IMG/VR virus record: IMGVR_UViG_2848092901_000003
Location: 18,022-82,021 of that record
Origin: a virus
Taxonomy: Duplodnaviria > Caudoviricetes
DNA length: 64,000 nt
Direction: 5' to 3' (one strand)
Shown here piece after piece: positions 1 to 64,000 of this stretch. A program made the position numbers and the translations under genes. Numbering within the stretch: position 1 is the stretch's first letter; every line of letters starts with the position of its first letter. The notes under the pieces were generated by a model, which was not told where the DNA came from, made no database searches, and saw only the letters and a list, made by a program, of their open reading frames with translations.

Positions 1-525
1 TCCGGTAAACTCTCCCAGATGGCGAACGGCGCAATTTACGATGACAGCGGTGAGACCATTCGTATCCACGACCGCAAGCTGGACGCTTTGGAGGATATCA
101 TCGAAGCCGCCAACGGCAAACCGCTTCTGGTGGCTTACTGGTTCAAGCATGACTTGGGCCGTATTTCGGAAAGGCTGCGAAAGCTGCATATCCCGTTCTC
201 CCGGCTGGATGACGCCGCCAGTATCCGCAGATGGAACAATGGCGAGTTACCGGTGGCGCTGATCCATCCCGCTTCCGCCGGGCATGGGCTGAATCTCCAG
301 AGCGGCGGCTCGGCTATCGTGTGGTTCGGGCTGACCTGGAGCCTGGAGCTTTATCAGCAGACCATAGCGCGGCTCTGGCGACAGGGGCAGACTTCTGAAA
401 CCGTGGTGGTACAGCACATCGTCACAAAGGACACCATTGACGAACGCATCATGAAAGCCCTCTCCCAAAAGGAGCATACCCAGACGGCGCTGATCGACGC
501 CGTAAAAGCGGACTTGAAAATCTGA
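1..525 (+). CDS. SNF2-family phage helicase, C-terminal part (5' end outside window)
   Basis: Helicase C motifs HPASAGHGLNLQSGG and QQTIARLWRQGQ; frame is open from base 1. Confidence 0.9.
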   Translation, partial: SGKLSQMANGAIYDDSGETIRIHDRKLDALEDIIEAANGKPLLVAYWFKHDLGRISERLRKLHIPFSRLDDAASIRRWNNGELPVALIHPASAGHGLNLQSGGSAIVWFGLTWSLELYQQTIARLWRQGQTSETVVVQHIVTKDTIDERIMKALSQKEHTQTALIDAVKADLKI

Positions 526-580
526 GACAACCTAAGAAAATCCGTGCCAATCCGAGGATCAAAATTTCGGAGGTACGAAT

Positions 581-808
581 ATGAGCGATATCACGATTTA
601 CGAGAACCTTGCGAACGCCATCATCCTGCAGGCTGTGAAGGATTACCGCATGGCGCTGAAAAGCCTGAAAGTCAACTCCCGGAACAGGACGGTGCAGACT
701 GATAAAGCCGAAATTGAGCGGTTCTTCCGTTCGCAGTGGTACTCGACACTCACAGATGTGAATGGCGAGATGCTGATCCTCTCCCTGCAGAAGGAGGCAG
801 ACATATGA
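581..808 (+). CDS. Conserved phage hypothetical protein
   Basis: 75 aa ORF with GGAGG SD; its stop overlaps the next start. Confidence 0.75.
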   Translation: MSDITIYENLANAIILQAVKDYRMALKSLKVNSRNRTVQTDKAEIERFFRSQWYSTLTDVNGEMLILSLQKEADI

Positions 809-1215
809 CCGCAAAAGAATATCTAAACCAGGCGCGGCACCTGGACGCACTCATCAACTGCCGCTTGCGTGAGATTGACTACTGGAGGGATTTATCGAGC
901 AGCGTCTCAGGCAGTAATTTCGAACCGCACTACAATCCAAACAAGCCGACTGAAGCCCCTTTTGTCCGGTGTCTTGAGAAAATCGACGCCATCCAAAAGG
1001 ATGTGGCGGAAAAGGTGGCGTATCTGGTGTGTCTCAAGGAAACTATCAACGCGGCAATCGACAGACTTGCCAGCCGCGAGGAGCAACTGGTACTCCGTTA
1101 CCGTTACCTGGATAACTGCTCCTGGGAGGAGATATCACGGATGCTGAATGTGTCGCTGCGCACGGTGCATCGCATACACGGGTCGGCTCTTCAAAATTTT
1201 TCTGTTCCGGATTGA
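805..1215 (+). CDS. RinA/ArpU/DUF1492-like late transcriptional regulator
   Basis: MTAKEYLNQ start after AAGGAGG; C-terminal sigma-4-like HTH (LRYRYLDNCSWEEISRMLNVSLRTVHRIH); lies just before the packaging module. Confidence 0.85.
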   Translation: MTAKEYLNQARHLDALINCRLREIDYWRDLSSSVSGSNFEPHYNPNKPTEAPFVRCLEKIDAIQKDVAEKVAYLVCLKETINAAIDRLASREEQLVLRYRYLDNCSWEEISRMLNVSLRTVHRIHGSALQNFSVPD

Positions 1216-1219
1216 AAGT

Positions 1220-1264
1220 TGGCACGGTTTGGCACAGCATGGCACACTTGACTTATGGTATGAT
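1220..1264 (+). promoter_or_regulatory. Putative late promoter with three phased TGGCAC repeats
   Basis: TGGCAC at 1220, 1230 and 1240, then a TATGAT -10-like hexamer at 1259-1264. Confidence 0.6.
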
Positions 1265-1347
1265 TACAATAGCAAAGTAGAATACAGAACGGCCTTCATG
1301 GGAGCGATCCTATGAGGGCTTTTCTTATGCCCCAAGGAGGTGGCAAA

Positions 1348-1695
1348 GTGCCTAGGAAACCGAAACGGCCGTGTTCCTATCCCGGCTGTCCAAAGCTGAC
1401 GGACGGGCAGTACTGCAAGGAGCATGAAGCTGCCGCCCGCAGACAGTACAACCGATACGGACGTCCCGCCGACAGCAACAAGAAGTACGGCAGAGCTTGG
1501 AAACGAATCCGCGACCGCTATGCTGCGGCGCATCCTTTGTGCGAGATGTGTCTGAAGGAGGGACGGCTGACTCCTGTGGAGGAAGTCCATCACATCGTTC
1601 CCCTCTCGCAGGGCGGGACGCATCGGAACGATAACCTGATGAGTCTGTGCCAGTCCTGCCACACCAAGATCCACCATGACCTTGGCGACCGGTGA
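1348..1695 (+). CDS. HNH endonuclease (packaging-associated)
   Basis: GTG start after AAGGAGG; CEMC..EEVHHIVPLSQGGTHRNDNLMSLCQSCH HNH motif; upstream of terS. Confidence 0.9.
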   Translation: MPRKPKRPCSYPGCPKLTDGQYCKEHEAAARRQYNRYGRPADSNKKYGRAWKRIRDRYAAAHPLCEMCLKEGRLTPVEEVHHIVPLSQGGTHRNDNLMSLCQSCHTKIHHDLGDR

Positions 1696-1699
1696 CCGT

Positions 1700-1800
1700 A
1701 GGGCGGTCAAAATCTCCGGGACCTGAATGAGCGGACAGCGGCCTGGGGCCTCGTGTGCAAAAAAGGCGAAATCAAAAGGGTAATTAAGGGCAGCCGGCTG
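1700..1800. other. Candidate cos/packaging site region
   Basis: Non-coding GC-rich gap between HNH and terS, the usual cos position in HNH-associated HK97-like phages. Positional inference only. Confidence 0.4.
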
Positions 1801-1835
1801 CGGCTGCTTATTTTTCGAGGAAAGGGGTGAGAAAA

Positions 1836-2384
1836 ATGCCGACAAAATCCAATAACACAGGCGGGCGCGGCGGCGCGAGACCCGGTGCGGGAAGGAAGAA
1901 ATCCGCTGTCAAAGAGAAAGCTGAGAACGGCAATCCTGGCGGCAGGAAACTGGAAGTGCTGGACATTCCCGAAGTCGAGGGTGTCGATATGCCAAAGCCC
2001 CATGAGTTTTTATCCGCCGAGCAGCGTGACGGAAGCACGCTCCAGGCGGAGGAAATTTATACGGAAACCTGGGAGTGGTTAAAAAAGGTGGGCTGCGCGG
2101 CGAAGGTGTCACCTCAGCTTCTGGAGCGGTACGCCATGTGCAGCGCCCGCTGGATTCAGTGCGAGGAGATGACCAACCGCATGGGTTTCCTCTCCAAGCA
2201 TCCCACCACGCAGAAGCCGATTCCGTCGCCGTTTATTAATATCGGCATCAACTACATGAACCAGGCGGTGCGGCTCTGGAACGAGATCTTCCAGATCGTG
2301 AAGGAAAACTGCAGCACCGATTACGGGGAGGTATCTCCCCAGGATGATCTGATGGAGCGGCTGCTCCGCGCAAGGAAGGGGTGA
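1836..2384 (+). CDS. terS: Terminase small subunit (P27-like)
   Basis: N-terminal GGRGGARPGAGRKK; LERYAMCSARWIQCEE; position after HNH. Confidence 0.85.
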   Translation: MPTKSNNTGGRGGARPGAGRKKSAVKEKAENGNPGGRKLEVLDIPEVEGVDMPKPHEFLSAEQRDGSTLQAEEIYTETWEWLKKVGCAAKVSPQLLERYAMCSARWIQCEEMTNRMGFLSKHPTTQKPIPSPFINIGINYMNQAVRLWNEIFQIVKENCSTDYGEVSPQDDLMERLLRARKG

Positions 2385-2388
2385 AGCT

Positions 2389-3174
2389 ATGTTTGAGAAA
2401 GTAAATCCGTGCCACCCGGACAAGGTGGCGGACCGCATTGCCGGCGCCCTGGTGGATGCGGCGTACCGGAAAGAGGAAAATCCCAGGATCGCCGTGGAAG
2501 TCCTGATCGGCCACGGCGTCTGCCATATCATCGCGGAAACATCAGTGAGCATTCCACAGGATGAAGTGGAATCCATTGTCCATCGCATCGCAGGAAATCT
2601 GCACACGGACTATCTGGAAATGCCGCAGGACGGATGTCTTGCCAATAACCAGGCGGAAGGAATCCGCTGCGGGGACAACGGCATCTTCAAAGGGGTTCCG
2701 GTCACGGAGGAGCAGAAAGCACTCTGTGAGATCGCCAAAAGTGTATATCACACTTATCCCTCGGATGGGAAGTACATCATTGACGAAGCAAGGCTCATCC
2801 TCTGCCAGAGCAATGCCCCTGCCGCAGAGCTGCGGAAACGGTATCCGGGCGCCGAGGTCAATCCCTTGGGCGACTGGACAGGCGGCACGGATGTAGACTC
2901 TGGGGCGACCAACCGCAAGCTGGGCAGCGACATGGCCGATTCGGTGACGGGCGGCGGCCTTCACGGCAAAGACCTCTCCAAAGCGGATGTGAGTGTGAAC
3001 ATCTACGCATGGCTGAAGGCGCAGGAAACGGGAAAGCCCGTGGAACTGTGCTGCGCCATCGGGGAAGATACGGTGGACGGCATCCCCTATAGAGAAATCG
3101 TGGAGACTGCCCGGAGATACATCCGGTCCCTCGGCGGCTTTGAAAAATTTGCGGAATGGGGGCTGGTGCGATGA
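2389..3174 (+). CDS. metK: Compact S-adenosylmethionine synthetase-like protein
   Basis: HPDKVAD, GDNG, GG..DSGATNRK and GGGLHGKDLSKAD correspond to MetK motifs HPDK, GDQG, GG..GD.GLTGRK and GGGAFSGKD..KVD; 261 aa. Confidence 0.8.
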   Translation: MFEKVNPCHPDKVADRIAGALVDAAYRKEENPRIAVEVLIGHGVCHIIAETSVSIPQDEVESIVHRIAGNLHTDYLEMPQDGCLANNQAEGIRCGDNGIFKGVPVTEEQKALCEIAKSVYHTYPSDGKYIIDEARLILCQSNAPAAELRKRYPGAEVNPLGDWTGGTDVDSGATNRKLGSDMADSVTGGGLHGKDLSKADVSVNIYAWLKAQETGKPVELCCAIGEDTVDGIPYREIVETARRYIRSLGGFEKFAEWGLVR

Positions 3175-4409
3175 AAACGACAACCGAGATGCAGCTTGTC
3201 CCTATCGCCAAGCTGGTACCCTATGTGAACAATGCCCGCACCCACTCCCCGGAGCAGATTACCAAGCTCCGCTCGTCCCTCCGGGAGTTCGGCTTTATCA
3301 ATCCCGTCATCATCGACCGGGAGTTCAATGTGATCGCCGGCCACGGCAGAATCCTTGCGGCAAAGGAAGAAGGCATCCGAGAGATTCCCTGTGTGTTTGC
3401 CGACCATCTTACCGAAGCGCAGAAGAAAGCCTATATCATTGCGGACAACCGCATGGCGATGGACGCCGGATGGGATGAGGAACTTCTGCGGGTGGAGATT
3501 GAGTCTTTGCAGGGCATGGACTTTGACCCTCTGCTCACCGGCTTTGATGAAAAGGAACTGGCAGCTCTGTTCGATGACGGCATGGAAGCCAAAGAGGATG
3601 ACTTCGATGTGGACGCGGAGCTGCAAAAGCCTGCCTTCTCCCGGTTGGGCGACGTATGGACGCTTGGCAGGCACCGTCTGGTATGCGGGGACTCTACAAA
3701 GGCAGAGACATACACCGCACTCATGGATGGCGTTAAGGCAAACCTGGTGATTACCGACCCGCCGTACAACGTCAACTACGAAGGCTCGGCTGGCAAAATC
3801 AAGAACGACAACATGGCAGGCGAGAAATTCTATGAATTCCTCCTTGCCGCTTTTCAGAATATGGAATCGGTTATGGCGGCGGACGCATCCATCTATGTGT
3901 TCCACGCCGATACCGAGGGGCTAAACTTCCGCAGGGCGTTTGCCGATGCGGGATTTTATTTATCCGGCTGCTGCATCTGGAAGAAGCAATCCCTTGTGCT
4001 GGGACGCTCTCCGTACCAGTGGCAGCATGAGCCGGTGCTGTACGGCTGGAAGAAAAACGGCAAGCATCAGTGGTACACCGGCAGGAAGGAAACCACCATC
4101 TGGGAGTTTGATAAACCCAAGAAGAACGGCGACCATCCCACCATGAAGCCAATCCCTCTGCTGGCTTATCCTATCCAGAACAGTTCTATGGCAAACTCGG
4201 TGGTGCTTGACCCATTCGGCGGTTCCGGTTCTACGCTCATTGCCTGTGAGCAGACTGACCGCATCTGCCGCATCATCGAGTTGGACGAGAAGTTCTGCGA
4301 TGTGATTGTAAACCGATATATTGAGCAGGCCGGTTCTGCGGATGGCGTGAGCGTCCTCCGTAATGGCAGGACATACAGCTACGAGGAGGTCACGGATGGA
4401 ACAGAATAA
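3171..4409 (+). CDS. ParB-N domain + DNA N6-adenine (N4/N6 family) methyltransferase
   Basis: N-terminal ParB-like domain (LVPYVNNARTH..IAGHGR), DPPY catalytic motif and DPFGGSGST SAM-binding motif. Confidence 0.92.
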   Translation: MKTTTEMQLVPIAKLVPYVNNARTHSPEQITKLRSSLREFGFINPVIIDREFNVIAGHGRILAAKEEGIREIPCVFADHLTEAQKKAYIIADNRMAMDAGWDEELLRVEIESLQGMDFDPLLTGFDEKELAALFDDGMEAKEDDFDVDAELQKPAFSRLGDVWTLGRHRLVCGDSTKAETYTALMDGVKANLVITDPPYNVNYEGSAGKIKNDNMAGEKFYEFLLAAFQNMESVMAADASIYVFHADTEGLNFRRAFADAGFYLSGCCIWKKQSLVLGRSPYQWQHEPVLYGWKKNGKHQWYTGRKETTIWEFDKPKKNGDHPTMKPIPLLAYPIQNSSMANSVVLDPFGGSGSTLIACEQTDRICRIIELDEKFCDVIVNRYIEQAGSADGVSVLRNGRTYSYEEVTDGTE

Positions 4410-6333
4410 ACTGACGCTGGGCAGCCTGTTTGACGGCTCTGGCGGATTCCCTCTGGGCGGATTGCTCTCCGGCATTACCCCTGTGTGGGCTTCGGAGATC
4501 GAACCATTCCCCATCCGGGTGACCACAAAGCGGCTGCCCTTTATGAAGCATTACGGCGATGTATCCAAAATGGACGGCGCAGATGTAGAGCCGGTGGACA
4601 TCATCACCTTCGGCTCGCCCTGCCAGGATATGAGCATCGCCGGCCGGCGGGAAGGTCTGGACGGCTCCCGCTCCAGCCTGTTCTACGAAGCCGTCCGAAT
4701 CGTAAAAGAAATGAGGTGTGCGACCGATGGAAAACATCCAAGGTATATCGTCTGGGAAAACGTCCCCGGCGCGTTCAGCTCCAACAAGGGCGCGGACTTC
4801 CAGTCCGTCCTCGAAGAGATCTGCTCGGTCAAAGGATACGAAATTCATACTGCTCGACCTGAGAGGTGGCCAGCCGCCGGGGAGATCGTGGCAGACGATT
4901 TCAGTCTCGCATGGCGGGTATTTGATGCGCAGTACTGGGGAGTCCCCCAACGCAGAAAACGTATCTACCTTGTCGCAGATTTTGCAGGCGGGGGCGCCGG
5001 AAAAATACTATTTGAGTCCGAAGGCGTGTCTGGGTATACTCCGCAGGGCTTCCGCCCGTGGCAAGGAACTGCCGGAACTTTTGAGGAAGGCGCTGGAGCG
5101 TCAGGCTGCGTCTGCTTAAACGACCAGGGCGGCAGCCGTATGGATGTGACGGAGGATGTCGCAGCAACGCTCCGGGCGGAAAACCACGGACACCCTCCCT
5201 GCGTGATGGGGGCAGCCGGTTTTTGTACCGAGCATTCCGCACAGGCAAGGGGCATTGGGTATGAGGAAGAAACTTCTCCCACCCTCCGTGCCGGGACGGT
5301 GCCGGCGGCGGTCTATGAGAACCATAGCCAGGATACCAGATACACCGGTCCACTGGAGACAGCGCCTACAGTAATGTCTACCTACGGCACGGGCGGCAAC
5401 AACCAGCCCTTTGTGGTGGAGACACCCAAGACGCTGAAGATCCGCTCCGGCTGCGATGGCGGCGGTAAAGGCGCGCTGATCCAGGAGAACAAGTCCGCCA
5501 CCCTCGGCTGCAACAACGACCAGACGGTATTCGTGCCGTTCGTGAAGGGCACCCGCCCCCATTCTCCCGATGAGGGGCAGCAGTGGAGAGCCGCCGATGT
5601 AGCGAATACACTGAACACCTACGATGTAGGCGAGGCCCGGTGCAATGAACTGGCGGTCAGGGTGTACGGCATCTGCTCCAAGCAGAGCCACGCCATGCTG
5701 TCCGACAATCCCCACAGCGGTTTTTATGAAGCGGACACTTCCCGGTGCCTGGACAGGAGCGGCGGCAACCCCACCTGCAACCAGGGCGGTATGGCGGTGG
5801 TGGCGGTGCAGGGTTCCATGATCGGCAGGGCGGATAAGAATGGTCCCCAGGGCAGCGGCGTGAATGAGGATGTGTCTTTTACGCTGGATGCTGCTGACCG
5901 CCATGCGGTGGCTTACTGCATGACCACCGGCTCTTACACTCAAACATTGGAAGAACAATCTCCAACCTTGATGGCAAGGGATTATAAAGACCCGCCTGTG
6001 GTGAATGAGACTGAGCCGGAGTATATCGTCCGCAGACTGACGCCTACCGAGTGCGCCCGGTTGCAGGGGTTTCCGGACTGGTGGTGCGCCGGGCTTGAGA
6101 CCGATGAGCCGTCTGAGGAGGAAATCGAGTTCTGGACAGAGGTGTTTGAGACACATCGCACCGTTCTGGGAACTTCCTCCAAGCCAAAGAGCCGGAACCA
6201 GATCATCAAGTGGCTGAAAGGCCCCCACTCCGATTCCGCAGAATACAAAATGTGGGGCAACGGTGTGGCGCTTCCCAATGTTTACTTCGTGCTCTCCGGG
6301 ATCGTGTACTATGCACAGTTTCCGGAAGGATAA
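4396..6333 (+). CDS. dcm: DNA cytosine-C5 methyltransferase with very long variable region
   Basis: Motifs I (LFDGSGG), IV (GSPCQD), VI (ENV), VIII (QRRKRIY), IX (RRLTPTECARLQGFPD) and X (GNGV). Confidence 0.92.
   Translation: MEQNKLTLGSLFDGSGGFPLGGLLSGITPVWASEIEPFPIRVTTKRLPFMKHYGDVSKMDGADVEPVDIITFGSPCQDMSIAGRREGLDGSRSSLFYEAVRIVKEMRCATDGKHPRYIVWENVPGAFSSNKGADFQSVLEEICSVKGYEIHTARPERWPAAGEIVADDFSLAWRVFDAQYWGVPQRRKRIYLVADFAGGGAGKILFESEGVSGYTPQGFRPWQGTAGTFEEGAGASGCVCLNDQGGSRMDVTEDVAATLRAENHGHPPCVMGAAGFCTEHSAQARGIGYEEETSPTLRAGTVPAAVYENHSQDTRYTGPLETAPTVMSTYGTGGNNQPFVVETPKTLKIRSGCDGGGKGALIQENKSATLGCNNDQTVFVPFVKGTRPHSPDEGQQWRAADVANTLNTYDVGEARCNELAVRVYGICSKQSHAMLSDNPHSGFYEADTSRCLDRSGGNPTCNQGGMAVVAVQGSMIGRADKNGPQGSGVNEDVSFTLDAADRHAVAYCMTTGSYTQTLEEQSPTLMARDYKDPPVVNETEPEYIVRRLTPTECARLQGFPDWWCAGLETDEPSEEEIEFWTEVFETHRTVLGTSSKPKSRNQIIKWLKGPHSDSAEYKMWGNGVALPNVYFVLSGIVYYAQFPEG
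4727..5119 (+). CDS. Overlapping +1-frame ORF inside the C5-MTase gene
   Basis: SD GAGGTG at 4713-4718, 8 nt before ATG 4727; C-terminal half looks like a folded domain (STLSQILQAGAPEKYYLSPKACLGILRRASARGKELP). Confidence 0.65.
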   Translation: MENIQGISSGKTSPARSAPTRARTSSPSSKRSARSKDTKFILLDLRGGQPPGRSWQTISVSHGGYLMRSTGESPNAENVSTLSQILQAGAPEKYYLSPKACLGILRRASARGKELPELLRKALERQAASA

Positions 6334-6371
6334 TCCAGCCCTTATTCTACAGAAAAATGTGCGAAAACCGC

Positions 6372-6402
6372 TTGCTATTTCAGGGGTTTAGAGTGATGTA
6401 TG
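6372..6402 (+). promoter_or_regulatory. Repeated promoter-like motif, copy 1
   Basis: TTGCTA-N12-AGAGTGA upstream of the SD of the ORF at 6432. Confidence 0.65.
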
Positions 6403-6431
6403 TACTACCAAAACAAAGGAGGTTTTCGCAC

Positions 6432-7151
6432 ATGGAAATCAGATACAATGTGACGGGTGCCAAGCGCAAGGAACTTGTAAAGGTCATCGCTGATACCACT
6501 GGCGCCAGGGCGGAATACAAGTTCATGCCCACCTGCAACTATGAGATCGACTACTTTACGGTTACCAAGGATGGGACACTCCTCTTTGACGACCGCGCCG
6601 ACAGCGAGGAAGTCGAGCGGGTGCTGGAATCCATCGCCGCCGCTGGCTTTGAATGTGAGCCGCAGGACGGCGTTGAGCAACCCTCTGGGCAAGAAACCAA
6701 AGAAACGGAAGAAATCGCCGACAGCGCGCCACAGGGCGAACCTGTGGGACTTACAGTGGAGATTCCGCTCCACAAGGTGGCAGTGGGCAACCTCACGAAG
6801 CTGCTGGAAGCCAAAGGAAATCTGATACGGAAAGCCCTGGGCATCACCGACCTTCGCGTTGAGGTTTTGGAAGATCGGGTGGCGTTCCCCTGGTTCTCCC
6901 AGGTAGATGCGGATTCTGCAGCCGCCTACACCCATTTCATTTCCGCACTTTGCGAGATGAGCAGAAATGCCAAGCGAGTGACGGCGACCGAAAAGCCGGT
7001 GGATAACGAGAAATACGCATTCCGCTGCTTTCTCCTGCGGCTGGGCTTTATTGGCAGCGAGTACAAAGCGGAGCGCAAGATCCTGCTGAAGAACCTCTCT
7101 GGGTCCTCGGCCTTCAAGAATGGAGGTGCCGGCCATGCGGTTTCCGAATAA
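6432..7151 (+). CDS. Phage 'virulence-related' protein sharing the amidoligase C-terminal domain
   Basis: AAAGGAGG SD; C-terminal NEKYAFRCFLLRLGFIGSEYKAERKILLKNLSGSSAFK. Confidence 0.8.
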   Translation: MEIRYNVTGAKRKELVKVIADTTGARAEYKFMPTCNYEIDYFTVTKDGTLLFDDRADSEEVERVLESIAAAGFECEPQDGVEQPSGQETKETEEIADSAPQGEPVGLTVEIPLHKVAVGNLTKLLEAKGNLIRKALGITDLRVEVLEDRVAFPWFSQVDADSAAAYTHFISALCEMSRNAKRVTATEKPVDNEKYAFRCFLLRLGFIGSEYKAERKILLKNLSGSSAFKNGGAGHAVSE

Positions 7152-7371
7152 AGATACCGTGGAGCGTATCCGCCGGGACTATCCCGCCGGCACCCGTGTG
7201 GAACTGGTGCGGATGGATGATGCCCAAGCGCCACTCGCCGGTACGCTCGGCACGGTACTCGGTGTGGATGATACCGGTTCCCTCCTCATGCGCTGGGACA
7301 ACGGCAGCGACCTGAACGTGATCTATGGTGAGGACATTGTGAGAAAGGTGGGTGGGCGATATGACGAATGA
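7135..7371 (+). CDS. DUF4314-like small protein
   Basis: YPAGTRVELVRMDD..GTV.GVDDTGSLLMRWDNGS.LNVIYGED pattern; GGAGG SD. Confidence 0.8.
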   Translation: MRFPNKDTVERIRRDYPAGTRVELVRMDDAQAPLAGTLGTVLGVDDTGSLLMRWDNGSDLNVIYGEDIVRKVGGRYDE

Positions 7372-7678
7372 TATCCTGAAAGACTTCTTCTATGGGAACA
7401 TCAATCCGAATGAAAAGCAGTTTGACCGCAATTCAGAGTATGGAAAGGCAGCCTCCGGGCTGGTCGATGAGGAAGAAAAACTCCGCTCCATGCTGGATCA
7501 TGAGACGTCCGCAATCCTTGATAAGATGATTTGCCTGCAAGCCTCCATTACAGGTATGACCGCTGAGGAGTACTTCATCGATGGGCTGCGCACGGGATTC
7601 CGGCTGGCTCTCGCTATACTCGATGAAGGAAAAAACGGCTCTCTCACGCCAATTACGGATGGTGGAAAAAGGCTGTAA
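7361..7678 (+). CDS. DUF6809-like hypothetical protein
   Basis: ILKDFFYGNINP..F..G.RTGFRL pattern; resembles the ORF at 63719. Confidence 0.65.
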   Translation: MTNDILKDFFYGNINPNEKQFDRNSEYGKAASGLVDEEEKLRSMLDHETSAILDKMICLQASITGMTAEEYFIDGLRTGFRLALAILDEGKNGSLTPITDGGKRL

Positions 7679-7730
7679 ATTACACAGTATCCAGCAGTCA
7701 TCTTTGTGTAGTATATTATCGGAAATGGCC

Positions 7731-7762
7731 TTGCTATTATCCTCTTTTAGAGCGAATATGTG
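7731..7762 (+). promoter_or_regulatory. Repeated promoter-like motif, copy 2
   Basis: TTGCTA-N12-AGAGCGA, preceded by a TACACA-N18-TGTGTA inverted repeat (7681-7710). Confidence 0.65.
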
Positions 7763-7807
7763 TACACCGAAAGGGAAAACACACCAAATGAAAACGGAGG
7801 ATTCACC

Positions 7808-8758
7808 ATGAATGAGAAAACCGCAAGGCAGATTACAGAGATGAAAAAGCAGACCATCGGGGTCGAGGTTGAGATGAATAACATCACCCGCCAGAAGGCA
7901 GCCAAGGCTGCCGCCGAGTTTTTCGGCACCGGACGCTACGAGAATACCGCCGGCCGCAACGGATACAGCACCTGGTCGGCCTGGGACGCAGACGGGCGCG
8001 AGTGGAAGTTCCAGAAGGATGTTTCCATTGCGGGACCGGATGACCAGAAATGCGAACTGGTCACCCCGATCCTGACCTACGATGACATCGAAACCCTGCA
8101 GGAGCTTTGCAGGCAGCTTCGTCACAACGGAGCCAAGAGCGACGCCTCCAGAGGATGCGGGGTCCACATCCACATCGGGGCAAACGGGCACACCCCGCAG
8201 AGCCTTCGCAACCTTGCCAACATCATGGCGAGCCACGAAAGCCTGATTGCCGAGGCACTGAAACTGGACCGGGGCCGCATGAGCCGCTACTGCCGCACGG
8301 TGGACCCAAGATTCTTAGAGCAGGTCAACCGGAGAAAACCCCGCACAATGGCACAGCTTGCGGATATCTGGTACAACAGCAACGGCGCAAATTACGGCAG
8401 AAACCATCACTACAACGACAGCCGCTACCATATGCTCAACCTCCACGCCACTTTTACCAAAGGCACGGTCGAATTTAGGCTCTTCCAGTTTGATGAGCCA
8501 ACCGCAGAGCGCCGGGGCGGCATCCATGCAGGCCAGCTTAAGAGTTACATCCAGCTTTGCCTGGCCTTAAGCCAGATGGCAAAGGATGTGCGGACGGCAA
8601 GCTCCAAGCCCCAGCAGAACGAGAACCCCAAATATGCCATGCGCACCTGGCTCCTCCGCCTGGGCTTCATCGGCGAGGAGTTCGCAACGGCCAGAGATTT
8701 CCTGACCCGCAACCTTACCGGGGACACAGCCTTCCGGCATGGCAGAGCCGCCGCTTGA
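7808..8758 (+). CDS. Amidoligase family protein (COOH-NH2 ligase, Amidoligase_2-like)
   Basis: TIGVEVEM, CELVTP, CGVHIHIG, RYHMLNL and TVEFRLF motifs. Confidence 0.9.
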   Translation: MNEKTARQITEMKKQTIGVEVEMNNITRQKAAKAAAEFFGTGRYENTAGRNGYSTWSAWDADGREWKFQKDVSIAGPDDQKCELVTPILTYDDIETLQELCRQLRHNGAKSDASRGCGVHIHIGANGHTPQSLRNLANIMASHESLIAEALKLDRGRMSRYCRTVDPRFLEQVNRRKPRTMAQLADIWYNSNGANYGRNHHYNDSRYHMLNLHATFTKGTVEFRLFQFDEPTAERRGGIHAGQLKSYIQLCLALSQMAKDVRTASSKPQQNENPKYAMRTWLLRLGFIGEEFATARDFLTRNLTGDTAFRHGRAAA

Positions 8759-8835
8759 AGGACTTAGGTTAAATGCCCTGCCCCTGACCGCTTCGGCGGT
8801 CTTAGGGTGGTAGAAGGACAAGTAACCTAAGTCCT
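8759..8835 (+). ncRNA. Candidate structured intergenic RNA element
   Basis: Perfect 13-bp outer inverted repeat (AGGACTTAGGTTA / TAACCTAAGTCCT) enclosing a GACCGC-TTCG-GCGGTC tetraloop hairpin. Confidence 0.45.
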
Positions 8836-8855
8836 CCAGGAAAGGATGGATACAC

Positions 8856-9332
8856 ATGAACGAAAAAAGATACTACATCGCCTACGGCAGCAACCTGAAT
8901 GTTCGGCAGATGCGGATGCGCTGCCCTCACGCCACGATCCTCGGTACGGCAAACCTTAAGGATTGGGAACTGCTTTTTAAGGGAAGCAGGACCGGCTCTT
9001 ACCTGACCATTGAAGAATGCGAAAACGGCACGGTTCCCGTGGTGATCTGGGAGGTGACGGCTGCAGACGAAGCCGCCCTCGACCGTTATGAAGGATTCCC
9101 GACCTTTTACTACAAGCGGGATATCCGTCTCCAGTACAAAGGCATCCGGACAGGCAGACGCAGGACGGTGACGGCCTTTGCCTACATCATGCACGAGGAC
9201 AGGCCGATTGGGATTCCCAGCAATCTCTATATGCGGACTTGCCTGGAAGGGTATGACGCCTTCCGCTTTGACAAGAATATTCTGGTTGATGCTTATGATA
9301 AATGCAGGGAGGTATGCGGATATGAAGGATAA
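8856..9332 (+). CDS. Gamma-glutamylcyclotransferase (AIG2-like) family protein
   Basis: YIAYGSNL and LDRYEGFP motifs. Confidence 0.9.
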   Translation: MNEKRYYIAYGSNLNVRQMRMRCPHATILGTANLKDWELLFKGSRTGSYLTIEECENGTVPVVIWEVTAADEAALDRYEGFPTFYYKRDIRLQYKGIRTGRRRTVTAFAYIMHEDRPIGIPSNLYMRTCLEGYDAFRFDKNILVDAYDKCREVCGYEG

Positions 9333-9522
9333 TGTGATCCGGATGGCGGTCTGCCCGCTTTGCGGCAGGACCTACCACGGCGCTCCGGCGCTTTCAAGAG
9401 AAGACAACGAAACGCTCATCTGCCCGGACTGTGGCACCAGGCAGGCGCTCCAGTCTATCGGTGTGGACAGCGCCGAGCAGGAGCAGATCATTGAGACGAT
9501 CCACCGCCATACACAGGAGTGA
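9322..9522 (+). CDS. Small zinc-ribbon protein
   Basis: Two CxxC pairs (CPLC, CPDC); GGAGG SD; start overlaps the GGCT stop. Confidence 0.7.
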   Translation: MKDNVIRMAVCPLCGRTYHGAPALSREDNETLICPDCGTRQALQSIGVDSAEQEQIIETIHRHTQE

Positions 9523-9573
9523 TATACACAATTTATTCCTCCGATCTTTGTGCGGATTATGCTCAGAATTAAC

Positions 9574-9605
9574 TTGATAATATATGGTTTTAGAGCGAAT
9601 ATGTA
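9574..9605 (+). promoter_or_regulatory. Repeated promoter-like motif, copy 3
   Basis: TTGATA-N12-AGAGCGA, preceded by TACACA-N18-TGTGCG; the downstream ACACCGAAAGGGAAAAC is shared with copy 2. Confidence 0.65.
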
Positions 9606-9646
9606 CACACCGAAAGGGAAAACAAAGAAAACGGAGGATACAAGCC

Positions 9647-9934
9647 ATGATGATCAACGAAGCGATGAAAAAGTACCGGCTGCCGAACCCCACCACAACC
9701 GAGGATTTGGAGATGCGGTTCTCCGGCATGGACGGCAAGACGTTGACTTTTGGAGATAAGGTTCTCCTTGCCGGATACTACTACAACGGGAGAAACAAGC
9801 CCTGCTGCTTCGGCGCGGCATACGAGTTCCTTACCGATGACCACACCTGCGAAGGTATGATCGGGCTGAGAGCAGCCAGCGGGGTTGAGTTTGAGGATGA
9901 TGGCCACGCCATCGCTTGGGCGATGCAGCAGTAA
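9647..9934 (+). CDS. Hypothetical phage protein
   Basis: 95 aa ORF with GGAGG SD behind promoter copy 3. Confidence 0.7.
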   Translation: MMINEAMKKYRLPNPTTTEDLEMRFSGMDGKTLTFGDKVLLAGYYYNGRNKPCCFGAAYEFLTDDHTCEGMIGLRAASGVEFEDDGHAIAWAMQQ

Positions 9935-10048
9935 ATAAAAGAACATAATAACCTGAGATCGAGCCGCACGGCTCTTTCTCTCGTACAGAACCATTTTGGA
10001 AGTCGCAGCGATGCGGCTATTTTTTATGCCATTTGGGAGGTGGTGTCT

Positions 10049-11650
10049 ATGCGAAAACTGAAGAAATACAAGCCTACCAAGTTCATGGCGAAGACCTCGC
10101 ACTATGATAAGGACGCCGCCGACTATGCGGTCATGTTCATCGAGTCCCTCTGCCACACCAAGGGCACCTGGGCGGGAAAACCCTTTGAACTGATTGACTG
10201 GCAGGAACAGATCATCCGCGACCTGTTCGGCGTGTTAAAGCCCAATGGCTACCGTCAGTTTAATACAGCATATATCGAGATCCCCAAGAAACAGGGCAAA
10301 TCGGAGCTTGCCGCCGCCGTGGCGCTCCTGCTTCTCTGTGGGGACGGCGAGGAACGGGCTGAGGTGTATGGCTGCGCCGCTGACCGCAACCAGGCAAAGA
10401 TCGTGTTTGATGTGGCGGTGGATATGGTGCGGTTCTGTCCGGCGCTTTCCAAGCGGGTAAAGATCCTGGAATCCCAGAAGAAGATCACCTACCTTCCCAC
10501 TAACAGCTCCTACCAGGTGCTTTCGGCGGATGTGGCGAACAAGCATGGCTTTAATACCCACGGCGTAATCTTCGATGAGCTGCATACCCAGCCTAACCGG
10601 AAACTCTTTGACGTCATGCTCCAGGGCTCCGGGGACGCCCGGATGCAGCCGCTTTACTTTCTGATCACCACGGCCGGCAACGATACCAACTCCATCTGCT
10701 ATGAGGTACACCAGAAAGCCATTGACATCGCAGAGGGACGGAAGGTTGATCCTACCTTTTATTCGGTCATTTACGGTGCTGCCGAGAATGAGGACTGGAC
10801 AGACCCCAAGGTCTGGAAGAAGGCAAATCCTTCCCTGGGCATCACGGTGGGGATCGACAAGGTCAGGGCAGCCTGTGAATCCGCCCGGCAGAATCCTGGC
10901 GAGGAGAACGCTTTCCGGCAGCTAAGGCTCAATCAGTGGGTGAAACAGTCTGTCCGTTGGATGCCGATGGACAAGTGGGACGCCTGCGCGTTCCCGGTTT
11001 CCGAGGACGATTTGGAAGGCCGCATCTGCTACGGCGGGCTGGACTTGTCCTCCACCACGGACATCACGGCCTTTGTGCTGGTGTTCCCGCCGCTGGATGA
11101 GGAGGACAAATACTACATCCTGCCCTACTTCTGGATACCGGAGGAAACGCTTGACCTCCGTGTCCGACGCGACCATGTCCCCTATGATCTATGGGAGCGC
11201 CAGGGGACGCTGATGACTACAGAAGGCAACGTGGTACATTACGGCTACATTGAGAAATTCATCGAGCAGTTGGGCGAACGGTTCAACATCCGGGAGATTG
11301 CCTTTGACCGCTGGGGCGCTGTGCAGATGGTGCAGAATCTGGAAGGCATGGGCTTTACGGTGGTTCCCTTCGGACAGGGCTTTAAGGATATGTCCCCGCC
11401 GACCAAGGAGCTGATGAAGCTGGTGCTGGAGGAACGCATCGCTCACGGCGGCCACCCAGTGCTGCGCTGGATGATGGACAACATCTATATCCGCACGGAT
11501 CCGGCGGGCAATATCAAGGCGGACAAAGAGAAATCCACAGAGAAAATCGACGGCGCAATCGCCACTATCATGGGGCTTGACCGGGCGATCCGCTGCGGCA
11601 ACGATACAGGCGCTTCGGTTTATGACAGCCGGGGGCTTTTGTTTATCTGA
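10049..11650 (+). CDS. terL: Terminase large subunit
   Basis: Walker A-like IPKKQGKS, Walker B VIFDELH, nuclease GGLDLS and EKIDG. Confidence 0.95.
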   Translation: MRKLKKYKPTKFMAKTSHYDKDAADYAVMFIESLCHTKGTWAGKPFELIDWQEQIIRDLFGVLKPNGYRQFNTAYIEIPKKQGKSELAAAVALLLLCGDGEERAEVYGCAADRNQAKIVFDVAVDMVRFCPALSKRVKILESQKKITYLPTNSSYQVLSADVANKHGFNTHGVIFDELHTQPNRKLFDVMLQGSGDARMQPLYFLITTAGNDTNSICYEVHQKAIDIAEGRKVDPTFYSVIYGAAENEDWTDPKVWKKANPSLGITVGIDKVRAACESARQNPGEENAFRQLRLNQWVKQSVRWMPMDKWDACAFPVSEDDLEGRICYGGLDLSSTTDITAFVLVFPPLDEEDKYYILPYFWIPEETLDLRVRRDHVPYDLWERQGTLMTTEGNVVHYGYIEKFIEQLGERFNIREIAFDRWGAVQMVQNLEGMGFTVVPFGQGFKDMSPPTKELMKLVLEERIAHGGHPVLRWMMDNIYIRTDPAGNIKADKEKSTEKIDGAIATIMGLDRAIRCGNDTGASVYDSRGLLFI

Positions 11651-11667
11651 AAGGACGGTGATTCGAT

Positions 11668-13026
11668 ATGGGTATCTTTTCCGGGCTGTTCCGTTCCAGG
11701 GACAAGCCCCAGGACCGCACCGCCGGCAGCGGCTATGCGTTCTATTTCGGCGGCACCACCTCCGGCAAAGCGGTGACGGAACGCTCCGCCATGCAGATGA
11801 CAGCGGTGTATTCCTGCGTCCGTATCCTGGCCGAAGCGGTGGCAGGTCTGCCGCTGCACCTCTACCGCTACAAGGAGGACGGCGGCAAGGAAAAAGCCAT
11901 TGACCATCCGCTGTATCTGCTCCTGCATGACGAGCCGAACCCGGAGATGAGTTCCTTTGTGTTCCGGGAAACGCTCATGACGCACCTGCTTCTGTGGGGC
12001 AACGCCTATGCTCAGATCATCCGCAATGGAAAGGGAGAAGTGATCGCCCTCTATCCACTGATGCCAGATCGGATGACTGTGAATCGTGACAGCAAAGGAC
12101 AGCTATATTACGAATACACCGTCAGCATGGATGATGCTCCTACGATTAAGGGAAGCCTTGTCCGGCTGAACCCCTCCGATGTTCTGCATATTCCAGGGCT
12201 TGGCTTTGACGGGCTGGTGGGCTATTCCCCTATCGCAATGGCCAAGAACGCCATCGGCATGGCGATTGCCTGTGAGGAATACGGGGCGAAGTTCTTTGCC
12301 AACGGCGCCGCTCCCGGCGGTGTGCTGGAGCACCCCGGCACAATCAAAGACCCTCAGCGGGTACGGGAGAGCTGGCAGTCCACCTTCGGCGGCAGCGGCA
12401 ACAGCAATAAGATCGCCGTGCTGGAAGAGGGCATGAAATACACGCCCATCGGCATCTCACCGGAGCAGGCGCAGTTTTTGGAAACGAGAAAGTTCCAGAT
12501 CAATGAGATCGCCCGCATTTTCCGGGTGCCGCCCCACATGGTGGGCGACCTGGAAAAGTCGAGCTTTTCCAATATTGAGCAGCAGTCTTTGGAGTTTGTG
12601 AAATACACGCTGGAGCCCTGGCTGGTGCGCTGGGAGCAGTCCATCCAACGGACGCTCTTTTCTCCGGAGGAAAAGAAGCGGTACTTTGCCAAGTTCAATG
12701 TGGAAGGGCTGCTCCGGGGTGACTATGCCAGCAGGATGTCCGGCTACGCCACGGCGAGGCAGAACGGATGGATGAGCGCCAATGACATCCGGGAACTGGA
12801 AAACCTTGATCGTATTCCTACGGAAGATGGCGGCGATCTGTACCTTATTAACGGCAATATGCTCCCGCTGGGAAATGCGGGTGCTTTTGCAGATACACAA
12901 ACGGGAAAGGAGGAAAACCCCGATGAAGAAGTTCTGGAAGTGGAAGAACCAGGCAGCAACGGAGACAGCTCCGGCGGAACGGACGCTGTTCCTGAACGGC
13001 ACCATCGCCGAGGAAAGCTGGTTTGA
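11668..13026 (+). CDS. HK97-family portal protein
   Basis: AVYSCVRILAEAVA, LLWGNAY, IARIFRVPPHMVG and NEIRELENL-like motifs. Confidence 0.95.
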   Translation: MGIFSGLFRSRDKPQDRTAGSGYAFYFGGTTSGKAVTERSAMQMTAVYSCVRILAEAVAGLPLHLYRYKEDGGKEKAIDHPLYLLLHDEPNPEMSSFVFRETLMTHLLLWGNAYAQIIRNGKGEVIALYPLMPDRMTVNRDSKGQLYYEYTVSMDDAPTIKGSLVRLNPSDVLHIPGLGFDGLVGYSPIAMAKNAIGMAIACEEYGAKFFANGAAPGGVLEHPGTIKDPQRVRESWQSTFGGSGNSNKIAVLEEGMKYTPIGISPEQAQFLETRKFQINEIARIFRVPPHMVGDLEKSSFSNIEQQSLEFVKYTLEPWLVRWEQSIQRTLFSPEEKKRYFAKFNVEGLLRGDYASRMSGYATARQNGWMSANDIRELENLDRIPTEDGGDLYLINGNMLPLGNAGAFADTQTGKEENPDEEVLEVEEPGSNGDSSGGTDAVPERHHRRGKLV

Positions 13027-13663
13027 CGATGACGTCACGCCGCAGCTTTTTAAGGAGGAACTGATGTCCGGGGACGGCGATATCACCGTCTGGATCAACT
13101 CCCCAGGCGGGGACTGTGTGGCGGCGGCGCAGATCTACAATATGCTCATGGATTACCCCCATGATGTGACCATAAAGATCGATGGCATCGCAGCCAGCGC
13201 CGCCTCGGTCATTGCCATGGCCGGCACGAAGGTGCTGGTATCTCCGGTGTCCATGATGATGATCCACAACCCTATGACCGTTGCCATGGGCGATACCGCA
13301 GAGATGCAGAAAGCCATCGAGATGCTTGGCAGCGTCAAGGATTCCATCATCAACGCCTACGAAATCAAGACCGGTTTGTCCCGCGCTAAACTCTCCCATC
13401 TGATGGATGCCGAGACCTGGATGGACGCGAACAAGGCGGTGGAACTTGGCTTTGCCGATGACGTCCTGCACCGGGCGGAGATCCCGGAGGATGTGGAGCC
13501 GTCTGCGGTGTCCATGCTCTATTCTAAAGCCGCTGTGGTGAATTCCCTTATGGATAAGATCGCAGCCAAATGCAGGACCAACCCTAAGAAAACTGAAAAA
13601 CCCAACCCCCAGGGCCGCTCTGTAGACAGTCTCTACGAGCGGCTCAATCTTTTGAAGCATTAA
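12923..13663 (+). CDS. clpP: ClpP-like prohead maturation protease
   Basis: INSPGG, DGIAASAAS, MIHNP and ETWMDA motifs; AAGGAGG SD at ~12908. Confidence 0.92.
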   Translation: MKKFWKWKNQAATETAPAERTLFLNGTIAEESWFDDDVTPQLFKEELMSGDGDITVWINSPGGDCVAAAQIYNMLMDYPHDVTIKIDGIAASAASVIAMAGTKVLVSPVSMMMIHNPMTVAMGDTAEMQKAIEMLGSVKDSIINAYEIKTGLSRAKLSHLMDAETWMDANKAVELGFADDVLHRAEIPEDVEPSAVSMLYSKAAVVNSLMDKIAAKCRTNPKKTEKPNPQGRSVDSLYERLNLLKH

Positions 13664-13676
13664 GGAGGATACGACT

Positions 13677-14879
13677 ATGACGATTTTGGAACTGCGCGAG
13701 AAGCGCGCGAAAGCCTGGGAAGCCGCCAAAGCCTTTCTGGATTCCCACAGAAATGATAAGGGCGTCCTGTCTGCCGAGGACGACGCCGCCTACACCCGCA
13801 TGGAGCAGGAAATTACCGACCTTGGCAAGGAGATCGCCCGCCTGGAACGCCAGGAGGCGCTGGACGCGGAACTGAACCGCCCGGTGAACAAGCCCCTGAC
13901 GGGTAAGCCTATGAACGGCAAGGAGGAGAATAAGACCGGCCGCGCCACGGATGAGTACCGGCAGAATTTCTGGAACATGATGCGCTCCAAAGCGCCCATG
14001 CCCTCTGTGGTAAACGCCCTGCAGATCGGTACGGACTCCGAGGGCGGATACCTGGTGCCGGATGAGTACGAGCGCACCCTGGTGGAGGCGCTGGAGGAAG
14101 AGAATGTGTTCCGCCAGCTCGCCAAAGTGATCCAGACCTCCAGCGGCGACCGCAAGATTCCGGTGGTGGCAACGAAGGGCACCGCATCCTGGATTGACGA
14201 GGAAGGCGCCTACACCGAGAGCGACGATTCCTTCGGCCAGGTATCCATCGGGGCCTACAAGCTGGGGACAATGATCAAGGTTTCCGAGGAACTCTTGAAC
14301 GACAGCGTCTTTGACCTGGAAAGCTACATCTCCCGCGAGTTTGCCCGACGCATCGGCGCCAAGGAGGAAGAAGCCTTCTTTACCGGGGACGGCTCTGGCA
14401 AGCCCCTGGGCATCCTGGCTTCGAGCGGCGGCGCGGAAACCGGCATCACCGCCGCGTCCGCTACCGCCATTACGGCGGATGAGCTGATCGACCTGTTCTA
14501 CTCCCTGAAATCGCCCTACCGCCGCAACGCCGTGTGGGTGCTGAATGACTCCACCATTAAGGCCATCCGCAAGCTGAAGGACAGCAATGGCCAGTACCTG
14601 TGGCAGCCTTCCCTGACCGCAGGCACGCCGGATACCATTCTGGGCCGTCCTGTGCGCACTTCCGCTTATATGCCCGCCATCGCCGCCAGCGCCAAGACCA
14701 TCGCTTTCGGCGATTTCAGCTACTACTGGATCGCTGACCGCCAGGGGCGTTCCTTCAAGCGCCTGAACGAGCTGTACGCGGCAAACGGTCAGGTGGGCTT
14801 CCTCGCTTCCCAGCGCGTGGACGGCAAGCTGATCCTGTCCGAGGCCATCAAGGTGCTGGCACAGAAAGCATCGACATAA
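13677..14879 (+). CDS. Major capsid protein (HK97 fold)
   Basis: Coiled-coil delta domain, GGYLVP, and GDFS..Y...R motifs. Confidence 0.95.
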   Translation: MTILELREKRAKAWEAAKAFLDSHRNDKGVLSAEDDAAYTRMEQEITDLGKEIARLERQEALDAELNRPVNKPLTGKPMNGKEENKTGRATDEYRQNFWNMMRSKAPMPSVVNALQIGTDSEGGYLVPDEYERTLVEALEEENVFRQLAKVIQTSSGDRKIPVVATKGTASWIDEEGAYTESDDSFGQVSIGAYKLGTMIKVSEELLNDSVFDLESYISREFARRIGAKEEEAFFTGDGSGKPLGILASSGGAETGITAASATAITADELIDLFYSLKSPYRRNAVWVLNDSTIKAIRKLKDSNGQYLWQPSLTAGTPDTILGRPVRTSAYMPAIAASAKTIAFGDFSYYWIADRQGRSFKRLNELYAANGQVGFLASQRVDGKLILSEAIKVLAQKAST

Positions 14880-14898
14880 CGGAAAGGGGGCGGCGGTG

Positions 14899-15210
14899 AT
14901 GGACACTCTGCTGGAAAAAGTCAAGGCAAACCTGATTCTGGAGCATTCGGCGGATGATGCGCTTTTGCAGGGCTACATCACCGCCGCTGTTTCCTATGCG
15001 GAAAGCTACCAGCACGTCCCGGAAGGGACTTATGCTGAAAATTCCATGCCTGCTACCACCGAACAGGCGGTGATCATGCTGGCATCCCACTTCTACGAGT
15101 CCAGGGACGGCAGCACGGGCGGCTTCTTTGCGGACAACACCAACGCGGCACAGCAGGTATGGAACACGGTCAACCTTCTCCTTCGGCTCGACCGAGATTG
15201 GAAGGTGTGA
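14899..15210 (+). CDS. Head-tail connector (gp6-like)
   Basis: VKANLILEHSADD..QAVIMLASHFYE.R pattern; synteny. Confidence 0.85.
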   Translation: MDTLLEKVKANLILEHSADDALLQGYITAAVSYAESYQHVPEGTYAENSMPATTEQAVIMLASHFYESRDGSTGGFFADNTNAAQQVWNTVNLLLRLDRDWKV

Positions 15211-15212
15211 GT

Positions 15213-15545
15213 ATGAGCTTTGGCAAGATGAACACCTTCCTCTCCATTGTGGAAAAGCAGTTCACGCAGGACGAGGACGGCTTTAAGACGGAAATGGATG
15301 TAACTGTGGCAAAGGTGCGCGCTTACCGGGAAGGCCGGCACGGCAGTGAGAAGTGGGCCAACATGGCGTCTTTCTCCACTGCCACCGACTTGTTCCGGTT
15401 CCGGGTAATCCCCGGCGTAGCAGTCACAACGGATATGCGCATCCTCTGCGATGGGCATACCTTTGAGATCACTTCGGTGGAAGACGTCAAAGGCCGGGGG
15501 ATGTATCTGGAGATTATGGCGCAGGAGGTGAAACCCGGTGGCTAA
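15213..15545 (+). CDS. Head closure / head-tail adaptor protein
   Basis: Synteny; FRFRVIPG..MRI..DG..FEITSV pattern. Confidence 0.8.
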   Translation: MSFGKMNTFLSIVEKQFTQDEDGFKTEMDVTVAKVRAYREGRHGSEKWANMASFSTATDLFRFRVIPGVAVTTDMRILCDGHTFEITSVEDVKGRGMYLEIMAQEVKPGG

Positions 15546-15969
15546 AGCGACATGGAAAATGCCGGACGACTTTCTGATGAAGGTGTCCAGGCTGGCGGAC
15601 AAGACGGATGAGATTCTCCCGAAGGTGCTGGAGGCAGGCGCGGAGGTTGTGGAGGACAAGGTGCGCTCCAATTTGCAGGCGGTCATCGGCAGCGGGACGA
15701 AGTATGAGTCCAGAAGCACCGGGGAACTTCTGCGCTCCCTTGGCACTTCACCTGCCCTGCAGGATAAAAACGGGGACTTCAATGTGAAGGTGGGCTTTTC
15801 CGAGCCTCGTTCCGATGGCGACAGCAACGCCAAAATCGCCACCATCCTGGAATACGGCAAAAGCGGCCAGCCCGCAAAGCCTTTCTTAAAACCAGCCCGT
15901 TCCTCTTCCAGGAACGCCTGTATCAACGCTATGAAAGCAAAGCTGGACGAGGAGGTGGAGAAAATTTGA
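15538..15969 (+). CDS. HK97 gp10-like neck protein
   Basis: ILEYGKSGQPAKPFLKPA motif. Confidence 0.85.
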   Translation: MAKATWKMPDDFLMKVSRLADKTDEILPKVLEAGAEVVEDKVRSNLQAVIGSGTKYESRSTGELLRSLGTSPALQDKNGDFNVKVGFSEPRSDGDSNAKIATILEYGKSGQPAKPFLKPARSSSRNACINAMKAKLDEEVEKI

Positions 15970-16301
15970 GCCTTTTATCGGAAATCAAGGCTGCGGTTAC
16001 CGGCTGCGGCCTGCCTGTAGAGACGGGCGTATTCTCCGATGAGCCGCCGGTGGAATATGTGGTGGTCACGCCTTTGGCGGACACCTATGAACTCCATGCG
16101 GATAACCTCCCAGAGTATGAAACCCAGGAGGCGCGGCTCTCCCTGTTTACCAAAGGCAACTATCTGAAGCGAAAGGAGCAGCTTTCAAAGGCGCTCCTCG
16201 CCGCTGATTTTACCATTACGGACAGACGGTATATTGACCATGAGGACGATACCGGCTTCCATCATTACGCCATTGACGTGGCGAAATTATACAAACTTTA
16301 A
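15966..16301 (+). CDS. Putative tail terminator/completion protein
   Basis: Synteny between gp10-like and major tail genes; HEDDTGFHHYAIDV. Confidence 0.7.
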   Translation: MSLLSEIKAAVTGCGLPVETGVFSDEPPVEYVVVTPLADTYELHADNLPEYETQEARLSLFTKGNYLKRKEQLSKALLAADFTITDRRYIDHEDDTGFHHYAIDVAKLYKL

Positions 16302-16403
16302 ATTATGAACGGCGGAACGGCGCGGGCGGAAAGGTTGCGTTACCAAAAATACTGGTGCGCGAATTGCCCCCGGCGGTTCGCCGGTGAAATGGAGGAATGA
16401 ACT

Positions 16404-17015
16404 ATGGCTACGATTGGCCTTGACAAGCTGTATTACGCCAAGATTACCGAAGATACTTCGGGCAATGAAACTTACGAAGATCCGCTGCCTTTGGCAAAGG
16501 CCATGACCGCCGAGCTTTCCGTGGAACTGGCGGAAGCTACGCTGTATGCGGACGATGGCGCGGCGGAGGTGGTGAAGGAGTTCCAGAGCGGGACGCTGAC
16601 GCTGGGTGTGGACGACATCGGCAAATCTGTCGCAGAGGACCTAACAGGGGCGGTAATCGATGAAAACGGCGTCCTGATCTCTGCGTCGGAGGACGGAGGC
16701 GCTCCGGTCGCTATTGGCTTCCGTGCCAAGAAAGCCAACGGCAAGTACCGCTATTTCTGGCTGTACCGGGTGATTTTCGGCATCCCTGCCACCAACCTGA
16801 CCACTAAGGGCGAGAGCATCGAGTTTTCCACCCCGTCCATCGAGGGAACCGTGACCCGACGCAACAAGGTGGACGGTCAGGGCAAGCACCCCTGGAAAGC
16901 GGAGGTGTCCGAGGATGACTCCGGTGTGTCTTCCACGGTTATCACGGGCTGGTACGATGAGGTCTATGAGCCGTCCTATGCGGATCAGACAGCGGGCGCG
17001 GGCGGCGAAGGATAA
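16404..17015 (+). CDS. Major tail protein
   Basis: IGLDKLYYA, LYADDG and YFWLYRVIF motifs. Confidence 0.9.
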   Translation: MATIGLDKLYYAKITEDTSGNETYEDPLPLAKAMTAELSVELAEATLYADDGAAEVVKEFQSGTLTLGVDDIGKSVAEDLTGAVIDENGVLISASEDGGAPVAIGFRAKKANGKYRYFWLYRVIFGIPATNLTTKGESIEFSTPSIEGTVTRRNKVDGQGKHPWKAEVSEDDSGVSSTVITGWYDEVYEPSYADQTAGAGGEG

Positions 17016-17028
17016 GGAGGTTTGAGGT

Positions 17029-17409
17029 ATGGATGAAAGAACAGCTACTGTCAATATCGGCGGGCAGGAATACGAAATGCTCCTGACCACCAGGGCGACC
17101 AAGGCCATCGCAGGACGCTACGGCGGATTGGAGAACCTGGGCGAGAAGCTGATGAAGGCGGAGAACTTTGAGATGGCGCTGGACGAGATCGTGTGGCTGA
17201 TTACCCTTCTGTGCAATCAGCCCATCCTCGTTCACAACCTAAAACACCCGGAGGACAAAAAGCCGGAGCTGACCGCCGAGGAGGTGGAACTTCTCACCTC
17301 CCCAATGGAACTGACGGACTATAAGGACGCCATTATGGAGGCTATGTACCGGGGGACGAAACGCAATATTGAAAGTGAGCCGGAGGGAAAAAACACAGCG
17401 GCCGGGTAA
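17029..17409 (+). CDS. Tail assembly chaperone (short form)
   Basis: Between major tail and tape measure genes; ends just after a G GGA AAA slippery site. Confidence 0.85.
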   Translation: MDERTATVNIGGQEYEMLLTTRATKAIAGRYGGLENLGEKLMKAENFEMALDEIVWLITLLCNQPILVHNLKHPEDKKPELTAEEVELLTSPMELTDYKDAIMEAMYRGTKRNIESEPEGKNTAAG

Positions 17410-17597
17410 GCGATGAGGAATTGTTTACCCGGCTTTTGTATTACGGCATGGCGCACCTCTCCCTGCGCATGGACGAGGTGTGGCTCATGCCGTTTGGTCT
17501 GCTGATGGATTTGTGGGAATGTCACAGGCAGTTTTTAGGGCTTGCAAAGCCAAAGCAGGAACTGACCATTGACGATGTGATCCCATACGGAATTTAA
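17385..17597 (+). CDS. -1 frameshift extension of tail assembly chaperone (lambda gpGT-like)
   Basis: Heptamer G GGA AAA at 17385-17391; the -1 frame is open to TAA 17597 (..EELFTRLLYYG..VWLMPFGLLMDLWECHRQF..). Confidence 0.8.
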   Translation, partial: GKKHSGRVSDEELFTRLLYYGMAHLSLRMDEVWLMPFGLLMDLWECHRQFLGLAKPKQELTIDDVIPYGI

Positions 17598-17615
17598 GGA
17601 GAGGGGGTGCGGCTT

Positions 17616-20276
17616 GTGGCGGATAATTTTGGCCTGAAAATCGGCATTGAGGGCGAGAAGGAATTTAAAAAGGCTCTTTCAGAGATCAACCAGTCCTTCA
17701 AGGTGCTGGGTTCCGAGATGAAGCTGGTTTCCTCTCAGTTTGACGCCAACGATAAATCCATCCAGGCGCTTTCCGCAAGGAATACCGTTCTGAACAAAGA
17801 AATCGACGCCCAGCGCCAGAAAATTGAAACGCTGCGGGCTGCCCTCCAGAACGCTTCCGAGTCCTTTGGGGAAAATGACCGCCGGACGCAGAACTGGCAG
17901 ATCCAGCTTAACAATGCGGAAGCCGCCTTAAACGGCATGGAGCGGGAGCTTTCCGCCAACGAGCGGGCGATGGAATCCCTTTCCCAGCAGGAAACGGAGG
18001 CGGCGGACGCTACAGAGCGGCTCTCCCAGGAGATTTCCCGGCAGGAGGATGAACTTGCCGGGATGAAACGCGCCTATTCCAACGCCGTGCTGGAGTATGG
18101 AAAAGGTTCCAGCGAGGCAAAGGAGCTGGAAGGGCGTATTTCCCAGCTTTCCGGGGAACTGAGGGAAAACCGGGAGCGGATGAAGGATGCCGGGGATGTG
18201 GCGGAGGATTTCGGCGATTCCCTGGAGGACGCATCCAACAGGGCGGATAAATTGGGCTCCGGCCTTTCGGTCGCTACGGTGGCGATGGGCAACCTCATCT
18301 CTTCCGGCATCCAGGCGGCATTGAGCGGAATCCAGGAGCTTGGCAGCGCCATCTGGAACCTGGACGAAGCCACCGAGGAATACCGGGTGGCCCAGGGCAA
18401 GCTCACCACCGCCTTTGAAGCGGCGGGATACAGCGGGGACGCAGCGCAGAAATCCTATACAGAATTTTATAAAATCCTGGGCGATACGGATACCGCCACC
18501 GAAGCCTCCCAGCTTTTGGCGCAGCTTGCCCAAAACGAGCAGGACATTACCAAGTGGACGAATATCGCGGCCGGCGTCTACGGCACCTTCGGCGATGCAC
18601 TCCCCATCGAGGGCATGATCGAGTCCGCCAATGAGACCGCCAAGGTCGGGCAGGTCACCGGTTCCCTGGCGGACGCCTTAAACTGGGTGGGTATCAGCGA
18701 GGATGCCTTCAATGAAAAGCTGGCGGCCTGTTCCAGTGAAAGTGAACGGAACCGTCTCATCATGGATACCCTCTCCGGGGCCTATGACGAGGCGAGCAGC
18801 GCCTTTTACCGCAACAACGAGGCGCTGGTGGCATCACGGGAAGGCCAGGCGCAGCTTGACGAAACCCTGGCAGGGCTTGGGGAGACCATTTCCAATGTGA
18901 AAAATAACCTCCGGGCAGAGTTCCTCCCGGCAATCTCAGAAGTCATCTCCGCGTTTACCGACATGGTAAACGGCGTGGACGGGGCGGATGAAGCCTTTGC
19001 CGGAGCTATTACCGGGCTGGTAAACACGGCGGTTTCCATGCTGCCGCAGTTTGTGGATACCGGGATGCAGATGCTGACCTCGCTGCTCTCCGGCATCATC
19101 CAGAGCCTTCCGGCTGTAATGGAAGGCGCGGCGCAGATCATCGTCACGCTGGCCCAGGGCATTGCGGCGGCGGTTCCCACCCTGATCCCGCAGATTGTCC
19201 TGGTGGTTACCCAGATCGTGCAGACCTTAATCGAAAACCTGCCGATGATTCTGGACGCGGCACTGCAGCTTATCACGGGGCTGGCCCAGGGGCTATTAAA
19301 TGCCATCCCGGTCCTGATTGCGGCCCTGCCCGCTATTATTACGGCGATTGTGGAGTTTATCGTAGGGGCGATCCCCCAGATCATCAATGCCGGGATACAG
19401 CTGTTGACCTCGCTGGTCTCCGCGCTGCCGGAGATCATTACGGCCATTGTGGCGTCGATTCCACAGATTATTGACGGGCTGGTAACGGCGATCCTCGGCA
19501 GTATCCCCCAGATCATTGACGCGGGCGTGAACCTGCTGATCTCCCTGATCCAGAGCCTGCCTACCATTATTACCACCATTGTGGGGGCGATCCCGCAGAT
19601 TATTTCCTCGTTGGTGAACGCCATCCTGAACAGCATCCCCCAGATCATACAGGCAGGCGTTCAGCTATTCGTGTCGCTGATCCAAAACCTGCCCACCATC
19701 ATCATGGAGATTGTAAAGGCAGTGCCGCAGATCATCGCGGGAATTGTGAACGCCTTCACCTCGTCTATGGGGCAGATTGTCAATATCGGTAAGAACATCG
19801 TGCAGGGGCTGTGGCAGGGTATCCAGAGCCTTGCCGGATGGATCTGGGACAAGGTTTCCGGCTGGATTTCCGGCATCTGGGACGGGATCTGCGGTTTCTT
19901 TGGCATCAACTCTCCATCCAGGGAAATGGCCTGGGTAGGCGAAATGCTGGGCAGGGGTCTTGCCGGCGGCATCGAGGACAGCGCCGGCGAAGCGGTCAGC
20001 GCCGCAGAGGATTTGAACAACGGCATTCTGGGCGTGATGAACGGGCTGGCGGCGGATATGCAGTCCGCTGTTCCCTCGAACTTTGCCTTTGACGCCGGCG
20101 GGACGATCCGCTCCGCGTCCGGCGGCATGAACAGTGGGGGCGCATCCTTTGGAACCCTCATTACCATCCAGCAGATGATTGTCCGCAGCGAGGATGACAT
20201 CCGCAGGATTTCCCAGGAACTCTACAATCTCATGCAGGTCGGCTCCCGCGCACAGGGACGCATCATTACAGCCTAA
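17616..20276 (+). CDS. Tape measure protein
   Basis: Long helical ORF with amphipathic (A/S)IPQII.AG..L repeats, after the chaperone genes. Confidence 0.92.
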   Translation: MADNFGLKIGIEGEKEFKKALSEINQSFKVLGSEMKLVSSQFDANDKSIQALSARNTVLNKEIDAQRQKIETLRAALQNASESFGENDRRTQNWQIQLNNAEAALNGMERELSANERAMESLSQQETEAADATERLSQEISRQEDELAGMKRAYSNAVLEYGKGSSEAKELEGRISQLSGELRENRERMKDAGDVAEDFGDSLEDASNRADKLGSGLSVATVAMGNLISSGIQAALSGIQELGSAIWNLDEATEEYRVAQGKLTTAFEAAGYSGDAAQKSYTEFYKILGDTDTATEASQLLAQLAQNEQDITKWTNIAAGVYGTFGDALPIEGMIESANETAKVGQVTGSLADALNWVGISEDAFNEKLAACSSESERNRLIMDTLSGAYDEASSAFYRNNEALVASREGQAQLDETLAGLGETISNVKNNLRAEFLPAISEVISAFTDMVNGVDGADEAFAGAITGLVNTAVSMLPQFVDTGMQMLTSLLSGIIQSLPAVMEGAAQIIVTLAQGIAAAVPTLIPQIVLVVTQIVQTLIENLPMILDAALQLITGLAQGLLNAIPVLIAALPAIITAIVEFIVGAIPQIINAGIQLLTSLVSALPEIITAIVASIPQIIDGLVTAILGSIPQIIDAGVNLLISLIQSLPTIITTIVGAIPQIISSLVNAILNSIPQIIQAGVQLFVSLIQNLPTIIMEIVKAVPQIIAGIVNAFTSSMGQIVNIGKNIVQGLWQGIQSLAGWIWDKVSGWISGIWDGICGFFGINSPSREMAWVGEMLGRGLAGGIEDSAGEAVSAAEDLNNGILGVMNGLAADMQSAVPSNFAFDAGGTIRSASGGMNSGGASFGTLITIQQMIVRSEDDIRRISQELYNLMQVGSRAQGRIITA

Positions 20277-20291
20277 GAGGAGGTGGAACTT

Positions 20292-21059
20292 ATGGGCTTT
20301 CAATACAACGGAATTTCTTCTCAGTCCATGGATATCAAGGCCCGTCTTACCGGCTGGCAGATGGTTCCCACTCTTCGGAGCAATACGGAAACTGTCCCCG
20401 GCAAAGCGGGCCTTGCGGACTTTGGGGCAGACAGCGGTGAGCGGTACATCGATGTTTCCTGCAATGTCTATCCACAGAAAACCTTTGCCGGTTTGGTGGC
20501 GGTTTTAGATCAGGCGGCGGCATGGCTCGACCCTACGGCGGGGACAAAACAGCTTGTACTGGACGATGTGCCGGACCGGTATTTTATGGCCCGGCTTTCC
20601 GATACGGTGGATTGTGAACGGCTCCTGCGGTCGGCCGGTTCCTTTACCCTCCGTTTTCTTTGCCCCGACCCTTATGGTTACGCACTGGATGATGAAACCT
20701 TTACCCTCTCCCAGGCGGGGGAGCATGAGGTGGAGCGTGAAATCGGAAACACAGACTCCGAGCCGGTGTATTCTCTGCAAGGAACAATTTCCTCTGGCGC
20801 GATTGTACTCACGACCAATGGAGAAAACCTGCGAGTGGTTGGCCCGCTGGTTGCGGGGGAAGTGCTGGTAATCGACACCGGCATGGTCACAGCCAAAGTG
20901 ACGGACAGCGCGGGCAATACCCTGCGAAACGGCCTGTCCTGTTTGGAGGAGCTGAATTTCCCGGTACTGCGCCGGGGTGTGAATGAGGTTGATATCGCGG
21001 TTGAAGGCAGCGCCGTTTTTACCGAACTTCACATACAGGCAAAGAGCCGATGGAGGTAA
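20292..21059 (+). CDS. Distal tail protein (Dit)
   Basis: Follows tape measure; FTLRFLCPDPYGY; FPVLRRGVNEV. Confidence 0.85.
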   Translation: MGFQYNGISSQSMDIKARLTGWQMVPTLRSNTETVPGKAGLADFGADSGERYIDVSCNVYPQKTFAGLVAVLDQAAAWLDPTAGTKQLVLDDVPDRYFMARLSDTVDCERLLRSAGSFTLRFLCPDPYGYALDDETFTLSQAGEHEVEREIGNTDSEPVYSLQGTISSGAIVLTTNGENLRVVGPLVAGEVLVIDTGMVTAKVTDSAGNTLRNGLSCLEELNFPVLRRGVNEVDIAVEGSAVFTELHIQAKSRWR

Positions 21060-21062
21060 GCG

Positions 21063-23585
21063 ATGGCAGTAAAAACTACTTTGACTGCGCAGGAGGACTT
21101 TACCGGGGAATTTCCATCTGAATGGGCAGGCTCCGGCCTCTGGCGCTTTAACGAGTCCGAACCGGACAGCAACGACCGGCTGATGGATTCTTCCGGCAAT
21201 GGCCGGGATTTCAATATTATCAACTGGAGCGGCACCACGGCAAACCTGCTGGAAGGCTGGCGTGGACATTATTTCCGCTTCAACATCAATAACCCAACCT
21301 CGGAGAAAACATATCTTCAAGCCGTAAACGACGGCTCGATTTTCTCCTCGCTGGGGGAACGGATTGTGGTGGGCGGCTGGATGAACCCCACCATTTACTC
21401 GGTAGGCAATACCTTCTGCCCTATTTTTAACACAAGGCAGGGGCCGGGCCAGCCGATCCTGTATCTTTCGCTGTATTCCGGGCGGCCCCGCCTAATGCTC
21501 TATAATTCCTCCGGCTCCCTGATTTTGGACGAGTCGGTAACGCCCCCGTTTTCTCTGGCAAACAACGGCTGGTATTTCCTCGCCGCTGTGATCGAGCCGG
21601 ACGCATACAAAGCCTGCTATGTGGTAGGCGACCGCAGCACCGGTACAGTCTGGATCTCAAATGAGCTGACGATTGAGGGTGAACTGAACCGTTCCTGTAC
21701 CGCCGACCTTATCATGGGGATGCACGCTGACACCTATTATTACGCAGGCGGCTTTGATGATTGGTTTCTGGATACGGATTCCTCTTTGACTGCCGAAGAT
21801 CTGGCGGAATATTTTAAGGTCACTCTGTTTGCCAACGGCGGAGATATGTCCGGTGACGTGGATGCGCTCACCGAGCCGGGGAGCGTTACCCTTAGAAGCT
21901 CGGACGGAGCCTATCCATCCAGCGGGCAGCTTATTACAAAGGCGGCAGCCTGCTCCCTTTCCGGTACAGGACGCGTGGCTGCGACCAGCGAATATACAGC
22001 GGGCGTGACTGCCATTGAACAAGTGGAAACCTCCACTTCGGATGATTTGGAGGAATGGTCTGCCTGGCAGGCTATCGGCACCAGCGGCGAGCTACAATCT
22101 CCGAACCGGCAGTATATCCGCTTCCGTGTGACGCTTGCCACTGAGGATACCAGCCGAACTCCGAAGCTGTTGGAAATCCAGCTCCACGATATACCGAAGG
22201 CCCCCTATGAAAAGCTGGGCTTTGCGCGCCCGGTAGTGCTGGACGCAAACGGCGCTTGGGAAGCGGTTCTGGAAAATGCCTTTGATATTGTTGTCACCAG
22301 CGAAGTCAACGGGGCTGATACCATGGAATTTTATCTGCCTTTCCATGATCCCAAGCGGGCCATGCTGGACAATGAAAAGCAGGTGCAGATCGTCAATGAC
22401 ATTTACCGCATACGAACCCTCACCGATACGAAGGACACCGATGGCCGGATTGTGACGCAGATTTATGCCGAAGCTGCTTTTTATGACCTGTCCTTTTCTG
22501 AGGAAAAAGAAACGGTGGATTTTAACGCGGATACCGCCGAGGCTCCCATGCGCCACGCGCTGGAAGGCACCGGCTGGTCGGTGGGAACGGTCAACGTCAC
22601 CACTCTGCGCACATGGCAGTGTACGGAGAAAAACGCCCTTTCCATCCTGCGGGCCACGCAGAATATCCACGGCGGCGACCTGATTTTTGATTGCCCGAAC
22701 CGGCTCGTCCATCTTCTTACCTTTGGCGGGAATGACAGCGGCGCTCTGTTTGCATATCGCAAAAATCTCAAAAGTATTGAGCGGGTGGTGGATACCCGCA
22801 GCCTGGTAACAAGGCTCTATGCCTATGGCAAGGATGGAATGACGTTCGCCTCGATCAATGGCGGCAAGGACTATGTGGAGGATTTCTCCTATACCACCGA
22901 AGTACGCATTTCCACGCTGGACTGCTCGAACTTCACCAATCCCTATCAGATGCTGGAATACACGCAGATGCGGTTGGCGGAATATGCGCAGCCCCGCGTT
23001 TCCTATGTTCTCTCCGCAATGGATTTGTCGGCCCTTACCGGGTATGAGCATGAGGCGTGGGCGCTGGGCGACATTGTAACGGTGGATGATAAAGACCTCA
23101 ACCTGTCGGTAAAAACCCGCGTGGTGCGCCGCCAGTACAATTTGCAGGAGCCGTGGAAAACTGTGCTGGAACTTTCCACTACCCTTCGGGAACTGGGTGA
23201 TTCCTCCGCACAATGGGATAAGGCCGCCGATGTGCTGGCATCCACCGATGTGATTGACCGGCAGGAAGTAAAGGACTTGGTGCCTTTTAACCATCTGCGT
23301 AATTCCCGCGCCGACAGCGGCATGAATTACTGGACGAACTCCGGCTTTGAGGTGGATGCGGAAAACGGCGTTTCCGGTACGGCTTCCTTCAAGGCAGAGG
23401 GCGTTTTGGGTATGACAAAAAGCCTGACACAGACGGTCTACCCGGCCAGCCGCCGGAGCTATACCTTTTCAGCGCAGATTGCCTCGGAGGATTTGCAGAA
23501 AGGCCCCAGCGGGCAGGTCGGCATCGAAGTAACCTTTGAATATGAGGACGGTTCCACGGAAACGCGGTTCATCGACCTCTTTTAA
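21063..23585 (+). CDS. Tail spike/Tal-like protein with LamG and prophage-tail domains
   Basis: N-terminal LWRFNE LamG-like domain, central TRLYAYGKDG..INGGKDYVED domain, C-terminal partial CBM-like segment. Confidence 0.8.
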   Translation: MAVKTTLTAQEDFTGEFPSEWAGSGLWRFNESEPDSNDRLMDSSGNGRDFNIINWSGTTANLLEGWRGHYFRFNINNPTSEKTYLQAVNDGSIFSSLGERIVVGGWMNPTIYSVGNTFCPIFNTRQGPGQPILYLSLYSGRPRLMLYNSSGSLILDESVTPPFSLANNGWYFLAAVIEPDAYKACYVVGDRSTGTVWISNELTIEGELNRSCTADLIMGMHADTYYYAGGFDDWFLDTDSSLTAEDLAEYFKVTLFANGGDMSGDVDALTEPGSVTLRSSDGAYPSSGQLITKAAACSLSGTGRVAATSEYTAGVTAIEQVETSTSDDLEEWSAWQAIGTSGELQSPNRQYIRFRVTLATEDTSRTPKLLEIQLHDIPKAPYEKLGFARPVVLDANGAWEAVLENAFDIVVTSEVNGADTMEFYLPFHDPKRAMLDNEKQVQIVNDIYRIRTLTDTKDTDGRIVTQIYAEAAFYDLSFSEEKETVDFNADTAEAPMRHALEGTGWSVGTVNVTTLRTWQCTEKNALSILRATQNIHGGDLIFDCPNRLVHLLTFGGNDSGALFAYRKNLKSIERVVDTRSLVTRLYAYGKDGMTFASINGGKDYVEDFSYTTEVRISTLDCSNFTNPYQMLEYTQMRLAEYAQPRVSYVLSAMDLSALTGYEHEAWALGDIVTVDDKDLNLSVKTRVVRRQYNLQEPWKTVLELSTTLRELGDSSAQWDKAADVLASTDVIDRQEVKDLVPFNHLRNSRADSGMNYWTNSGFEVDAENGVSGTASFKAEGVLGMTKSLTQTVYPASRRSYTFSAQIASEDLQKGPSGQVGIEVTFEYEDGSTETRFIDLF

Positions 23586-23603
23586 TATAGAAGGGAGCGG
23601 CCT

Positions 23604-23798
23604 ATGGCTTCTTTTTCGCAAACTGCCACCGACCTGTCCCCCAAGGGGTACGGGAGGCTGCGTTCCATCACCATCCGGCTTTGTATTACGGATTGCACCG
23701 GCAGGGTGTATTTTACCGACATTATGGTGCAGGGTGGCTCCATTGCTACCGGCTGGGTGGGCCATCCCAGCGAAATCCAGTGGACGCTGGACGGGTAA
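23604..23798 (+). CDS. Small tail-associated protein
   Basis: 64 aa; SITIRLCITDCTGRVYFTDIMVQGG, paralogous to the start of the next ORF. Confidence 0.7.
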   Translation: MASFSQTATDLSPKGYGRLRSITIRLCITDCTGRVYFTDIMVQGGSIATGWVGHPSEIQWTLDG

Positions 23799-23808
23799 GG
23801 AGGCTGGC

Positions 23809-24387
23809 ATGGCGGAATTTACTCGATTTTCAGAAACAATTTTGACAAAACAGGATCAGCGGGTGGTAAGCATCACCGTGAAGCCGATGATTTCTGATTG
23901 TACAGGCCGGATTTACTTCACCGACCTGATGGTACAGGAAGGCGACCGGCTCACAGGTTATGTGATAAATACAGAAACAATTCTGCAAAAATACCGGGAG
24001 GATGGCTCCATTGTTCCTCCCCGTTTCTACAACGGCGTGGTGCGCTCGGCGGAAACGGTGGTGCTATTCAACCTCGGCTCCGATACGGCGGGGCTGGACT
24101 GCTATCTCTACCCGGTGCAGGACATGGCGGCGGGCAGCATTTCCGTGGCTTTGGGCGCGGGCGCACACAAGGCAGCTTTCCCTGCTGCGGTAAGCGCCGG
24201 GGATGAGCTGGCCCTTCTGGCTTCTTCCCGGAAATGCCTGCTCAACGGAAGCCCCACGGAAAAGCGCGGCTTCTTTCAATACACGGCTGCCGGGGACAGC
24301 AAGCATCCGGTGACAGTAGAGGAGCATAAATCTGCCCGGCTGTTGTTTGAATTTCAGGAAATGCAGGAAGGCGGTGATCGGTTTTGA
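23809..24387 (+). CDS. Tail-associated protein
   Basis: AAGGAGG SD; SITVKPMISDCTGRIYFTDLMVQEG. Confidence 0.75.
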   Translation: MAEFTRFSETILTKQDQRVVSITVKPMISDCTGRIYFTDLMVQEGDRLTGYVINTETILQKYREDGSIVPPRFYNGVVRSAETVVLFNLGSDTAGLDCYLYPVQDMAAGSISVALGAGAHKAAFPAAVSAGDELALLASSRKCLLNGSPTEKRGFFQYTAAGDSKHPVTVEEHKSARLLFEFQEMQEGGDRF

Positions 24388-26858
24388 ACCGGGACTATCT
24401 AAAAGGAAGGCGGTGCATGGTCTGGTCGTTCATGCAGAACGCTCGGATGTACGAGGCTTTGCGGGACTATGGCGACCGGCTGGATACGGTGGGGATTTTT
24501 ACTTTTGAGGTGGATGCCACCGGGACGCTCTCGGAAACTGGCACAAGCATTTCCTCCATGATGACCTACATCAACAAGTGGCCGCACATTCACTGGATGC
24601 TGACCGTGATGAACCACGGGACAGCCAGTATTTTCACGGCTCTGCGCAATAACACAAACGGAGCAAAAGATAAGTTTTTAACCGAGCTGGTGCGCATCAT
24701 GGAAAAATACCCGTGGTGTGCCGGAGTGGACATTGATTTGGAGCGCGGCGGCGGATATGAGAACCGGGAAGCGGCAAACTCCTTATTTCAGGCTATTTAT
24801 CAGACGGTCAAAGCCTATGATTCCTCCAAACTCGTCAATATCTGCCTGCCCGGCATGACCGGCGTTCAGGGCAGTGTGGGCGGTGAAAACTGGTGCGTCT
24901 ATGCCGACCTCAACCCGTACTGCGACACGGCTTCTATTATGTCTTACGGCATGGCGTGGGCAGGCAGCGCCCCCGGCCCCGTATCTCCCCGGAGCTGGTT
25001 GGAGGGCATTTACGATTACGCGGTCACGGCGATGTCCCCGGAAAAGATTTTCATGGGCCTGCCGGGATACGGCTGGAACTGGCAGATATACGACACCCCA
25101 GAGAACTTGGGCGAAACTTACCGAGGGATTTCCAACACCTACTATGCCGCCAAGCTCTGGATGACTGGCGGCTACAACTTTACCGGGGATGCGCCGCCCC
25201 AGCCCATGATCCCCATTATTGCCTATTGGGACGATGTAGATATGGTGCCGTGGGCGCTTCCGCAGGTATATGACTACATGGAAGGATGGGATGCTTCCTC
25301 AGTAACTTCGCCCCTGCAGCAGGAAGTCTATAACCGCAGGCGGTATCTGACCTGTTACGGGAAGGAGCAAAAGACCTCCTTCGGCACAATCTACATTGAC
25401 CGTGGCGGCGGCACACCGGATTCCTACACCGGGCTTGCCACTGTGTCCGATTACATGACGGTTCTCGGTGAGGGCGCGACAGCAACCTTTCATTTTACGA
25501 TTGAGCAGGCTGGCGCCTATGACATAGCGGTACGGCTTGCTTTTCCTTTTTGGGATAAAAACGCGCTGAATGTGGCTGTGGACGGAAGCTCAAAGACCTT
25601 TTCGGAGAGCCGCCTGTGGTGGCCATACTGGCGGCGCACCTGCTGGCTTTCCTTTGCTTCCGGCAGGAACCTCTCCGCAGGCAGCCATACGCTTACGATC
25701 AGCGGCGGCGTTCCCGGTGTACAGTTTTACGGTTTCCGGGTATGCAGCAGCTTTTCTGAGGAACCGTCTGCCGGAGAGGCGGCGTTTACCCTCTCACCCC
25801 GGCAGTTTCTGGATGTGAACGGCGATCCGGCCACACCGGACAAGGGCTTTAAGCTCACCTGTGAAATGCTCCGGCGAAAACCGGATTCGGCGCTGGTATG
25901 GTATGAGGACTTCCGGGATGATACCCCTCTGCCGGACAGCTACTGGACGACGCTCTCCGGGGAATGGTCGGTGTGGAGGGAAAGCTACACCACCGAGAAC
26001 CGGCCATATTCCTTGCTGGAAGGCTCCGGCAAGCTGGCATGGAAATATGATGGATTCTCCGACCTGCATATCCGGGCGCGGGTGGGTTTTCCACAGAATG
26101 GCGGCGGACGGGCCGGGGTATTCCTTGGAAACCTGTTCTGCTGCTTAAACTACGATACTCAGCGGGTGGAGCTATACCAAGGCTCCACGCTTTTGGGGAG
26201 CTACTCCACCAGCTTTTCCAAGACCCCGGATGCGCAGCTCCACAGCGATCCGACCGTCTATACCATTGAGATGCGAAAGCGTGGAAATAGAGTCCGGGTG
26301 TATTCCGGTTCCAGCTACACCCTGCGGTTTACCGCAACGGTGAGCGCTACCTCCGGCTATGCGGGGATACAGGCGGACAATGAGATCGTCTGCGACCTGC
26401 TGCGGGCCGGTGATGCCTGGTCTTATGAACCCTATGAGTGTTTTGACGTGGTGTATCCGGACGGGGTGCGCACCAGCTTCGGGAGGATTGCCCGCTCTGG
26501 CGTGACGTGGGACGAGGAATTTCAGATTTTCTCAGTGAACAGCGACGTGGATGAAGGTTCCACCCGCAGCGAGGATATTTCCCTCGACTATGATTTCTTT
26601 CACTCCCACCTGCTGGAAATTTCCTGCGGGAATGATTACACAGCCAAGGTGATCCCACGGGATATAAACGTCTGGACTGCCCGGCTGTTCTTGGGCGATG
26701 CGGACGGCTTTTCGATTCTTTACTATCAGGACGTGGATTCGCTGGTATATTGGGCCAACGAGGCTGCTTACCGGTGGGGCCTGCGCGGCATTGCAATCTG
26801 GTCTTTAGGACAGGAGGATATGCGGCTGTGGGAGGTCATGCCGAAACAAATAGAATAA
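24384..26858 (+). CDS. GH18 glycoside hydrolase with large internal carbohydrate-binding insertion
   Basis: DIDLE (DxDxE) at ~24729, IMSYG, IFMGLPGYG, and C-terminal GLRGIAIWSLGQED. Confidence 0.85.
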   Translation: MNRDYLKGRRCMVWSFMQNARMYEALRDYGDRLDTVGIFTFEVDATGTLSETGTSISSMMTYINKWPHIHWMLTVMNHGTASIFTALRNNTNGAKDKFLTELVRIMEKYPWCAGVDIDLERGGGYENREAANSLFQAIYQTVKAYDSSKLVNICLPGMTGVQGSVGGENWCVYADLNPYCDTASIMSYGMAWAGSAPGPVSPRSWLEGIYDYAVTAMSPEKIFMGLPGYGWNWQIYDTPENLGETYRGISNTYYAAKLWMTGGYNFTGDAPPQPMIPIIAYWDDVDMVPWALPQVYDYMEGWDASSVTSPLQQEVYNRRRYLTCYGKEQKTSFGTIYIDRGGGTPDSYTGLATVSDYMTVLGEGATATFHFTIEQAGAYDIAVRLAFPFWDKNALNVAVDGSSKTFSESRLWWPYWRRTCWLSFASGRNLSAGSHTLTISGGVPGVQFYGFRVCSSFSEEPSAGEAAFTLSPRQFLDVNGDPATPDKGFKLTCEMLRRKPDSALVWYEDFRDDTPLPDSYWTTLSGEWSVWRESYTTENRPYSLLEGSGKLAWKYDGFSDLHIRARVGFPQNGGGRAGVFLGNLFCCLNYDTQRVELYQGSTLLGSYSTSFSKTPDAQLHSDPTVYTIEMRKRGNRVRVYSGSSYTLRFTATVSATSGYAGIQADNEIVCDLLRAGDAWSYEPYECFDVVYPDGVRTSFGRIARSGVTWDEEFQIFSVNSDVDEGSTRSEDISLDYDFFHSHLLEISCGNDYTAKVIPRDINVWTARLFLGDADGFSILYYQDVDSLVYWANEAAYRWGLRGIAIWSLGQEDMRLWEVMPKQIE

Positions 26859-26938
26859 ATCATGGGAACTGGCGACTGTCCTGCGGGGCGGCCGCTTTTT
26901 TCATACACAAAATCATTTCAGGAAACGGAGGTATCAAC

Positions 26939-27361
26939 ATGAAAGAACTTTGGAACACGGCGCAGGTGATCTTTGCGGCAATCGGAGGATGGCTGGGCTA
27001 CTTCCTGGGCGGCTGCGACGGGCTGCTCATCGCCCTAGTGGTGTTCGTGGCGGTGGACTATCTCACTGGCGTGATATGCGCTGTCTCGGACAAGAAGTTG
27101 TCCAGCGAGGTGGGTTTTAAGGGCATCTGCCGGAAGGTGCTGATCTTTCTGCTGGTGGGGATCGCCAACATCGTGGATGTACAGGTTATCGGCACAGGCT
27201 CGGTGCTTCGCACGGCGGTCATTTTCTTTTATCTCTCCAACGAGGGCGTGAGCCTGCTGGAGAACGCGGCGCACCTGGGGCTTCCCGTGCCGGAAAAGAT
27301 GAAGGACATCCTGGCGCAGCTCCATGACCGGGCGGAAAATACAGAAAGCGAGGGAAAATAA
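26939..27361 (+). CDS. Holin (phage holin family 4-like)
   Basis: Three hydrophobic segments, DYLTGV and NEGVSLLENAAHLGLPVP; precedes the endolysin. Confidence 0.9.
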   Translation: MKELWNTAQVIFAAIGGWLGYFLGGCDGLLIALVVFVAVDYLTGVICAVSDKKLSSEVGFKGICRKVLIFLLVGIANIVDVQVIGTGSVLRTAVIFFYLSNEGVSLLENAAHLGLPVPEKMKDILAQLHDRAENTESEGK

Positions 27362-27363
27362 CT

Positions 27364-28335
27364 ATGGCTTACACAAACAGTTCACTGGTATCTTACACAA
27401 AACTCAGCCCGAACCACTCCGGGGAGAGGACGCACTCCATCGACCGCATCACGCCCCACTGTGTGGTAGGACAATGCTCTGTGGAAACACTGGGGAATAT
27501 CTTCCTGCCGGTTTCCAAACAGGCAAGCTGCAACTATGGTATCGGCGAGGACGGCAGAATCGGAATGTATGTAGAGGAAAAGAACCGCTCCTGGTGTTCC
27601 TCTTCCAATGCAAACGACCAGAGGGCGGTCACCATTGAGTGCGCGTCCGATACGACCGAGCCGTATGCCTTCAAGGATGTGGTCTACCAAAAGCTGATCA
27701 CGCTCTGCGCGGATATCTGCAAGCGAAACGGCAAGAAAAAGCTCCTGTGGCTGGGAGACAAGGACAAGACGCTCTCTTATGAGCCAAAATCGGATGAGAT
27801 GGTTCTGACCGTCCACCGCTGGTTTGCCAACAAGTCCTGTCCGGGAAACTGGATGTATGCCCGGATGGGCGATCTTGCGGAAAAGGTCACGGCGCAGCTT
27901 GGCGGCGGGATATCCGGGAACACAGAGACGGAGCATCCCGAAAAGCTGACAGAGGGCTATTACCGTGTCCGCAAGACATGGGCGGACAGTAAGACGCAGA
28001 AAGGCGCTTACAAGATTCTCTCTAACGCCAAGAGGTGCGCCGACAGCAACCCAGGCTACAGCGTGTTTGACGATAACGGGGTCAATATCTACTCGCCGGG
28101 CGGGCCTGCTTCTGCGCCGTCCGAAGATGTGCCATTTCTTGTCCAGGTCAGCATTTCTGACCTGAATATCCGCAAAGGGCCGGGAACGGACTATGCCAAG
28201 ACCGGTAAGTTTACAGGAAAAGGCGTATTTACCATCATGGAGGTCAAATCCGGGCAGGGTTCCACGGCTGGCTGGGGCCGGCTGAAATCCGGCGCGGGAT
28301 GGATCTCGCTTGACTACGCAGCCAAAATCAAATAA
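27364..28335 (+). CDS. Endolysin: N-acetylmuramoyl-L-alanine amidase with C-terminal SH3-like binding domain
   Basis: ITPHCVVG, ASCNYGIG, TIEC and HRWFANKSCPG; C-terminal LNIRKGPG..WGRLKSGAGWISL. Confidence 0.9.
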   Translation: MAYTNSSLVSYTKLSPNHSGERTHSIDRITPHCVVGQCSVETLGNIFLPVSKQASCNYGIGEDGRIGMYVEEKNRSWCSSSNANDQRAVTIECASDTTEPYAFKDVVYQKLITLCADICKRNGKKKLLWLGDKDKTLSYEPKSDEMVLTVHRWFANKSCPGNWMYARMGDLAEKVTAQLGGGISGNTETEHPEKLTEGYYRVRKTWADSKTQKGAYKILSNAKRCADSNPGYSVFDDNGVNIYSPGGPASAPSEDVPFLVQVSISDLNIRKGPGTDYAKTGKFTGKGVFTIMEVKSGQGSTAGWGRLKSGAGWISLDYAAKIK

Positions 28336-28350
28336 CTTAACCTGCTGAAA

Positions 28351-28389
28351 GCCCATCGAGCCATAACGGTTCGGTGGGCGTATTTTTTT
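28351..28389 (+). terminator. Rho-independent terminator after endolysin
   Basis: GCCCATCGAGCC/GGTTCGGTGGGC stem followed by a T run. Confidence 0.7.
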
Positions 28390-28455
28390 CGGCCAAAATA
28401 GGCTTCTATGTCCAGATGGGTCATTGAGGGAAACCCTCGGAACGGAGGAACCACA

Positions 28456-28878
28456 ATGACAAATCAGCAAAAAGAACAGATTACCGCCCTGCGCTCACAG
28501 GGATATGGATACGCCACCATCGCCAAGGCGGTGGGACTGAAGAAAGATACCGTTGTCGCGTTCTGCCGTAAGATGGGAATGACCGGCACGAAGGCTGCAG
28601 ATAACAGACGCATTGAACTGGACGCCGGATTCTGCCTGCAGTGCGGCGCTTTGCTTACGCAGACTCCCGGAAGAAAGCGAGTCAAGTTCTGCTCGGATAA
28701 CTGCCGTACCGCCTGGTGGAATGCACACCCGGAAAAGGTCAACCGCAGAGCCATATACCACTTCACCTGCGCTCACTGCGGAAAGCCCTTCACTGCCTAC
28801 GGCAACGCAAAAAGAAAATACTGCTCTCACGCCTGCTATATCGCAGACCGCTACAAAGGCGGTGACGGGCATGAGTGA
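28456..28878 (+). CDS. Sigma-70 region-4-like HTH protein with zinc-finger motifs
   Basis: HTH (LRSQGYGYATIAKAVGLKKDTV) plus CxxC and FCSDNC / YCSHAC motifs. Confidence 0.75.
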   Translation: MTNQQKEQITALRSQGYGYATIAKAVGLKKDTVVAFCRKMGMTGTKAADNRRIELDAGFCLQCGALLTQTPGRKRVKFCSDNCRTAWWNAHPEKVNRRAIYHFTCAHCGKPFTAYGNAKRKYCSHACYIADRYKGGDGHE

Positions 28879-29047
28879 GGATAAATTCCGCTCTGAAATG
28901 AGCTACCTTGCCGCCCTTTCCATCGCAAAGAATCTCAGGGAAAAGGGGCTTCTGAGCGAGGAGGAATATGCCGTAATTGATACAAATCTGCGGGCCGAGT
29001 TCTCGCCGTCTTTGGGTACATTATTATCGGAAAACGACTTGATATAA
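28871..29047 (+). CDS. SHOCT-like small protein
   Basis: LREKGLLSEEEY motif; usual position before phage serine recombinases. Confidence 0.7.
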   Translation: MSEDKFRSEMSYLAALSIAKNLREKGLLSEEEYAVIDTNLRAEFSPSLGTLLSENDLI

Positions 29048-29069
29048 TTGGCTTTCAGAGTGATATATA
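29039..29069 (+). promoter_or_regulatory. Repeated promoter-like motif, copy 4 (before recombinase 1)
   Basis: TTGATA-N12-AGAGTGA; upstream TCTTTG..TTATCGGAAA is shared with copy 2. Confidence 0.65.
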
Positions 29070-29090
29070 GTGTCGGAAAGGAGTGATTTC

Positions 29091-30857
29091 ATGCGGATTG
29101 TAAATAAAATCGAAGCGAAAACACCGCAGATGCCGCGCCGCAAAAGGGTCGCTGCCTACGCAAGAGTCTCAATGGAGTCCGAGCGGCTGCAGCACTCCCT
29201 TTCGGCACAGGTCAGCTTTTACAGCAGTTTGATACAGAGCAACCCCGCCTGGGAATATGTGGGCGTATACGCCGACAACGGAATAACCGGCACCAAAGCC
29301 GAAGCCCGCGAAGAGTTCAATCGGATGATTGCCGACTGCGAAGCCGGAAAAATCGACATTGTTCTGACAAAGAGTATCTCCCGTTTCGCGCGCAACACCG
29401 TTGACCTGTTGAATACAGTGCGCAGGCTCAAGGAACTGGGCGTTTCCGTGCAATTTGAAAAGGAGCGCATCGACTCCCTCACCGAGGACGGTGAGTTGAT
29501 GCTGACCCTTTTAGCATCCTTTGCCCAGGAGGAGATACGCAGCCTGTCGGACAACGTCAAATGGGGTACCCGGAAACGATTTGAAAAAGGTATTCCCAAT
29601 GGTCGCTTTCAAATCTACGGGTACCGCTGGGAGGGCGATCATCTGGTTGTCCATGAGGAGGAGGCAAAGATCGTTCGGCTCATCTACGACAATTACATGA
29701 ATGGTTTATCAGCGGAAACCACAGAGAAGCAGCTTGCCGAGATGGGTGTGAAATCCTATAAGGGCCAGCACTTCGGCAATACCTCTATCAGACAGATCCT
29801 CGGCAACATCACTTATACGGGCAACCTTCTGTTCCAGAAGGAATATGTGCAGGACCCCATCAGCAAGAAAAGCAAAATTAACCGTGGGGAGCTGCCGCAG
29901 TATTTCGTGAAGAACACCCACGAAGCCATCATCCCGATGGAGGTCTACCAGGCGGTGCAGACCGAGAAAGCGCGCCGCCGGGAGCTTGGGGCTTTGGCAA
30001 ACTGGAGCATCAATACCTCCTGCTTTACCAGCAAAATCAAGTGCGGTCGGTGCGGAAAGAGCTATCAGCGCTCCAACCGCAAGGGACGAAAAGATCCTGA
30101 CGCTAACTACACCATCTGGGTCTGCGGGACTCGAAGAAAAACCGGGAATGCCAAGTGCCAAAACAAGGACATCCCAGAACAGATACTCAAGGAAGCCTGC
30201 GCTGTGGTCATGGGACTGGATACGTTTGATGAGATCATCTTTTCAGAGCAGATCGACCGCATTGAGATCCCTGCTCCGAATGAGATGATTTTCTATTTTA
30301 AGGATGGCCACATTGTACCGCACCACTGGGAATCCACCATGCGGAAGGACTGCTGGACGGATGAGCGCAGAGCCGCCAAGGGACGGTATGTGCAGGAGCA
30401 TCAGCTCGGCCCCAACACTTCCTGCTTTACCAGCCGCATTCGCTGCGACAGCTGCGGCGAGAACTACCGCAGGCAGCGTTCACGGCACAAAGATGGCAGC
30501 TTTGATTCCGTATGGCGATGTGCGTCAGGCGGAAAATGCCAAAGCCCCAGCATCAAGGAAGATGCCCTCAAAAACCTCTGTGCGGACGCTATGGGTCTGG
30601 AGGAATTTAGTGAGACGGTTTTCCGTGAGCAGATTGTCTGCATTCACATCACGGCTCCATATCAGCTTTCCATCCGCTTCTTTGACGGGCATACCTTCGA
30701 GACGGCATGGGAAAACAAGCGGAAGATGCCCCGGCATACAGAGGAGCGAAAACAGCATATGCGAGAAGTAATGATACAGAGATGGAGGGAAAAACGTGGC
30801 GAAAGTAACGACAATACCGGCGACGATAAGCCGATTCACGGCAACGCCGATCAATGA
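29091..30857 (+). CDS. Large serine recombinase 1 (duplicated Zn-ribbon/C-terminal unit)
   Basis: AAYARVS, TKSISRFARN, recombinase domain and two TSCFTS.I.C..CG..Y.R units. Confidence 0.92.
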   Translation: MRIVNKIEAKTPQMPRRKRVAAYARVSMESERLQHSLSAQVSFYSSLIQSNPAWEYVGVYADNGITGTKAEAREEFNRMIADCEAGKIDIVLTKSISRFARNTVDLLNTVRRLKELGVSVQFEKERIDSLTEDGELMLTLLASFAQEEIRSLSDNVKWGTRKRFEKGIPNGRFQIYGYRWEGDHLVVHEEEAKIVRLIYDNYMNGLSAETTEKQLAEMGVKSYKGQHFGNTSIRQILGNITYTGNLLFQKEYVQDPISKKSKINRGELPQYFVKNTHEAIIPMEVYQAVQTEKARRRELGALANWSINTSCFTSKIKCGRCGKSYQRSNRKGRKDPDANYTIWVCGTRRKTGNAKCQNKDIPEQILKEACAVVMGLDTFDEIIFSEQIDRIEIPAPNEMIFYFKDGHIVPHHWESTMRKDCWTDERRAAKGRYVQEHQLGPNTSCFTSRIRCDSCGENYRRQRSRHKDGSFDSVWRCASGGKCQSPSIKEDALKNLCADAMGLEEFSETVFREQIVCIHITAPYQLSIRFFDGHTFETAWENKRKMPRHTEERKQHMREVMIQRWREKRGESNDNTGDDKPIHGNADQ

Positions 30858-32367
30858 AAAGAAAAAGCGCCGCACCGCCGCCTACGCCCGTGTTTCCACG
30901 GACAGCGAGGAGCAGCTCACCAGCTACAGCGCCCAGGTGGACTATTACACCAACTATATCAAAAGCCGGGACGATTGGGAGTTTGTTTCCGTGTATACGG
31001 ACGAGGGCATAACGGGTACGAATACCAAGCACCGCGAGGGATTCAAACGCATGGTGGCGGATGCACTGGCTGGCAAGATAGACCTCATCGTCACCAAATC
31101 GGTCAGCCGCTTTGCCCGAAATACGGTAGACAGCCTGACCACGGTGCGCCAGCTCAAGGAAAAAGGCGTGGAGATCTATTTTGAGAAAGAAAACATCTGG
31201 ACCTTGGACAGCAAGGGCGAACTGCTCATCACCATCATGTCCTCACTGGCGCAGGAGGAAAGCCGCAGCATTTCAGAGAACTGTACCTGGGGACAGAGAA
31301 AACGGTTTGCTGACGGGAAGGTCACCGTGCCATTCAAACGGTTTCTCGGCTATGATCGGGGACCCGATGGCAATCTGGTTTTGAATAAGGACGAAGCGGT
31401 TATCATCCGCCGCATTTACAGTATGTTCCTGCAAGGCATGACGCCGCACGGCATTGCCGCCAGGCTAACCGCTGACGGCATTAAATCGCCGGGCGGCAAG
31501 GATAAATGGAACGCCGGAGCGGTTCGGAGTATCCTCACTAACGAAAAATATAAGGGTGATGCACTTCTTCAGAAAAGCTATACGGTTGATTTCCTCACCA
31601 AAAAGAAAAAGGTCAACGAGGGCGAAATTCCGCAGTATTATGTGGAGGGCAACCACGAAGCCATCATTTCCCCAGAGGTATTCGAGATGGTTCAGCAGGA
31701 AATGGAACGGCGCAGCAAGCGCGGTAGACGAAGCGGTGTCCACCTTTTCTCCGGCAAAATTCGCTGTGGCGAATGCGGAAGCTGGTACGGCTCCAAAACC
31801 TGGCACTCCAATGATAAGTACAAAAAGATCATCTGGCAGTGCAATCACAAATTTGATGGCGACCACAAATGCACCACACCACACCTTACAAATGAAGATA
31901 TCCACCGCTACTTTATTTCGGCAGTCAACCAGCTTCTTGCCCAGAAGGATACCATCATCGCATCCTTGACCGGCGGCTTGGCCCTTGCCTTTGACCTCAC
32001 GCCTCTGCAAGCCCAAGAAACTGCACTGATTGAGGAAGTACAGATGCTTGCCGATGCGGTTGAAAAGTGCATCTACGAAAATGCTCATGTGGCCCTTGAC
32101 CAGACAGAATACCAGAAACGCTATGACGGACTGGTCCACCGCTACGATGAAGCTAAAGTCAAACTGGGTGCCATCACCGAGCAGATCGCCGATAAAAAGG
32201 CACGGAGAGGCACTATTGAGGAGTTCCTCAAGGTTCTCCGGGAGCAGGACGGACTGGTCACCGATTTTCAAACAAACCTCTGGTGCGGACTGGTGGATTT
32301 TATGACCGTCTACTCCGCAGACGATGTGCGGATCACCTTCAAAAACGGTGCGGAAATAAAGGCATAA
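30796..32367 (+). CDS. Large serine recombinase 2
   Basis: AAYARVSTD, TKSVSRFARN, Zn ribbon CGECG..C. Confidence 0.93.
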   Translation: MAKVTTIPATISRFTATPINEKKKRRTAAYARVSTDSEEQLTSYSAQVDYYTNYIKSRDDWEFVSVYTDEGITGTNTKHREGFKRMVADALAGKIDLIVTKSVSRFARNTVDSLTTVRQLKEKGVEIYFEKENIWTLDSKGELLITIMSSLAQEESRSISENCTWGQRKRFADGKVTVPFKRFLGYDRGPDGNLVLNKDEAVIIRRIYSMFLQGMTPHGIAARLTADGIKSPGGKDKWNAGAVRSILTNEKYKGDALLQKSYTVDFLTKKKKVNEGEIPQYYVEGNHEAIISPEVFEMVQQEMERRSKRGRRSGVHLFSGKIRCGECGSWYGSKTWHSNDKYKKIIWQCNHKFDGDHKCTTPHLTNEDIHRYFISAVNQLLAQKDTIIASLTGGLALAFDLTPLQAQETALIEEVQMLADAVEKCIYENAHVALDQTEYQKRYDGLVHRYDEAKVKLGAITEQIADKKARRGTIEEFLKVLREQDGLVTDFQTNLWCGLVDFMTVYSADDVRITFKNGAEIKA

Positions 32368-32381
32368 GCACCTACGCAAAA

Positions 32382-32426
32382 ACACCTCGCAACGAGAGCA
32401 TCATTCTCCAGCTGCGAGGTGTCTTT
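32382..32426. terminator. Hairpin terminator between convergent recombinase and abiH
   Basis: ACACCTCGCA / TGCGAGGTGT 10-bp stem with A/T runs on both flanks. Confidence 0.7.
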
Positions 32427-32435
32427 TGCTATTGA

Positions 32436-33392
32436 TTAGTCATCCCAAAACATTCTGCTGGGAAGAAAATAGGTTTCAAATTTCCTGGAAAGTCCTAGAA
32501 TTCCAAATACATCTTTAAGTCTTTTTTTATCGTCTTCACTATAATAATAAATAATCCATTTTGATGTTGGCTTTATTTCTTCAGCAATTCGCAAGAGATA
32601 AGGAGTGTCTACATTCCCAAACGACAAACCTATGGATACTACTTGCTCTATATCTTTTAGACTTGAAAAAAACGATTCATTTCTCGATATAATTGCATCC
32701 GTGTCTTTATATAATGACGAGCAAAATTTTGCTATCGCGGAGCATATACTTTCTTCCCATTCTACGAACTCTTCACTTGCACACTGTGCTCTTCGTTTGT
32801 AATAATCTATAATAAATTTATTTCCATGCCCCATGATGGGTGGTATTGCAGAGCATGATGGTACTCCTCCATGCAAGTGAAGAACTGTTTTTACCCCATA
32901 TACCCGCTCTAGGACATCTGTATAATTAAAATTAATGAAAATATCAGAACAATTTCCTATGAAACTCTTTTTAATGGGGCACACACCTGATGTATCTATA
33001 GACTCTAACCACTCAAGTACATATTTCTGTAAATCTGAAGAAAACCCATACTGTTCCTTCCAGTGAAGATCCAGAGTATATTTTATACCTTCTTCTGGCA
33101 TTTGCTCTGCAAGGGAACTTGCCATATCGTGCATTCCTTCTACATCTGGGTTACCCATTTCTTCCTCAAATGTTTGCCATAAATCTTTTAGCACTGATTT
33201 TTTCCATCTTTCTTGTGCCGCTTCAGTGTACCAAGGCTCTGTATCATCTAAAGGCTGAATGTTATACATAGCCTCAAAATCCGTTAGAAATGACTCATGA
33301 TGCGTTTCTAAGAAACTTCTGAACTCAGAATATGGAGTTCTAATACCATGCTGTATGTCGAAACCGTTTCCTACCAAATACAATGTTTTCAT
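32436..33392 (-). CDS. abiH: AbiH-family abortive infection protein
   Basis: LYLVGNGFDIQHG..T.Y.EF, INFNYTD, LHLHG and IGLSFGNVD motifs; AT-rich. Confidence 0.85.
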   Translation of the reverse strand: MKTLYLVGNGFDIQHGIRTPYSEFRSFLETHHESFLTDFEAMYNIQPLDDTEPWYTEAAQERWKKSVLKDLWQTFEEEMGNPDVEGMHDMASSLAEQMPEEGIKYTLDLHWKEQYGFSSDLQKYVLEWLESIDTSGVCPIKKSFIGNCSDIFINFNYTDVLERVYGVKTVLHLHGGVPSCSAIPPIMGHGNKFIIDYYKRRAQCASEEFVEWEESICSAIAKFCSSLYKDTDAIISRNESFFSSLKDIEQVVSIGLSFGNVDTPYLLRIAEEIKPTSKWIIYYYSEDDKKRLKDVFGILGLSRKFETYFLPSRMFWDD

Positions 33393-33421
33393 GTTATTCC
33401 TCCTATTTGAACGGCAATATA

Positions 33422-33450
33422 AAAATAGCCGGGATGCCCCGGTCTGTCAA
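33422..33450 (-). promoter_or_regulatory. Sigma-A promoter for abiH
   Basis: Minus strand TTGACA-N17-TATTTT, then AGGAGG SD. Confidence 0.65.
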
Positions 33451-33499
33451 CACACCCCAAGAGCAGATTTTACACCGCAAGGGCACACTTTTTAATTTT

Positions 33500-33540
33500 A
33501 CCCATACCTTGTATCAAACTCGGTATGATTATTTCTAAAA
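33500..33540. other. Candidate prophage att junction
   Basis: ICE gene breaks after ..GNILE; adjacent imperfect inverted repeat ATACC-N13-GGTAT (33504-33526). Confidence 0.55.
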
Positions 33541-36500
33541 TGTTTCCCTGTTTAAATCCCATATCCGAAAGCGTCTTATATATTCCGTCAATTACGGTTT
33601 TCGGTGTATAAAAGCTCGTTAAAGTAGATTCTCTTGCAGCTTCGTATTCTGCATGTGATAAGTTCTCATTTAGAAAAGCCCTTGCTTCTTTCCACTGACC
33701 TTCCTTGCTTTCATCAAAGACTTCGGAAAGTCCGCCCCAGCCTACATACCTTGCTAAAACTTCCTGAGCTGTACTGTCAAGCTCTCTTTGTCCGCTCTCC
33801 ACTCTGTTAAGCATGGAAATTGCTTCAAGGTTATTATTTAACCTTTCGCTTGGACTTAACTTTTCAGGGAGCGTTTCTTCTGTAATTTTAAAGTTATGAG
33901 CTTCCGCTTTCCTTATTTGAGTTTCCTCAGTAGTCTGCTCTGGCTGTTTATATGTCAGGTTTTCAAATACCCTCTCAAGGTCGCTTTCCAGACGATAAGG
34001 AATGACATCGAAGCTTGTTATCATCCCGCCAAAATACTCGGTGTTGTCCTTCACCGTTACCGTATTTAGGTTCTTTCTCATATCATCAAAGCGTGTTATG
34101 GTATGGTTTTTGTCCTTGTATTTAACTTCATCACCGACAATAAAGTTCGGTCTTTCAAGACTTATTTTATTCAGCAAGTCCTCATTATCTGTAAAGTCTA
34201 CAATCGGAATTTGATGGTTTCCACTTCTTACCGGATCAAGCCACAAATCATATCTTCCTGTGATTTCATTTTTAGAAATTTCTCTGACTTTATATTCTTC
34301 ATGATTAAAATAGACGGTATCGCCTGCTTTAACTGCAAACTCTTCTAAAAGGCTGTCCTCTTTTTCATTCAGTTCTACTTCTTCTCTTTCTTTGAGGTAA
34401 TCAAATAAGGTAGCTTGAACTGTGCCACGCTTTGTAGCTTCTTCTGTTTCTTCAGGTGCTTCAAGCTCTACTTTATCTTCAAAGCTAAGTTCTCCATTAA
34501 AGACAAACTGAAGCTCCTGCTCATCCATTTGTTTTATAAGCTCTATATCTTTAAGTTCTCTAAAGGTCTTTGGAAAATCCTCTAAAATGAGCCTCTGGGC
34601 ATTTAATTCTTTCAGTTCCTCAAGGTTAAAATATCCCCATTCAGGCTCTATTCCAAGAACAAGTCCAAAGGCATCACCGCTTTCCCTGTCATACTCCGTC
34701 ATATACCAAGTCCAATTTGAACGAAAAGGAATAATATATGCTGCATGAACCTGCTTATCCGCTAAATCTACATCCTCCTGTGCGTAAATCTCTGGCACTC
34801 TTTCAAGAATTTCATCAGGCATTAGATTTCCAGGATCATTTTTAGAATAATATTGCGGTTCTTTTACTTCTTCTATCTCTGCCGTACTTTCTGTTTCCTT
34901 TTCCTCAAAATAAAGTTTTTTAGAAAGCAGCTCATCAATATGCTTTGCAACACTTGTCCAAGTAAGGAACACATCATTACAATCATTCTTCTGTAATTTA
35001 AAACCCTTTGCATCGTGCCATTCATCACTTCCCATTGCACCTGACACAACGTGAGAATGTCCTCCGATTCCATATTCATCTTTTAGGAAATTGGCTTTTT
35101 CCTGCAAAGTATGATTTTCTTTAAAAAACTTGGTGATTCGTTCTTTTCCTCTATCAACGCCGCTTCCTCTTGAAAGGCTTTCAAGGACTTCATCTTCTGT
35201 AATAAAGAGCTTTACCTTCGGAAGTTCTGTCAGATTGGTACTATATTCCTTTCGTTGCAGCTCAAGTTCTTGCAACTTCTGATAAAGACTATCTACCTTG
35301 TGATAATGATACCTTAATACATTTCTGCTTTCTTTGTATCCTTCTAAAAACCTGCTATATTCTTTGATTGTTTCTTTCAGATATTCAGGATTTTTTAATG
35401 CTTCAGATAATCTTTTCGTTTCTTGCGGAAAGCCACCACCTCTTTCAAAAGAGTTGAAATATCCTTGCTCTATTCCTTCTTCGCTTAAATCGTGCGTTAG
35501 ATACCATAAGGATTCTGAAATTCTATCCCTTTCATAGTCCTGTGCCTCTAAAAGTTCTACATTTGTAGCAAACTCACCTCTGTCAAGAAGTTCATTTATC
35601 CTACTTGCTGCATCACTCCAACTTAAAATTTGTGTATTATCCTCTCTTGCCGATGTTCCATAAGCTAAATGAATACCTTTATCCGAATACCAGGAAGATA
35701 CTTCTCTTTCATCAATGTAAAATCCGTTTCCGCCTTTAAAGGTATCTTTGAGGTATTCTCCCAATTCTTCTATGCTCTTGCCTTTTGAAAACTCAGCAAT
35801 AACAGGAAGCCTACCGCCATCATGATTTCCTCCGTTAATAAGGACGGTATCTATATCCTTCTCAGTTAGCGGAATAGTAAGGCTTATCTGTCCATAAGAA
35901 TTTTCGGGTAAAGAAAAAGAAGCCTTTTCAGCTTCTATTATCCCTTTATCCGTATTGTCTTTTAAATCTCCACTACTTCCTTGATGGTCATTTCTTTGAG
36001 AGCTGAAATCATCGCCCCATACTGCGGATTGTTCTCGTCCTCTATCTTCCAAGCTGCTATCAACTTTGGCTTCTCTGCTCTCATAAACTCTACTGCCTGT
36101 TTCTGAATATCCATCAGGTGTCCTGTCAGCTTCTTCTCCTTGTATAGATCCAAAAGCATCTCGAAGTGGCTCTGCTCCTCGCTCTGTGAAAGGTAATTCA
36201 GCCTCATCACTGCGTAGGTCGGATTCGGATACTTCCTTATAAAGTCCGTCTGTTCCTCCAAGCTGTTTAGCGTATTCTCCCTGATTTTTTCTATTATCTC
36301 GTCCGTACTCTCCATTTCGGAGAACTCGCTCGTTTTCATTTCTTTCCTGATCATCTCGTCGAAATACATTTTCTTCTACCTCCTCTAATTCTTCTTTAAT
36401 TTTATTATATCCCGCTTCTTTTCCTATTAAAACTTCTTTTTGAAGCTCAAGCTCTTTGCTTTTTTGAATGGTTTCATCAATAATCTTTCCGCTAATATCC

Positions 36501-37147
36501 GATACACTTTCACCAAGGCTCATTAAGGATATGCTGTCAAATCTTTGAAAATTTTCTCTTAAAAGCTCATAATCCATCGGATAATCTAACTTAAATCTTG
36601 AAGCTACCGCATAGCTTACCGAGTCCCTTACAAACTTGGTAAATGATATTCTATCCTCATCCGCTACTCTAAGTTCATTCATTAAGGTATCTATTTTTTC
36701 ATCACCGTAGAGTCTGCTTAAAGAAAAGATGTTTTCAAGTGTGCTTTCACTTTCCTCATAGCCCTCGCTTTTTATCATTTCCTTTAAGACATCTTGATGG
36801 GCTTCTTTATCAAATCTCCAAAGATTGACCTCGTTGACATCCCTGTTTTTTGAAACTGTCTGGCTTATATCAAAGATATAGTCCACCTTTTTATATGTGC
36901 CGTAATCCTCTAAAATTGGTATCCCTTTCTGCCCTCGCATAACCGTTCGGTTAAAGCGTTCCCTCCAGTAGTCGAACTTGGCACAGGCTGTCGCTTCAGG
37001 ATTTTTATCATATATACTTAATTGACTTCTAAAATCATACCTTTGATTGTTTCCGACAACTTTTAGGAGCTTTAGATATTCTGCTTCATTATACAAAACA
37101 TCTTGTTTTATTAGCTCCAAAATGTTATGAAAATCATTTATTCGCAT
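33533..37147 (-). pseudogene. 5' part of ICE DNA methylase/SNF2 helicase gene, interrupted by the prophage
   Basis: LARYVGWGGL and STLTSFYTPK, then MTase motif I GNILE is broken; SNF2 domains are absent; the ORF reads about 20 foreign codons to 33470. Confidence 0.85.
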
Positions 37148-37229
37148 TTTTACCTCCTTCTTTTTTCAAACAAAAAAGGCGGTTAGATTTTACTCTAATC
37201 ACCTTCGCTATATACCAAATATTATTACT

Positions 37230-38033
37230 CTATTTCAATTTTTTAATTGATTCACTTTCAGATAGTATCTTCATTTGTTCAATAGCTATTGCATTTAATT
37301 TTTCCAATCTTTCAGATTGGCTCATGCCTTCATTTATAAATACCGCATTAAGATTCTCAAGATTAGAAAGGCAGACAAGCTGTGATATATCCGCATAATC
37401 TCTAATATTGCCTTTTAAATCCGGATTTTCATCACGCCACTCCTTAGCTGTTATTCCAAATAGAGAAACATTAAGAATATCCGCTTCACTTGCATAAATA
37501 AAATTGATTTTTTCTTTTGAAAGTTTATCCGGTACAAGTTTGTTTTTAATGGCATCTGTGTGAATTCTATAATTGATTTTTGCCAAATTTCTCTTAATAT
37601 CCCATCCTAACTTCTTTTGTTCTTCTTCCTTTAGGCGTTCAAATTCCTTGATTAAATATAATTTAAAGTATGGCGATACCCAAGAAGCAAACTCAAACGC
37701 TATATCTTTATGAGCATAAGTTCCACCATATCTTCCTGCTCTCGCAACGATACCGATAGAATTAGTTTTTTCCACCCATTGCTTGACCGATAATATAAAA
37801 CGGTTAAATCCTGCTTCATTTTTAATTCCCTCGAATTCGGGGGAATTAAAATTCGTGTTATACATTTCTTCCCAAATACCTAAAAACTCTATTGTATTCT
37901 TGTTTCTGAGCCACTTTTCAATCAAAGCAGAACCGTTCTCAATATTTCTAACCATATCCGTTAAAGAAATATAATCTCTATTGTCTATGGCAATAATGCT
38001 GATTTCTGAACCTTCAACATTTATTTTAGACAT
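37230..38033 (-). CDS. KilA-N domain DNA-binding protein
   Basis: YISLTDM, WLRNKNTIEFLG.WE and GRYGGTYAHKDIAFEFASW motifs. Confidence 0.88.
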   Translation of the reverse strand: MSKINVEGSEISIIAIDNRDYISLTDMVRNIENGSALIEKWLRNKNTIEFLGIWEEMYNTNFNSPEFEGIKNEAGFNRFILSVKQWVEKTNSIGIVARAGRYGGTYAHKDIAFEFASWVSPYFKLYLIKEFERLKEEEQKKLGWDIKRNLAKINYRIHTDAIKNKLVPDKLSKEKINFIYASEADILNVSLFGITAKEWRDENPDLKGNIRDYADISQLVCLSNLENLNAVFINEGMSQSERLEKLNAIAIEQMKILSESESIKKLK

Positions 38034-38117
38034 ATAATCACCTCTCAATCATTAAATTGATTACTTTGCATTATAGCATTTTTAGAGCATTTTTTCCACG
38101 CTGAAATTAGTGCTGTC

Positions 38118-39824
38118 TTACTTGCGATATGTCAAAACCGCTTCTTTTATCTCATTTTCAATCGCATCTAAAAATTCTTTCTTAGAGGATTTACCCTGAG
38201 CAATATCAGATAATTCCATTTCCCACTTTGCTGTCGTTTCTGCCGACTTAAAGGTATCTGCTACAATCGTTACAAGGCTGATTCCTTTATGCGTTGCAAT
38301 TAGATTCTTCTTATCTCTTTCGACAAATCTCTTAAAGATTAGATTTTCAATAATTCCTGCCCTTGTTGCCGGAGTGCCAAGACCTTTTCTTTCCACCTCT
38401 ACACCTTTTTCTAAGGCATCATTTCCCGCAATCTCCATAGACTTTAAGAGCGTATCTTCAGTAAAGTGTTTCGGAGGTTGGGTAAATTTTTCTTTAACCT
38501 CTTTATTTTCAACGCTCAAAACATCACCAACACTTACATCGGGCAATACAGCATCTTCACTCTTTTTTGATTTGTATTCTTTAAGGTATTTGCTAAAGCC
38601 TTCATCCTTAATTACCTTACCTGAACTTGTAAATTCAAAACCGTCAAATGAAGCTACAATCTTTGTTGTATTTTCAATAAGCGGATAGCCTACACTTGCA
38701 TGAAATTTATCGGATATAAGGAAGTAAACTTTTGCTTCACTTAAAGGTAATTCAGAAACATCTTCTTTTACTGAACTGATTGTCGGTATGATTGCATGAT
38801 GGTCCGTAACCTTTTTAGAGTTAAATACTACCTTGATACGCTCTGTATCAAAGTCATTTTTACCCAAAATGTTGTTGACTGTACTCACAATCATATCCTC
38901 TGTTAAACATCTGCTGTCTGTTCTGGGGTAAGTAATCAGTTTCTTTTCATACAGGCTTTGAGTATAGTCAAGTGTCTGCTTGGCACTATATCCAAAATAT
39001 TTATTGCACTCCCTTTGAAGCGTAGTTAGGTCAAAAGGTAAATCAGGCTTTGTAATTTTTTCTTTTTGAATAACATCAGTAATTTCAATCTTATCGCCTA
39101 CTAAACTTATAAGCTGTTCAGCAGCAACTTCATCATCAATTCTGTCTGTGGAGAGTGTAAATCCATTCATAGAAAGCTCTACTGTGTAATATTTTTCTTT
39201 CTGATAATTTGCTATCTCATCATCTCTTTTTACAATCATGGCAAGGGTAGGTGTCTGCACTCTGCCAACACTGTAATTTTGCTGATACAGACAAGAGTAG
39301 AGCCTACTAATATTCATTCCGACTAACCAATCCGCAATAGCTCTTGCCTGTGCCGATTCAAAGAGATTATCATAGTCTTTTCCGTCTGTTAGGTTATCAA
39401 AACCCTCTTTAATGGCACTATCTTCCATTGAAGAAATCCAAAGGCGTTTCATCTTCTTTTTACAATTCACTTGATTATATACAAGTCTAAAAATACTTTC
39501 TCCCTCACGCCCTGCATCGCACGCATTGATAACCGTATCAACCTCCTTATCATTCATCAGCTTTTTAAGGATGTTAAACTGCTTCTTGGTTGCCTTTGCT
39601 ACTTCATACTTGTAGTCGCTCGGAATAATCGGTAAATCAGCCATATTCCACTTGGCGTACTTTTCATCATAAGCATCCGGATTTGCCATTTGAATTAGGT
39701 GTCCAACGCACCAGCTCACCCTATATCCGTTTCCTTCATAATATCCGTCTTTCTTTTTATTTGCTCCAATAACCTTTGCAATGGAGATTGCAACACTCGG
39801 CTTTTCTGCAATAACTAACTTCAT
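38118..39824 (-). CDS. topB: ICE DNA topoisomerase III
   Basis: IAEKPS, NACDAGREGE, GRVQTPT, LYEKKLITYPRTDS and GLGTPATRA motifs. Confidence 0.93.
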   Translation of the reverse strand: MKLVIAEKPSVAISIAKVIGANKKKDGYYEGNGYRVSWCVGHLIQMANPDAYDEKYAKWNMADLPIIPSDYKYEVAKATKKQFNILKKLMNDKEVDTVINACDAGREGESIFRLVYNQVNCKKKMKRLWISSMEDSAIKEGFDNLTDGKDYDNLFESAQARAIADWLVGMNISRLYSCLYQQNYSVGRVQTPTLAMIVKRDDEIANYQKEKYYTVELSMNGFTLSTDRIDDEVAAEQLISLVGDKIEITDVIQKEKITKPDLPFDLTTLQRECNKYFGYSAKQTLDYTQSLYEKKLITYPRTDSRCLTEDMIVSTVNNILGKNDFDTERIKVVFNSKKVTDHHAIIPTISSVKEDVSELPLSEAKVYFLISDKFHASVGYPLIENTTKIVASFDGFEFTSSGKVIKDEGFSKYLKEYKSKKSEDAVLPDVSVGDVLSVENKEVKEKFTQPPKHFTEDTLLKSMEIAGNDALEKGVEVERKGLGTPATRAGIIENLIFKRFVERDKKNLIATHKGISLVTIVADTFKSAETTAKWEMELSDIAQGKSSKKEFLDAIENEIKEAVLTYRK

Positions 39825-39918
39825 CTGTGTTTTCCTCCTGTTATAAATCAAAATAGGGCGAAAGATGTTACTCTCCCGCCCTAACTTTGCACCCAAAATA
39901 ATATGTTTTTAGGTGCGT

Positions 39919-41460
39919 TTATTCTTCATCTTCTACTTCATCTGCATCATTTATTTCTTCCTCGCTTTCAGATTCAGAAAAGAAATCATCATCTTCCTCC
40001 TCTAAGGCTTCAAGTTCTTTATCTTCTTTCTTTTTCACAACCTTAAAATAGTAGCCTGCTCCTAATGCACCACCTACTACAAGAAGCAAAATAATATAGG
40101 TTCCTAAATTACTCTTTTCGTCCTTCTTCTCAGGCTTTACTTCTTCCTTAACAGGTTCTTCTTTTACTACTTCCTGCTTTGGTGCTTCTTTTTTCTCCAC
40201 CATGTTAAGCAAATCATCTTCAGATACTTCCGTAAGAAGCATTACATTCTCACTATCTTCATCATGATTGATGATTAAATGAAAAGTCTTACCGTTTTTC
40301 GTTTGAAAGGTAATAAACTGCCTTGCATCTGCCGAATACTGATCCGTTTCTTTGTTATCGCTGCTATCTCCATGATGAATCGGATACTCCTTATTTGCAT
40401 TATCTTTATTCTCCGTAACGGATGCTCTCGCCTTTGACGGAGATGAAGCTACTCCCTTGTTGGTGTTTACACTCTTACTTGCAGACCCCATTGATGAATC
40501 CTGACTGTTATTCGCAGGAGCTTTTGCCGTCAACTTATTGGGATAGCGAACTTCCTTTTCTTTCTCCTTTACTTCCGTTTTGCCTTTACCGGTATCCTTT
40601 GTAGTATTACCTGAGCTTACCGAATCCGATGAGCCTTTACCGGTACTACTTACAGAAGTCTGTGGTGTTTGAGGAGAAATACCTGAACTTGTCTTAATTC
40701 CGGAAATAGGACTAATCGGTGTAACTGATTGTGATGTTACAGGAGCTTTATTTGTTTCAGTTGCCTTTTTCTCAAGCTCTTTCACCTTTTCCGTCAGCTT
40801 ATCTATTTCCTTTTTCATATCTTCTGATAAGTCCTTATTTCCCTTATCTTTCTTCATTTTTTCTTTCAGGCTATCAATTTCATCTTCAAGGTCTTTAATT
40901 TTATTCTTTTGCTTATCACTTAATTTGTCTTTGTCCTTAAGTTCGCAATTTAACTTATCAAGTTTATCCTGAAGCTCTTTTGCCTCTTTTTCTATTTTTG
41001 AAATATCGTCTTTAGAAAGCTCTGTCTGCGTTCCCTTATCTTCTGTCTGAGTGCATTCATCCTGCTTTGGCTTTTCTTCTTCCGTCTGCGTTTCCTTATC
41101 CTTAACCTCCATCTTTGCTACCTTACGGATAATCTCATCTTTTCCATCTCCCTTTACCTCATAAAACAGAAATTCATCAATGAATTTCATATCATCTGGG
41201 AGCATTGGAAGATCTCCGCTATCAATAAGTTGTCCTTTCTCAGCCTTTATCTTTTCTTCCTTAAAGACCTTTTCATCTTCAAAGATATACCTTACATTTA
41301 CTTCAACTTCCGTTTGAACAGCTTCGTTTTTTGTTGGAGCTTCAGATTTTTGCTCCTGTGCATAAACAACCGTCCAAAGACCTAAAATACAACTAATACT
41401 TACAATTACCGCAAGTGCTACCGTCCAAAACTTATTATTCTTTTTCAAACTGGTTTTCAT
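39919..41460 (-). CDS. DUF4366 / CD1107-like surface protein
   Basis: Signal peptide, coiled coil, RQFITFQTKNGKTFHLII..LLTEVSEDDLL, and C-terminal TM + KK. Confidence 0.85.
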   Translation of the reverse strand: MKTSLKKNNKFWTVALAVIVSISCILGLWTVVYAQEQKSEAPTKNEAVQTEVEVNVRYIFEDEKVFKEEKIKAEKGQLIDSGDLPMLPDDMKFIDEFLFYEVKGDGKDEIIRKVAKMEVKDKETQTEEEKPKQDECTQTEDKGTQTELSKDDISKIEKEAKELQDKLDKLNCELKDKDKLSDKQKNKIKDLEDEIDSLKEKMKKDKGNKDLSEDMKKEIDKLTEKVKELEKKATETNKAPVTSQSVTPISPISGIKTSSGISPQTPQTSVSSTGKGSSDSVSSGNTTKDTGKGKTEVKEKEKEVRYPNKLTAKAPANNSQDSSMGSASKSVNTNKGVASSPSKARASVTENKDNANKEYPIHHGDSSDNKETDQYSADARQFITFQTKNGKTFHLIINHDEDSENVMLLTEVSEDDLLNMVEKKEAPKQEVVKEEPVKEEVKPEKKDEKSNLGTYIILLLVVGGALGAGYYFKVVKKKEDKELEALEEEDDDFFSESESEEEINDADEVEDEE

Positions 41461-41674
41461 TTGTTTTCTCCTTTTTCATTTCTGCTTTTTGTCTGTTTAC
41501 CTTTGCTATCAAATCGCTGATTGTGATGTTGTTCTTTCTGCAAATGGCAATGATTTCTTCATTTTCAAGCTCTTCTTCACGAATGAATAAAGGCTCCAAT
41601 TCTTCATCAATCAGAGCCTTTTTATCCTTTAACTTCTTTATTCTGTTTTTTACTGTTGTAAGTTCCTTTTTCAA
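41435..41674 (-). CDS. DUF4315-like small protein
   Basis: ELENEEIIAICR pattern; synteny. Confidence 0.75.
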   Translation of the reverse strand: MKKELTTVKNRIKKLKDKKALIDEELEPLFIREEELENEEIIAICRKNNITISDLIAKVNRQKAEMKKEKTNENQFEKE

Positions 41675-41685
41675 ATTGTTACCTC

Positions 41686-43818
41686 CTATTTCTTTACATT
41701 TGGCGGAAAACCGAATCCTACGGGATGGTGCTTACAAAATGTTGCTATCCAATCATCTAAGGTAGTTACTCTTATTCGACCGATGTTATCAATCACTTTT
41801 CCATCTCCAATGTAAATACCTACATGACCATAGGTAAGCCCTGCACTGCTTCCGCTACTGCTGCTTTCAACTGCCACAAGCATTCCCACTTTTAGCTTTG
41901 ACCTGTCTGATGTAAAGGTATAGTTTCGGTACATATCACAGGCATTCCCGCCTATATATCCAAGTCCTGCATTTTGATAGACCTGTGATACCCACATGGC
42001 ACACCAGCCTGCACCCGGAGATGGCGTAATGTATGCAGCATTAACAATCTTCTTTTGTACTTCCGTAGATGCCTCATACTCTTTTCCACCGCCGATACCT
42101 CCATTTGCACTGATAAGGTCAGAATTACCAAAGGCTTCTCTCATATTGCCTTGTGCAAGGAACAAGGCTTCATAGTGCTTTAGATTATCGGGATAGTTTG
42201 CAAAGACCTTTCGGATAATACTGTCCATCTCTTTTTTATGAAGCGTTACGATGAGTTTTTTATACTCATAAGGTTCTTCGTGGCTTTCGGTATATTCATT
42301 GCCATCTTCATCGGTATAGGTTTCCGTAACCGTCCTGTATCTGATTTCAATTTCTTCCCTATACTCAAGGTCATACATGGACTCAAATAATTCTTTTAAT
42401 ATGGATTCTACTTCCGATACACTCTTTACCTCTCCGCACCTTGATGTAATGTAGGATAAAAGCTCATGGACATTATGACCGATGTATTCTGTATTATTTA
42501 AGATATATTCATCATATCCAGGATAATTTTCTTTCACATAGTCAACTTCACTTTGAAGCTCACCCTCCATATCTGAAAATTTCTGATTGATTTCACTTAG
42601 GACATTTGGCTTTGATAAATAGCTTGTTGTAAGCACAGAGCTTGTAGAGTTCATAAAGCCTGTCATTCCCGTTCCTGCAAAGTTAATCACAAAAGTCCCT
42701 AAGATAATGATACCTATGAAAATAAGCATTAGTCCTTTTGCTTTTCGGATAATCATATCCTTTGAGCTTTTCAGTGTTCCGATAAGTCCCTCTTTAATTC
42801 GATCTCTAAGCCTTGACTTATTCTCACGAGAAATTGCTGCCTTTACCTGATTTTTCTTTTGAAATCTTTTATATGCACTTGCTCTTTTATACTCATCCGT
42901 CTTTTTCAGTTCCTTTTTGGCATCACGAAATTCCAACTTTGACTTACGCTTTCTGATTTTATAGTCCTTATTTGTAAGGTCATAGCCTCTTTTAGCTCTT
43001 TTCTTATCAGAGTACTTCTTTATGCCATGAATGAGCTTGGAGCTTGTATCTGCTGTCTTTTCTCCTGCTTCCACTCCTTGATTTTCATCACTTCCATGAG
43101 ACAAGTAATCTCTTACAGTTTCACTTCCTTTAGCAAGTCCTGAAAGGGCAGATACCTTTACCATGTCTTTTTTTAGCTTTTTCTTTTGGTCTTTTGATAG
43201 GCTGCTATAAACTTTTCCGCTGACAGCATCTTTTCCCGCCTTTTTATCATCAGCCTTATTTCCCTTTGGTGCATCGTCCTTTTTCCTTGTATAAAGGCTT
43301 TCAGAATAGTTCTTCCTCTTGTACCTGCTTTTTTGAGTCTTATGATTTTTAAAGGAATTTTCTAATGATTTTTCTTTATGGGAAAGATTATCCTCCACAT
43401 CATAGGTCGATTCAAAATAGTTGCTGTCTCTAAAGTCATTATCGTATCTGTCTATAATCCCGTCATTATCAAGGTCTTTTCCTAAAGGATCATAGATTTT
43501 TCCATCCTTAACCTCCGTAATATAATCTGATCTTCCCGTTTCAATTGCGGAATTTACGTCTCCCTTATCTGAAGTTCTATATTTTTCGTTTCTCTTGGAT
43601 GTTCCATAAGACTTTTCATTATCAGCACTTACCTTACTTGTTTTTTCATGCACTTTATCCTGAAACCGTTCTTTCTCATGAACGATTTTACCTCTGTAAT
43701 CATCGTTATGTTTTAGCTTACTTTCTTCAGGTATCGTATCTGTTTTACTATGAAACATCTCTCTTTCAAGGCTTGCCTTATGCCTTTCCTTAAAATCCTT
43801 TTTCAGCTTCTTTCCCAT
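41686..43818 (-). CDS. CD1108-like conjugation cell-wall hydrolase (CHAP/NlpC-type C-terminus)
   Basis: DLDNDGIIDRYD, TM segment, and GWCAMWVSQV..GHVGIYIGDG. Confidence 0.85.
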   Translation of the reverse strand: MGKKLKKDFKERHKASLEREMFHSKTDTIPEESKLKHNDDYRGKIVHEKERFQDKVHEKTSKVSADNEKSYGTSKRNEKYRTSDKGDVNSAIETGRSDYITEVKDGKIYDPLGKDLDNDGIIDRYDNDFRDSNYFESTYDVEDNLSHKEKSLENSFKNHKTQKSRYKRKNYSESLYTRKKDDAPKGNKADDKKAGKDAVSGKVYSSLSKDQKKKLKKDMVKVSALSGLAKGSETVRDYLSHGSDENQGVEAGEKTADTSSKLIHGIKKYSDKKRAKRGYDLTNKDYKIRKRKSKLEFRDAKKELKKTDEYKRASAYKRFQKKNQVKAAISRENKSRLRDRIKEGLIGTLKSSKDMIIRKAKGLMLIFIGIIILGTFVINFAGTGMTGFMNSTSSVLTTSYLSKPNVLSEINQKFSDMEGELQSEVDYVKENYPGYDEYILNNTEYIGHNVHELLSYITSRCGEVKSVSEVESILKELFESMYDLEYREEIEIRYRTVTETYTDEDGNEYTESHEEPYEYKKLIVTLHKKEMDSIIRKVFANYPDNLKHYEALFLAQGNMREAFGNSDLISANGGIGGGKEYEASTEVQKKIVNAAYITPSPGAGWCAMWVSQVYQNAGLGYIGGNACDMYRNYTFTSDRSKLKVGMLVAVESSSSGSSAGLTYGHVGIYIGDGKVIDNIGRIRVTTLDDWIATFCKHHPVGFGFPPNVKK

Positions 43819-43821
43819 AGG

Positions 43822-46251
43822 CTACCTCACTTCTTCCGGCTTGGTAGTCATCTTCTGATATAAAATTGTATCTTTCGGAAACTTATCAATGAAAGGCACA
43901 ATGGTATTTCCAAAGAATAAGAGTCCCTCACCTTCATTTGAATTAGTAACATATCTGAGCTGTGGAAGTGAGATTTTAAGTTTTCTTGCAAGTATCTCCC
44001 TATCTCCTGATGCTTGATTAAGCATTAAGACAAAGTCTGTATTGTCAAAGATATTTTCTATCTCCTTACTCATAAGTAGGTCTTTGACATTCTGCGTAAT
44101 ACCTGTTGGAATACCTCCCCATTTACGAAATCTTTTCCAAATCTCTACGGAATAGGATGCTGTCTGCTCATCTTTTAAAAGCAAATGGAACTCGTCGATA
44201 TAGTACCTTGTAGCCTTGTTTCCTCTGTTTTGTGACACCTTATTCCACACCTGATCCTGAATAACAAGCATACCGATTTTCTTTAATTGACTTCCAAGCT
44301 CCTTAATATCAAAACAAAGGAGCTTCTTATTTAAATCCACATTTGACCTGTGATTAAAGACATTGAGAGACCCCGATACATAGATTTCCATCTCTGTTGC
44401 CAGCTTCTTACCGACCTTTTCTTCCTGCCCTTTTAACATATCGTATAGGTCTTGAAGTATCGGCATATTGTCAGGAGTAGGATGTTCAAAATACTTTTCA
44501 TAGATTTTAGGAAGGCACCTATCTATAACGGACTTTTCTTCTGCTGTAAGACCACTACCGCCTACTACAAGCTCAAGCATACTCATGATAAAGTTTGCCT
44601 TGTCTTTCAGCGGTGCATCCCCATCACCGTAGTTCATGTTTATATCAAGAGGATTCAGGTAATCCTTCGACTTACTGCTGACCTTAATGACTTCTCCCTT
44701 AAACTGCCTTACGAGGTTTCCATACTCTCCTTCCGGATCGCAGATAATCACATCATCATCTGTTACTAAAATCGCATTTGCCATTTCTCTTTTGGCACTA
44801 AAGGACTTACCGCTGCCCGGAGTTCCGAGGATTAGACCGTTTGGGTTCTTTAATTTCTTTCTATCTGCCATAATCAGGTTATGGCTTAGGGCATTTAGTC
44901 CGTAGTAAAGACTATTACTTGAATTGATAAAAAGCTCCTCTGTGGTAAATGGCATAAATACTGCCGTTGATGAGCTTGTCAATCCTCTATCTATTTCAAT
45001 CTTATTTACACCAAGAGGCAGCACGCTCACTAAACCTTGTTCCTGAGAATGGTCAAGTCTTTTCAGCTTACAGTTATGCTTATTTGCAATGGAGCTTATT
45101 TGAGCAATTGTGTTATCGAGCTTTTGCACTGTCCTTGCAAAGTTCATAAAGACGATACTTACCACAAACATTCGCTCATCTCTTGTCTGCAAGTCTTTTA
45201 AGAGGCTCTTTACATCCTCACCATAGGTAATTAAGTCCGATGGAAGAATGTCCATATCATAACCGCTTCTTACCGCCTTCTTATTTTCCTCAATTTTCAT
45301 CTTATCAATATCAGTGTTTTTTCGTTTTACCATCTTAATGGCTTCCGATTGGTCGATTGCCCTAATATGAAAGGAAATATTGATGTTATCGTCAATATCC
45401 AAAAACTCGGATAACATCCTATCTGAAAGCTCACTGGCAAGGATTTGAAAATGACTTGTTGCTCCGATGAATTTGCCGAACTTAAAGTATCTACTCGGTG
45501 TAAAGTTAAACTCATCAGGCACAATATATGTCTTTGTGCTTTCCCTTTTCTTTAGGTCTTTGTAGGAAAATTTAAATGTTTTATTTGGATTTAAAACATC
45601 ATGAAGTATCTTTAGCCTTTCTTCTCCGTTTAGGCTTTCTGCTCTTACTCCCATACTTTTAAGACTCGATAATATATCTATCTCCAGTCTTTCAAGTTTT
45701 GATGTTGCCTGTTCTAAATTATCCGCTTCCACTGTAAAGGTTACATACTTTGATTTTTTCAATCCGTTATTTCCCTTTACAATCTGGCTTTTAAGCATCT
45801 CTCTAAATTCAAAGCGTATATCGTCGAAACCGTCCTTTTTATCCGGTATCTGAATTGCCGACTTCATTTCTTCGTTTCGTCCGAGCTGATTGATATATGA
45901 AAACTCAATGCTGATACTTGGATCAAAAGAGTTTAGGAAGTTTGCAAATTGATTAAAAATCAAGTCCCTATCTTCATCTAAGGCAAGCTGATAGTTAATG
46001 TCCTGAAAGGCTATACTTTTACTGAAGTGCTTTTCATCAAGCTGGCATATTCCGCTTTTTAAAAGCCTTAGATAGGGAATGGTATCTTCTACCGTATATC
46101 TTTTCGGTTCTTTCTTAAAGATAAGGTCAAGGATTCCTCCCTTATCTTTTTTTGACTTGCAATTACTTTTCTTTAAGTCCCGCTTTTGACTTCTCAATGC
46201 CTTTTCGTTTTGCATGAGTTTTATTTGCTGAATTTTTCTTTTCTTGTTCAA
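43822..46251 (-). CDS. virB4: VirB4-like conjugative ATPase
   Basis: GTPGSGKS Walker A, DPEGEY, YIDEFH and RFRKWGG. Confidence 0.95.
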   Translation of the reverse strand: MNKKRKIQQIKLMQNEKALRSQKRDLKKSNCKSKKDKGGILDLIFKKEPKRYTVEDTIPYLRLLKSGICQLDEKHFSKSIAFQDINYQLALDEDRDLIFNQFANFLNSFDPSISIEFSYINQLGRNEEMKSAIQIPDKKDGFDDIRFEFREMLKSQIVKGNNGLKKSKYVTFTVEADNLEQATSKLERLEIDILSSLKSMGVRAESLNGEERLKILHDVLNPNKTFKFSYKDLKKRESTKTYIVPDEFNFTPSRYFKFGKFIGATSHFQILASELSDRMLSEFLDIDDNINISFHIRAIDQSEAIKMVKRKNTDIDKMKIEENKKAVRSGYDMDILPSDLITYGEDVKSLLKDLQTRDERMFVVSIVFMNFARTVQKLDNTIAQISSIANKHNCKLKRLDHSQEQGLVSVLPLGVNKIEIDRGLTSSSTAVFMPFTTEELFINSSNSLYYGLNALSHNLIMADRKKLKNPNGLILGTPGSGKSFSAKREMANAILVTDDDVIICDPEGEYGNLVRQFKGEVIKVSSKSKDYLNPLDINMNYGDGDAPLKDKANFIMSMLELVVGGSGLTAEEKSVIDRCLPKIYEKYFEHPTPDNMPILQDLYDMLKGQEEKVGKKLATEMEIYVSGSLNVFNHRSNVDLNKKLLCFDIKELGSQLKKIGMLVIQDQVWNKVSQNRGNKATRYYIDEFHLLLKDEQTASYSVEIWKRFRKWGGIPTGITQNVKDLLMSKEIENIFDNTDFVLMLNQASGDREILARKLKISLPQLRYVTNSNEGEGLLFFGNTIVPFIDKFPKDTILYQKMTTKPEEVR

Positions 46252-46552
46252 GGTAAACCTCCTTTCTCACTCTCTTTTGCGGTTGATAAAACTTATGAAG
46301 ATAAATGTACTTAAAGTATTTCTCAAATGTCAGTCCGTCTTTTTCAAATAGTGTGATGAAAAAGATAGGAAGCGTGGATACGATAAGGAATATGACAGCT
46401 ATGTCATTTGGCACAAACTTCCTCATAAATAAATAGACTGGTATTCCAACCAGTCCTGCAAGTGTGAAGCCTATGAGCTGCCTTTTCGTTAGGTTAAAAG
46501 CAACCTTTGTCTTTACCCTATTTAAGTCTTTAGGGATTGGTACATATGCCAT
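46163..46552 (-). CDS. prgI: PrgI-family protein
   Basis: VPIPKDLNRVKTKVAFNLTKRQL with two TM segments. Confidence 0.88.
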   Translation of the reverse strand: MAYVPIPKDLNRVKTKVAFNLTKRQLIGFTLAGLVGIPVYLFMRKFVPNDIAVIFLIVSTLPIFFITLFEKDGLTFEKYFKYIYLHKFYQPQKRVRKEVYLEQEKKNSANKTHAKRKGIEKSKAGLKEK

Positions 46553-46555
46553 ATC

Positions 46556-46816
46556 TTACCTCCCATCTTCTTTACCCTTTGACAGCTCCTCAAAGTGTTC
46601 ATATACAGAGCCGATTTCTTCCTGAATAGTCGCAAGCTGTTCGTCTGTGTTCTTGTTATATCTTTGCTGTATTAGGTAAAAATCGTTATGGCAGCGACCA
46701 ATGTCCTCTGTTTTTTCTTCCAATTCTTCCACCTTATTATGAAGCCTGATCCTATCAATTATCGCCATAATACCTGCTCCAATTACTACTATAAATACTG
46801 TTTTTCTTTTGTTCAT
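46556..46816 (-). CDS. Hypothetical membrane-anchored protein
   Basis: 86 aa; N-terminal hydrophobic stretch; AAGGAAGG SD. Confidence 0.7.
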   Translation of the reverse strand: MNKRKTVFIVVIGAGIMAIIDRIRLHNKVEELEEKTEDIGRCHNDFYLIQQRYNKNTDEQLATIQEEIGSVYEHFEELSKGKEDGR

Positions 46817-46833
46817 ATTACCCTTCCTTTCTT

Positions 46834-47697
46834 TTAGTGTGCATTTAATACGCTTTTGGCCAGTGTTCCGCTCTTTAACATCATTAACCCTAGCAAAACC
46901 GCATATCCAAGTATCGTAAAGGTACTTGTGTGTATATCTGTTATCTGTATTGTCTTAACTAATACTGCGTATATTCCAAGACAAACCATTAAAAAGAGTC
47001 CTTGTAAACCTATGGCAAACAATCCTTTGATATAGTTTGTTCCAATCTGTCCCCACTCTTTGTTTCCCATTGTGGCAAATGGAATGGCTGAAATGGATGA
47101 GTAAACATAAATCTCAAACATTCTTCCGTAAACCACAAGCATAATCACAATTGAAATGACCTGTATTGCCACCTTTATAAGCGAGGTTTCAAAGAGTATC
47201 ATGACAAGCTCTCCAAGACCTTTATCCTTTAATCCATCTACCATTTTTACTATCTGATCTCCGGAGATAACGGCAGAAGTATTGATTACCCCTGCCGCTT
47301 TATTTACCATGTGCTGTGCCACATCAAAGACCGCCATTGAAAACTCAAATGCATGTGATACTAACCATACAGCAATCCACATCTTGATGATGTACTTGAA
47401 AAATTCAAAAGTATCTGTATCGTGCATATTGTTCTTTTGCATTACCATATTGATAAGCTCGATACAAAGGACTGCTGTGATGATTAGCCCTGCTATGGGA
47501 ATAATGACGGAATCGTTAATGCTTTTAATAAAGGCAAATACATCTCCGTTCCACCCCATAGGAGTTTTTCCTACATCTGTTGCAACTGCACCAACTTTAT
47601 CGTTGATGTCAAGAAACATGGACTCTAAGTTTGCTTGAATACCGCCCAGTAGAAGCTCTTTAAAGAATTCTTCTATCTTGTCGAATATTCCAAACAT
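46834..47697 (-). CDS. VirB6/TrbL-like conjugal transfer membrane protein
   Basis: Multi-TM; GRMFEIYVY....PFAT....EW..IG.NY motif. Confidence 0.88.
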   Translation of the reverse strand: MFGIFDKIEEFFKELLLGGIQANLESMFLDINDKVGAVATDVGKTPMGWNGDVFAFIKSINDSVIIPIAGLIITAVLCIELINMVMQKNNMHDTDTFEFFKYIIKMWIAVWLVSHAFEFSMAVFDVAQHMVNKAAGVINTSAVISGDQIVKMVDGLKDKGLGELVMILFETSLIKVAIQVISIVIMLVVYGRMFEIYVYSSISAIPFATMGNKEWGQIGTNYIKGLFAIGLQGLFLMVCLGIYAVLVKTIQITDIHTSTFTILGYAVLLGLMMLKSGTLAKSVLNAH

Positions 47698-47716
47698 CTA
47701 AGCTCTCCTTTTCTTA

Positions 47717-47932
47717 TTACTTGAGTACATTTGCAAGAAGCGGAATCAGCTTAAGTCCGATAAGGACAATGCCTCCTCCCGCCATAAGCTGCTTGATGCC
47801 CTGAGATTTCGCTCCCGGATTATCATTACCATATCCTTCCATAAGGTTAATAACTCCCCATGCTCCAAGTCCAGCACCTACTGCCATAACTAAAATCTTT
47901 AATACATTTACTGCCTGTGCGAAAAATTCCAT
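47717..47932 (-). CDS. Maff2-family protein (pilin-like)
   Basis: GAGLGAWGVINLMEGYGNDNPGAKSQGIKQLMAGGG. Confidence 0.9.
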   Translation of the reverse strand: MEFFAQAVNVLKILVMAVGAGLGAWGVINLMEGYGNDNPGAKSQGIKQLMAGGGIVLIGLKLIPLLANVLK

Positions 47933-47935
47933 AAT

Positions 47936-48247
47936 TTATTCCTCCTCATTTTCTTCTTTCTTCTCAATCTTGTTATATGACTTCACTACAAAGTTTTTGT
48001 AAGTCTTTCCCTCTTTTTCACGCTTCTTAAAGTAGCCGAATACATGAATCAAATCGCCTTTTTCAAAGTCCTCTGCTTTCTCTGCTTTTTCTCCGTAGGC
48101 TGCACAATTGATGTACTCCTTGCCCTTTCCATATTTTTTTACAAGCGTAAAGTTTACAACTTCTACTTCTTCACCCTCTTTTTCAAAACTTGAGAAAGTA
48201 GGTTCTGCCACTAAGTTGGCGTTGATGTTAATCATTTCTTGTTTCAT
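47936..48247 (-). CDS. ssb: Single-stranded DNA-binding-like protein
   Basis: OB-fold pattern (NINANLV..P..VNFTL..YINCAAYGEKAE..KGDLIHVFG). Confidence 0.75.
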   Translation of the reverse strand: MKQEMININANLVAEPTFSSFEKEGEEVEVVNFTLVKKYGKGKEYINCAAYGEKAEKAEDFEKGDLIHVFGYFKKREKEGKTYKNFVVKSYNKIEKKEENEEE

Positions 48248-48410
48248 CTTTTTAAATTTCTCCTTTTCATTTCAATAAAAAAAACGACTGGAGTTTTTCT
48301 TTTCCAATCGCTGATACTCTTACTATTTAGTTTTCGTTTAAGTGGGATTTCTGATCCTTATCATCTTGCCTCCTGATTTTGAATAAAAAAACAGCAAATC
48401 TTTTTAAGAC

Positions 48411-48644
48411 TTACTGCATTCTTGTAATAACCGTCTCTCTATTTAATTTTGCTTTTCCTTTTCGCTTCATATAGCTTTCTATGTCAAACAAATTCTTCTT
48501 GTCATAATCCTCAAGCAGCTTATAATTCTTGTGCTTTGTAATATCGTATTTATCTGAAAGAAAAGGTCTGACACCTCTAAGCTGAAATATACATTTTCCA
48601 CCGTCCATTACAGTAATCTCATCTTGACTCATCAGTTCTTTGCC
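48411..48644 (-). pseudogene. virD4: 3' fragment of VirD4/TraG coupling protein gene, interrupted by insertion
   Basis: GKELMSQDEITVMDGGKCIFQLRGVRPFLSDKYDITKH is a TraG C-terminus; similarity stops at ~48645. Confidence 0.88.
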
Positions 48645-48785
48645 ACAATGTCAAGTGATGAATTAAAAAAAGCTATCAAAGAAATCCTTCTTCGATAGCA
48701 GCGTATTCAACATCTATTCACATTTCCTGCCTTGCGTTCTTCGAGCTGATGAAATATAATAAGAAATGTTGTCGGAGGTGCGAAT

Positions 48786-48959
48786 ATGGACTACATGACG
48801 CTCAAAGAGGCAAGCGAAAAATGGGGCGTTTCGTCCCGACAGATAAATTATTACTGCACCGATGGACGCATCCCCGGTGCTGTCAAAATGGCCGGTGTCT
48901 GGCTGATCCCCAAGGAGGCAGAGAAGCCAAAGGACAGACGGTATAACGAAAGCAGGTGA
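48786..48959 (+). CDS. Excisionase-like HTH DNA-binding protein (57 aa, missed by ORF track)
   Basis: MDYMTLKEASEKWGVSSRQINYYCTDGRIPGAVKMAGVWLIP; GGAGG SD. Confidence 0.8.
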   Translation: MDYMTLKEASEKWGVSSRQINYYCTDGRIPGAVKMAGVWLIPKEAEKPKDRRYNESR

Positions 48960-48963
48960 TACA

Positions 48964-49674
48964 GTGCTGCATATAGCAATTTGTGATGATGAAAAAGACT
49001 TTGTTCAGTATTTGACCGATTTACTGAACCAATACAGCAAGGAAACAGGACGGGACATAAAGATTACCCCGTACTATGACGGTATGGAGCTGATTGAAAA
49101 ATACGATCCAACCATAGACCTGATTTTCCTTGATATTCAAATGAAGGTGGTGGACGGACTTCATGCTGCCGAGCGTATCCGGCAAATGGACGAAACCGTG
49201 GGCATTATTTTTCTCACTACTCTTACACAGTATGGGCTTGAGGGATATAAATACCATGCGACGAACTACATCATTAAGCCCATGAAATATGCCCGGCTCA
49301 AATCAGAAATGGACAAATTCTTGGAGCGCAGCCAGAAAGAAGATACCCCCTCTCTGGTGATTACCAACGATACCGGCAAATATAAGGTGCCGCTAAAATC
49401 AATTCGATATGTTGAAACATATAACCGCAATCTGATGTTCCATACCGAGCAGGAAAATATTATCTGCTATAAGAGCATGAAAGAAGTGGAACGGGAGCTT
49501 TGCGACAAAGACTTTGTGCGCTGCCATACCAGCTACATTGTCAATCTGTTCTATGTGAAAGGCATCAAGAAGCTGGACATTGAATTGATTACAGGCGAGA
49601 TCATTCCCATCAGCCAGCCGAAACGGAAAGAATTTATGGAACGGCTGACGGACTATTGGGGGGATATGCTGTAA
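48964..49674 (+). CDS. LytTR-family response regulator
   Basis: IAICDD, LIFLDIQM, FLTT, YIIKP and FVRCHTSYIVNL. Confidence 0.93.
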   Translation: MLHIAICDDEKDFVQYLTDLLNQYSKETGRDIKITPYYDGMELIEKYDPTIDLIFLDIQMKVVDGLHAAERIRQMDETVGIIFLTTLTQYGLEGYKYHATNYIIKPMKYARLKSEMDKFLERSQKEDTPSLVITNDTGKYKVPLKSIRYVETYNRNLMFHTEQENIICYKSMKEVERELCDKDFVRCHTSYIVNLFYVKGIKKLDIELITGEIIPISQPKRKEFMERLTDYWGDML

Positions 49675-49959
49675 TGTGGTTATATCAAGTGCTCGACATA
49701 ACAGCAACGCTGACAGAATCTTTGGGACTGTATTTATTCAGTATTTGTTTTTGCAAAGAACCACGGTATCGTGCTTCTGTAAATAGATGGCTTATAACAG
49801 GTATAAGTTTTTTGTGTGCGTATACATTGACATGGTTTTCTGAACTTGGCGCACTCAAAGCGCCTTTTCTTCTTACGATTTATCTTGTCCTTTTGAAAGT
49901 TTGTTATAGAGATTCTGTCTATCAATGTGCTGTTGCTGAAGAACTGAATTATATTGCAA
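49674..49959 (+). pseudogene. Truncated membrane sensor kinase (N-terminal TM region only)
   Basis: ATG overlaps the regulator stop; about 95 hydrophobic codons, then reads into the antisense of an HTH gene. Confidence 0.7.
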
Positions 49960-50112
49960 CTTGTTCTCGATATTCGCAAGGTAGCGCGGGGAAATATATA
50001 ACTCGTCGCTTACCTTTTTGCGGCTCTCGCCGTATTCATTTCTCGCGGCTTTTATAGCTGCCCCGAAAGCCTTAAAGTCGTACAATGGTACGGGTCTTTT
50101 TGCCATTTTCAT
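49960..50112 (-). pseudogene. Truncated XRE/Tn916 Orf9-like HTH regulator
   Basis: FKAFGAAIKAARNEYGESRKKVSDELYISPRYLANIENK; breaks right after ENK. Confidence 0.75.
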
Positions 50113-50199
50113 TCACCCTGTTACATTTTACAGTTCACCTTTCTTTTTGGATATGTCCACACAATTCATATCATTAGGTTAAATACTTCCTGTTGTGTA

Positions 50200-50228
50200 T
50201 TGACAGTAGACTGATTTTCTGATAAAAT
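50200..50228 (+). promoter_or_regulatory. Consensus sigma-A promoter
   Basis: TTGACA (50200-50205) - 17 nt - TAAAAT (50223-50228). Confidence 0.85.
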
Positions 50229-50256
50229 AAAATTTATGTAAAAGGAGGCGGCGTTT

Positions 50257-50283
50257 ATGTTGCATAGCATGCGTATTAGATAA
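50257..50283 (+). CDS. Leader peptide MLHSMRIR (ErmDL-like)
   Basis: AGGAGG SD at 50243-50248, ATG 50257, TAA 50281; R-x-R motif at the C-terminus. Confidence 0.75.
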   Translation: MLHSMRIR

Positions 50284-50286
50284 GCA

Positions 50287-50327
50287 TTGAAAAAAAGGAT
50301 TTTCCCATTTTCAACATGGGCTTTTTT
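50287..50327 (+). terminator. Attenuator/terminator with alternative pairing
   Basis: CCCAT/ATGGG hairpin + T6; competing TTGAAAA (50287-50293) / TTTTCAA (50308-50314) stem. Confidence 0.6.
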
Positions 50328-50439
50328 GTCATGCTTATTTTGCGGATGCTATACAAAAAACTAACGACGTATAGATATAGTATAGACATAGTGCAAGCTA
50401 TGCCTTAGTTTTGTTGTACTGCTCTGTGCATTTTTTGGG

Positions 50440-50690
50440 TAGGGAAACCACCGGCTGTGCCGGTGGAGGTACCCCGTAAAAAAGCTTTAGCTTCAAGCAT
50501 CGAGCGAAGCGAGCTGCTAACAGCAAATTATCAGTGAAGAAAGACTTGCATTAGAACAGCGGCTGCCCGTTTACGGGCTGCGGGGCAAATGATGCGGGTG
50601 AAATAAAATTCAGTGCGTCTTGAGACGCATGCCGGTAATAGGCCCTTATAGGGCCAACTCAAGCCACCGGCTTAGCCGGTGGTTATGACT
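50440..50690 (+). mobile_element. Internally deleted IS200/IS605-type element (non-autonomous)
   Basis: Terminal hairpins CCACCGGC-TGT-GCCGGTGG (50448-50466) and CCACCGGC-TTA-GCCGGTGG (50664-50682); PFTG-coding remnant at 50567; no transposase ORF. Confidence 0.6.
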
Positions 50691-50716
50691 TGTGTAAAAA
50701 GGACGAGTGAAATATA

Positions 50717-50902
50717 ATGCTTAAAAAATATTGGATAAAATGTCCGATTTGTAACGGAAAGACGAGAGTTCAAGTATTTCATAATACTGTATTAAAAGAT
50801 TTTCCTCTTTTCTGCCCTAAATGCAAATTGACGCATATCATTGATGTAGAAAAATTAGAGATTGTAATCAAAAATACAGAAAAACAAACTTTTATTATTT
50901 AG
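50717..50902 (+). CDS. Cysteine-rich KTR domain protein
   Basis: WIKCPICNGKTRVQV..T.LKDFPLFCPKCK. Confidence 0.9.
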   Translation: MLKKYWIKCPICNGKTRVQVFHNTVLKDFPLFCPKCKLTHIIDVEKLEIVIKNTEKQTFII

Positions 50903-50918
50903 AAGAAAGGATATAAAA

Positions 50919-51902
50919 ATGAAACGTTTACCTAAATATACGCCTGCGGAAGTACGGAATGATCCATACGGATTTACTTACAAAGAAATGTCGGAAGTTA
51001 TTGGCGAGAATGAAGCAAAAGCCTTATATGAAGAATTATATAAGCAATTACCACGCAAAAAAAATCTATCAATGTTGGTAAAAAATATTTGCAAAAGCAG
51101 TGATACTGAAAAGTATGTTTACGAACTGAAAGACAACAAATACATTGAAACGGTTTTTATCAAGCGGCGAGATGGTGGAACTGTTTGCGTGAGCACACAA
51201 GTCGGTTGTCCTGTTGGTTGTATTTTTTGTGAGTCCGGGCGAAATGGCTTTGTTCGTAATCTAACATCGTCAGAAATCGTACAACAGATTATATTGTTGC
51301 GTCGAAAAGTAAACCGTATCGTTTTTATGGGTATGGGAGAGCCTTTATTCAATTATGACAACTTGATAAAAGCAATCCATATTCTCCGAGATAGATATGG
51401 GCTCAACTTTCCAACCGACGGCATTACCATATCAACAGTTGGTCCGGTCGATCAATTAAAAAAATTGCGCGAGGAACATCTTAAAATTCAGTTGACAATA
51501 TCTTTACACGCAGCAACACAATCTGCAAGAAATCGTATTATTCCTCACATGCGCATATATGCTATTGAAGATGTTGTTAAGCAAGCCTTATCCTATTCTG
51601 AAAGGCATAATCGCAAAATTGTCTTTGCGTATTTGCTTTTACCGGGTATAAATGACCGGCCCTCAGATGTAAGACAACTTGCAAAATGGTTTCGGGGCAA
51701 AAAAGTTATGATTAACGTGTTACAATACAACCCAACAAGCAATTCAAGAATTAAAGCACCACAGAAACGGGAAATAGTTGCATTCAAACATCAATTAGAG
51801 CAAGCAGGACTTGAAGTTACTATGAGAGTTTCTCATGGCAGAGAGATTAACGCGGCTTGTGGACAGTTAGCTAACACATATAATAAATTCAAAAAAAAAT
51901 GA
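50919..51902 (+). CDS. Divergent Cfr/RlmN-family radical-SAM RNA methyltransferase
   Basis: CVSTQVGCPVGCIFC (CxxxCxxC), MGMGEPL, SLHA and INAACGQL with the catalytic Cys; short N-terminus; AT-rich. Confidence 0.9.
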   Translation: MKRLPKYTPAEVRNDPYGFTYKEMSEVIGENEAKALYEELYKQLPRKKNLSMLVKNICKSSDTEKYVYELKDNKYIETVFIKRRDGGTVCVSTQVGCPVGCIFCESGRNGFVRNLTSSEIVQQIILLRRKVNRIVFMGMGEPLFNYDNLIKAIHILRDRYGLNFPTDGITISTVGPVDQLKKLREEHLKIQLTISLHAATQSARNRIIPHMRIYAIEDVVKQALSYSERHNRKIVFAYLLLPGINDRPSDVRQLAKWFRGKKVMINVLQYNPTSNSRIKAPQKREIVAFKHQLEQAGLEVTMRVSHGREINAACGQLANTYNKFKKK

Positions 51903-51929
51903 TTAAAAGTGCCAGACGCATAGACGCAG

Positions 51930-51977
51930 AGCCGATAACGCATTAGGTCAAAAAACCTATGTGTTATCGGCTTTTTT
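51930..51977 (+). terminator. Rho-independent terminator after Cfr/RlmN-like gene
   Basis: AGCCGATAAC / GTTATCGGCT stem + T run. Confidence 0.8.
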
Positions 51978-52375
51978 ATTTAATATTGCGCAAAAGCCGC
52001 TGTTCCCTATTATAGAATGGATTGCGGGTAGTGTATTAAAGTCGCCCTTTTTTAAGGATACGGCGGTATCGGGGAGGTATCGCCGTGTCCATTTTTATTT
52101 ACTGTAACCCGCCTAATGCTTTGCGGTCAAAAAAAGCTATGCTCCGCAAGCGGGATATTCCGGCTATGAATGTGAACTGTCAATACATTTAGCTACTGCT
52201 TACATTTCCTTTGCGCCCGTCCGCGTCTTGCGGACGGGCGCATTTTGCTTTTTTCAACTTTTTTCTGAAAAGCGCACTCAAGAGCCATCTCCCGAACGGG
52301 TACGGAGCGAAAGGGGCAGAGAGGACAAGCCCTTAACTCCCGTCCTCTACTCCACGCGGGAAGGAGGTGAACTCT

Positions 52376-52813
52376 ATGGAGCTATCTTCTTCCGACAAGG
52401 AAAGAATACAACATCAGTACGACGCATTAGCAAAGAAAACTTTGGTCGGCGAAGCGAAAAGCCACCGCCGCACTCTTGCGAAACGCGCAGCACGCGAAGT
52501 TACTTTTTCGGATTTGAGCGAAAGCGAACTCGCGCAGCTTTTCACAACGGACGAATACGAAAGCGATTATTTCCGTTTTCAAGTGTCCGGCTTTGATGTA
52601 CTCGTCAAAAATGAACTGCTTGCCGAAGCCCTTAACGCTTTGCCCGAAAGGAAACGCGACATTATCCTTTTGTCCTACTTCTTGGATATGAGCGACGCGG
52701 AAATTGGCGAACTGCTGAATGTTGTACGCACGACGGTTTTCCGGCACAGGAAATCCGCGCTTGCGAAAATCAAACAGTATTTGGAGGGAAAAGCAGATGA
52801 TGAATACCGTTAG
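52376..52813 (+). CDS. Sigma-70 region-4 protein (Tn916 Orf7-like)
   Basis: LAEALNALPERKRDIILLSYFLDMSDAEIGELLNV.R.TV. Confidence 0.88.
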   Translation: MELSSSDKERIQHQYDALAKKTLVGEAKSHRRTLAKRAAREVTFSDLSESELAQLFTTDEYESDYFRFQVSGFDVLVKNELLAEALNALPERKRDIILLSYFLDMSDAEIGELLNVVRTTVFRHRKSALAKIKQYLEGKADDEYR

Positions 52814-53039
52814 GAAGTCTGAAAATCTGTTGCCGTTCCCTGTCATTTCCGCAGCGGCAAACGGCGACACAACCGCCATGTGCGCGATCTTGAAGCACTA
52901 CGAGGGTTACATAGCGAAACTTTGTACCCGCACGCTGAAAGACGACGCGGGCAATACCTATTCCTATGTGGACGAGGAAATGCGTAACAGGCTGCAAGTG
53001 CGCCTTATTACCCGCACCCTTGCTTTTCATGTAGGATAA
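52797..53039 (+). CDS. Helix-turn-helix protein (Tn916 Orf8-like)
   Basis: LLPFPVISAAANGD..A...ILKHYEGYI..L..R..VDEEMR.RL. Confidence 0.88.
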   Translation: MMNTVRKSENLLPFPVISAAANGDTTAMCAILKHYEGYIAKLCTRTLKDDAGNTYSYVDEEMRNRLQVRLITRTLAFHVG

Positions 53040-53155
53040 TCTTTTAGCCCATGCGGGGAGCGTGTCCCCTTTCCACGCTTCCCGTTATGGGCTATTTGTC
53101 GTTCCGCAAAAGCATATCCGCTGTTGATGTGCTTTTGCAGGCCGACAAAGCCTAT

Positions 53156-53445
53156 TGTTCTTTGACAAAGAAAGCGGCCTTTGGTGCGCAGCATAACAGG
53201 CAAACGGGTACATTCCGTCTGTACCGAGCCAGTCGGCGGGTACGCCATGACAGCTTTTCCCCATAGGGGAAAAGCCGAGCGAGAACTACCGCGCCGTAAA
53301 ACAGGTTTAGCAGCTTGTGGGCGACGACATACAAGGCGGCACAATGATACTCCCGCGTTGAACACCCTCAAAGTATTGCGCGGCGCACCCATAAGCATGG
53401 GCCGGGGTGAAACTCCCGTGAGGTTGCAGCTAACAACCGCCCGTT
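53156..53445 (+). ncRNA. Candidate conserved structured non-coding element downstream of Orf8-like gene
   Basis: Non-coding; perfect 10-bp hairpin 53253-53275; blocks CGCCATGAC, CGAGCG, AATGATACTCCC and GGGGTGAAACTCCCGTGAG resemble the Tn916 orf8-xis spacer (from memory). Confidence 0.45.
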
Positions 53446-53497
53446 TTTGCCTTTTGACGAATATAGTTTATCCATACAGGAAAAGGAGGTTTTTCTA

Positions 53498-53671
53498 ATG
53501 GATAAAAAACAGACAATTACAACCGAACGCAAAATAGGGAAAATCACCTATCTTGTTCAAGCGTTGCCGAGTGAAAAGGCAACCGATACAATCCATAAAA
53601 AGATTGAGAAACTCATTGTAAAGGATTTGCAGAAAAAGCCCGGAAATCCGGGATTTTTAGCGTCCGAGTAG
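53498..53671 (+). CDS. TnpW-family transposon protein
   Basis: ERKIGKITYLV....SEKATDTI.KKIEKLI; AGGAGG SD; precedes the recombinase. Confidence 0.8.
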   Translation: MDKKQTITTERKIGKITYLVQALPSEKATDTIHKKIEKLIVKDLQKKPGNPGFLASE

Positions 53672-53748
53672 TGCATTAGGCGGCGGGATATGGTATAATG
53701 ATAGCAACACATTATACCTGTTTATTCGGCTGTCGGAAAGGAGGACTA

Positions 53749-55422
53749 ATGTTACAGTCGAATAAAATCACCGCCCTTTACTGCCGTTTAAGTCAAGAGG
53801 ATATGCAAGCCGGAGAAAGCGGAAGCATACAGCACCAAAAAATGATACTTCAACGCTATGCGGACGAACACCATTTTTTGAACACAAAGTTTTTTGTGGA
53901 CGACGGATTTTCCGGCGTGAGTTTTGAGCGCGAGGGGCTGCAAGCGATGTTGCAGGAAGTGGAAGCCGGACGAGTGGCGACGGTCATTACCAAAGACCTT
54001 TCCCGTCTTGGCAGAAACTATCTGAAAACGGGCGAACTCATAGAGATTGTATTTCCCGAAAACGGAGTACGCTATATCGCGATCAACGACGGAGTTGACA
54101 CAGCGCGGGAGGATAACGAGTTTACCCCCTTGCGGAACTGGTTTAACGAGTTTTACGCCCGCGACACAAGCAAGAAAATCCGCGCAGTTAAACAGGCACA
54201 GGCGCAAAAAGGCGAGCGCGTCAACGGGGAATATCCATACGGCTATATCCCAGACCCGAACAACCGCCACCACCTTATACCCGACCCGGAAACCGCGCCG
54301 ATTGTCAAACAGGTTTTCGCTATGTTTGTTAGCGGCGTGCGTATGTGCGAAATCCAAAAATGGCTTGCGGAAAACAAAGTCTTGACGATTGGAGCGTTGC
54401 GCTATCAGCGTACAGGACAGGCGCGGTATCAGCGGGCAATGATCGCCCCCTATACTTGGCCGGACAAAACGCTCTATGACATATTAGCAAGGCAGGAATA
54501 TTTAGGGCATACCATAACCGCGAAAACTCACAAGGTATCCTACAAGTCGAAAAAGACCCGGAAGAACGAAGAAGAACAACGCTATTTCTTCCCAAACACC
54601 CATGAGCCGCTTGTTGACGAGGAAACCTTTGAACTTGCGCAAAAGCGGATTGCTACCCGCCACCGCCCGACAAAAGCAGCGGAGATTGATATTTTTTCCG
54701 GCTTGCTGTTTTGCGCTGGTTGCAGACATAAGATGTATTACCAACAGGGCGTAAATATCGAGCCGCGCAAGTTTTCCTATTCTTGCGGCGCATGGCGCAA
54801 CAGGGCAAGGACAGGCAGCGAGTGTACCTCTCATTATATCCGCAAAAACGTACTTCTTGATTTAGTGCTGGAAGATATGCGGCGGGTTTTGCGGTATGTT
54901 AAGGAACACGAACAGGACTTTATCTGTAAAGCTACCGAGTACGGCGACATGGAAGCGAGAAAGGCATTAGCGCAGCAGCAAAAGGAACTTTTCAAAGCAC
55001 AGGCGCGTATGACCGAACTTGACACGCTTTTCCGCAAGCTGTATGAGGACAACGCATTAGGCAGACTGACAGATGAACGGTTTGTGTTTCTAACTTCCGG
55101 CTATGTGGACGAAAAGAAATCCCTTGCCGCAAGGATAGACGAGTTACAACAGCAGATCGCAACCGTTACCGAGCGAAAAAGGGATATATCAAGGTTTATT
55201 CAGATTGTCGGGAAATACAGCGACATACAGGAATTGACCTATGAAAACGTCCATGAGTTTATCGACCGTATTTTGATACATGAATTAGACCGGGAAACCA
55301 ACACCCGGAAAATCGAAATCCATTATAGCTTTGTCGGACAGGTTGATACCGAGCAGGAGCCGACGCAAGTTGTCAACCATGACCGCCGCAACATGGTAGA
55401 TGTAAAAAGTATCGCTATCTAA
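53749..55422 (+). CDS. TnpX/TndX-like large serine recombinase
   Basis: ALYCRLS, TKDLSRLGRNY, NEFYARDTSKKI, Zn ribbon and C-terminal coiled coil. Confidence 0.93.
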   Translation: MLQSNKITALYCRLSQEDMQAGESGSIQHQKMILQRYADEHHFLNTKFFVDDGFSGVSFEREGLQAMLQEVEAGRVATVITKDLSRLGRNYLKTGELIEIVFPENGVRYIAINDGVDTAREDNEFTPLRNWFNEFYARDTSKKIRAVKQAQAQKGERVNGEYPYGYIPDPNNRHHLIPDPETAPIVKQVFAMFVSGVRMCEIQKWLAENKVLTIGALRYQRTGQARYQRAMIAPYTWPDKTLYDILARQEYLGHTITAKTHKVSYKSKKTRKNEEEQRYFFPNTHEPLVDEETFELAQKRIATRHRPTKAAEIDIFSGLLFCAGCRHKMYYQQGVNIEPRKFSYSCGAWRNRARTGSECTSHYIRKNVLLDLVLEDMRRVLRYVKEHEQDFICKATEYGDMEARKALAQQQKELFKAQARMTELDTLFRKLYEDNALGRLTDERFVFLTSGYVDEKKSLAARIDELQQQIATVTERKRDISRFIQIVGKYSDIQELTYENVHEFIDRILIHELDRETNTRKIEIHYSFVGQVDTEQEPTQVVNHDRRNMVDVKSIAI

Positions 55423-55445
55423 CCCCAGCAAAAAAGGGGCCTGAA

Positions 55446-55901
55446 ATGAAAGAGTACACGCTAATTATCAAGGGAGAAATGGATTTTATCATCTTATCTC
55501 CGCAGGTGCTTTCTTCCCTGATTACTCAAATCCATAACAGCCCGGAGCGAAAAGTTGTGGTAAGTATTGAGAGCATCATGCCACCAAAGTTTACCGACTA
55601 TCTGCTTCGGGTAATCAATAGCAACCGCTTTAGCAATGAACGGTTCCGCTATCGCTACATTTTAGAAAATCCTGTTACAAAGAAAGGGATGTATGAGATT
55701 TTACGGCAACAGCTTTCCCGCACCAATACGGAGCGATTTCCTTGTTTTCAGACCATACAATTGACCGACACTTTCCAGGGTAATGTGGAGCTGGACATGG
55801 AGTGCAACGATCTGTTCTTTTGGGCTTGCAAAGATACAGCAGCAAAGTTTGTTTACACGTTCCCGGATGGACGGGAGGAAACACTGGTGATTGAATACTG
55901 A
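55446..55901 (+). CDS. Hypothetical protein
   Basis: 151 aa ORF with a purine-rich SD-like run; no motif recognised. Confidence 0.65.
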   Translation: MKEYTLIIKGEMDFIILSPQVLSSLITQIHNSPERKVVVSIESIMPPKFTDYLLRVINSNRFSNERFRYRYILENPVTKKGMYEILRQQLSRTNTERFPCFQTIQLTDTFQGNVELDMECNDLFFWACKDTAAKFVYTFPDGREETLVIEY

Positions 55902-55909
55902 ATGAGAAA

Positions 55910-55941
55910 AGCCCCATCCCTCAATGGTTGAGAGATGGGGC
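55910..55941. terminator. Hairpin terminator between convergent genes
   Basis: GCCCCATC / GATGGGGC stem. Confidence 0.65.
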
Positions 55942-55948
55942 AAACTAT

Positions 55949-57601
55949 TTACGCTGCAATCTCCGGGATTTCCCCGACAAAGTTATAAACAATTCTGACT
56001 TCCTGCACCTTCTGACCGTCCACCTTCTTAACCTCGCCGATCAGGATTTTGCTGATAAGCCGGTTCAGTACGGACTCGTCCAGTTCCGCAATGGCGGCAT
56101 AGCGCCGGATTTCCTTGATAAAGGTTCGGACTTCGCTTTCCTGTGCGTCCGCCCGGCTCTGCATCACCGCCAGATCGTGCAGGCGTTTCTGATTGGCTTC
56201 CTGCTCCTGTTCCAGCGCCGCCGTCAGCTTCATAAACCGCTGCTCGGTGAGGACGCCTTTGGCCTTATCGGTGTACAGGCTCAAAAACATCCCGTCAATT
56301 TCCTGATTCCGGTCTTCCAGCCGTTTCCGTTCCTTCTCTGTCTGGGAAGCGTCCACCAGATACCGGCGCTCCATCCGGCTGCTGAGCCGCTGGTAGAACG
56401 CATCGGCGTCCTTCATGGCCTGCGCCGCCAATTCCTGTATATCCTTCAGCACCAGATTGTACAAATCCCTTGCCTCAATCTTGTGGCTGGTACAGGCGTT
56501 CTTGCCCAGCCGGTTGTAAGTCTGGCAGATATAGTATGCCCTGTCAATCGGCTCCCGCATTTCGCCGGTGAAGCGGTTCTTCCCGGTTCTGCCGACCTTT
56601 TCATACCGCACCTGCATGGACTTCCCGCAGGTGGCGCAGTAGACAAGCCCGTGGAACAGGTTATAGAAGGGGCAGGCGTTGCCTTTCATAATGGTTGGCC
56701 TGCGGTCAATGATGTCCTGTACCTGTTCCCATTCCTCCGGCGTCACAATCGCTTCGTGGCAGCCCTCGATGACCTCCCAATCCTCACGGGGGATAATGTC
56801 ATAAGTGTTGGAGCGGATGCCTTTCTGGTGTGTCCGGCAGACAAGATGTGCGCCTTTATAAAAGGGATTTCTCAGGATATGGCTGATCCTTGCGCTCCCC
56901 CATGAATAGTAGTTCACGTCACATTCTGTATTGCTTTTTACTCTGGTGATGGGGATTTTATCATCCATGAGCTGCTTTGCGATCCGCATACAGCCCCAGC
57001 CGTCCAGTGCCATATCATAGATTTTTCGGATCACCGGCGCAGTCTCCGGGTCAAGGATCAGATGCCCTTTGTCCTCCGGGTCACGCATCAGGCCAAGAGG
57101 CGGCTGCCCGCCGCAGAACTTTCCCTGCCGGGAACGGGTCATGCGTCCCGCCAGCACCTTTTTGGAAATATCCCGGCTGTACATATCGTTCAGGATATTC
57201 TTAAAGGGCGTGATGTCCATTTCCTGACGGGTCAGGCTGTCCACACCGTCCGTGACGGCGATATAGCGTACATTGTGTTTGGGGAAAAAGATTTCGATAT
57301 AGCTGCCAGCTTCGATATAATTCCTACCGAGCCTCGATAGGTCTTTCGTGATGACGCAGCCGATTTTCCCCGCCTCAATGTCAGCGATCATGCGCTGGAA
57401 CGAGGGGCGGTTGAAATTGCGACCCGTATAGCCGTCATCCACATAATACTCATACTGGAACATCCCATGCTTTTCTGCGAAGTCCCGGAGCATGAGTTTC
57501 TGGTTGCTGATGCTCATGCTCTCATTGTCGCCGCCGTCATCCAGAGAAATACGGCAGTAGAGAGCGGTGATTTTTTCATAGACTTGTTTTTTCCTGCTCA
57601 T
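55949..57601 (-). CDS. TnpX-like large serine recombinase
   Basis: ALYCRIS, TKDLSRLGRNY, NDMYSRDISKK and Zn ribbon CATCG..C. Confidence 0.93.
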   Translation of the reverse strand: MSRKKQVYEKITALYCRISLDDGGDNESMSISNQKLMLRDFAEKHGMFQYEYYVDDGYTGRNFNRPSFQRMIADIEAGKIGCVITKDLSRLGRNYIEAGSYIEIFFPKHNVRYIAVTDGVDSLTRQEMDITPFKNILNDMYSRDISKKVLAGRMTRSRQGKFCGGQPPLGLMRDPEDKGHLILDPETAPVIRKIYDMALDGWGCMRIAKQLMDDKIPITRVKSNTECDVNYYSWGSARISHILRNPFYKGAHLVCRTHQKGIRSNTYDIIPREDWEVIEGCHEAIVTPEEWEQVQDIIDRRPTIMKGNACPFYNLFHGLVYCATCGKSMQVRYEKVGRTGKNRFTGEMREPIDRAYYICQTYNRLGKNACTSHKIEARDLYNLVLKDIQELAAQAMKDADAFYQRLSSRMERRYLVDASQTEKERKRLEDRNQEIDGMFLSLYTDKAKGVLTEQRFMKLTAALEQEQEANQKRLHDLAVMQSRADAQESEVRTFIKEIRRYAAIAELDESVLNRLISKILIGEVKKVDGQKVQEVRIVYNFVGEIPEIAA

Positions 57602-57673
57602 AGCGTTCTCCTTCTATGAACAGGGACACGATACCATTATAGTACCATGTCCCCGTCCCTGAATCAACCGTTT

Positions 57674-57841
57674 TTACGCAGCTTTTTCTGCCATTTCCCG
57701 CTGATGACGCCATTCCTCGAAGTGTTCGCAGGTCTGGCGCTCAATGAGCTGCTCAAAGGCTTCCCGCATGGACTTCTCCCCGGAGAACTCCCGCACCACC
57801 ACAAAACGGACTTTATTCTTCTGATTTTTGCTTTTTTCCAT
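57674..57841 (-). CDS. Small transposon protein (TnpW-like position, 55 aa, missed by ORF track)
   Basis: MEKSKNQKNKVRFVVVREFSGEKSMREAFEQLIE..; GGAGG SD. Confidence 0.7.
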   Translation of the reverse strand: MEKSKNQKNKVRFVVVREFSGEKSMREAFEQLIERQTCEHFEEWRHQREMAEKAA

Positions 57842-58108
57842 AGGCTACCTCCATAGAGAGACAGGCCGAACGGCAGCACCGGCAACGAAGTCCGGCAACG
57901 AACCTCTAAAAACCTGTAAACTACCGTCTGGCCTGCAAATCTTACTTTGTGAATTTTCTTGAAAAATCTCGTTGCTTTCGTTGCCGGAGATAATGATAAA
58001 TATTAAAATATCCCTTATTTACTGGCTTTTTCCGTATCCAGACAGGGAAATCCCCGGCAACGAACCCGGCAACCAAGTGGCAACCATCCCGGCAACAGAC
58101 CGCCATTT

Positions 58109-59515
58109 TCAGGCGATCCACTCCTTCGGAAGCTCCAACTGGCGGCATTCTTCCTCGCTCAGTTCCACAAATCCATCTTCGTTGCCGGGCAGTTCGTTGC
58201 CGGAAACGTCCCGTTCCCAGCCCTTCTGCCTGCCGTATCCGGCGAACATCCGGGGATTGGAGAATGGCTTCCAGCCCGTCACCACTGTATTCATGATCTC
58301 GTTGATATTGTGAAGCTGCCACCGCTTCGGCTCGTCATAGGTGTGGCCCAATGCCTCCTTAAAAAGCTGTTTGGAACAGACCATGCTGCCGGTATAATGT
58401 TCCAGAAAGCCCTGTATTTGACCGGCCTCCGTGTCCTCCGGCATGAAATCCTTCTGCACCTCCACAAGCTGCCGCTGGATGGACTTGCTGAATTTCATGG
58501 AATACTTCCCGCTGCGGTAGATGGTCATGGCCTCCGCCCAGACCTGCAACAGGTAGGCTCTGGAAGCGTCCTCGTCCTCCAAAATGTGAACCTCCGCTTT
58601 CTCCGGGTAAATCATGATGGGAAGGAAACGCCGGTTCCCGGCCCGGTCAAGGGGCAGGAAGTCCAGCGTGTTGGATGAACCGCCGAACACGCACTGCCGC
58701 AGCCGGTCTTTGGGCTGGGCCTCATAGGGTGTGCGGTAGGTTTCCTTCTGGCGACTGATGAACGAGCGGATTTCCTCTATGCTTTTGGCGCTGCTGGTGG
58801 CCAGCATCTCTGACATCTCAATGATCCAGTGGCCTTGCAGCTTCAAAAATACCCGGTCATCGTCCAGCTTTTTCAGGTCATCGGAGAACCACTCGTCCCG
58901 GATCGCCAGCAGGCGGAAGAAGCTGGACTTGCCAGCCCCCTGTCCGCCCACCAGACAGAGCATTTCCTCGTATTTGGAGCCGGGAGAAAACACCCGCCGG
59001 ATGGCTCCCAGCAGGAAGTGTTTTAACATTTCCTCTACATAATCGCTGACTTCTGCACCTAAGAAGTGATGGAGACAGGAGCGGATGCGGGGCGTCCCGT
59101 CCCACACAAGGCCGTTCAGCACGTCCTGTATGGGATGGTAGCAGTTCTCATTCGCCACGATGGAGAGCGCCGCCGTCATTTTCTTCTCGCTGGTCAGGCC
59201 GTAGTTCTGCTCAAAATAGAGAAGCAGATACTTCACATCCGTATCCGTCAGGGCGCTGGTGTTCCTGCGCCAGCCCAAATCCCGCACGATGTCCACCCGG
59301 TCAGTCAGGAGGTTCAGCCGGATGGCGTCCCGCAGGAGAGGGTCATGGGAGAACACCGTCCGGCAGTTGCCGATGGTGTTGGCGGGCTGGCCCTTCTCCG
59401 TGACAGAAAGGCCTTCCCGCACCTCGTCAACGCTCTGCTCCGGCGCTAAAGCTTCGGCTGCGCTCATGACGGCCTGCCGGGTGGCTGGCGGTAAACTCTG
59501 ATATTCGCTGCTCAA
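58109..59515 (-). CDS. Virulence-associated E (VapE)-family primase-helicase ATPase
   Basis: GGQGAGKSS Walker A, WIIEMSEM, YRTPY and GNRRF. Confidence 0.9.
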   Translation of the reverse strand: MSSEYQSLPPATRQAVMSAAEALAPEQSVDEVREGLSVTEKGQPANTIGNCRTVFSHDPLLRDAIRLNLLTDRVDIVRDLGWRRNTSALTDTDVKYLLLYFEQNYGLTSEKKMTAALSIVANENCYHPIQDVLNGLVWDGTPRIRSCLHHFLGAEVSDYVEEMLKHFLLGAIRRVFSPGSKYEEMLCLVGGQGAGKSSFFRLLAIRDEWFSDDLKKLDDDRVFLKLQGHWIIEMSEMLATSSAKSIEEIRSFISRQKETYRTPYEAQPKDRLRQCVFGGSSNTLDFLPLDRAGNRRFLPIMIYPEKAEVHILEDEDASRAYLLQVWAEAMTIYRSGKYSMKFSKSIQRQLVEVQKDFMPEDTEAGQIQGFLEHYTGSMVCSKQLFKEALGHTYDEPKRWQLHNINEIMNTVVTGWKPFSNPRMFAGYGRQKGWERDVSGNELPGNEDGFVELSEEECRQLELPKEWIA

Positions 59516-60080
59516 TCTTCCTCACCTCTTTTCCATACTCAGCGACCACGCAGGCCCGTTCCTCCATACTGCCGGACAGCAGAATATCCAGCAGATACTC
59601 CGTGTACGGCTTTTTTTGCAGGGCCTCCACAAACAGCGGGTTCCATGCTTCCTCCGGCGTCTGCGGGGCATATTCCTTCTCCCAGCGTTCCAGCAGATGC
59701 AGATAATCGCACAACACCCGGAAACATTTCTGTTCCGCCTGCCGGTAGCGCAGTTCCTCGCTGATTTTTCGCTTGCCCGGCTTCCTGCGGGGCGGGTCAT
59801 GGCCTTTAGCGTCAAAGCCGACCGAGAAATCCTCCGCCAGCTTCAAGGCCGCATCTTTCTTGTTCAGCCCGAACAGACGGGCGGTAAAATCAATCACATC
59901 CCCGTCCGCCTGACAGCCGAAGCAGTGGAACCGGCGGTCAACCTTCATGCTGGGATGTTTGTCATCATGGAAGGGACAGCAGGTCATCCCGTTCCTGCCG
60001 AGCTGTATCCCATAAGATTCCGCAGCCTGCCTTGTGGGGACAGCCTGCTTCACCGCTTCAAACACATTCGATTTTCTCAC
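59427..60080 (-). CDS. CHC2 zinc-finger (primase-like) protein; start uncertain
   Basis: CCPFHDDKHPSM..FHCFGC..GDVIDF. Confidence 0.85.
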   Translation of the reverse strand: MRKSNVFEAVKQAVPTRQAAESYGIQLGRNGMTCCPFHDDKHPSMKVDRRFHCFGCQADGDVIDFTARLFGLNKKDAALKLAEDFSVGFDAKGHDPPRRKPGKRKISEELRYRQAEQKCFRVLCDYLHLLERWEKEYAPQTPEEAWNPLFVEALQKKPYTEYLLDILLSGSMEERACVVAEYGKEVRKIEQRISEFTASHPAGRHERSRSFSAGAER

Positions 60081-60128
60081 CTCCAGACAGAGAAAAAGGC
60101 ATCCGGTTTTCACAGAAAATCAGATGCC

Positions 60129-61373
60129 TTACAACTCTATATCGTTCTTTTTGGTCGGGGCGATTCGCCCCTCACGTTCCCAACGCTCCCGGTTATCCCG
60201 GTCAGCATTAATTTTTGCCTTTGCCAGAATATCCATAATGGATTCTTTGGCTTTCTTCTTGACCTGCTCCTTCCCGGCTTGCTTGACTTCCGGCTGCATC
60301 AGCGTCCGCTGGATTTTCGCCAGAGCGTGCTGCATGGCGTTTTTGATTTTGGTAATGACCCCATCCAGACGCTCAGCGGCATACTCACGTTCCTTCTTTG
60401 GAGCTTTGCGCTCCGGCGAAAGCACCCATTTTTTCGATTCCTCCACCAGACGAATATCTTCCTTGTGCGTCTCCTGCCGGACGGTATCGGTCACCACCTC
60501 CACCGCCTTGTCATAGGCCGCATCGGAAACATCATCTAACAGTGTCTCCACGTCCTCAATTTTGAGCGTCAGTTCTTCCAGCTTCTGCTCCTGCGCCGCC
60601 AGTTGCTCCTTCTGTTTCATCAGGATATAATCCTGTTTTTCCAGATAGTCCCGCCCGCCGTAGGACGGCTCCTGATCCAGATGTAGCCCATGCCGTCTGG
60701 CGATGTCAAACAGAATCGTCCGGCAAACCGCATCAAAGGTCTGCTTGCGGTTGTTGTTCCGGCCTTTGGGCTTCTCAGGGTTTGGGAGAGGGATGCCCAG
60801 TTCTTCCAGCGCCTTTTCCTGCTGGGGACACAGTTCCCCGTAGCGGTTCTCACAGTCAAAGACGTGCCGCTCATGGATGTGGGGCGTCCCCTCGTCCAGA
60901 TGGAGCGCCCAGTCCAGGATGTGGATATGGGAACCGAAGCGGCGCTCAAATTCCTCATAAAACTCATTGACGATGGAAAAAAGCGTGTCCGGCGGGACGG
61001 ATTCTCCCATCGTGCCGATCTGGTAGATGCTTTCCTCCGGGCAGGTCTTGTTGTTTTTCAGCAAGTCCTCCACGGTGCGGTTGCGCTCCGTGTGCCGGGT
61101 TTTCTCATTCCGGGCGTTCTGGGCCTCCACATGGCCGCCGTAATGCTCGTTGTAGTACATCCGCTCGATTTCCTCAAAGCTGAAATCCGGCTGCTCCGGG
61201 TTCTCCCGGAACTCGTGTGTCGTAAAGCCCCGGTAGCAGTCCCAGTAGACATTTTGCCTTGCCCGTTCTGCGTCAATGTGTTCGCTGTTCTCCACATCGA
61301 ACCGGCGGTCATTGTGGCGGGGATTATAGGTGCCATGCTTGCCGGAGCGCCCATTGTGTCGTGTCAGTTTCAA
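60129..61373 (-). CDS. Mob/Pre-family relaxase
   Basis: RHNDR and ALHLDEGTPHIH motifs (MOBV-like). Confidence 0.85.
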   Translation of the reverse strand: MKLTRHNGRSGKHGTYNPRHNDRRFDVENSEHIDAERARQNVYWDCYRGFTTHEFRENPEQPDFSFEEIERMYYNEHYGGHVEAQNARNEKTRHTERNRTVEDLLKNNKTCPEESIYQIGTMGESVPPDTLFSIVNEFYEEFERRFGSHIHILDWALHLDEGTPHIHERHVFDCENRYGELCPQQEKALEELGIPLPNPEKPKGRNNNRKQTFDAVCRTILFDIARRHGLHLDQEPSYGGRDYLEKQDYILMKQKEQLAAQEQKLEELTLKIEDVETLLDDVSDAAYDKAVEVVTDTVRQETHKEDIRLVEESKKWVLSPERKAPKKEREYAAERLDGVITKIKNAMQHALAKIQRTLMQPEVKQAGKEQVKKKAKESIMDILAKAKINADRDNRERWEREGRIAPTKKNDIEL

Positions 61374-61439
61374 ACAGATTTCCTCCTTCCTGCGAAGATG
61401 TTCTGGGGCCGGGGAAGGGGCGGCGAAGCCGCAAATCCT

Positions 61440-61500
61440 GCGAATTTTGCGTCAGGTAATACCCAGTACGAGTTGACGCAGGCATCAACTCTCCCTGGGC
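61440..61500. promoter_or_regulatory. Candidate oriT upstream of mob
   Basis: GAGTTGA-N8-TCAACTC inverted repeat in the non-coding region 5' of the relaxase. Positional inference. Confidence 0.35.
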
Positions 61501-61800
61501 AAGGCGTTTCACCCTTGACCCGATAATGGCTGCCGCCCTTAACCTGCCAATGGGCGTTGCCCCTTGACCCCAGCAGTGCGCTGCCGCCCCTGCACCCCGG
61601 CACAAAGGGCTGGCTGCCCTCTGTACTCCCGCACCGGCGAAGCTGGATTCCACCGCAGAAGCGGTGTTTGCCAGTTTCACCGGCTCCGTATCCGCACATT
61701 TGCGCCCATAAGCGGGGAATGGATACGGAATACGCCTGCGGGGATTGCCGGTCAAAACAGCGGGTGCAGACCCGGCATTTTTTCCGTAAACGCCCCGGTT

Positions 61801-62106
61801 TCAGGCGATTTTTTCTTCCGCCCCTACCACCTGAAAGCCATGCTCTTTTGCGTAGGCGCTGGCGGCGGCTTTCCGTTCCTCGCTGTACGGCGGCACCAGC
61901 CGGATCGACAGCCGGGACTTATCCAGCACATAGGTCACGCTGCCCTCCGGCGTGCTGCGCTCCAACCGGCACAGCAGCGGGTACTTCCGGCTGAAATCAG
62001 CCAGCCTGCGCTTCAAGCTGGCGTTGAAGGTGTAGACGCTGGCAAGGTTTTCCGCCTCGTTCCAGTTGATAATGGTTTCTTTCTCATACTTAGACAGCTT
62101 CCTCAT
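61801..62106 (-). CDS. Conserved hypothetical protein of mobilisable elements
   Basis: LSKYEKETIINWNE....SVYTFN..LKRRL; GGAGG SD. Confidence 0.75.
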   Translation of the reverse strand: MRKLSKYEKETIINWNEAENLASVYTFNASLKRRLADFSRKYPLLCRLERSTPEGSVTYVLDKSRLSIRLVPPYSEERKAAASAYAKEHGFQVVGAEEKIA

Positions 62107-62383
62107 ACAGATCCTCCTCATAATCAGTGTAAGATTTCAGCACACGCAGGCTGCGCTTGAGGCGGCGGTACTCGTCCATCTCCATCCGCAGATGGTGGTA
62201 AAAATCCTCGTACCAGTTTTCGCCCACCTCCGTCTCCACCTTCCGGGCCAGCCCCAGCATCCGGCGTTTGGCCTCCGGGTCAACCGTCAGTGCCGTCAGC
62301 CATTTCAGCCGTGTCACCGTATTGTGGTGGCTGGGACAGCCGTAAGCGTAGAGAATCTTCTTTTCTTTCATACTCAGTGTCAT
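62090..62383 (-). CDS. Hypothetical protein
   Basis: 97 aa from ATG after GGAGG; overlaps the next gene. Confidence 0.7.
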   Translation of the reverse strand: MTLSMKEKKILYAYGCPSHHNTVTRLKWLTALTVDPEAKRRMLGLARKVETEVGENWYEDFYHHLRMEMDEYRRLKRSLRVLKSYTDYEEDLYEEAV

Positions 62384-62748
62384 AATGATTTCCTCCGTTT
62401 CTTTGCTGCGGAGCCATGCGCCCCGCATGATTGATAAACTTGTTTCTGTCTGCCGGTCTGCCTGCAAGCCGCTCCTGCCCGGAATTTCTCCCGGCGTATC
62501 GGCCTCTTTGGTGCGCTCGATTTCTGTCCTGGCGTCACTTCCCCGGAGGCCATACCCCTTGCAGCCGGTCATTCGATTTTCAAGGTTCTGTGCCTGTCTG
62601 CAAGAACCAGTTTACCGAAAAAAGAGGCCCTTTCCCGTATATCCAAAACGTCGGAAAAACGCTTGAAATCCGCATATTTCCACGCTTATGGAATCGTGCT
62701 ATAATGGGTGTAATCACTGAAAAACGATAACGAGAGAGGGGGCTTTGG

Positions 62749-63597
62749 ATGTACGCAAAGCTGACAATCCCGGAGCGGCTCAAAGACCTGCGGGTGGTAG
62801 ATAAGCACCTGACGCTGGAACAACTGGCGGAGCAGACCGGCCTGTCTAAATCCGCGCTGGGAAAATACGAAACCGATGACTACAAGGACATCAGCCCGTT
62901 TGCGATTGCAACGCTGGCGGACTTTTACGGCGTGTCCACCGACTATCTGATGGGGCTGACGGAAAATAAAAATCACCCAAACATAGAACTTCAATCTCTG
63001 CATCTGAGTGATGATATGGTGGAACTTTTGAGCAGCGGCAAAATCAACAACCGGCTTCTCTGCGAACTGGCTACCCACCCGAATTTCCGGCGGCTGATGA
63101 TAGATATGGAAATCTGCATCGACCAGATCGCCAATATGCGGGTGGAGCAGATGAATCTGGTGTTGGAGGCCACCCGGCAGACCGTCATGAACAAGTATGC
63201 ACCCGGAGAAGATGACCTCTATATGCGGACGCTGGAACTGGGGCAGGTGCAGGAAAGCGATTTTTACAGCCACGTCATGCACGATGATCTGGACAGCATC
63301 GTCCGGGACATCCGGGAAGCACACCGCAAAGACAAGACCACCGCCGACCCGCAGCCCACGCTGGATGATGTGAAGGAAAAATTTGAGCAGGCCATAGGGC
63401 AGGGCAGCGATACAGAAATGCTGATCCACGAGTTCTGCGATAAGTTGCAGATACCCTTTGAGAAGATTTCCTCGGAGGACTTCTCGGCGTTCCTGCGGAT
63501 ACTGAGCCTGTCCAAGCAGCTCAAAAGCTCCAACAATATGAGGGGAAAGGCCAGCCCCATTCCTCCCAACCGCAAGGCCAGACGTAAGCGGAAGTAA
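62749..63597 (+). CDS. XRE-family HTH transcriptional regulator
   Basis: LTLEQLAEQTGLSKSALGKYE..LADFYGVSTDYLMGL; upstream TGCTATAAT. Confidence 0.9.
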   Translation: MYAKLTIPERLKDLRVVDKHLTLEQLAEQTGLSKSALGKYETDDYKDISPFAIATLADFYGVSTDYLMGLTENKNHPNIELQSLHLSDDMVELLSSGKINNRLLCELATHPNFRRLMIDMEICIDQIANMRVEQMNLVLEATRQTVMNKYAPGEDDLYMRTLELGQVQESDFYSHVMHDDLDSIVRDIREAHRKDKTTADPQPTLDDVKEKFEQAIGQGSDTEMLIHEFCDKLQIPFEKISSEDFSAFLRILSLSKQLKSSNNMRGKASPIPPNRKARRKRK

Positions 63598-63718
63598 AAT
63601 TTCCATATCCGGAAGCGGCAAAAAAGCCATCCGCCGATTGATTGGCAAATGGCTTTCGTGAAGCTGTATTCTGTTGTAGTGGTTGTGCCCAGTTTGGGAA
63701 CAGTCACTATTGAAGATG

Positions 63719-64000
63719 CTATTCTTTGTCTTTCTGCGATACCTGTGCATGGGCTTCCTGCTGAACAAGCAGCCCCGCAGAAAAGCCATATTTGAAGTGG
63801 CTTTCGTTTTCCTCACACTGGGCGATTGCCACCTGCTCCCGCAGTTCTTCAACCAGTGCATAGTCCTCTTTGCTCAGACGCTCCGATAAAGTGTCCATCA
63901 GGGCGGCGCTGGCTTTGACTGCCTGCTTGAACCTCGGTGAATCAGCGACCACCGTTTCACAGGGATAAAATCTGCCGTTATACATTTCTTCCAGAATCAT
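63719..64000 (-). CDS. DUF6809-like hypothetical protein
   Basis: ILEEMYNGRFYP..FKYGFSAGLL; start codon lies at the window edge. Confidence 0.7.
   Translation of the reverse strand: MILEEMYNGRFYPCETVVADSPRFKQAVKASAALMDTLSERLSKEDYALVEELREQVAIAQCEENESHFKYGFSAGLLVQQEAHAQVSQKDKE

Follow-up and report, generated by a model that had tools for sequence, protein, structure and literature searches.

Our comparisons make it fairly probable that the mrmA operon of Tn6105 was ancestrally controlled by a transcription attenuator of the ErmDL/Mef(E)L type, and that the allele found in the window (the whole stretch of 64,000 nucleotides of DNA that was analysed) has become constitutive through the loss of the regulated terminator, here called T2. 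The promoter, Shine–Dalgarno sequence, leader ORF MLHSMRIR, hairpin, KTR gene and 327-aa radical-SAM ORF on which an initial annotation of this DNA had been built are all present (Table 1).

Table 1. Features of the mrmA locus (positions in the window)
Feature	Position	Strand	Evidence
Divergent Xre-type HTH regulator, truncated	49873..50112	-	Pfam HTH_19/HTH_3
Promoter: TTGACA (50200-50205), 17-nt spacer, TG then TAAAAT (50223-50228)	50200..50228	+	sequence
Ribosome-binding site AAGGAGG (50242-50248) and leader ORF MLHSMRIR with stop (ATG 50257 to TAA 50283)	50242..50283	+	
Long hairpin H1 (anti-antiterminator)	50260..50356	+	minimum-energy folds, pair counts
Tip hairpin of H1 (50304-50320; 'terminator' of the initial annotation), then CTTTTTT with T-run 50322-50327	50304..50327	+	terminator scan
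Antiterminator 5′ strand: 3′ half of the tip hairpin, U-tract, 3′ arm of H1	50313..50355	+	folds, pair counts
Remaining antiterminator 3′ strand	50415..50430	+	alignments to L001, L002 and relatives
Transposase-less IS200/IS605-family element, 253 bp, GC-rich, at the T2 site	50437..50689	+	
Cysteine-rich KTR gene, 61 aa, two CxxC pairs	50717..50902	+	PF14205
mrmA, class A radical-SAM RNA methyltransferase, 327 aa, 984 nt	50919..51902	+	
Intrinsic terminator after mrmA	51931..51977	+	fold -30.9 kcal/mol then T-run; terminator scan
Two further terminators	52056-52090 and 52212-52242	+	terminator scan
Sigma-70 region 4 protein and HTH_16 protein (Tn916 orf7/orf8-like)	52376..53039	+	Pfam
Serine recombinases, downstream of the sigma/HTH_16 genes	53698-55422 and 55949-57601		

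The radical-SAM protein is MrmA (macrolide resistance methyltransferase A), described in 2025 on Tn6105 in Tn6110/Tn7806 of Clostridioides difficile RT176 (PMC11983580). When the translation was read against Table S4 of that paper (entries WP_002584956.1 / A0A7G9G4M8) no difference was seen over the 327 aa. The published gene has the same length, and the published cloning primers match the window exactly at both gene ends (50922-50941 and 51880-51902). The initial annotation had considered an uncharacterised resistance gene and had named near-identity to a characterised allele as the finding that would remove the novelty; since no difference was seen from mrmA, a gene that already has a name and a tested phenotype, this is what has happened. 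Although the gene itself does not differ, the host of the window copy has a different, GC-rich genome context compared with the C. difficile carriers. The surroundings also agree with Table S4 for Tn6110: the gap between the upstream ORF and mrmA is 861 nt in both, and the neighbours (sigma factor, NatK-C ORF, LytTR regulator, SSB, VirB6, VirB4, CHAP protein and topoisomerase III) are all shared and stand in matching order. The sigma-factor protein downstream in the window equals the one adjoining mrmA in Tn6110. Gene content and order identify the window locus as that of the mrmA operon carried by Tn6105, which lies within a conjugative element of the CTn5/Tn6110 type, in agreement with the earlier suggestion of a mobile enzyme.

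In Escherichia coli lacking TolC, MrmA raised the erythromycin MIC 512-fold; the streptogramin B MIC was also raised in E. coli, and no rise was seen for lincosamides, tylosin and the drugs of the Cfr spectrum (PMC11983580). C. difficile isolates with mrmA on Tn6110 or Tn7806 had erythromycin MICs >256 mg/L (PMC11983580), and RT955 isolates with mrmA were erythromycin-resistant and clindamycin-susceptible; AMRFinderPlus missed the gene, which had to be found by manual screening (PMC12409861, 2025). mrmA, a macrolide-resistance gene named only recently, abounds in gut metagenomes: the protein falls into a 90%-identity cluster of 1672 member sequences and an 85%-identity cluster of 2429. The gene is present in Clostridia, Erysipelotrichales and even Segatella. 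Twenty public runs contain every sampled word of the region 50150-51960, the 253-bp insertion included.

Within the RlmN/Cfr class of radical-SAM adenine methyltransferases MrmA represents an additional member that is mobile. With these enzymes it shares the fold, the CX3CX2C motif (C97/C101/C104), the methyl-carrier and resolving cysteines (C90 and C314 complete the class A set) and the N-terminal helical domain, which places it among the class A enzymes. The predicted fold can be superposed from end to end on RlmN with Foldseek TM scores of 0.80-0.85 (6fz6 and 3rfa) and reaches 0.68 with Cfr (9p0p). The N-terminus is indeed shortened, as had been remarked, with the cluster-binding cysteines beginning at residue 97, whereas those of Cfr begin at 112 and those of RlmN at 127-129; three confident helices are still predicted there. 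Sequence identity is 32-36% to the Cfr variants and 31.9% to RlmN of Staphylococcus aureus, and the highest value in this comparison, 48.6%, was obtained with a plasmid-borne gene annotated rlmN. The motifs MGMGEPL and SLHA, put forward earlier as RlmN-type signatures, are both present but are not diagnostic: MGMGEPL is also found in Cfr(D), while Cfr(C) combines MGMGEPF with SLHA, and we therefore rejected them as a means to tell RlmN from Cfr.

One could take the gene for a divergent housekeeping RlmN (m2A2503, tRNA A37) or for an unrecognised Cfr allele (m8A2503), given that public annotations name it RlmN, that the RlmN equivalog TIGR00048 is its best HMM (277.6 bits) and that the RlmN fold and all catalytic cysteines are in place. 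The RlmN score lies, however, below the cut-off of 290, and the Cfr models are missed by far (199.5 bits against 530 for NF000424, 192.9 against 550 for TIGR04432). In the phylogenetic tree MrmA forms a clade of its own with a support of 100, apart from Firmicute RlmN and outside the Cfr clade (support also 100), which upholds the earlier view that it is not a canonical cfr. All four genomes tested have a separate true RlmN (346-408 bits) beside the mobile gene (264-278 bits), and the published phenotype is confined to erythromycin and streptogramin B without Cfr-spectrum resistance. We therefore regard a housekeeping RlmN or a Cfr allele as scarcely credible. Compared with both families MrmA thus stands out by its own clade, its shorter N-terminus and its different spectrum. 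Going by the published experiments, MrmA protects ribosomes against 14-membered macrolides and streptogramin B, presumably by methylation of a 23S rRNA adenine, and the putative target is most likely not A2503 as modified by Cfr or RlmN.

The promoter is the best promoter-like site of the scanned region (11/12 match), and its layout is the same in all relatives. The leader peptide agrees in 6/8 residues with ErmDL, MTHSMRLR (PMC4335068, PMC8298421). Upstream of mrmA homologues of 73-100% identity it is found in six sequence variants; besides MLHSMRIR these are MFMLHSMRIR, MLHSIRIRK, MLHSIRIWR, MLHSVRIWR and MWYSVRIWR, and all six keep Ser4 and Arg6 unchanged. On ErmDL the ribosome stalls when codon 7 is in the P site, Ser4 being critical for the erythromycin-dependent arrest (PMC8298421). 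Pattern scans of metagenomes and viruses returned real leaders in 5/38 and 4/20 matches, respectively; the rest were mostly chance 16-21-mers. As judged by this conservation MLHSMRIR is a real leader of the Mef(E)L/Msr(A)L/ErmDL macrolide-arrest type with a putative arrest, and the earlier assignment to this family fits well with the macrolide resistance published for the gene. We found no mention of an mrmA leader or a drug-sensing switch in the literature, and text searches of PMC11983580 and PMC12409861 gave no mention of a leader peptide, an attenuator, the KTR gene or an IS200-type insertion.

Nine distinct leader regions support a three-state attenuator consisting of an anti-antiterminator hairpin (H1), an antiterminator and the strong terminator T2. 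The predicted layout, in which antiterminator and intrinsic terminator exclude each other ahead of the gene, is the same in all nine variants, which places them among the leader-peptide transcription attenuators. The 5′ arm of H1 (-34.9 kcal/mol) is made up of leader codons 2-8 and the stop codon. When the leader was blocked as if covered by a ribosome, the same long-range antiterminator helix was predicted in 9/9 variants. In the pair counts over these variants 97.4% of the antiterminator cells are paired and compensatory pairs are present; helix 1 is 100% paired and includes two compensatory pairs at positions which lie in loops of the resting-state hairpins. Double changes occur in 10 cells as compared with 4.4 in shuffles, and 1/500 shuffles reached the observed number, though relatedness alone can exceed the shuffles and the sample consists of nine sequences that are related to one another and vary at few positions. 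The 5′ arm of T2, TGCAGGTCAATGCTCA, is invariant across the variants. T2 itself (-26.7 kcal/mol) is more stable than its competing helices; those of the antiterminator contribute about -13 kcal/mol. In full-length minimum-energy folds T2 persists whether the leader is blocked or free, and no switch is seen; the antiterminator is seen only in co-transcriptional folds truncated before the 3′ arm of T2, and the attenuator model therefore depends on kinetics.

We propose that in the ancestral operon an ErmDL/Mef(E)L-type attenuator would govern KTR and mrmA as follows. Without drug the leader would be translated and released, H1 and then T2 would form, and transcription would stop before the two genes. 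With a macrolide the ribosome would stall at codons 7/8 of MLHSMRIR and hold the 5′ arm of H1, so that the freed 3′ arm and the 3′ half of the tip hairpin could base-pair with T2 at its 5′ arm and loop; the resulting antiterminator would let transcription run into KTR and mrmA. Two other candidates were dropped: a pairing of GCAUUGA just after the leader stop with the 5′ arm of T2, which fits types A and B but not C, and a second small ORF starting in the 3′ arm of H1, whose conservation does not extend to types B and C.

The attenuators of mef(E)/mel, msr(A) and erm(K)/erm(D) likewise comprise a short ORF upstream, which lies behind a strong ribosome-binding site and encodes a peptide of the form xxHSMRxR (PMC4335068, PMC8298421), followed by a leader hairpin, a distal antiterminator and an intrinsic terminator before the resistance gene. 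In contrast to these, the mrmA leader differs in sequence and helices, it would control a radical-SAM methyltransferase instead of Erm, Mef or ABC-F, and the window copy is without a terminator. An Rfam search of the leader region returned only a weak match to Enterococcus sRNA_1300 (E = 0.0046).

The leader might instead be an inert relic of a former mef/msr-type cargo, with the promoter and the divergent HTH regulator alone setting expression; a relic of a replaced erm/mef-type cargo had also been suggested in the initial annotation. As regards the evolutionary history this suggestion is half right. Some relatives do combine leader, a Mef(A)-like pump (497 bits, NF000245), KTR and an mrmA-like gene in one operon; mrmA without leader or KTR occurs in Segatella copri and in chromosomal-looking homologues, and MrmA alone suffices in E. 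coli. However, leader, H1, antiterminator and T2 are kept before mrmA-type genes of 73-100% identity that have no mef, and the invariant 5′ arm of T2 and the compensatory changes are at odds with the decay expected of a relic. Furthermore the drug sensed by the leader family is the drug MrmA protects against. Since the leader is retained with covariation before mef-less mrmA-type genes, it is not an inert relic in the terminator-keeping alleles, and we hold a relic to be improbable.

In the window T2 and the distal antiterminator strand are absent, and this allele no longer qualifies as an attenuator. Between leader and KTR gene lies the 253-bp element, which is absent from otherwise 100%-identical cassettes. 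It has a left (50448-50466) and a right (50664-50682) end hairpin and a fold z-score of -5.2, and an 86% copy elsewhere shows compensatory changes in the hairpins. Matches were found in 34/301 Oscillospirales genomes, often at contig ends, and the last 60 nt of the element adjoin IS200 Y1 transposase genes (PF01797, 141-143 bits). Rfam holds no family for it (all matches E >1), and the terminator scan predicted no terminator on the + strand inside it. The shared end hairpins, the multiple copies and the lack of a transposase gene make it a non-autonomous IS200/IS605 element. Like other such elements (palindrome-associated transposable elements) it is transposase-less and has subterminal hairpins of the same orientation at both ends; its right end is common to IS200 copies with Y1 transposase, and it is multi-copy in Oscillospirales. 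It differs from them in that its arrival coincides with the loss of a regulatory terminator. The insertion had gone unmentioned in the initial annotation.

An IS200-family element would have inserted into the T-run of T2, and the hairpin between two TGCATT repeats would have been lost. The divergent HTH regulator is truncated, too: its agreement with the full-length form (117-120 aa in the relatives L006, L113, L110 and L008) is limited to residues 1-51 of about 120, with a homology breakpoint at 49960 (BLAST). With T2 replaced and this regulator truncated, the window allele is probably constitutive, and its strong promoter most likely drives KTR and mrmA without induction. From the equal 861-nt spacing we infer that the C. 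difficile allele carries the insertion and lacks T2 as well.

The initial annotation had regarded the gene as antibiotic-inducible, which has become doubtful for the window copy because the conserved regulated terminator is replaced by the IS200-type element. Some inducibility could nevertheless persist if stalling opened H1 and relieved partial termination, or stabilised the transcript as in mef(E). No change from the T2-bearing alleles is seen in promoter, ribosome-binding site, leader ORF or H1, all of which are intact; the tip hairpin passes the terminator scan and with its T-run could still terminate in part, as could the right-end hairpin of the insertion followed by UUAUGACUUGUGU. A stalled ribosome on the leader could also still stabilise the mRNA; terminator-deletion mutants of mef(E) remained inducible and the leader there affects mRNA stability (PMC4335068). 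On the other hand, while hairpin and T-run are present as had been described, the tip hairpin alone has little stability (-6.4 kcal/mol), an A-tract upstream of it pairs with its U-tract, and its T-run is degenerate in the relative L086, so that it is not the conserved terminator of the leader family. Moreover, when the ribosome is stalled at codon 7 its reach ends at about 50290, short of the tip hairpin, and the partner strand of the antiterminator is deleted. A macrolide-inducible window allele thus appears rather unlikely to us, if still worth keeping in mind, and we prefer constitutive expression.

The KTR gene matches PF14205 with 75.4 bits (cut-off 25.5) and belongs to the family found at the orf6 position of Tn916 (PMC9137128); it is a backbone gene of this position. 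We considered it also as an obligate partner of MrmA and rejected this, because in L086 mrmA follows the leader and KTR is missing, in Segatella mrmA stands by itself, in E. coli MrmA is active on its own, and other KTR-family copies sit just downstream of unrelated cargo genes. At the 3′ end of the operon contigs from RNA libraries end at about 52236-52286; these show presence but neither level nor strand, and two RNA runs with raw reads gave no reads on the stretch.

The enzyme is already known; its leader attenuator and the loss of the terminator to an IS200-type element would add to the published record. The leader supports macrolides as the drug class which the system evolved to sense, and the linkage to a mef-like pump in some elements points to macrolides too. 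In Tn916, exposure to tetracycline is said to be coupled to mobilisation. A more far-reaching proposal, which we put forward as speculative and on balance not probable, is that leader, antiterminator and T2, where T2 is intact, form a working macrolide sensor that silences mrmA in gut commensals up to the moment they meet the drug, that read-through couples macrolides to the mobilisation of Tn6105-type elements, and that the clinical C. difficile-type allele is a constitutive derivative through an IS200-family insertion. If this were true, transcripts would pass the terminators after mrmA and extend to the sigma and HTH genes of orf7/orf8 type and to the serine recombinases. The loss of the terminator to an IS200-type element would explain the high erythromycin MICs without induction, the link to C. 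difficile being made by the spacing. Most commensal alleles carry an intact ErmDL-like attenuator and may therefore be phenotypically silent until induced.

The promoter, ribosome-binding site, leader reading frame, hairpin, cysteine-rich KTR gene and radical-SAM gene (mrmA) of the initial annotation are all present in the sequence. In the promoter scan the mrmA promoter is the top promoter-like site of the region (11/12).

Features of the mrmA locus (window positions)
Feature	Position	Strand	Basis or remark
Promoter TTGACA	50200-50205	+	then 17 nt, TG, TAAAAT 50223-50228
Ribosome-binding site AAGGAGG	50242-50248	+	sequence
Leader ORF, nine codons, MLHSMRIR*	50257-50283	+	sequence
Hairpin, then CTTTTTT	50304-50320	+	sequence
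Cys_rich_KTR gene, 61 aa	50717-50902	+	PF14205, 75.4 bits
mrmA, radical-SAM gene, 327 aa, 984 nt	50919-51902	+	translation
Transposase-less IS200/IS605-family element, 253 bp, GC-rich	50437-50689	+	at T2 site
Xre-type HTH regulator, divergent, truncated	49873-50112	-	adjoins mrmA promoter
Predicted terminator downstream of mrmA	52212-52242	+	terminator scan

The radical-SAM enzyme had been proposed as a possibly uncharacterised resistance gene. The literature check for an already characterised allele, set beforehand as the point on which novelty would fall, found one: a methyltransferase of 'RlmN-type', named MrmA, which C. difficile RT176 carries on Tn6105 within Tn6110/Tn7806 (Emerg Microbes Infect 2025, PMC11983580). 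The window translation reads identical to MrmA of Table S4 in that paper over all 327 residues, the gene length is the same in both, and the published cloning primers, in their gene-specific parts, match exactly at 50922-50941 and 51880-51902. Since both the enzyme and its part in resistance were known before, the central novelty claim falls. The initial inference that the leader points to macrolides was correct, the known phenotype being erythromycin resistance. In E. coli without TolC, MrmA raises the MIC of erythromycin from 2 to 512-1024 and that of pristinamycin IA from 64-128 to 1024, with no increase for tylosin, clindamycin, tiamulin, chloramphenicol or linezolid (PMC11983580). Azithromycin resistance had been linked to Tn6110 by k-mer studies before MrmA was named, and RT955 isolates that are erythromycin-resistant and clindamycin-susceptible also carry mrmA (PMC12409861).

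The best model for the enzyme is RlmN (TIGR00048, 277.6 bits, just below the cut-off of 290); the Cfr models, with cut-offs of 530-550, give 193-199 bits. The protein is 33% identical to Cfr, 36% to Cfr(C), 32.5% to Cfr(D) and 32% to S. aureus RlmN. The motifs MGMGEPL and SLHA, taken initially to separate RlmN from Cfr, are present but fail as a discriminator, being partly common to Cfr(C) and Cfr(D). All four mrmA-carrying genomes tested have a separate RlmN (346-408 bits) beside the mobile copy (264-278 bits), and a 56-protein tree places the MrmA-like sequences (62-100% identity) in a single clade (support 100), distinct from Firmicute RlmN and from the Cfr clade (support 100). Thus mrmA is a paralogue with its own lineage. 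The sister of this clade is a Rhodobacter plasmid gene adjoining floR. This gene, annotated 'rlmN' on Rhodobacter xanthinilyticus pEJ02 (locus L107, 2330-3340, 48.6% identity), is flanked by a TetR gene and LysR-floR, with an IS1380-family transposase adjoining, and may be another mobile resistance-type methyltransferase. The AlphaFold model of MrmA (pLDDT 84, pTM 0.86) can be aligned in full with structures of RlmN (TM 0.80-0.85) and of Cfr (TM 0.68). MrmA shares fold and mechanistic cysteines (all present) with Cfr/RlmN and differs in its separate clade and its shorter, though retained, N-terminal three-helix domain.

The leader peptide MLHSMRIR has six of eight residues in common with ErmDL (MTHSMRLR) and groups with Mef(E)L (MTASMRLR), Msr(A)L and Msr(C)L (PMC4335068). 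It has been shown for ErmDL that the stalled ribosome has codon 7 in the P site and that Ser4 is critical to erythromycin-dependent arrest (PMC8298421). The leader precedes mrmA homologues of 73-100% identity in six variants (MLHSMRIR, MFMLHSMRIR, MLHSIRIRK, MLHSIRIWR, MLHSVRIWR and MWYSVRIWR), among which Ser4 and Arg6 are invariant; it is absent before the more distant, chromosomal-looking homologues (66-69% identity). The peptide strings were not found in the literature searched, and a text search of the MrmA paper (PMC11983580) gave zero occurrences of 'leader', 'attenuat' and 'KTR'. Rfam gives a weak match to Enterococcus sRNA_1300 at 50259-50436, over the leader and the long hairpin H1 (26.1 bits, E = 0.0046); since its consensus encodes ...SMRLR*, sRNA_1300 could be an msr-type leader region that was classified as an sRNA.

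We compared nine distinct leader regions (alignment A4). All nine have the promoter, the leader ORF, H1 with the leader ORF as its 5' arm, the small tip hairpin, a conserved middle hairpin and a strong terminator, T2, about 30 nt upstream of the first gene. T2 consists of GCAGGTCAAT...ATTGACCTGC followed by six or seven T (-26.7 kcal/mol); its 5' arm TGCAGGTCAATGCTCA is invariant and its 3' arm variable. The hairpin at 50304-50320, read initially as the terminator, exists, but is the weak tip of H1 (-6.4 kcal/mol) with a T-run that is degenerate in L086, and is not the terminator conserved in these leaders. When about 55 nt under a ribosome at codon 7 were blocked and folding stopped at the T2 loop, every variant formed one and the same long-range helix, the antiterminator. 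Its 5' strand is made up of the 3' half of the tip hairpin plus the U-tract and the H1 3' arm; the partner strand comprises the region before T2 as well as all of the T2 5' arm and the loop. In the alignment 97.4% of its cells are paired, falling to 26-47% when the partner is slid by one to three columns. The first helix is 100% paired and two pairs change on both sides (UA/CG/UG, GC/AU), in loop positions of the resting-state hairpins. Double-change cells number 10 against 4.4 in shuffles (reached in 1/500); coming from a small set of related sequences, this covariation is supportive evidence and not proof. The resting-state structure reaches 93.3% pairing and shows little covariation. We infer that the leader region is a transcription attenuator: at rest H1 and then T2 would form, and a ribosome stalled at codon 7 would let the antiterminator take the T2 5' arm and loop.

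T2 is absent from the window. It is present in cassettes that are otherwise 100% identical (Subdoligranulum L001, Merdibacter L006 and IMG/VR contigs), where the window has the 253-bp element instead. The junction sequences suggest that the element inserted into the T2 T-run and that the hairpin flanked by two TGCATT repeats was lost. Its folding is much stronger than that of shuffled sequence (z = -5.2), compensatory changes in two hairpins are seen in an 86% copy from a different Subdoligranulum record, and the last 60 nt adjoin IS200 Y1 transposase genes (PF01797, 141-143 bits). These features identify it as a transposase-less IS200/IS605-family element; its end hairpins share one orientation and it has no transposase gene. 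Of 301 Oscillospirales genomes, 34 have the element or its last 60 nt, frequently at a contig end. Besides the window, the loci noted for the element are L003 (3001-3260), L175 and L176. Both full copies inspected lie directly after a terminator-type hairpin or T-run. No + strand terminator was predicted inside the element in the terminator scan. With T2 replaced by it, the window allele would be de-attenuated, and the erythromycin MICs of mrmA carriers (>256 mg/L; PMC11983580) fit this reading. The unannotated gap upstream of mrmA is 861 nt in Tn6110 of Table S4 and in the window alike, against about 649 nt for a T2-bearing allele, and twenty public runs each contain every sampled word of the stretch 50150-51960, in which the insertion lies. 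Over its first 51 residues the divergent regulator matches the L006/L113 version, which has 120 aa; the homology breakpoint is at 49960.

The AT-rich window section of about 32-57 kb has 37% GC against 56% elsewhere. The window and Table S4 share, around mrmA, a sigma factor, a NatK-C ORF, a LytTR response regulator and a partial VirD4, and further SSB, Maff2, VirB6, VirB4, a CHAP protein, a DUF4366 protein and topoisomerase III. These neighbours, with the MrmA identity, gene length and primer sites, identify the section as a Tn6110-like element carrying Tn6105 (PMC3158075). The window comes from a record classed as a provirus; a phage-like GC-rich region (about 56%, window 1-32400) abuts the conjugative element, with an AbiH-family gene at the boundary (32436-33392). 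Two RNA-library assemblies of one organism (X4, X20) hold the whole mrmA stretch in 3.5-kb contigs, which indicate presence only, neither level nor strand. They span about 48735-52286, from the LytTR regulator gene through mrmA, and end at about 52236-52286, at or shortly past the predicted terminator. With three terminators placed between mrmA and the orf7/orf8-like genes by the terminator scan and folds, a link between drug sensing and mobilisation of the element is possible but unsupported.

That KTR is tied to MrmA is ruled out by mrmA loci without it, namely L086 (leader, mrmA) and Segatella copri (mrmA alone). The Segatella copri (Bacteroidota) gene (L007, 3951-5038) is 99.6% identical and has no leader either; homology is limited to window 50869-51956, and gene callers extend it to 418 aa. 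Two Firmicute genomes (L195-L203) have three and seven KTR-family copies immediately 3' of diverse cargo: a Tet(M)-type ribosomal protection gene, a MATE pump, ABC transporter genes, a class I methyltransferase and an AAA_33 kinase. In both cases with a scanned downstream ORF, KTR is followed by a sigma-70 region 4 gene, and in a Tn916-like element KTR stands just before orf9, orf10 and orf7 (PMC9137128). The diverse cargo and the Tn916-like position make KTR a backbone gene of the accessory slot, and KTR-family genes look like the conserved 'orf6-position' gene of Tn916/Tn1549-type slots.

Besides the arrangement leader, KTR, mrmA, the loci L108/L109 have the order leader, mef(A)-like gene, KTR, mrmA-like gene. 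The operon (300-2984) has the leader MLHSIRIRK, T2, an MFS pump of 407 aa that resembles Mef(A), whose model gives it 497 bits (cut-off 675), KTR and an mrmA-like gene of 78% identity. The additions to what is known would be the conserved attenuator architecture, the mef-linked operon variants and, in this allele, the apparent loss of that architecture via an insertion of IS200 type; all belong to a known kind of system. In L108/L109 efflux and target modification stand behind a single macrolide leader.
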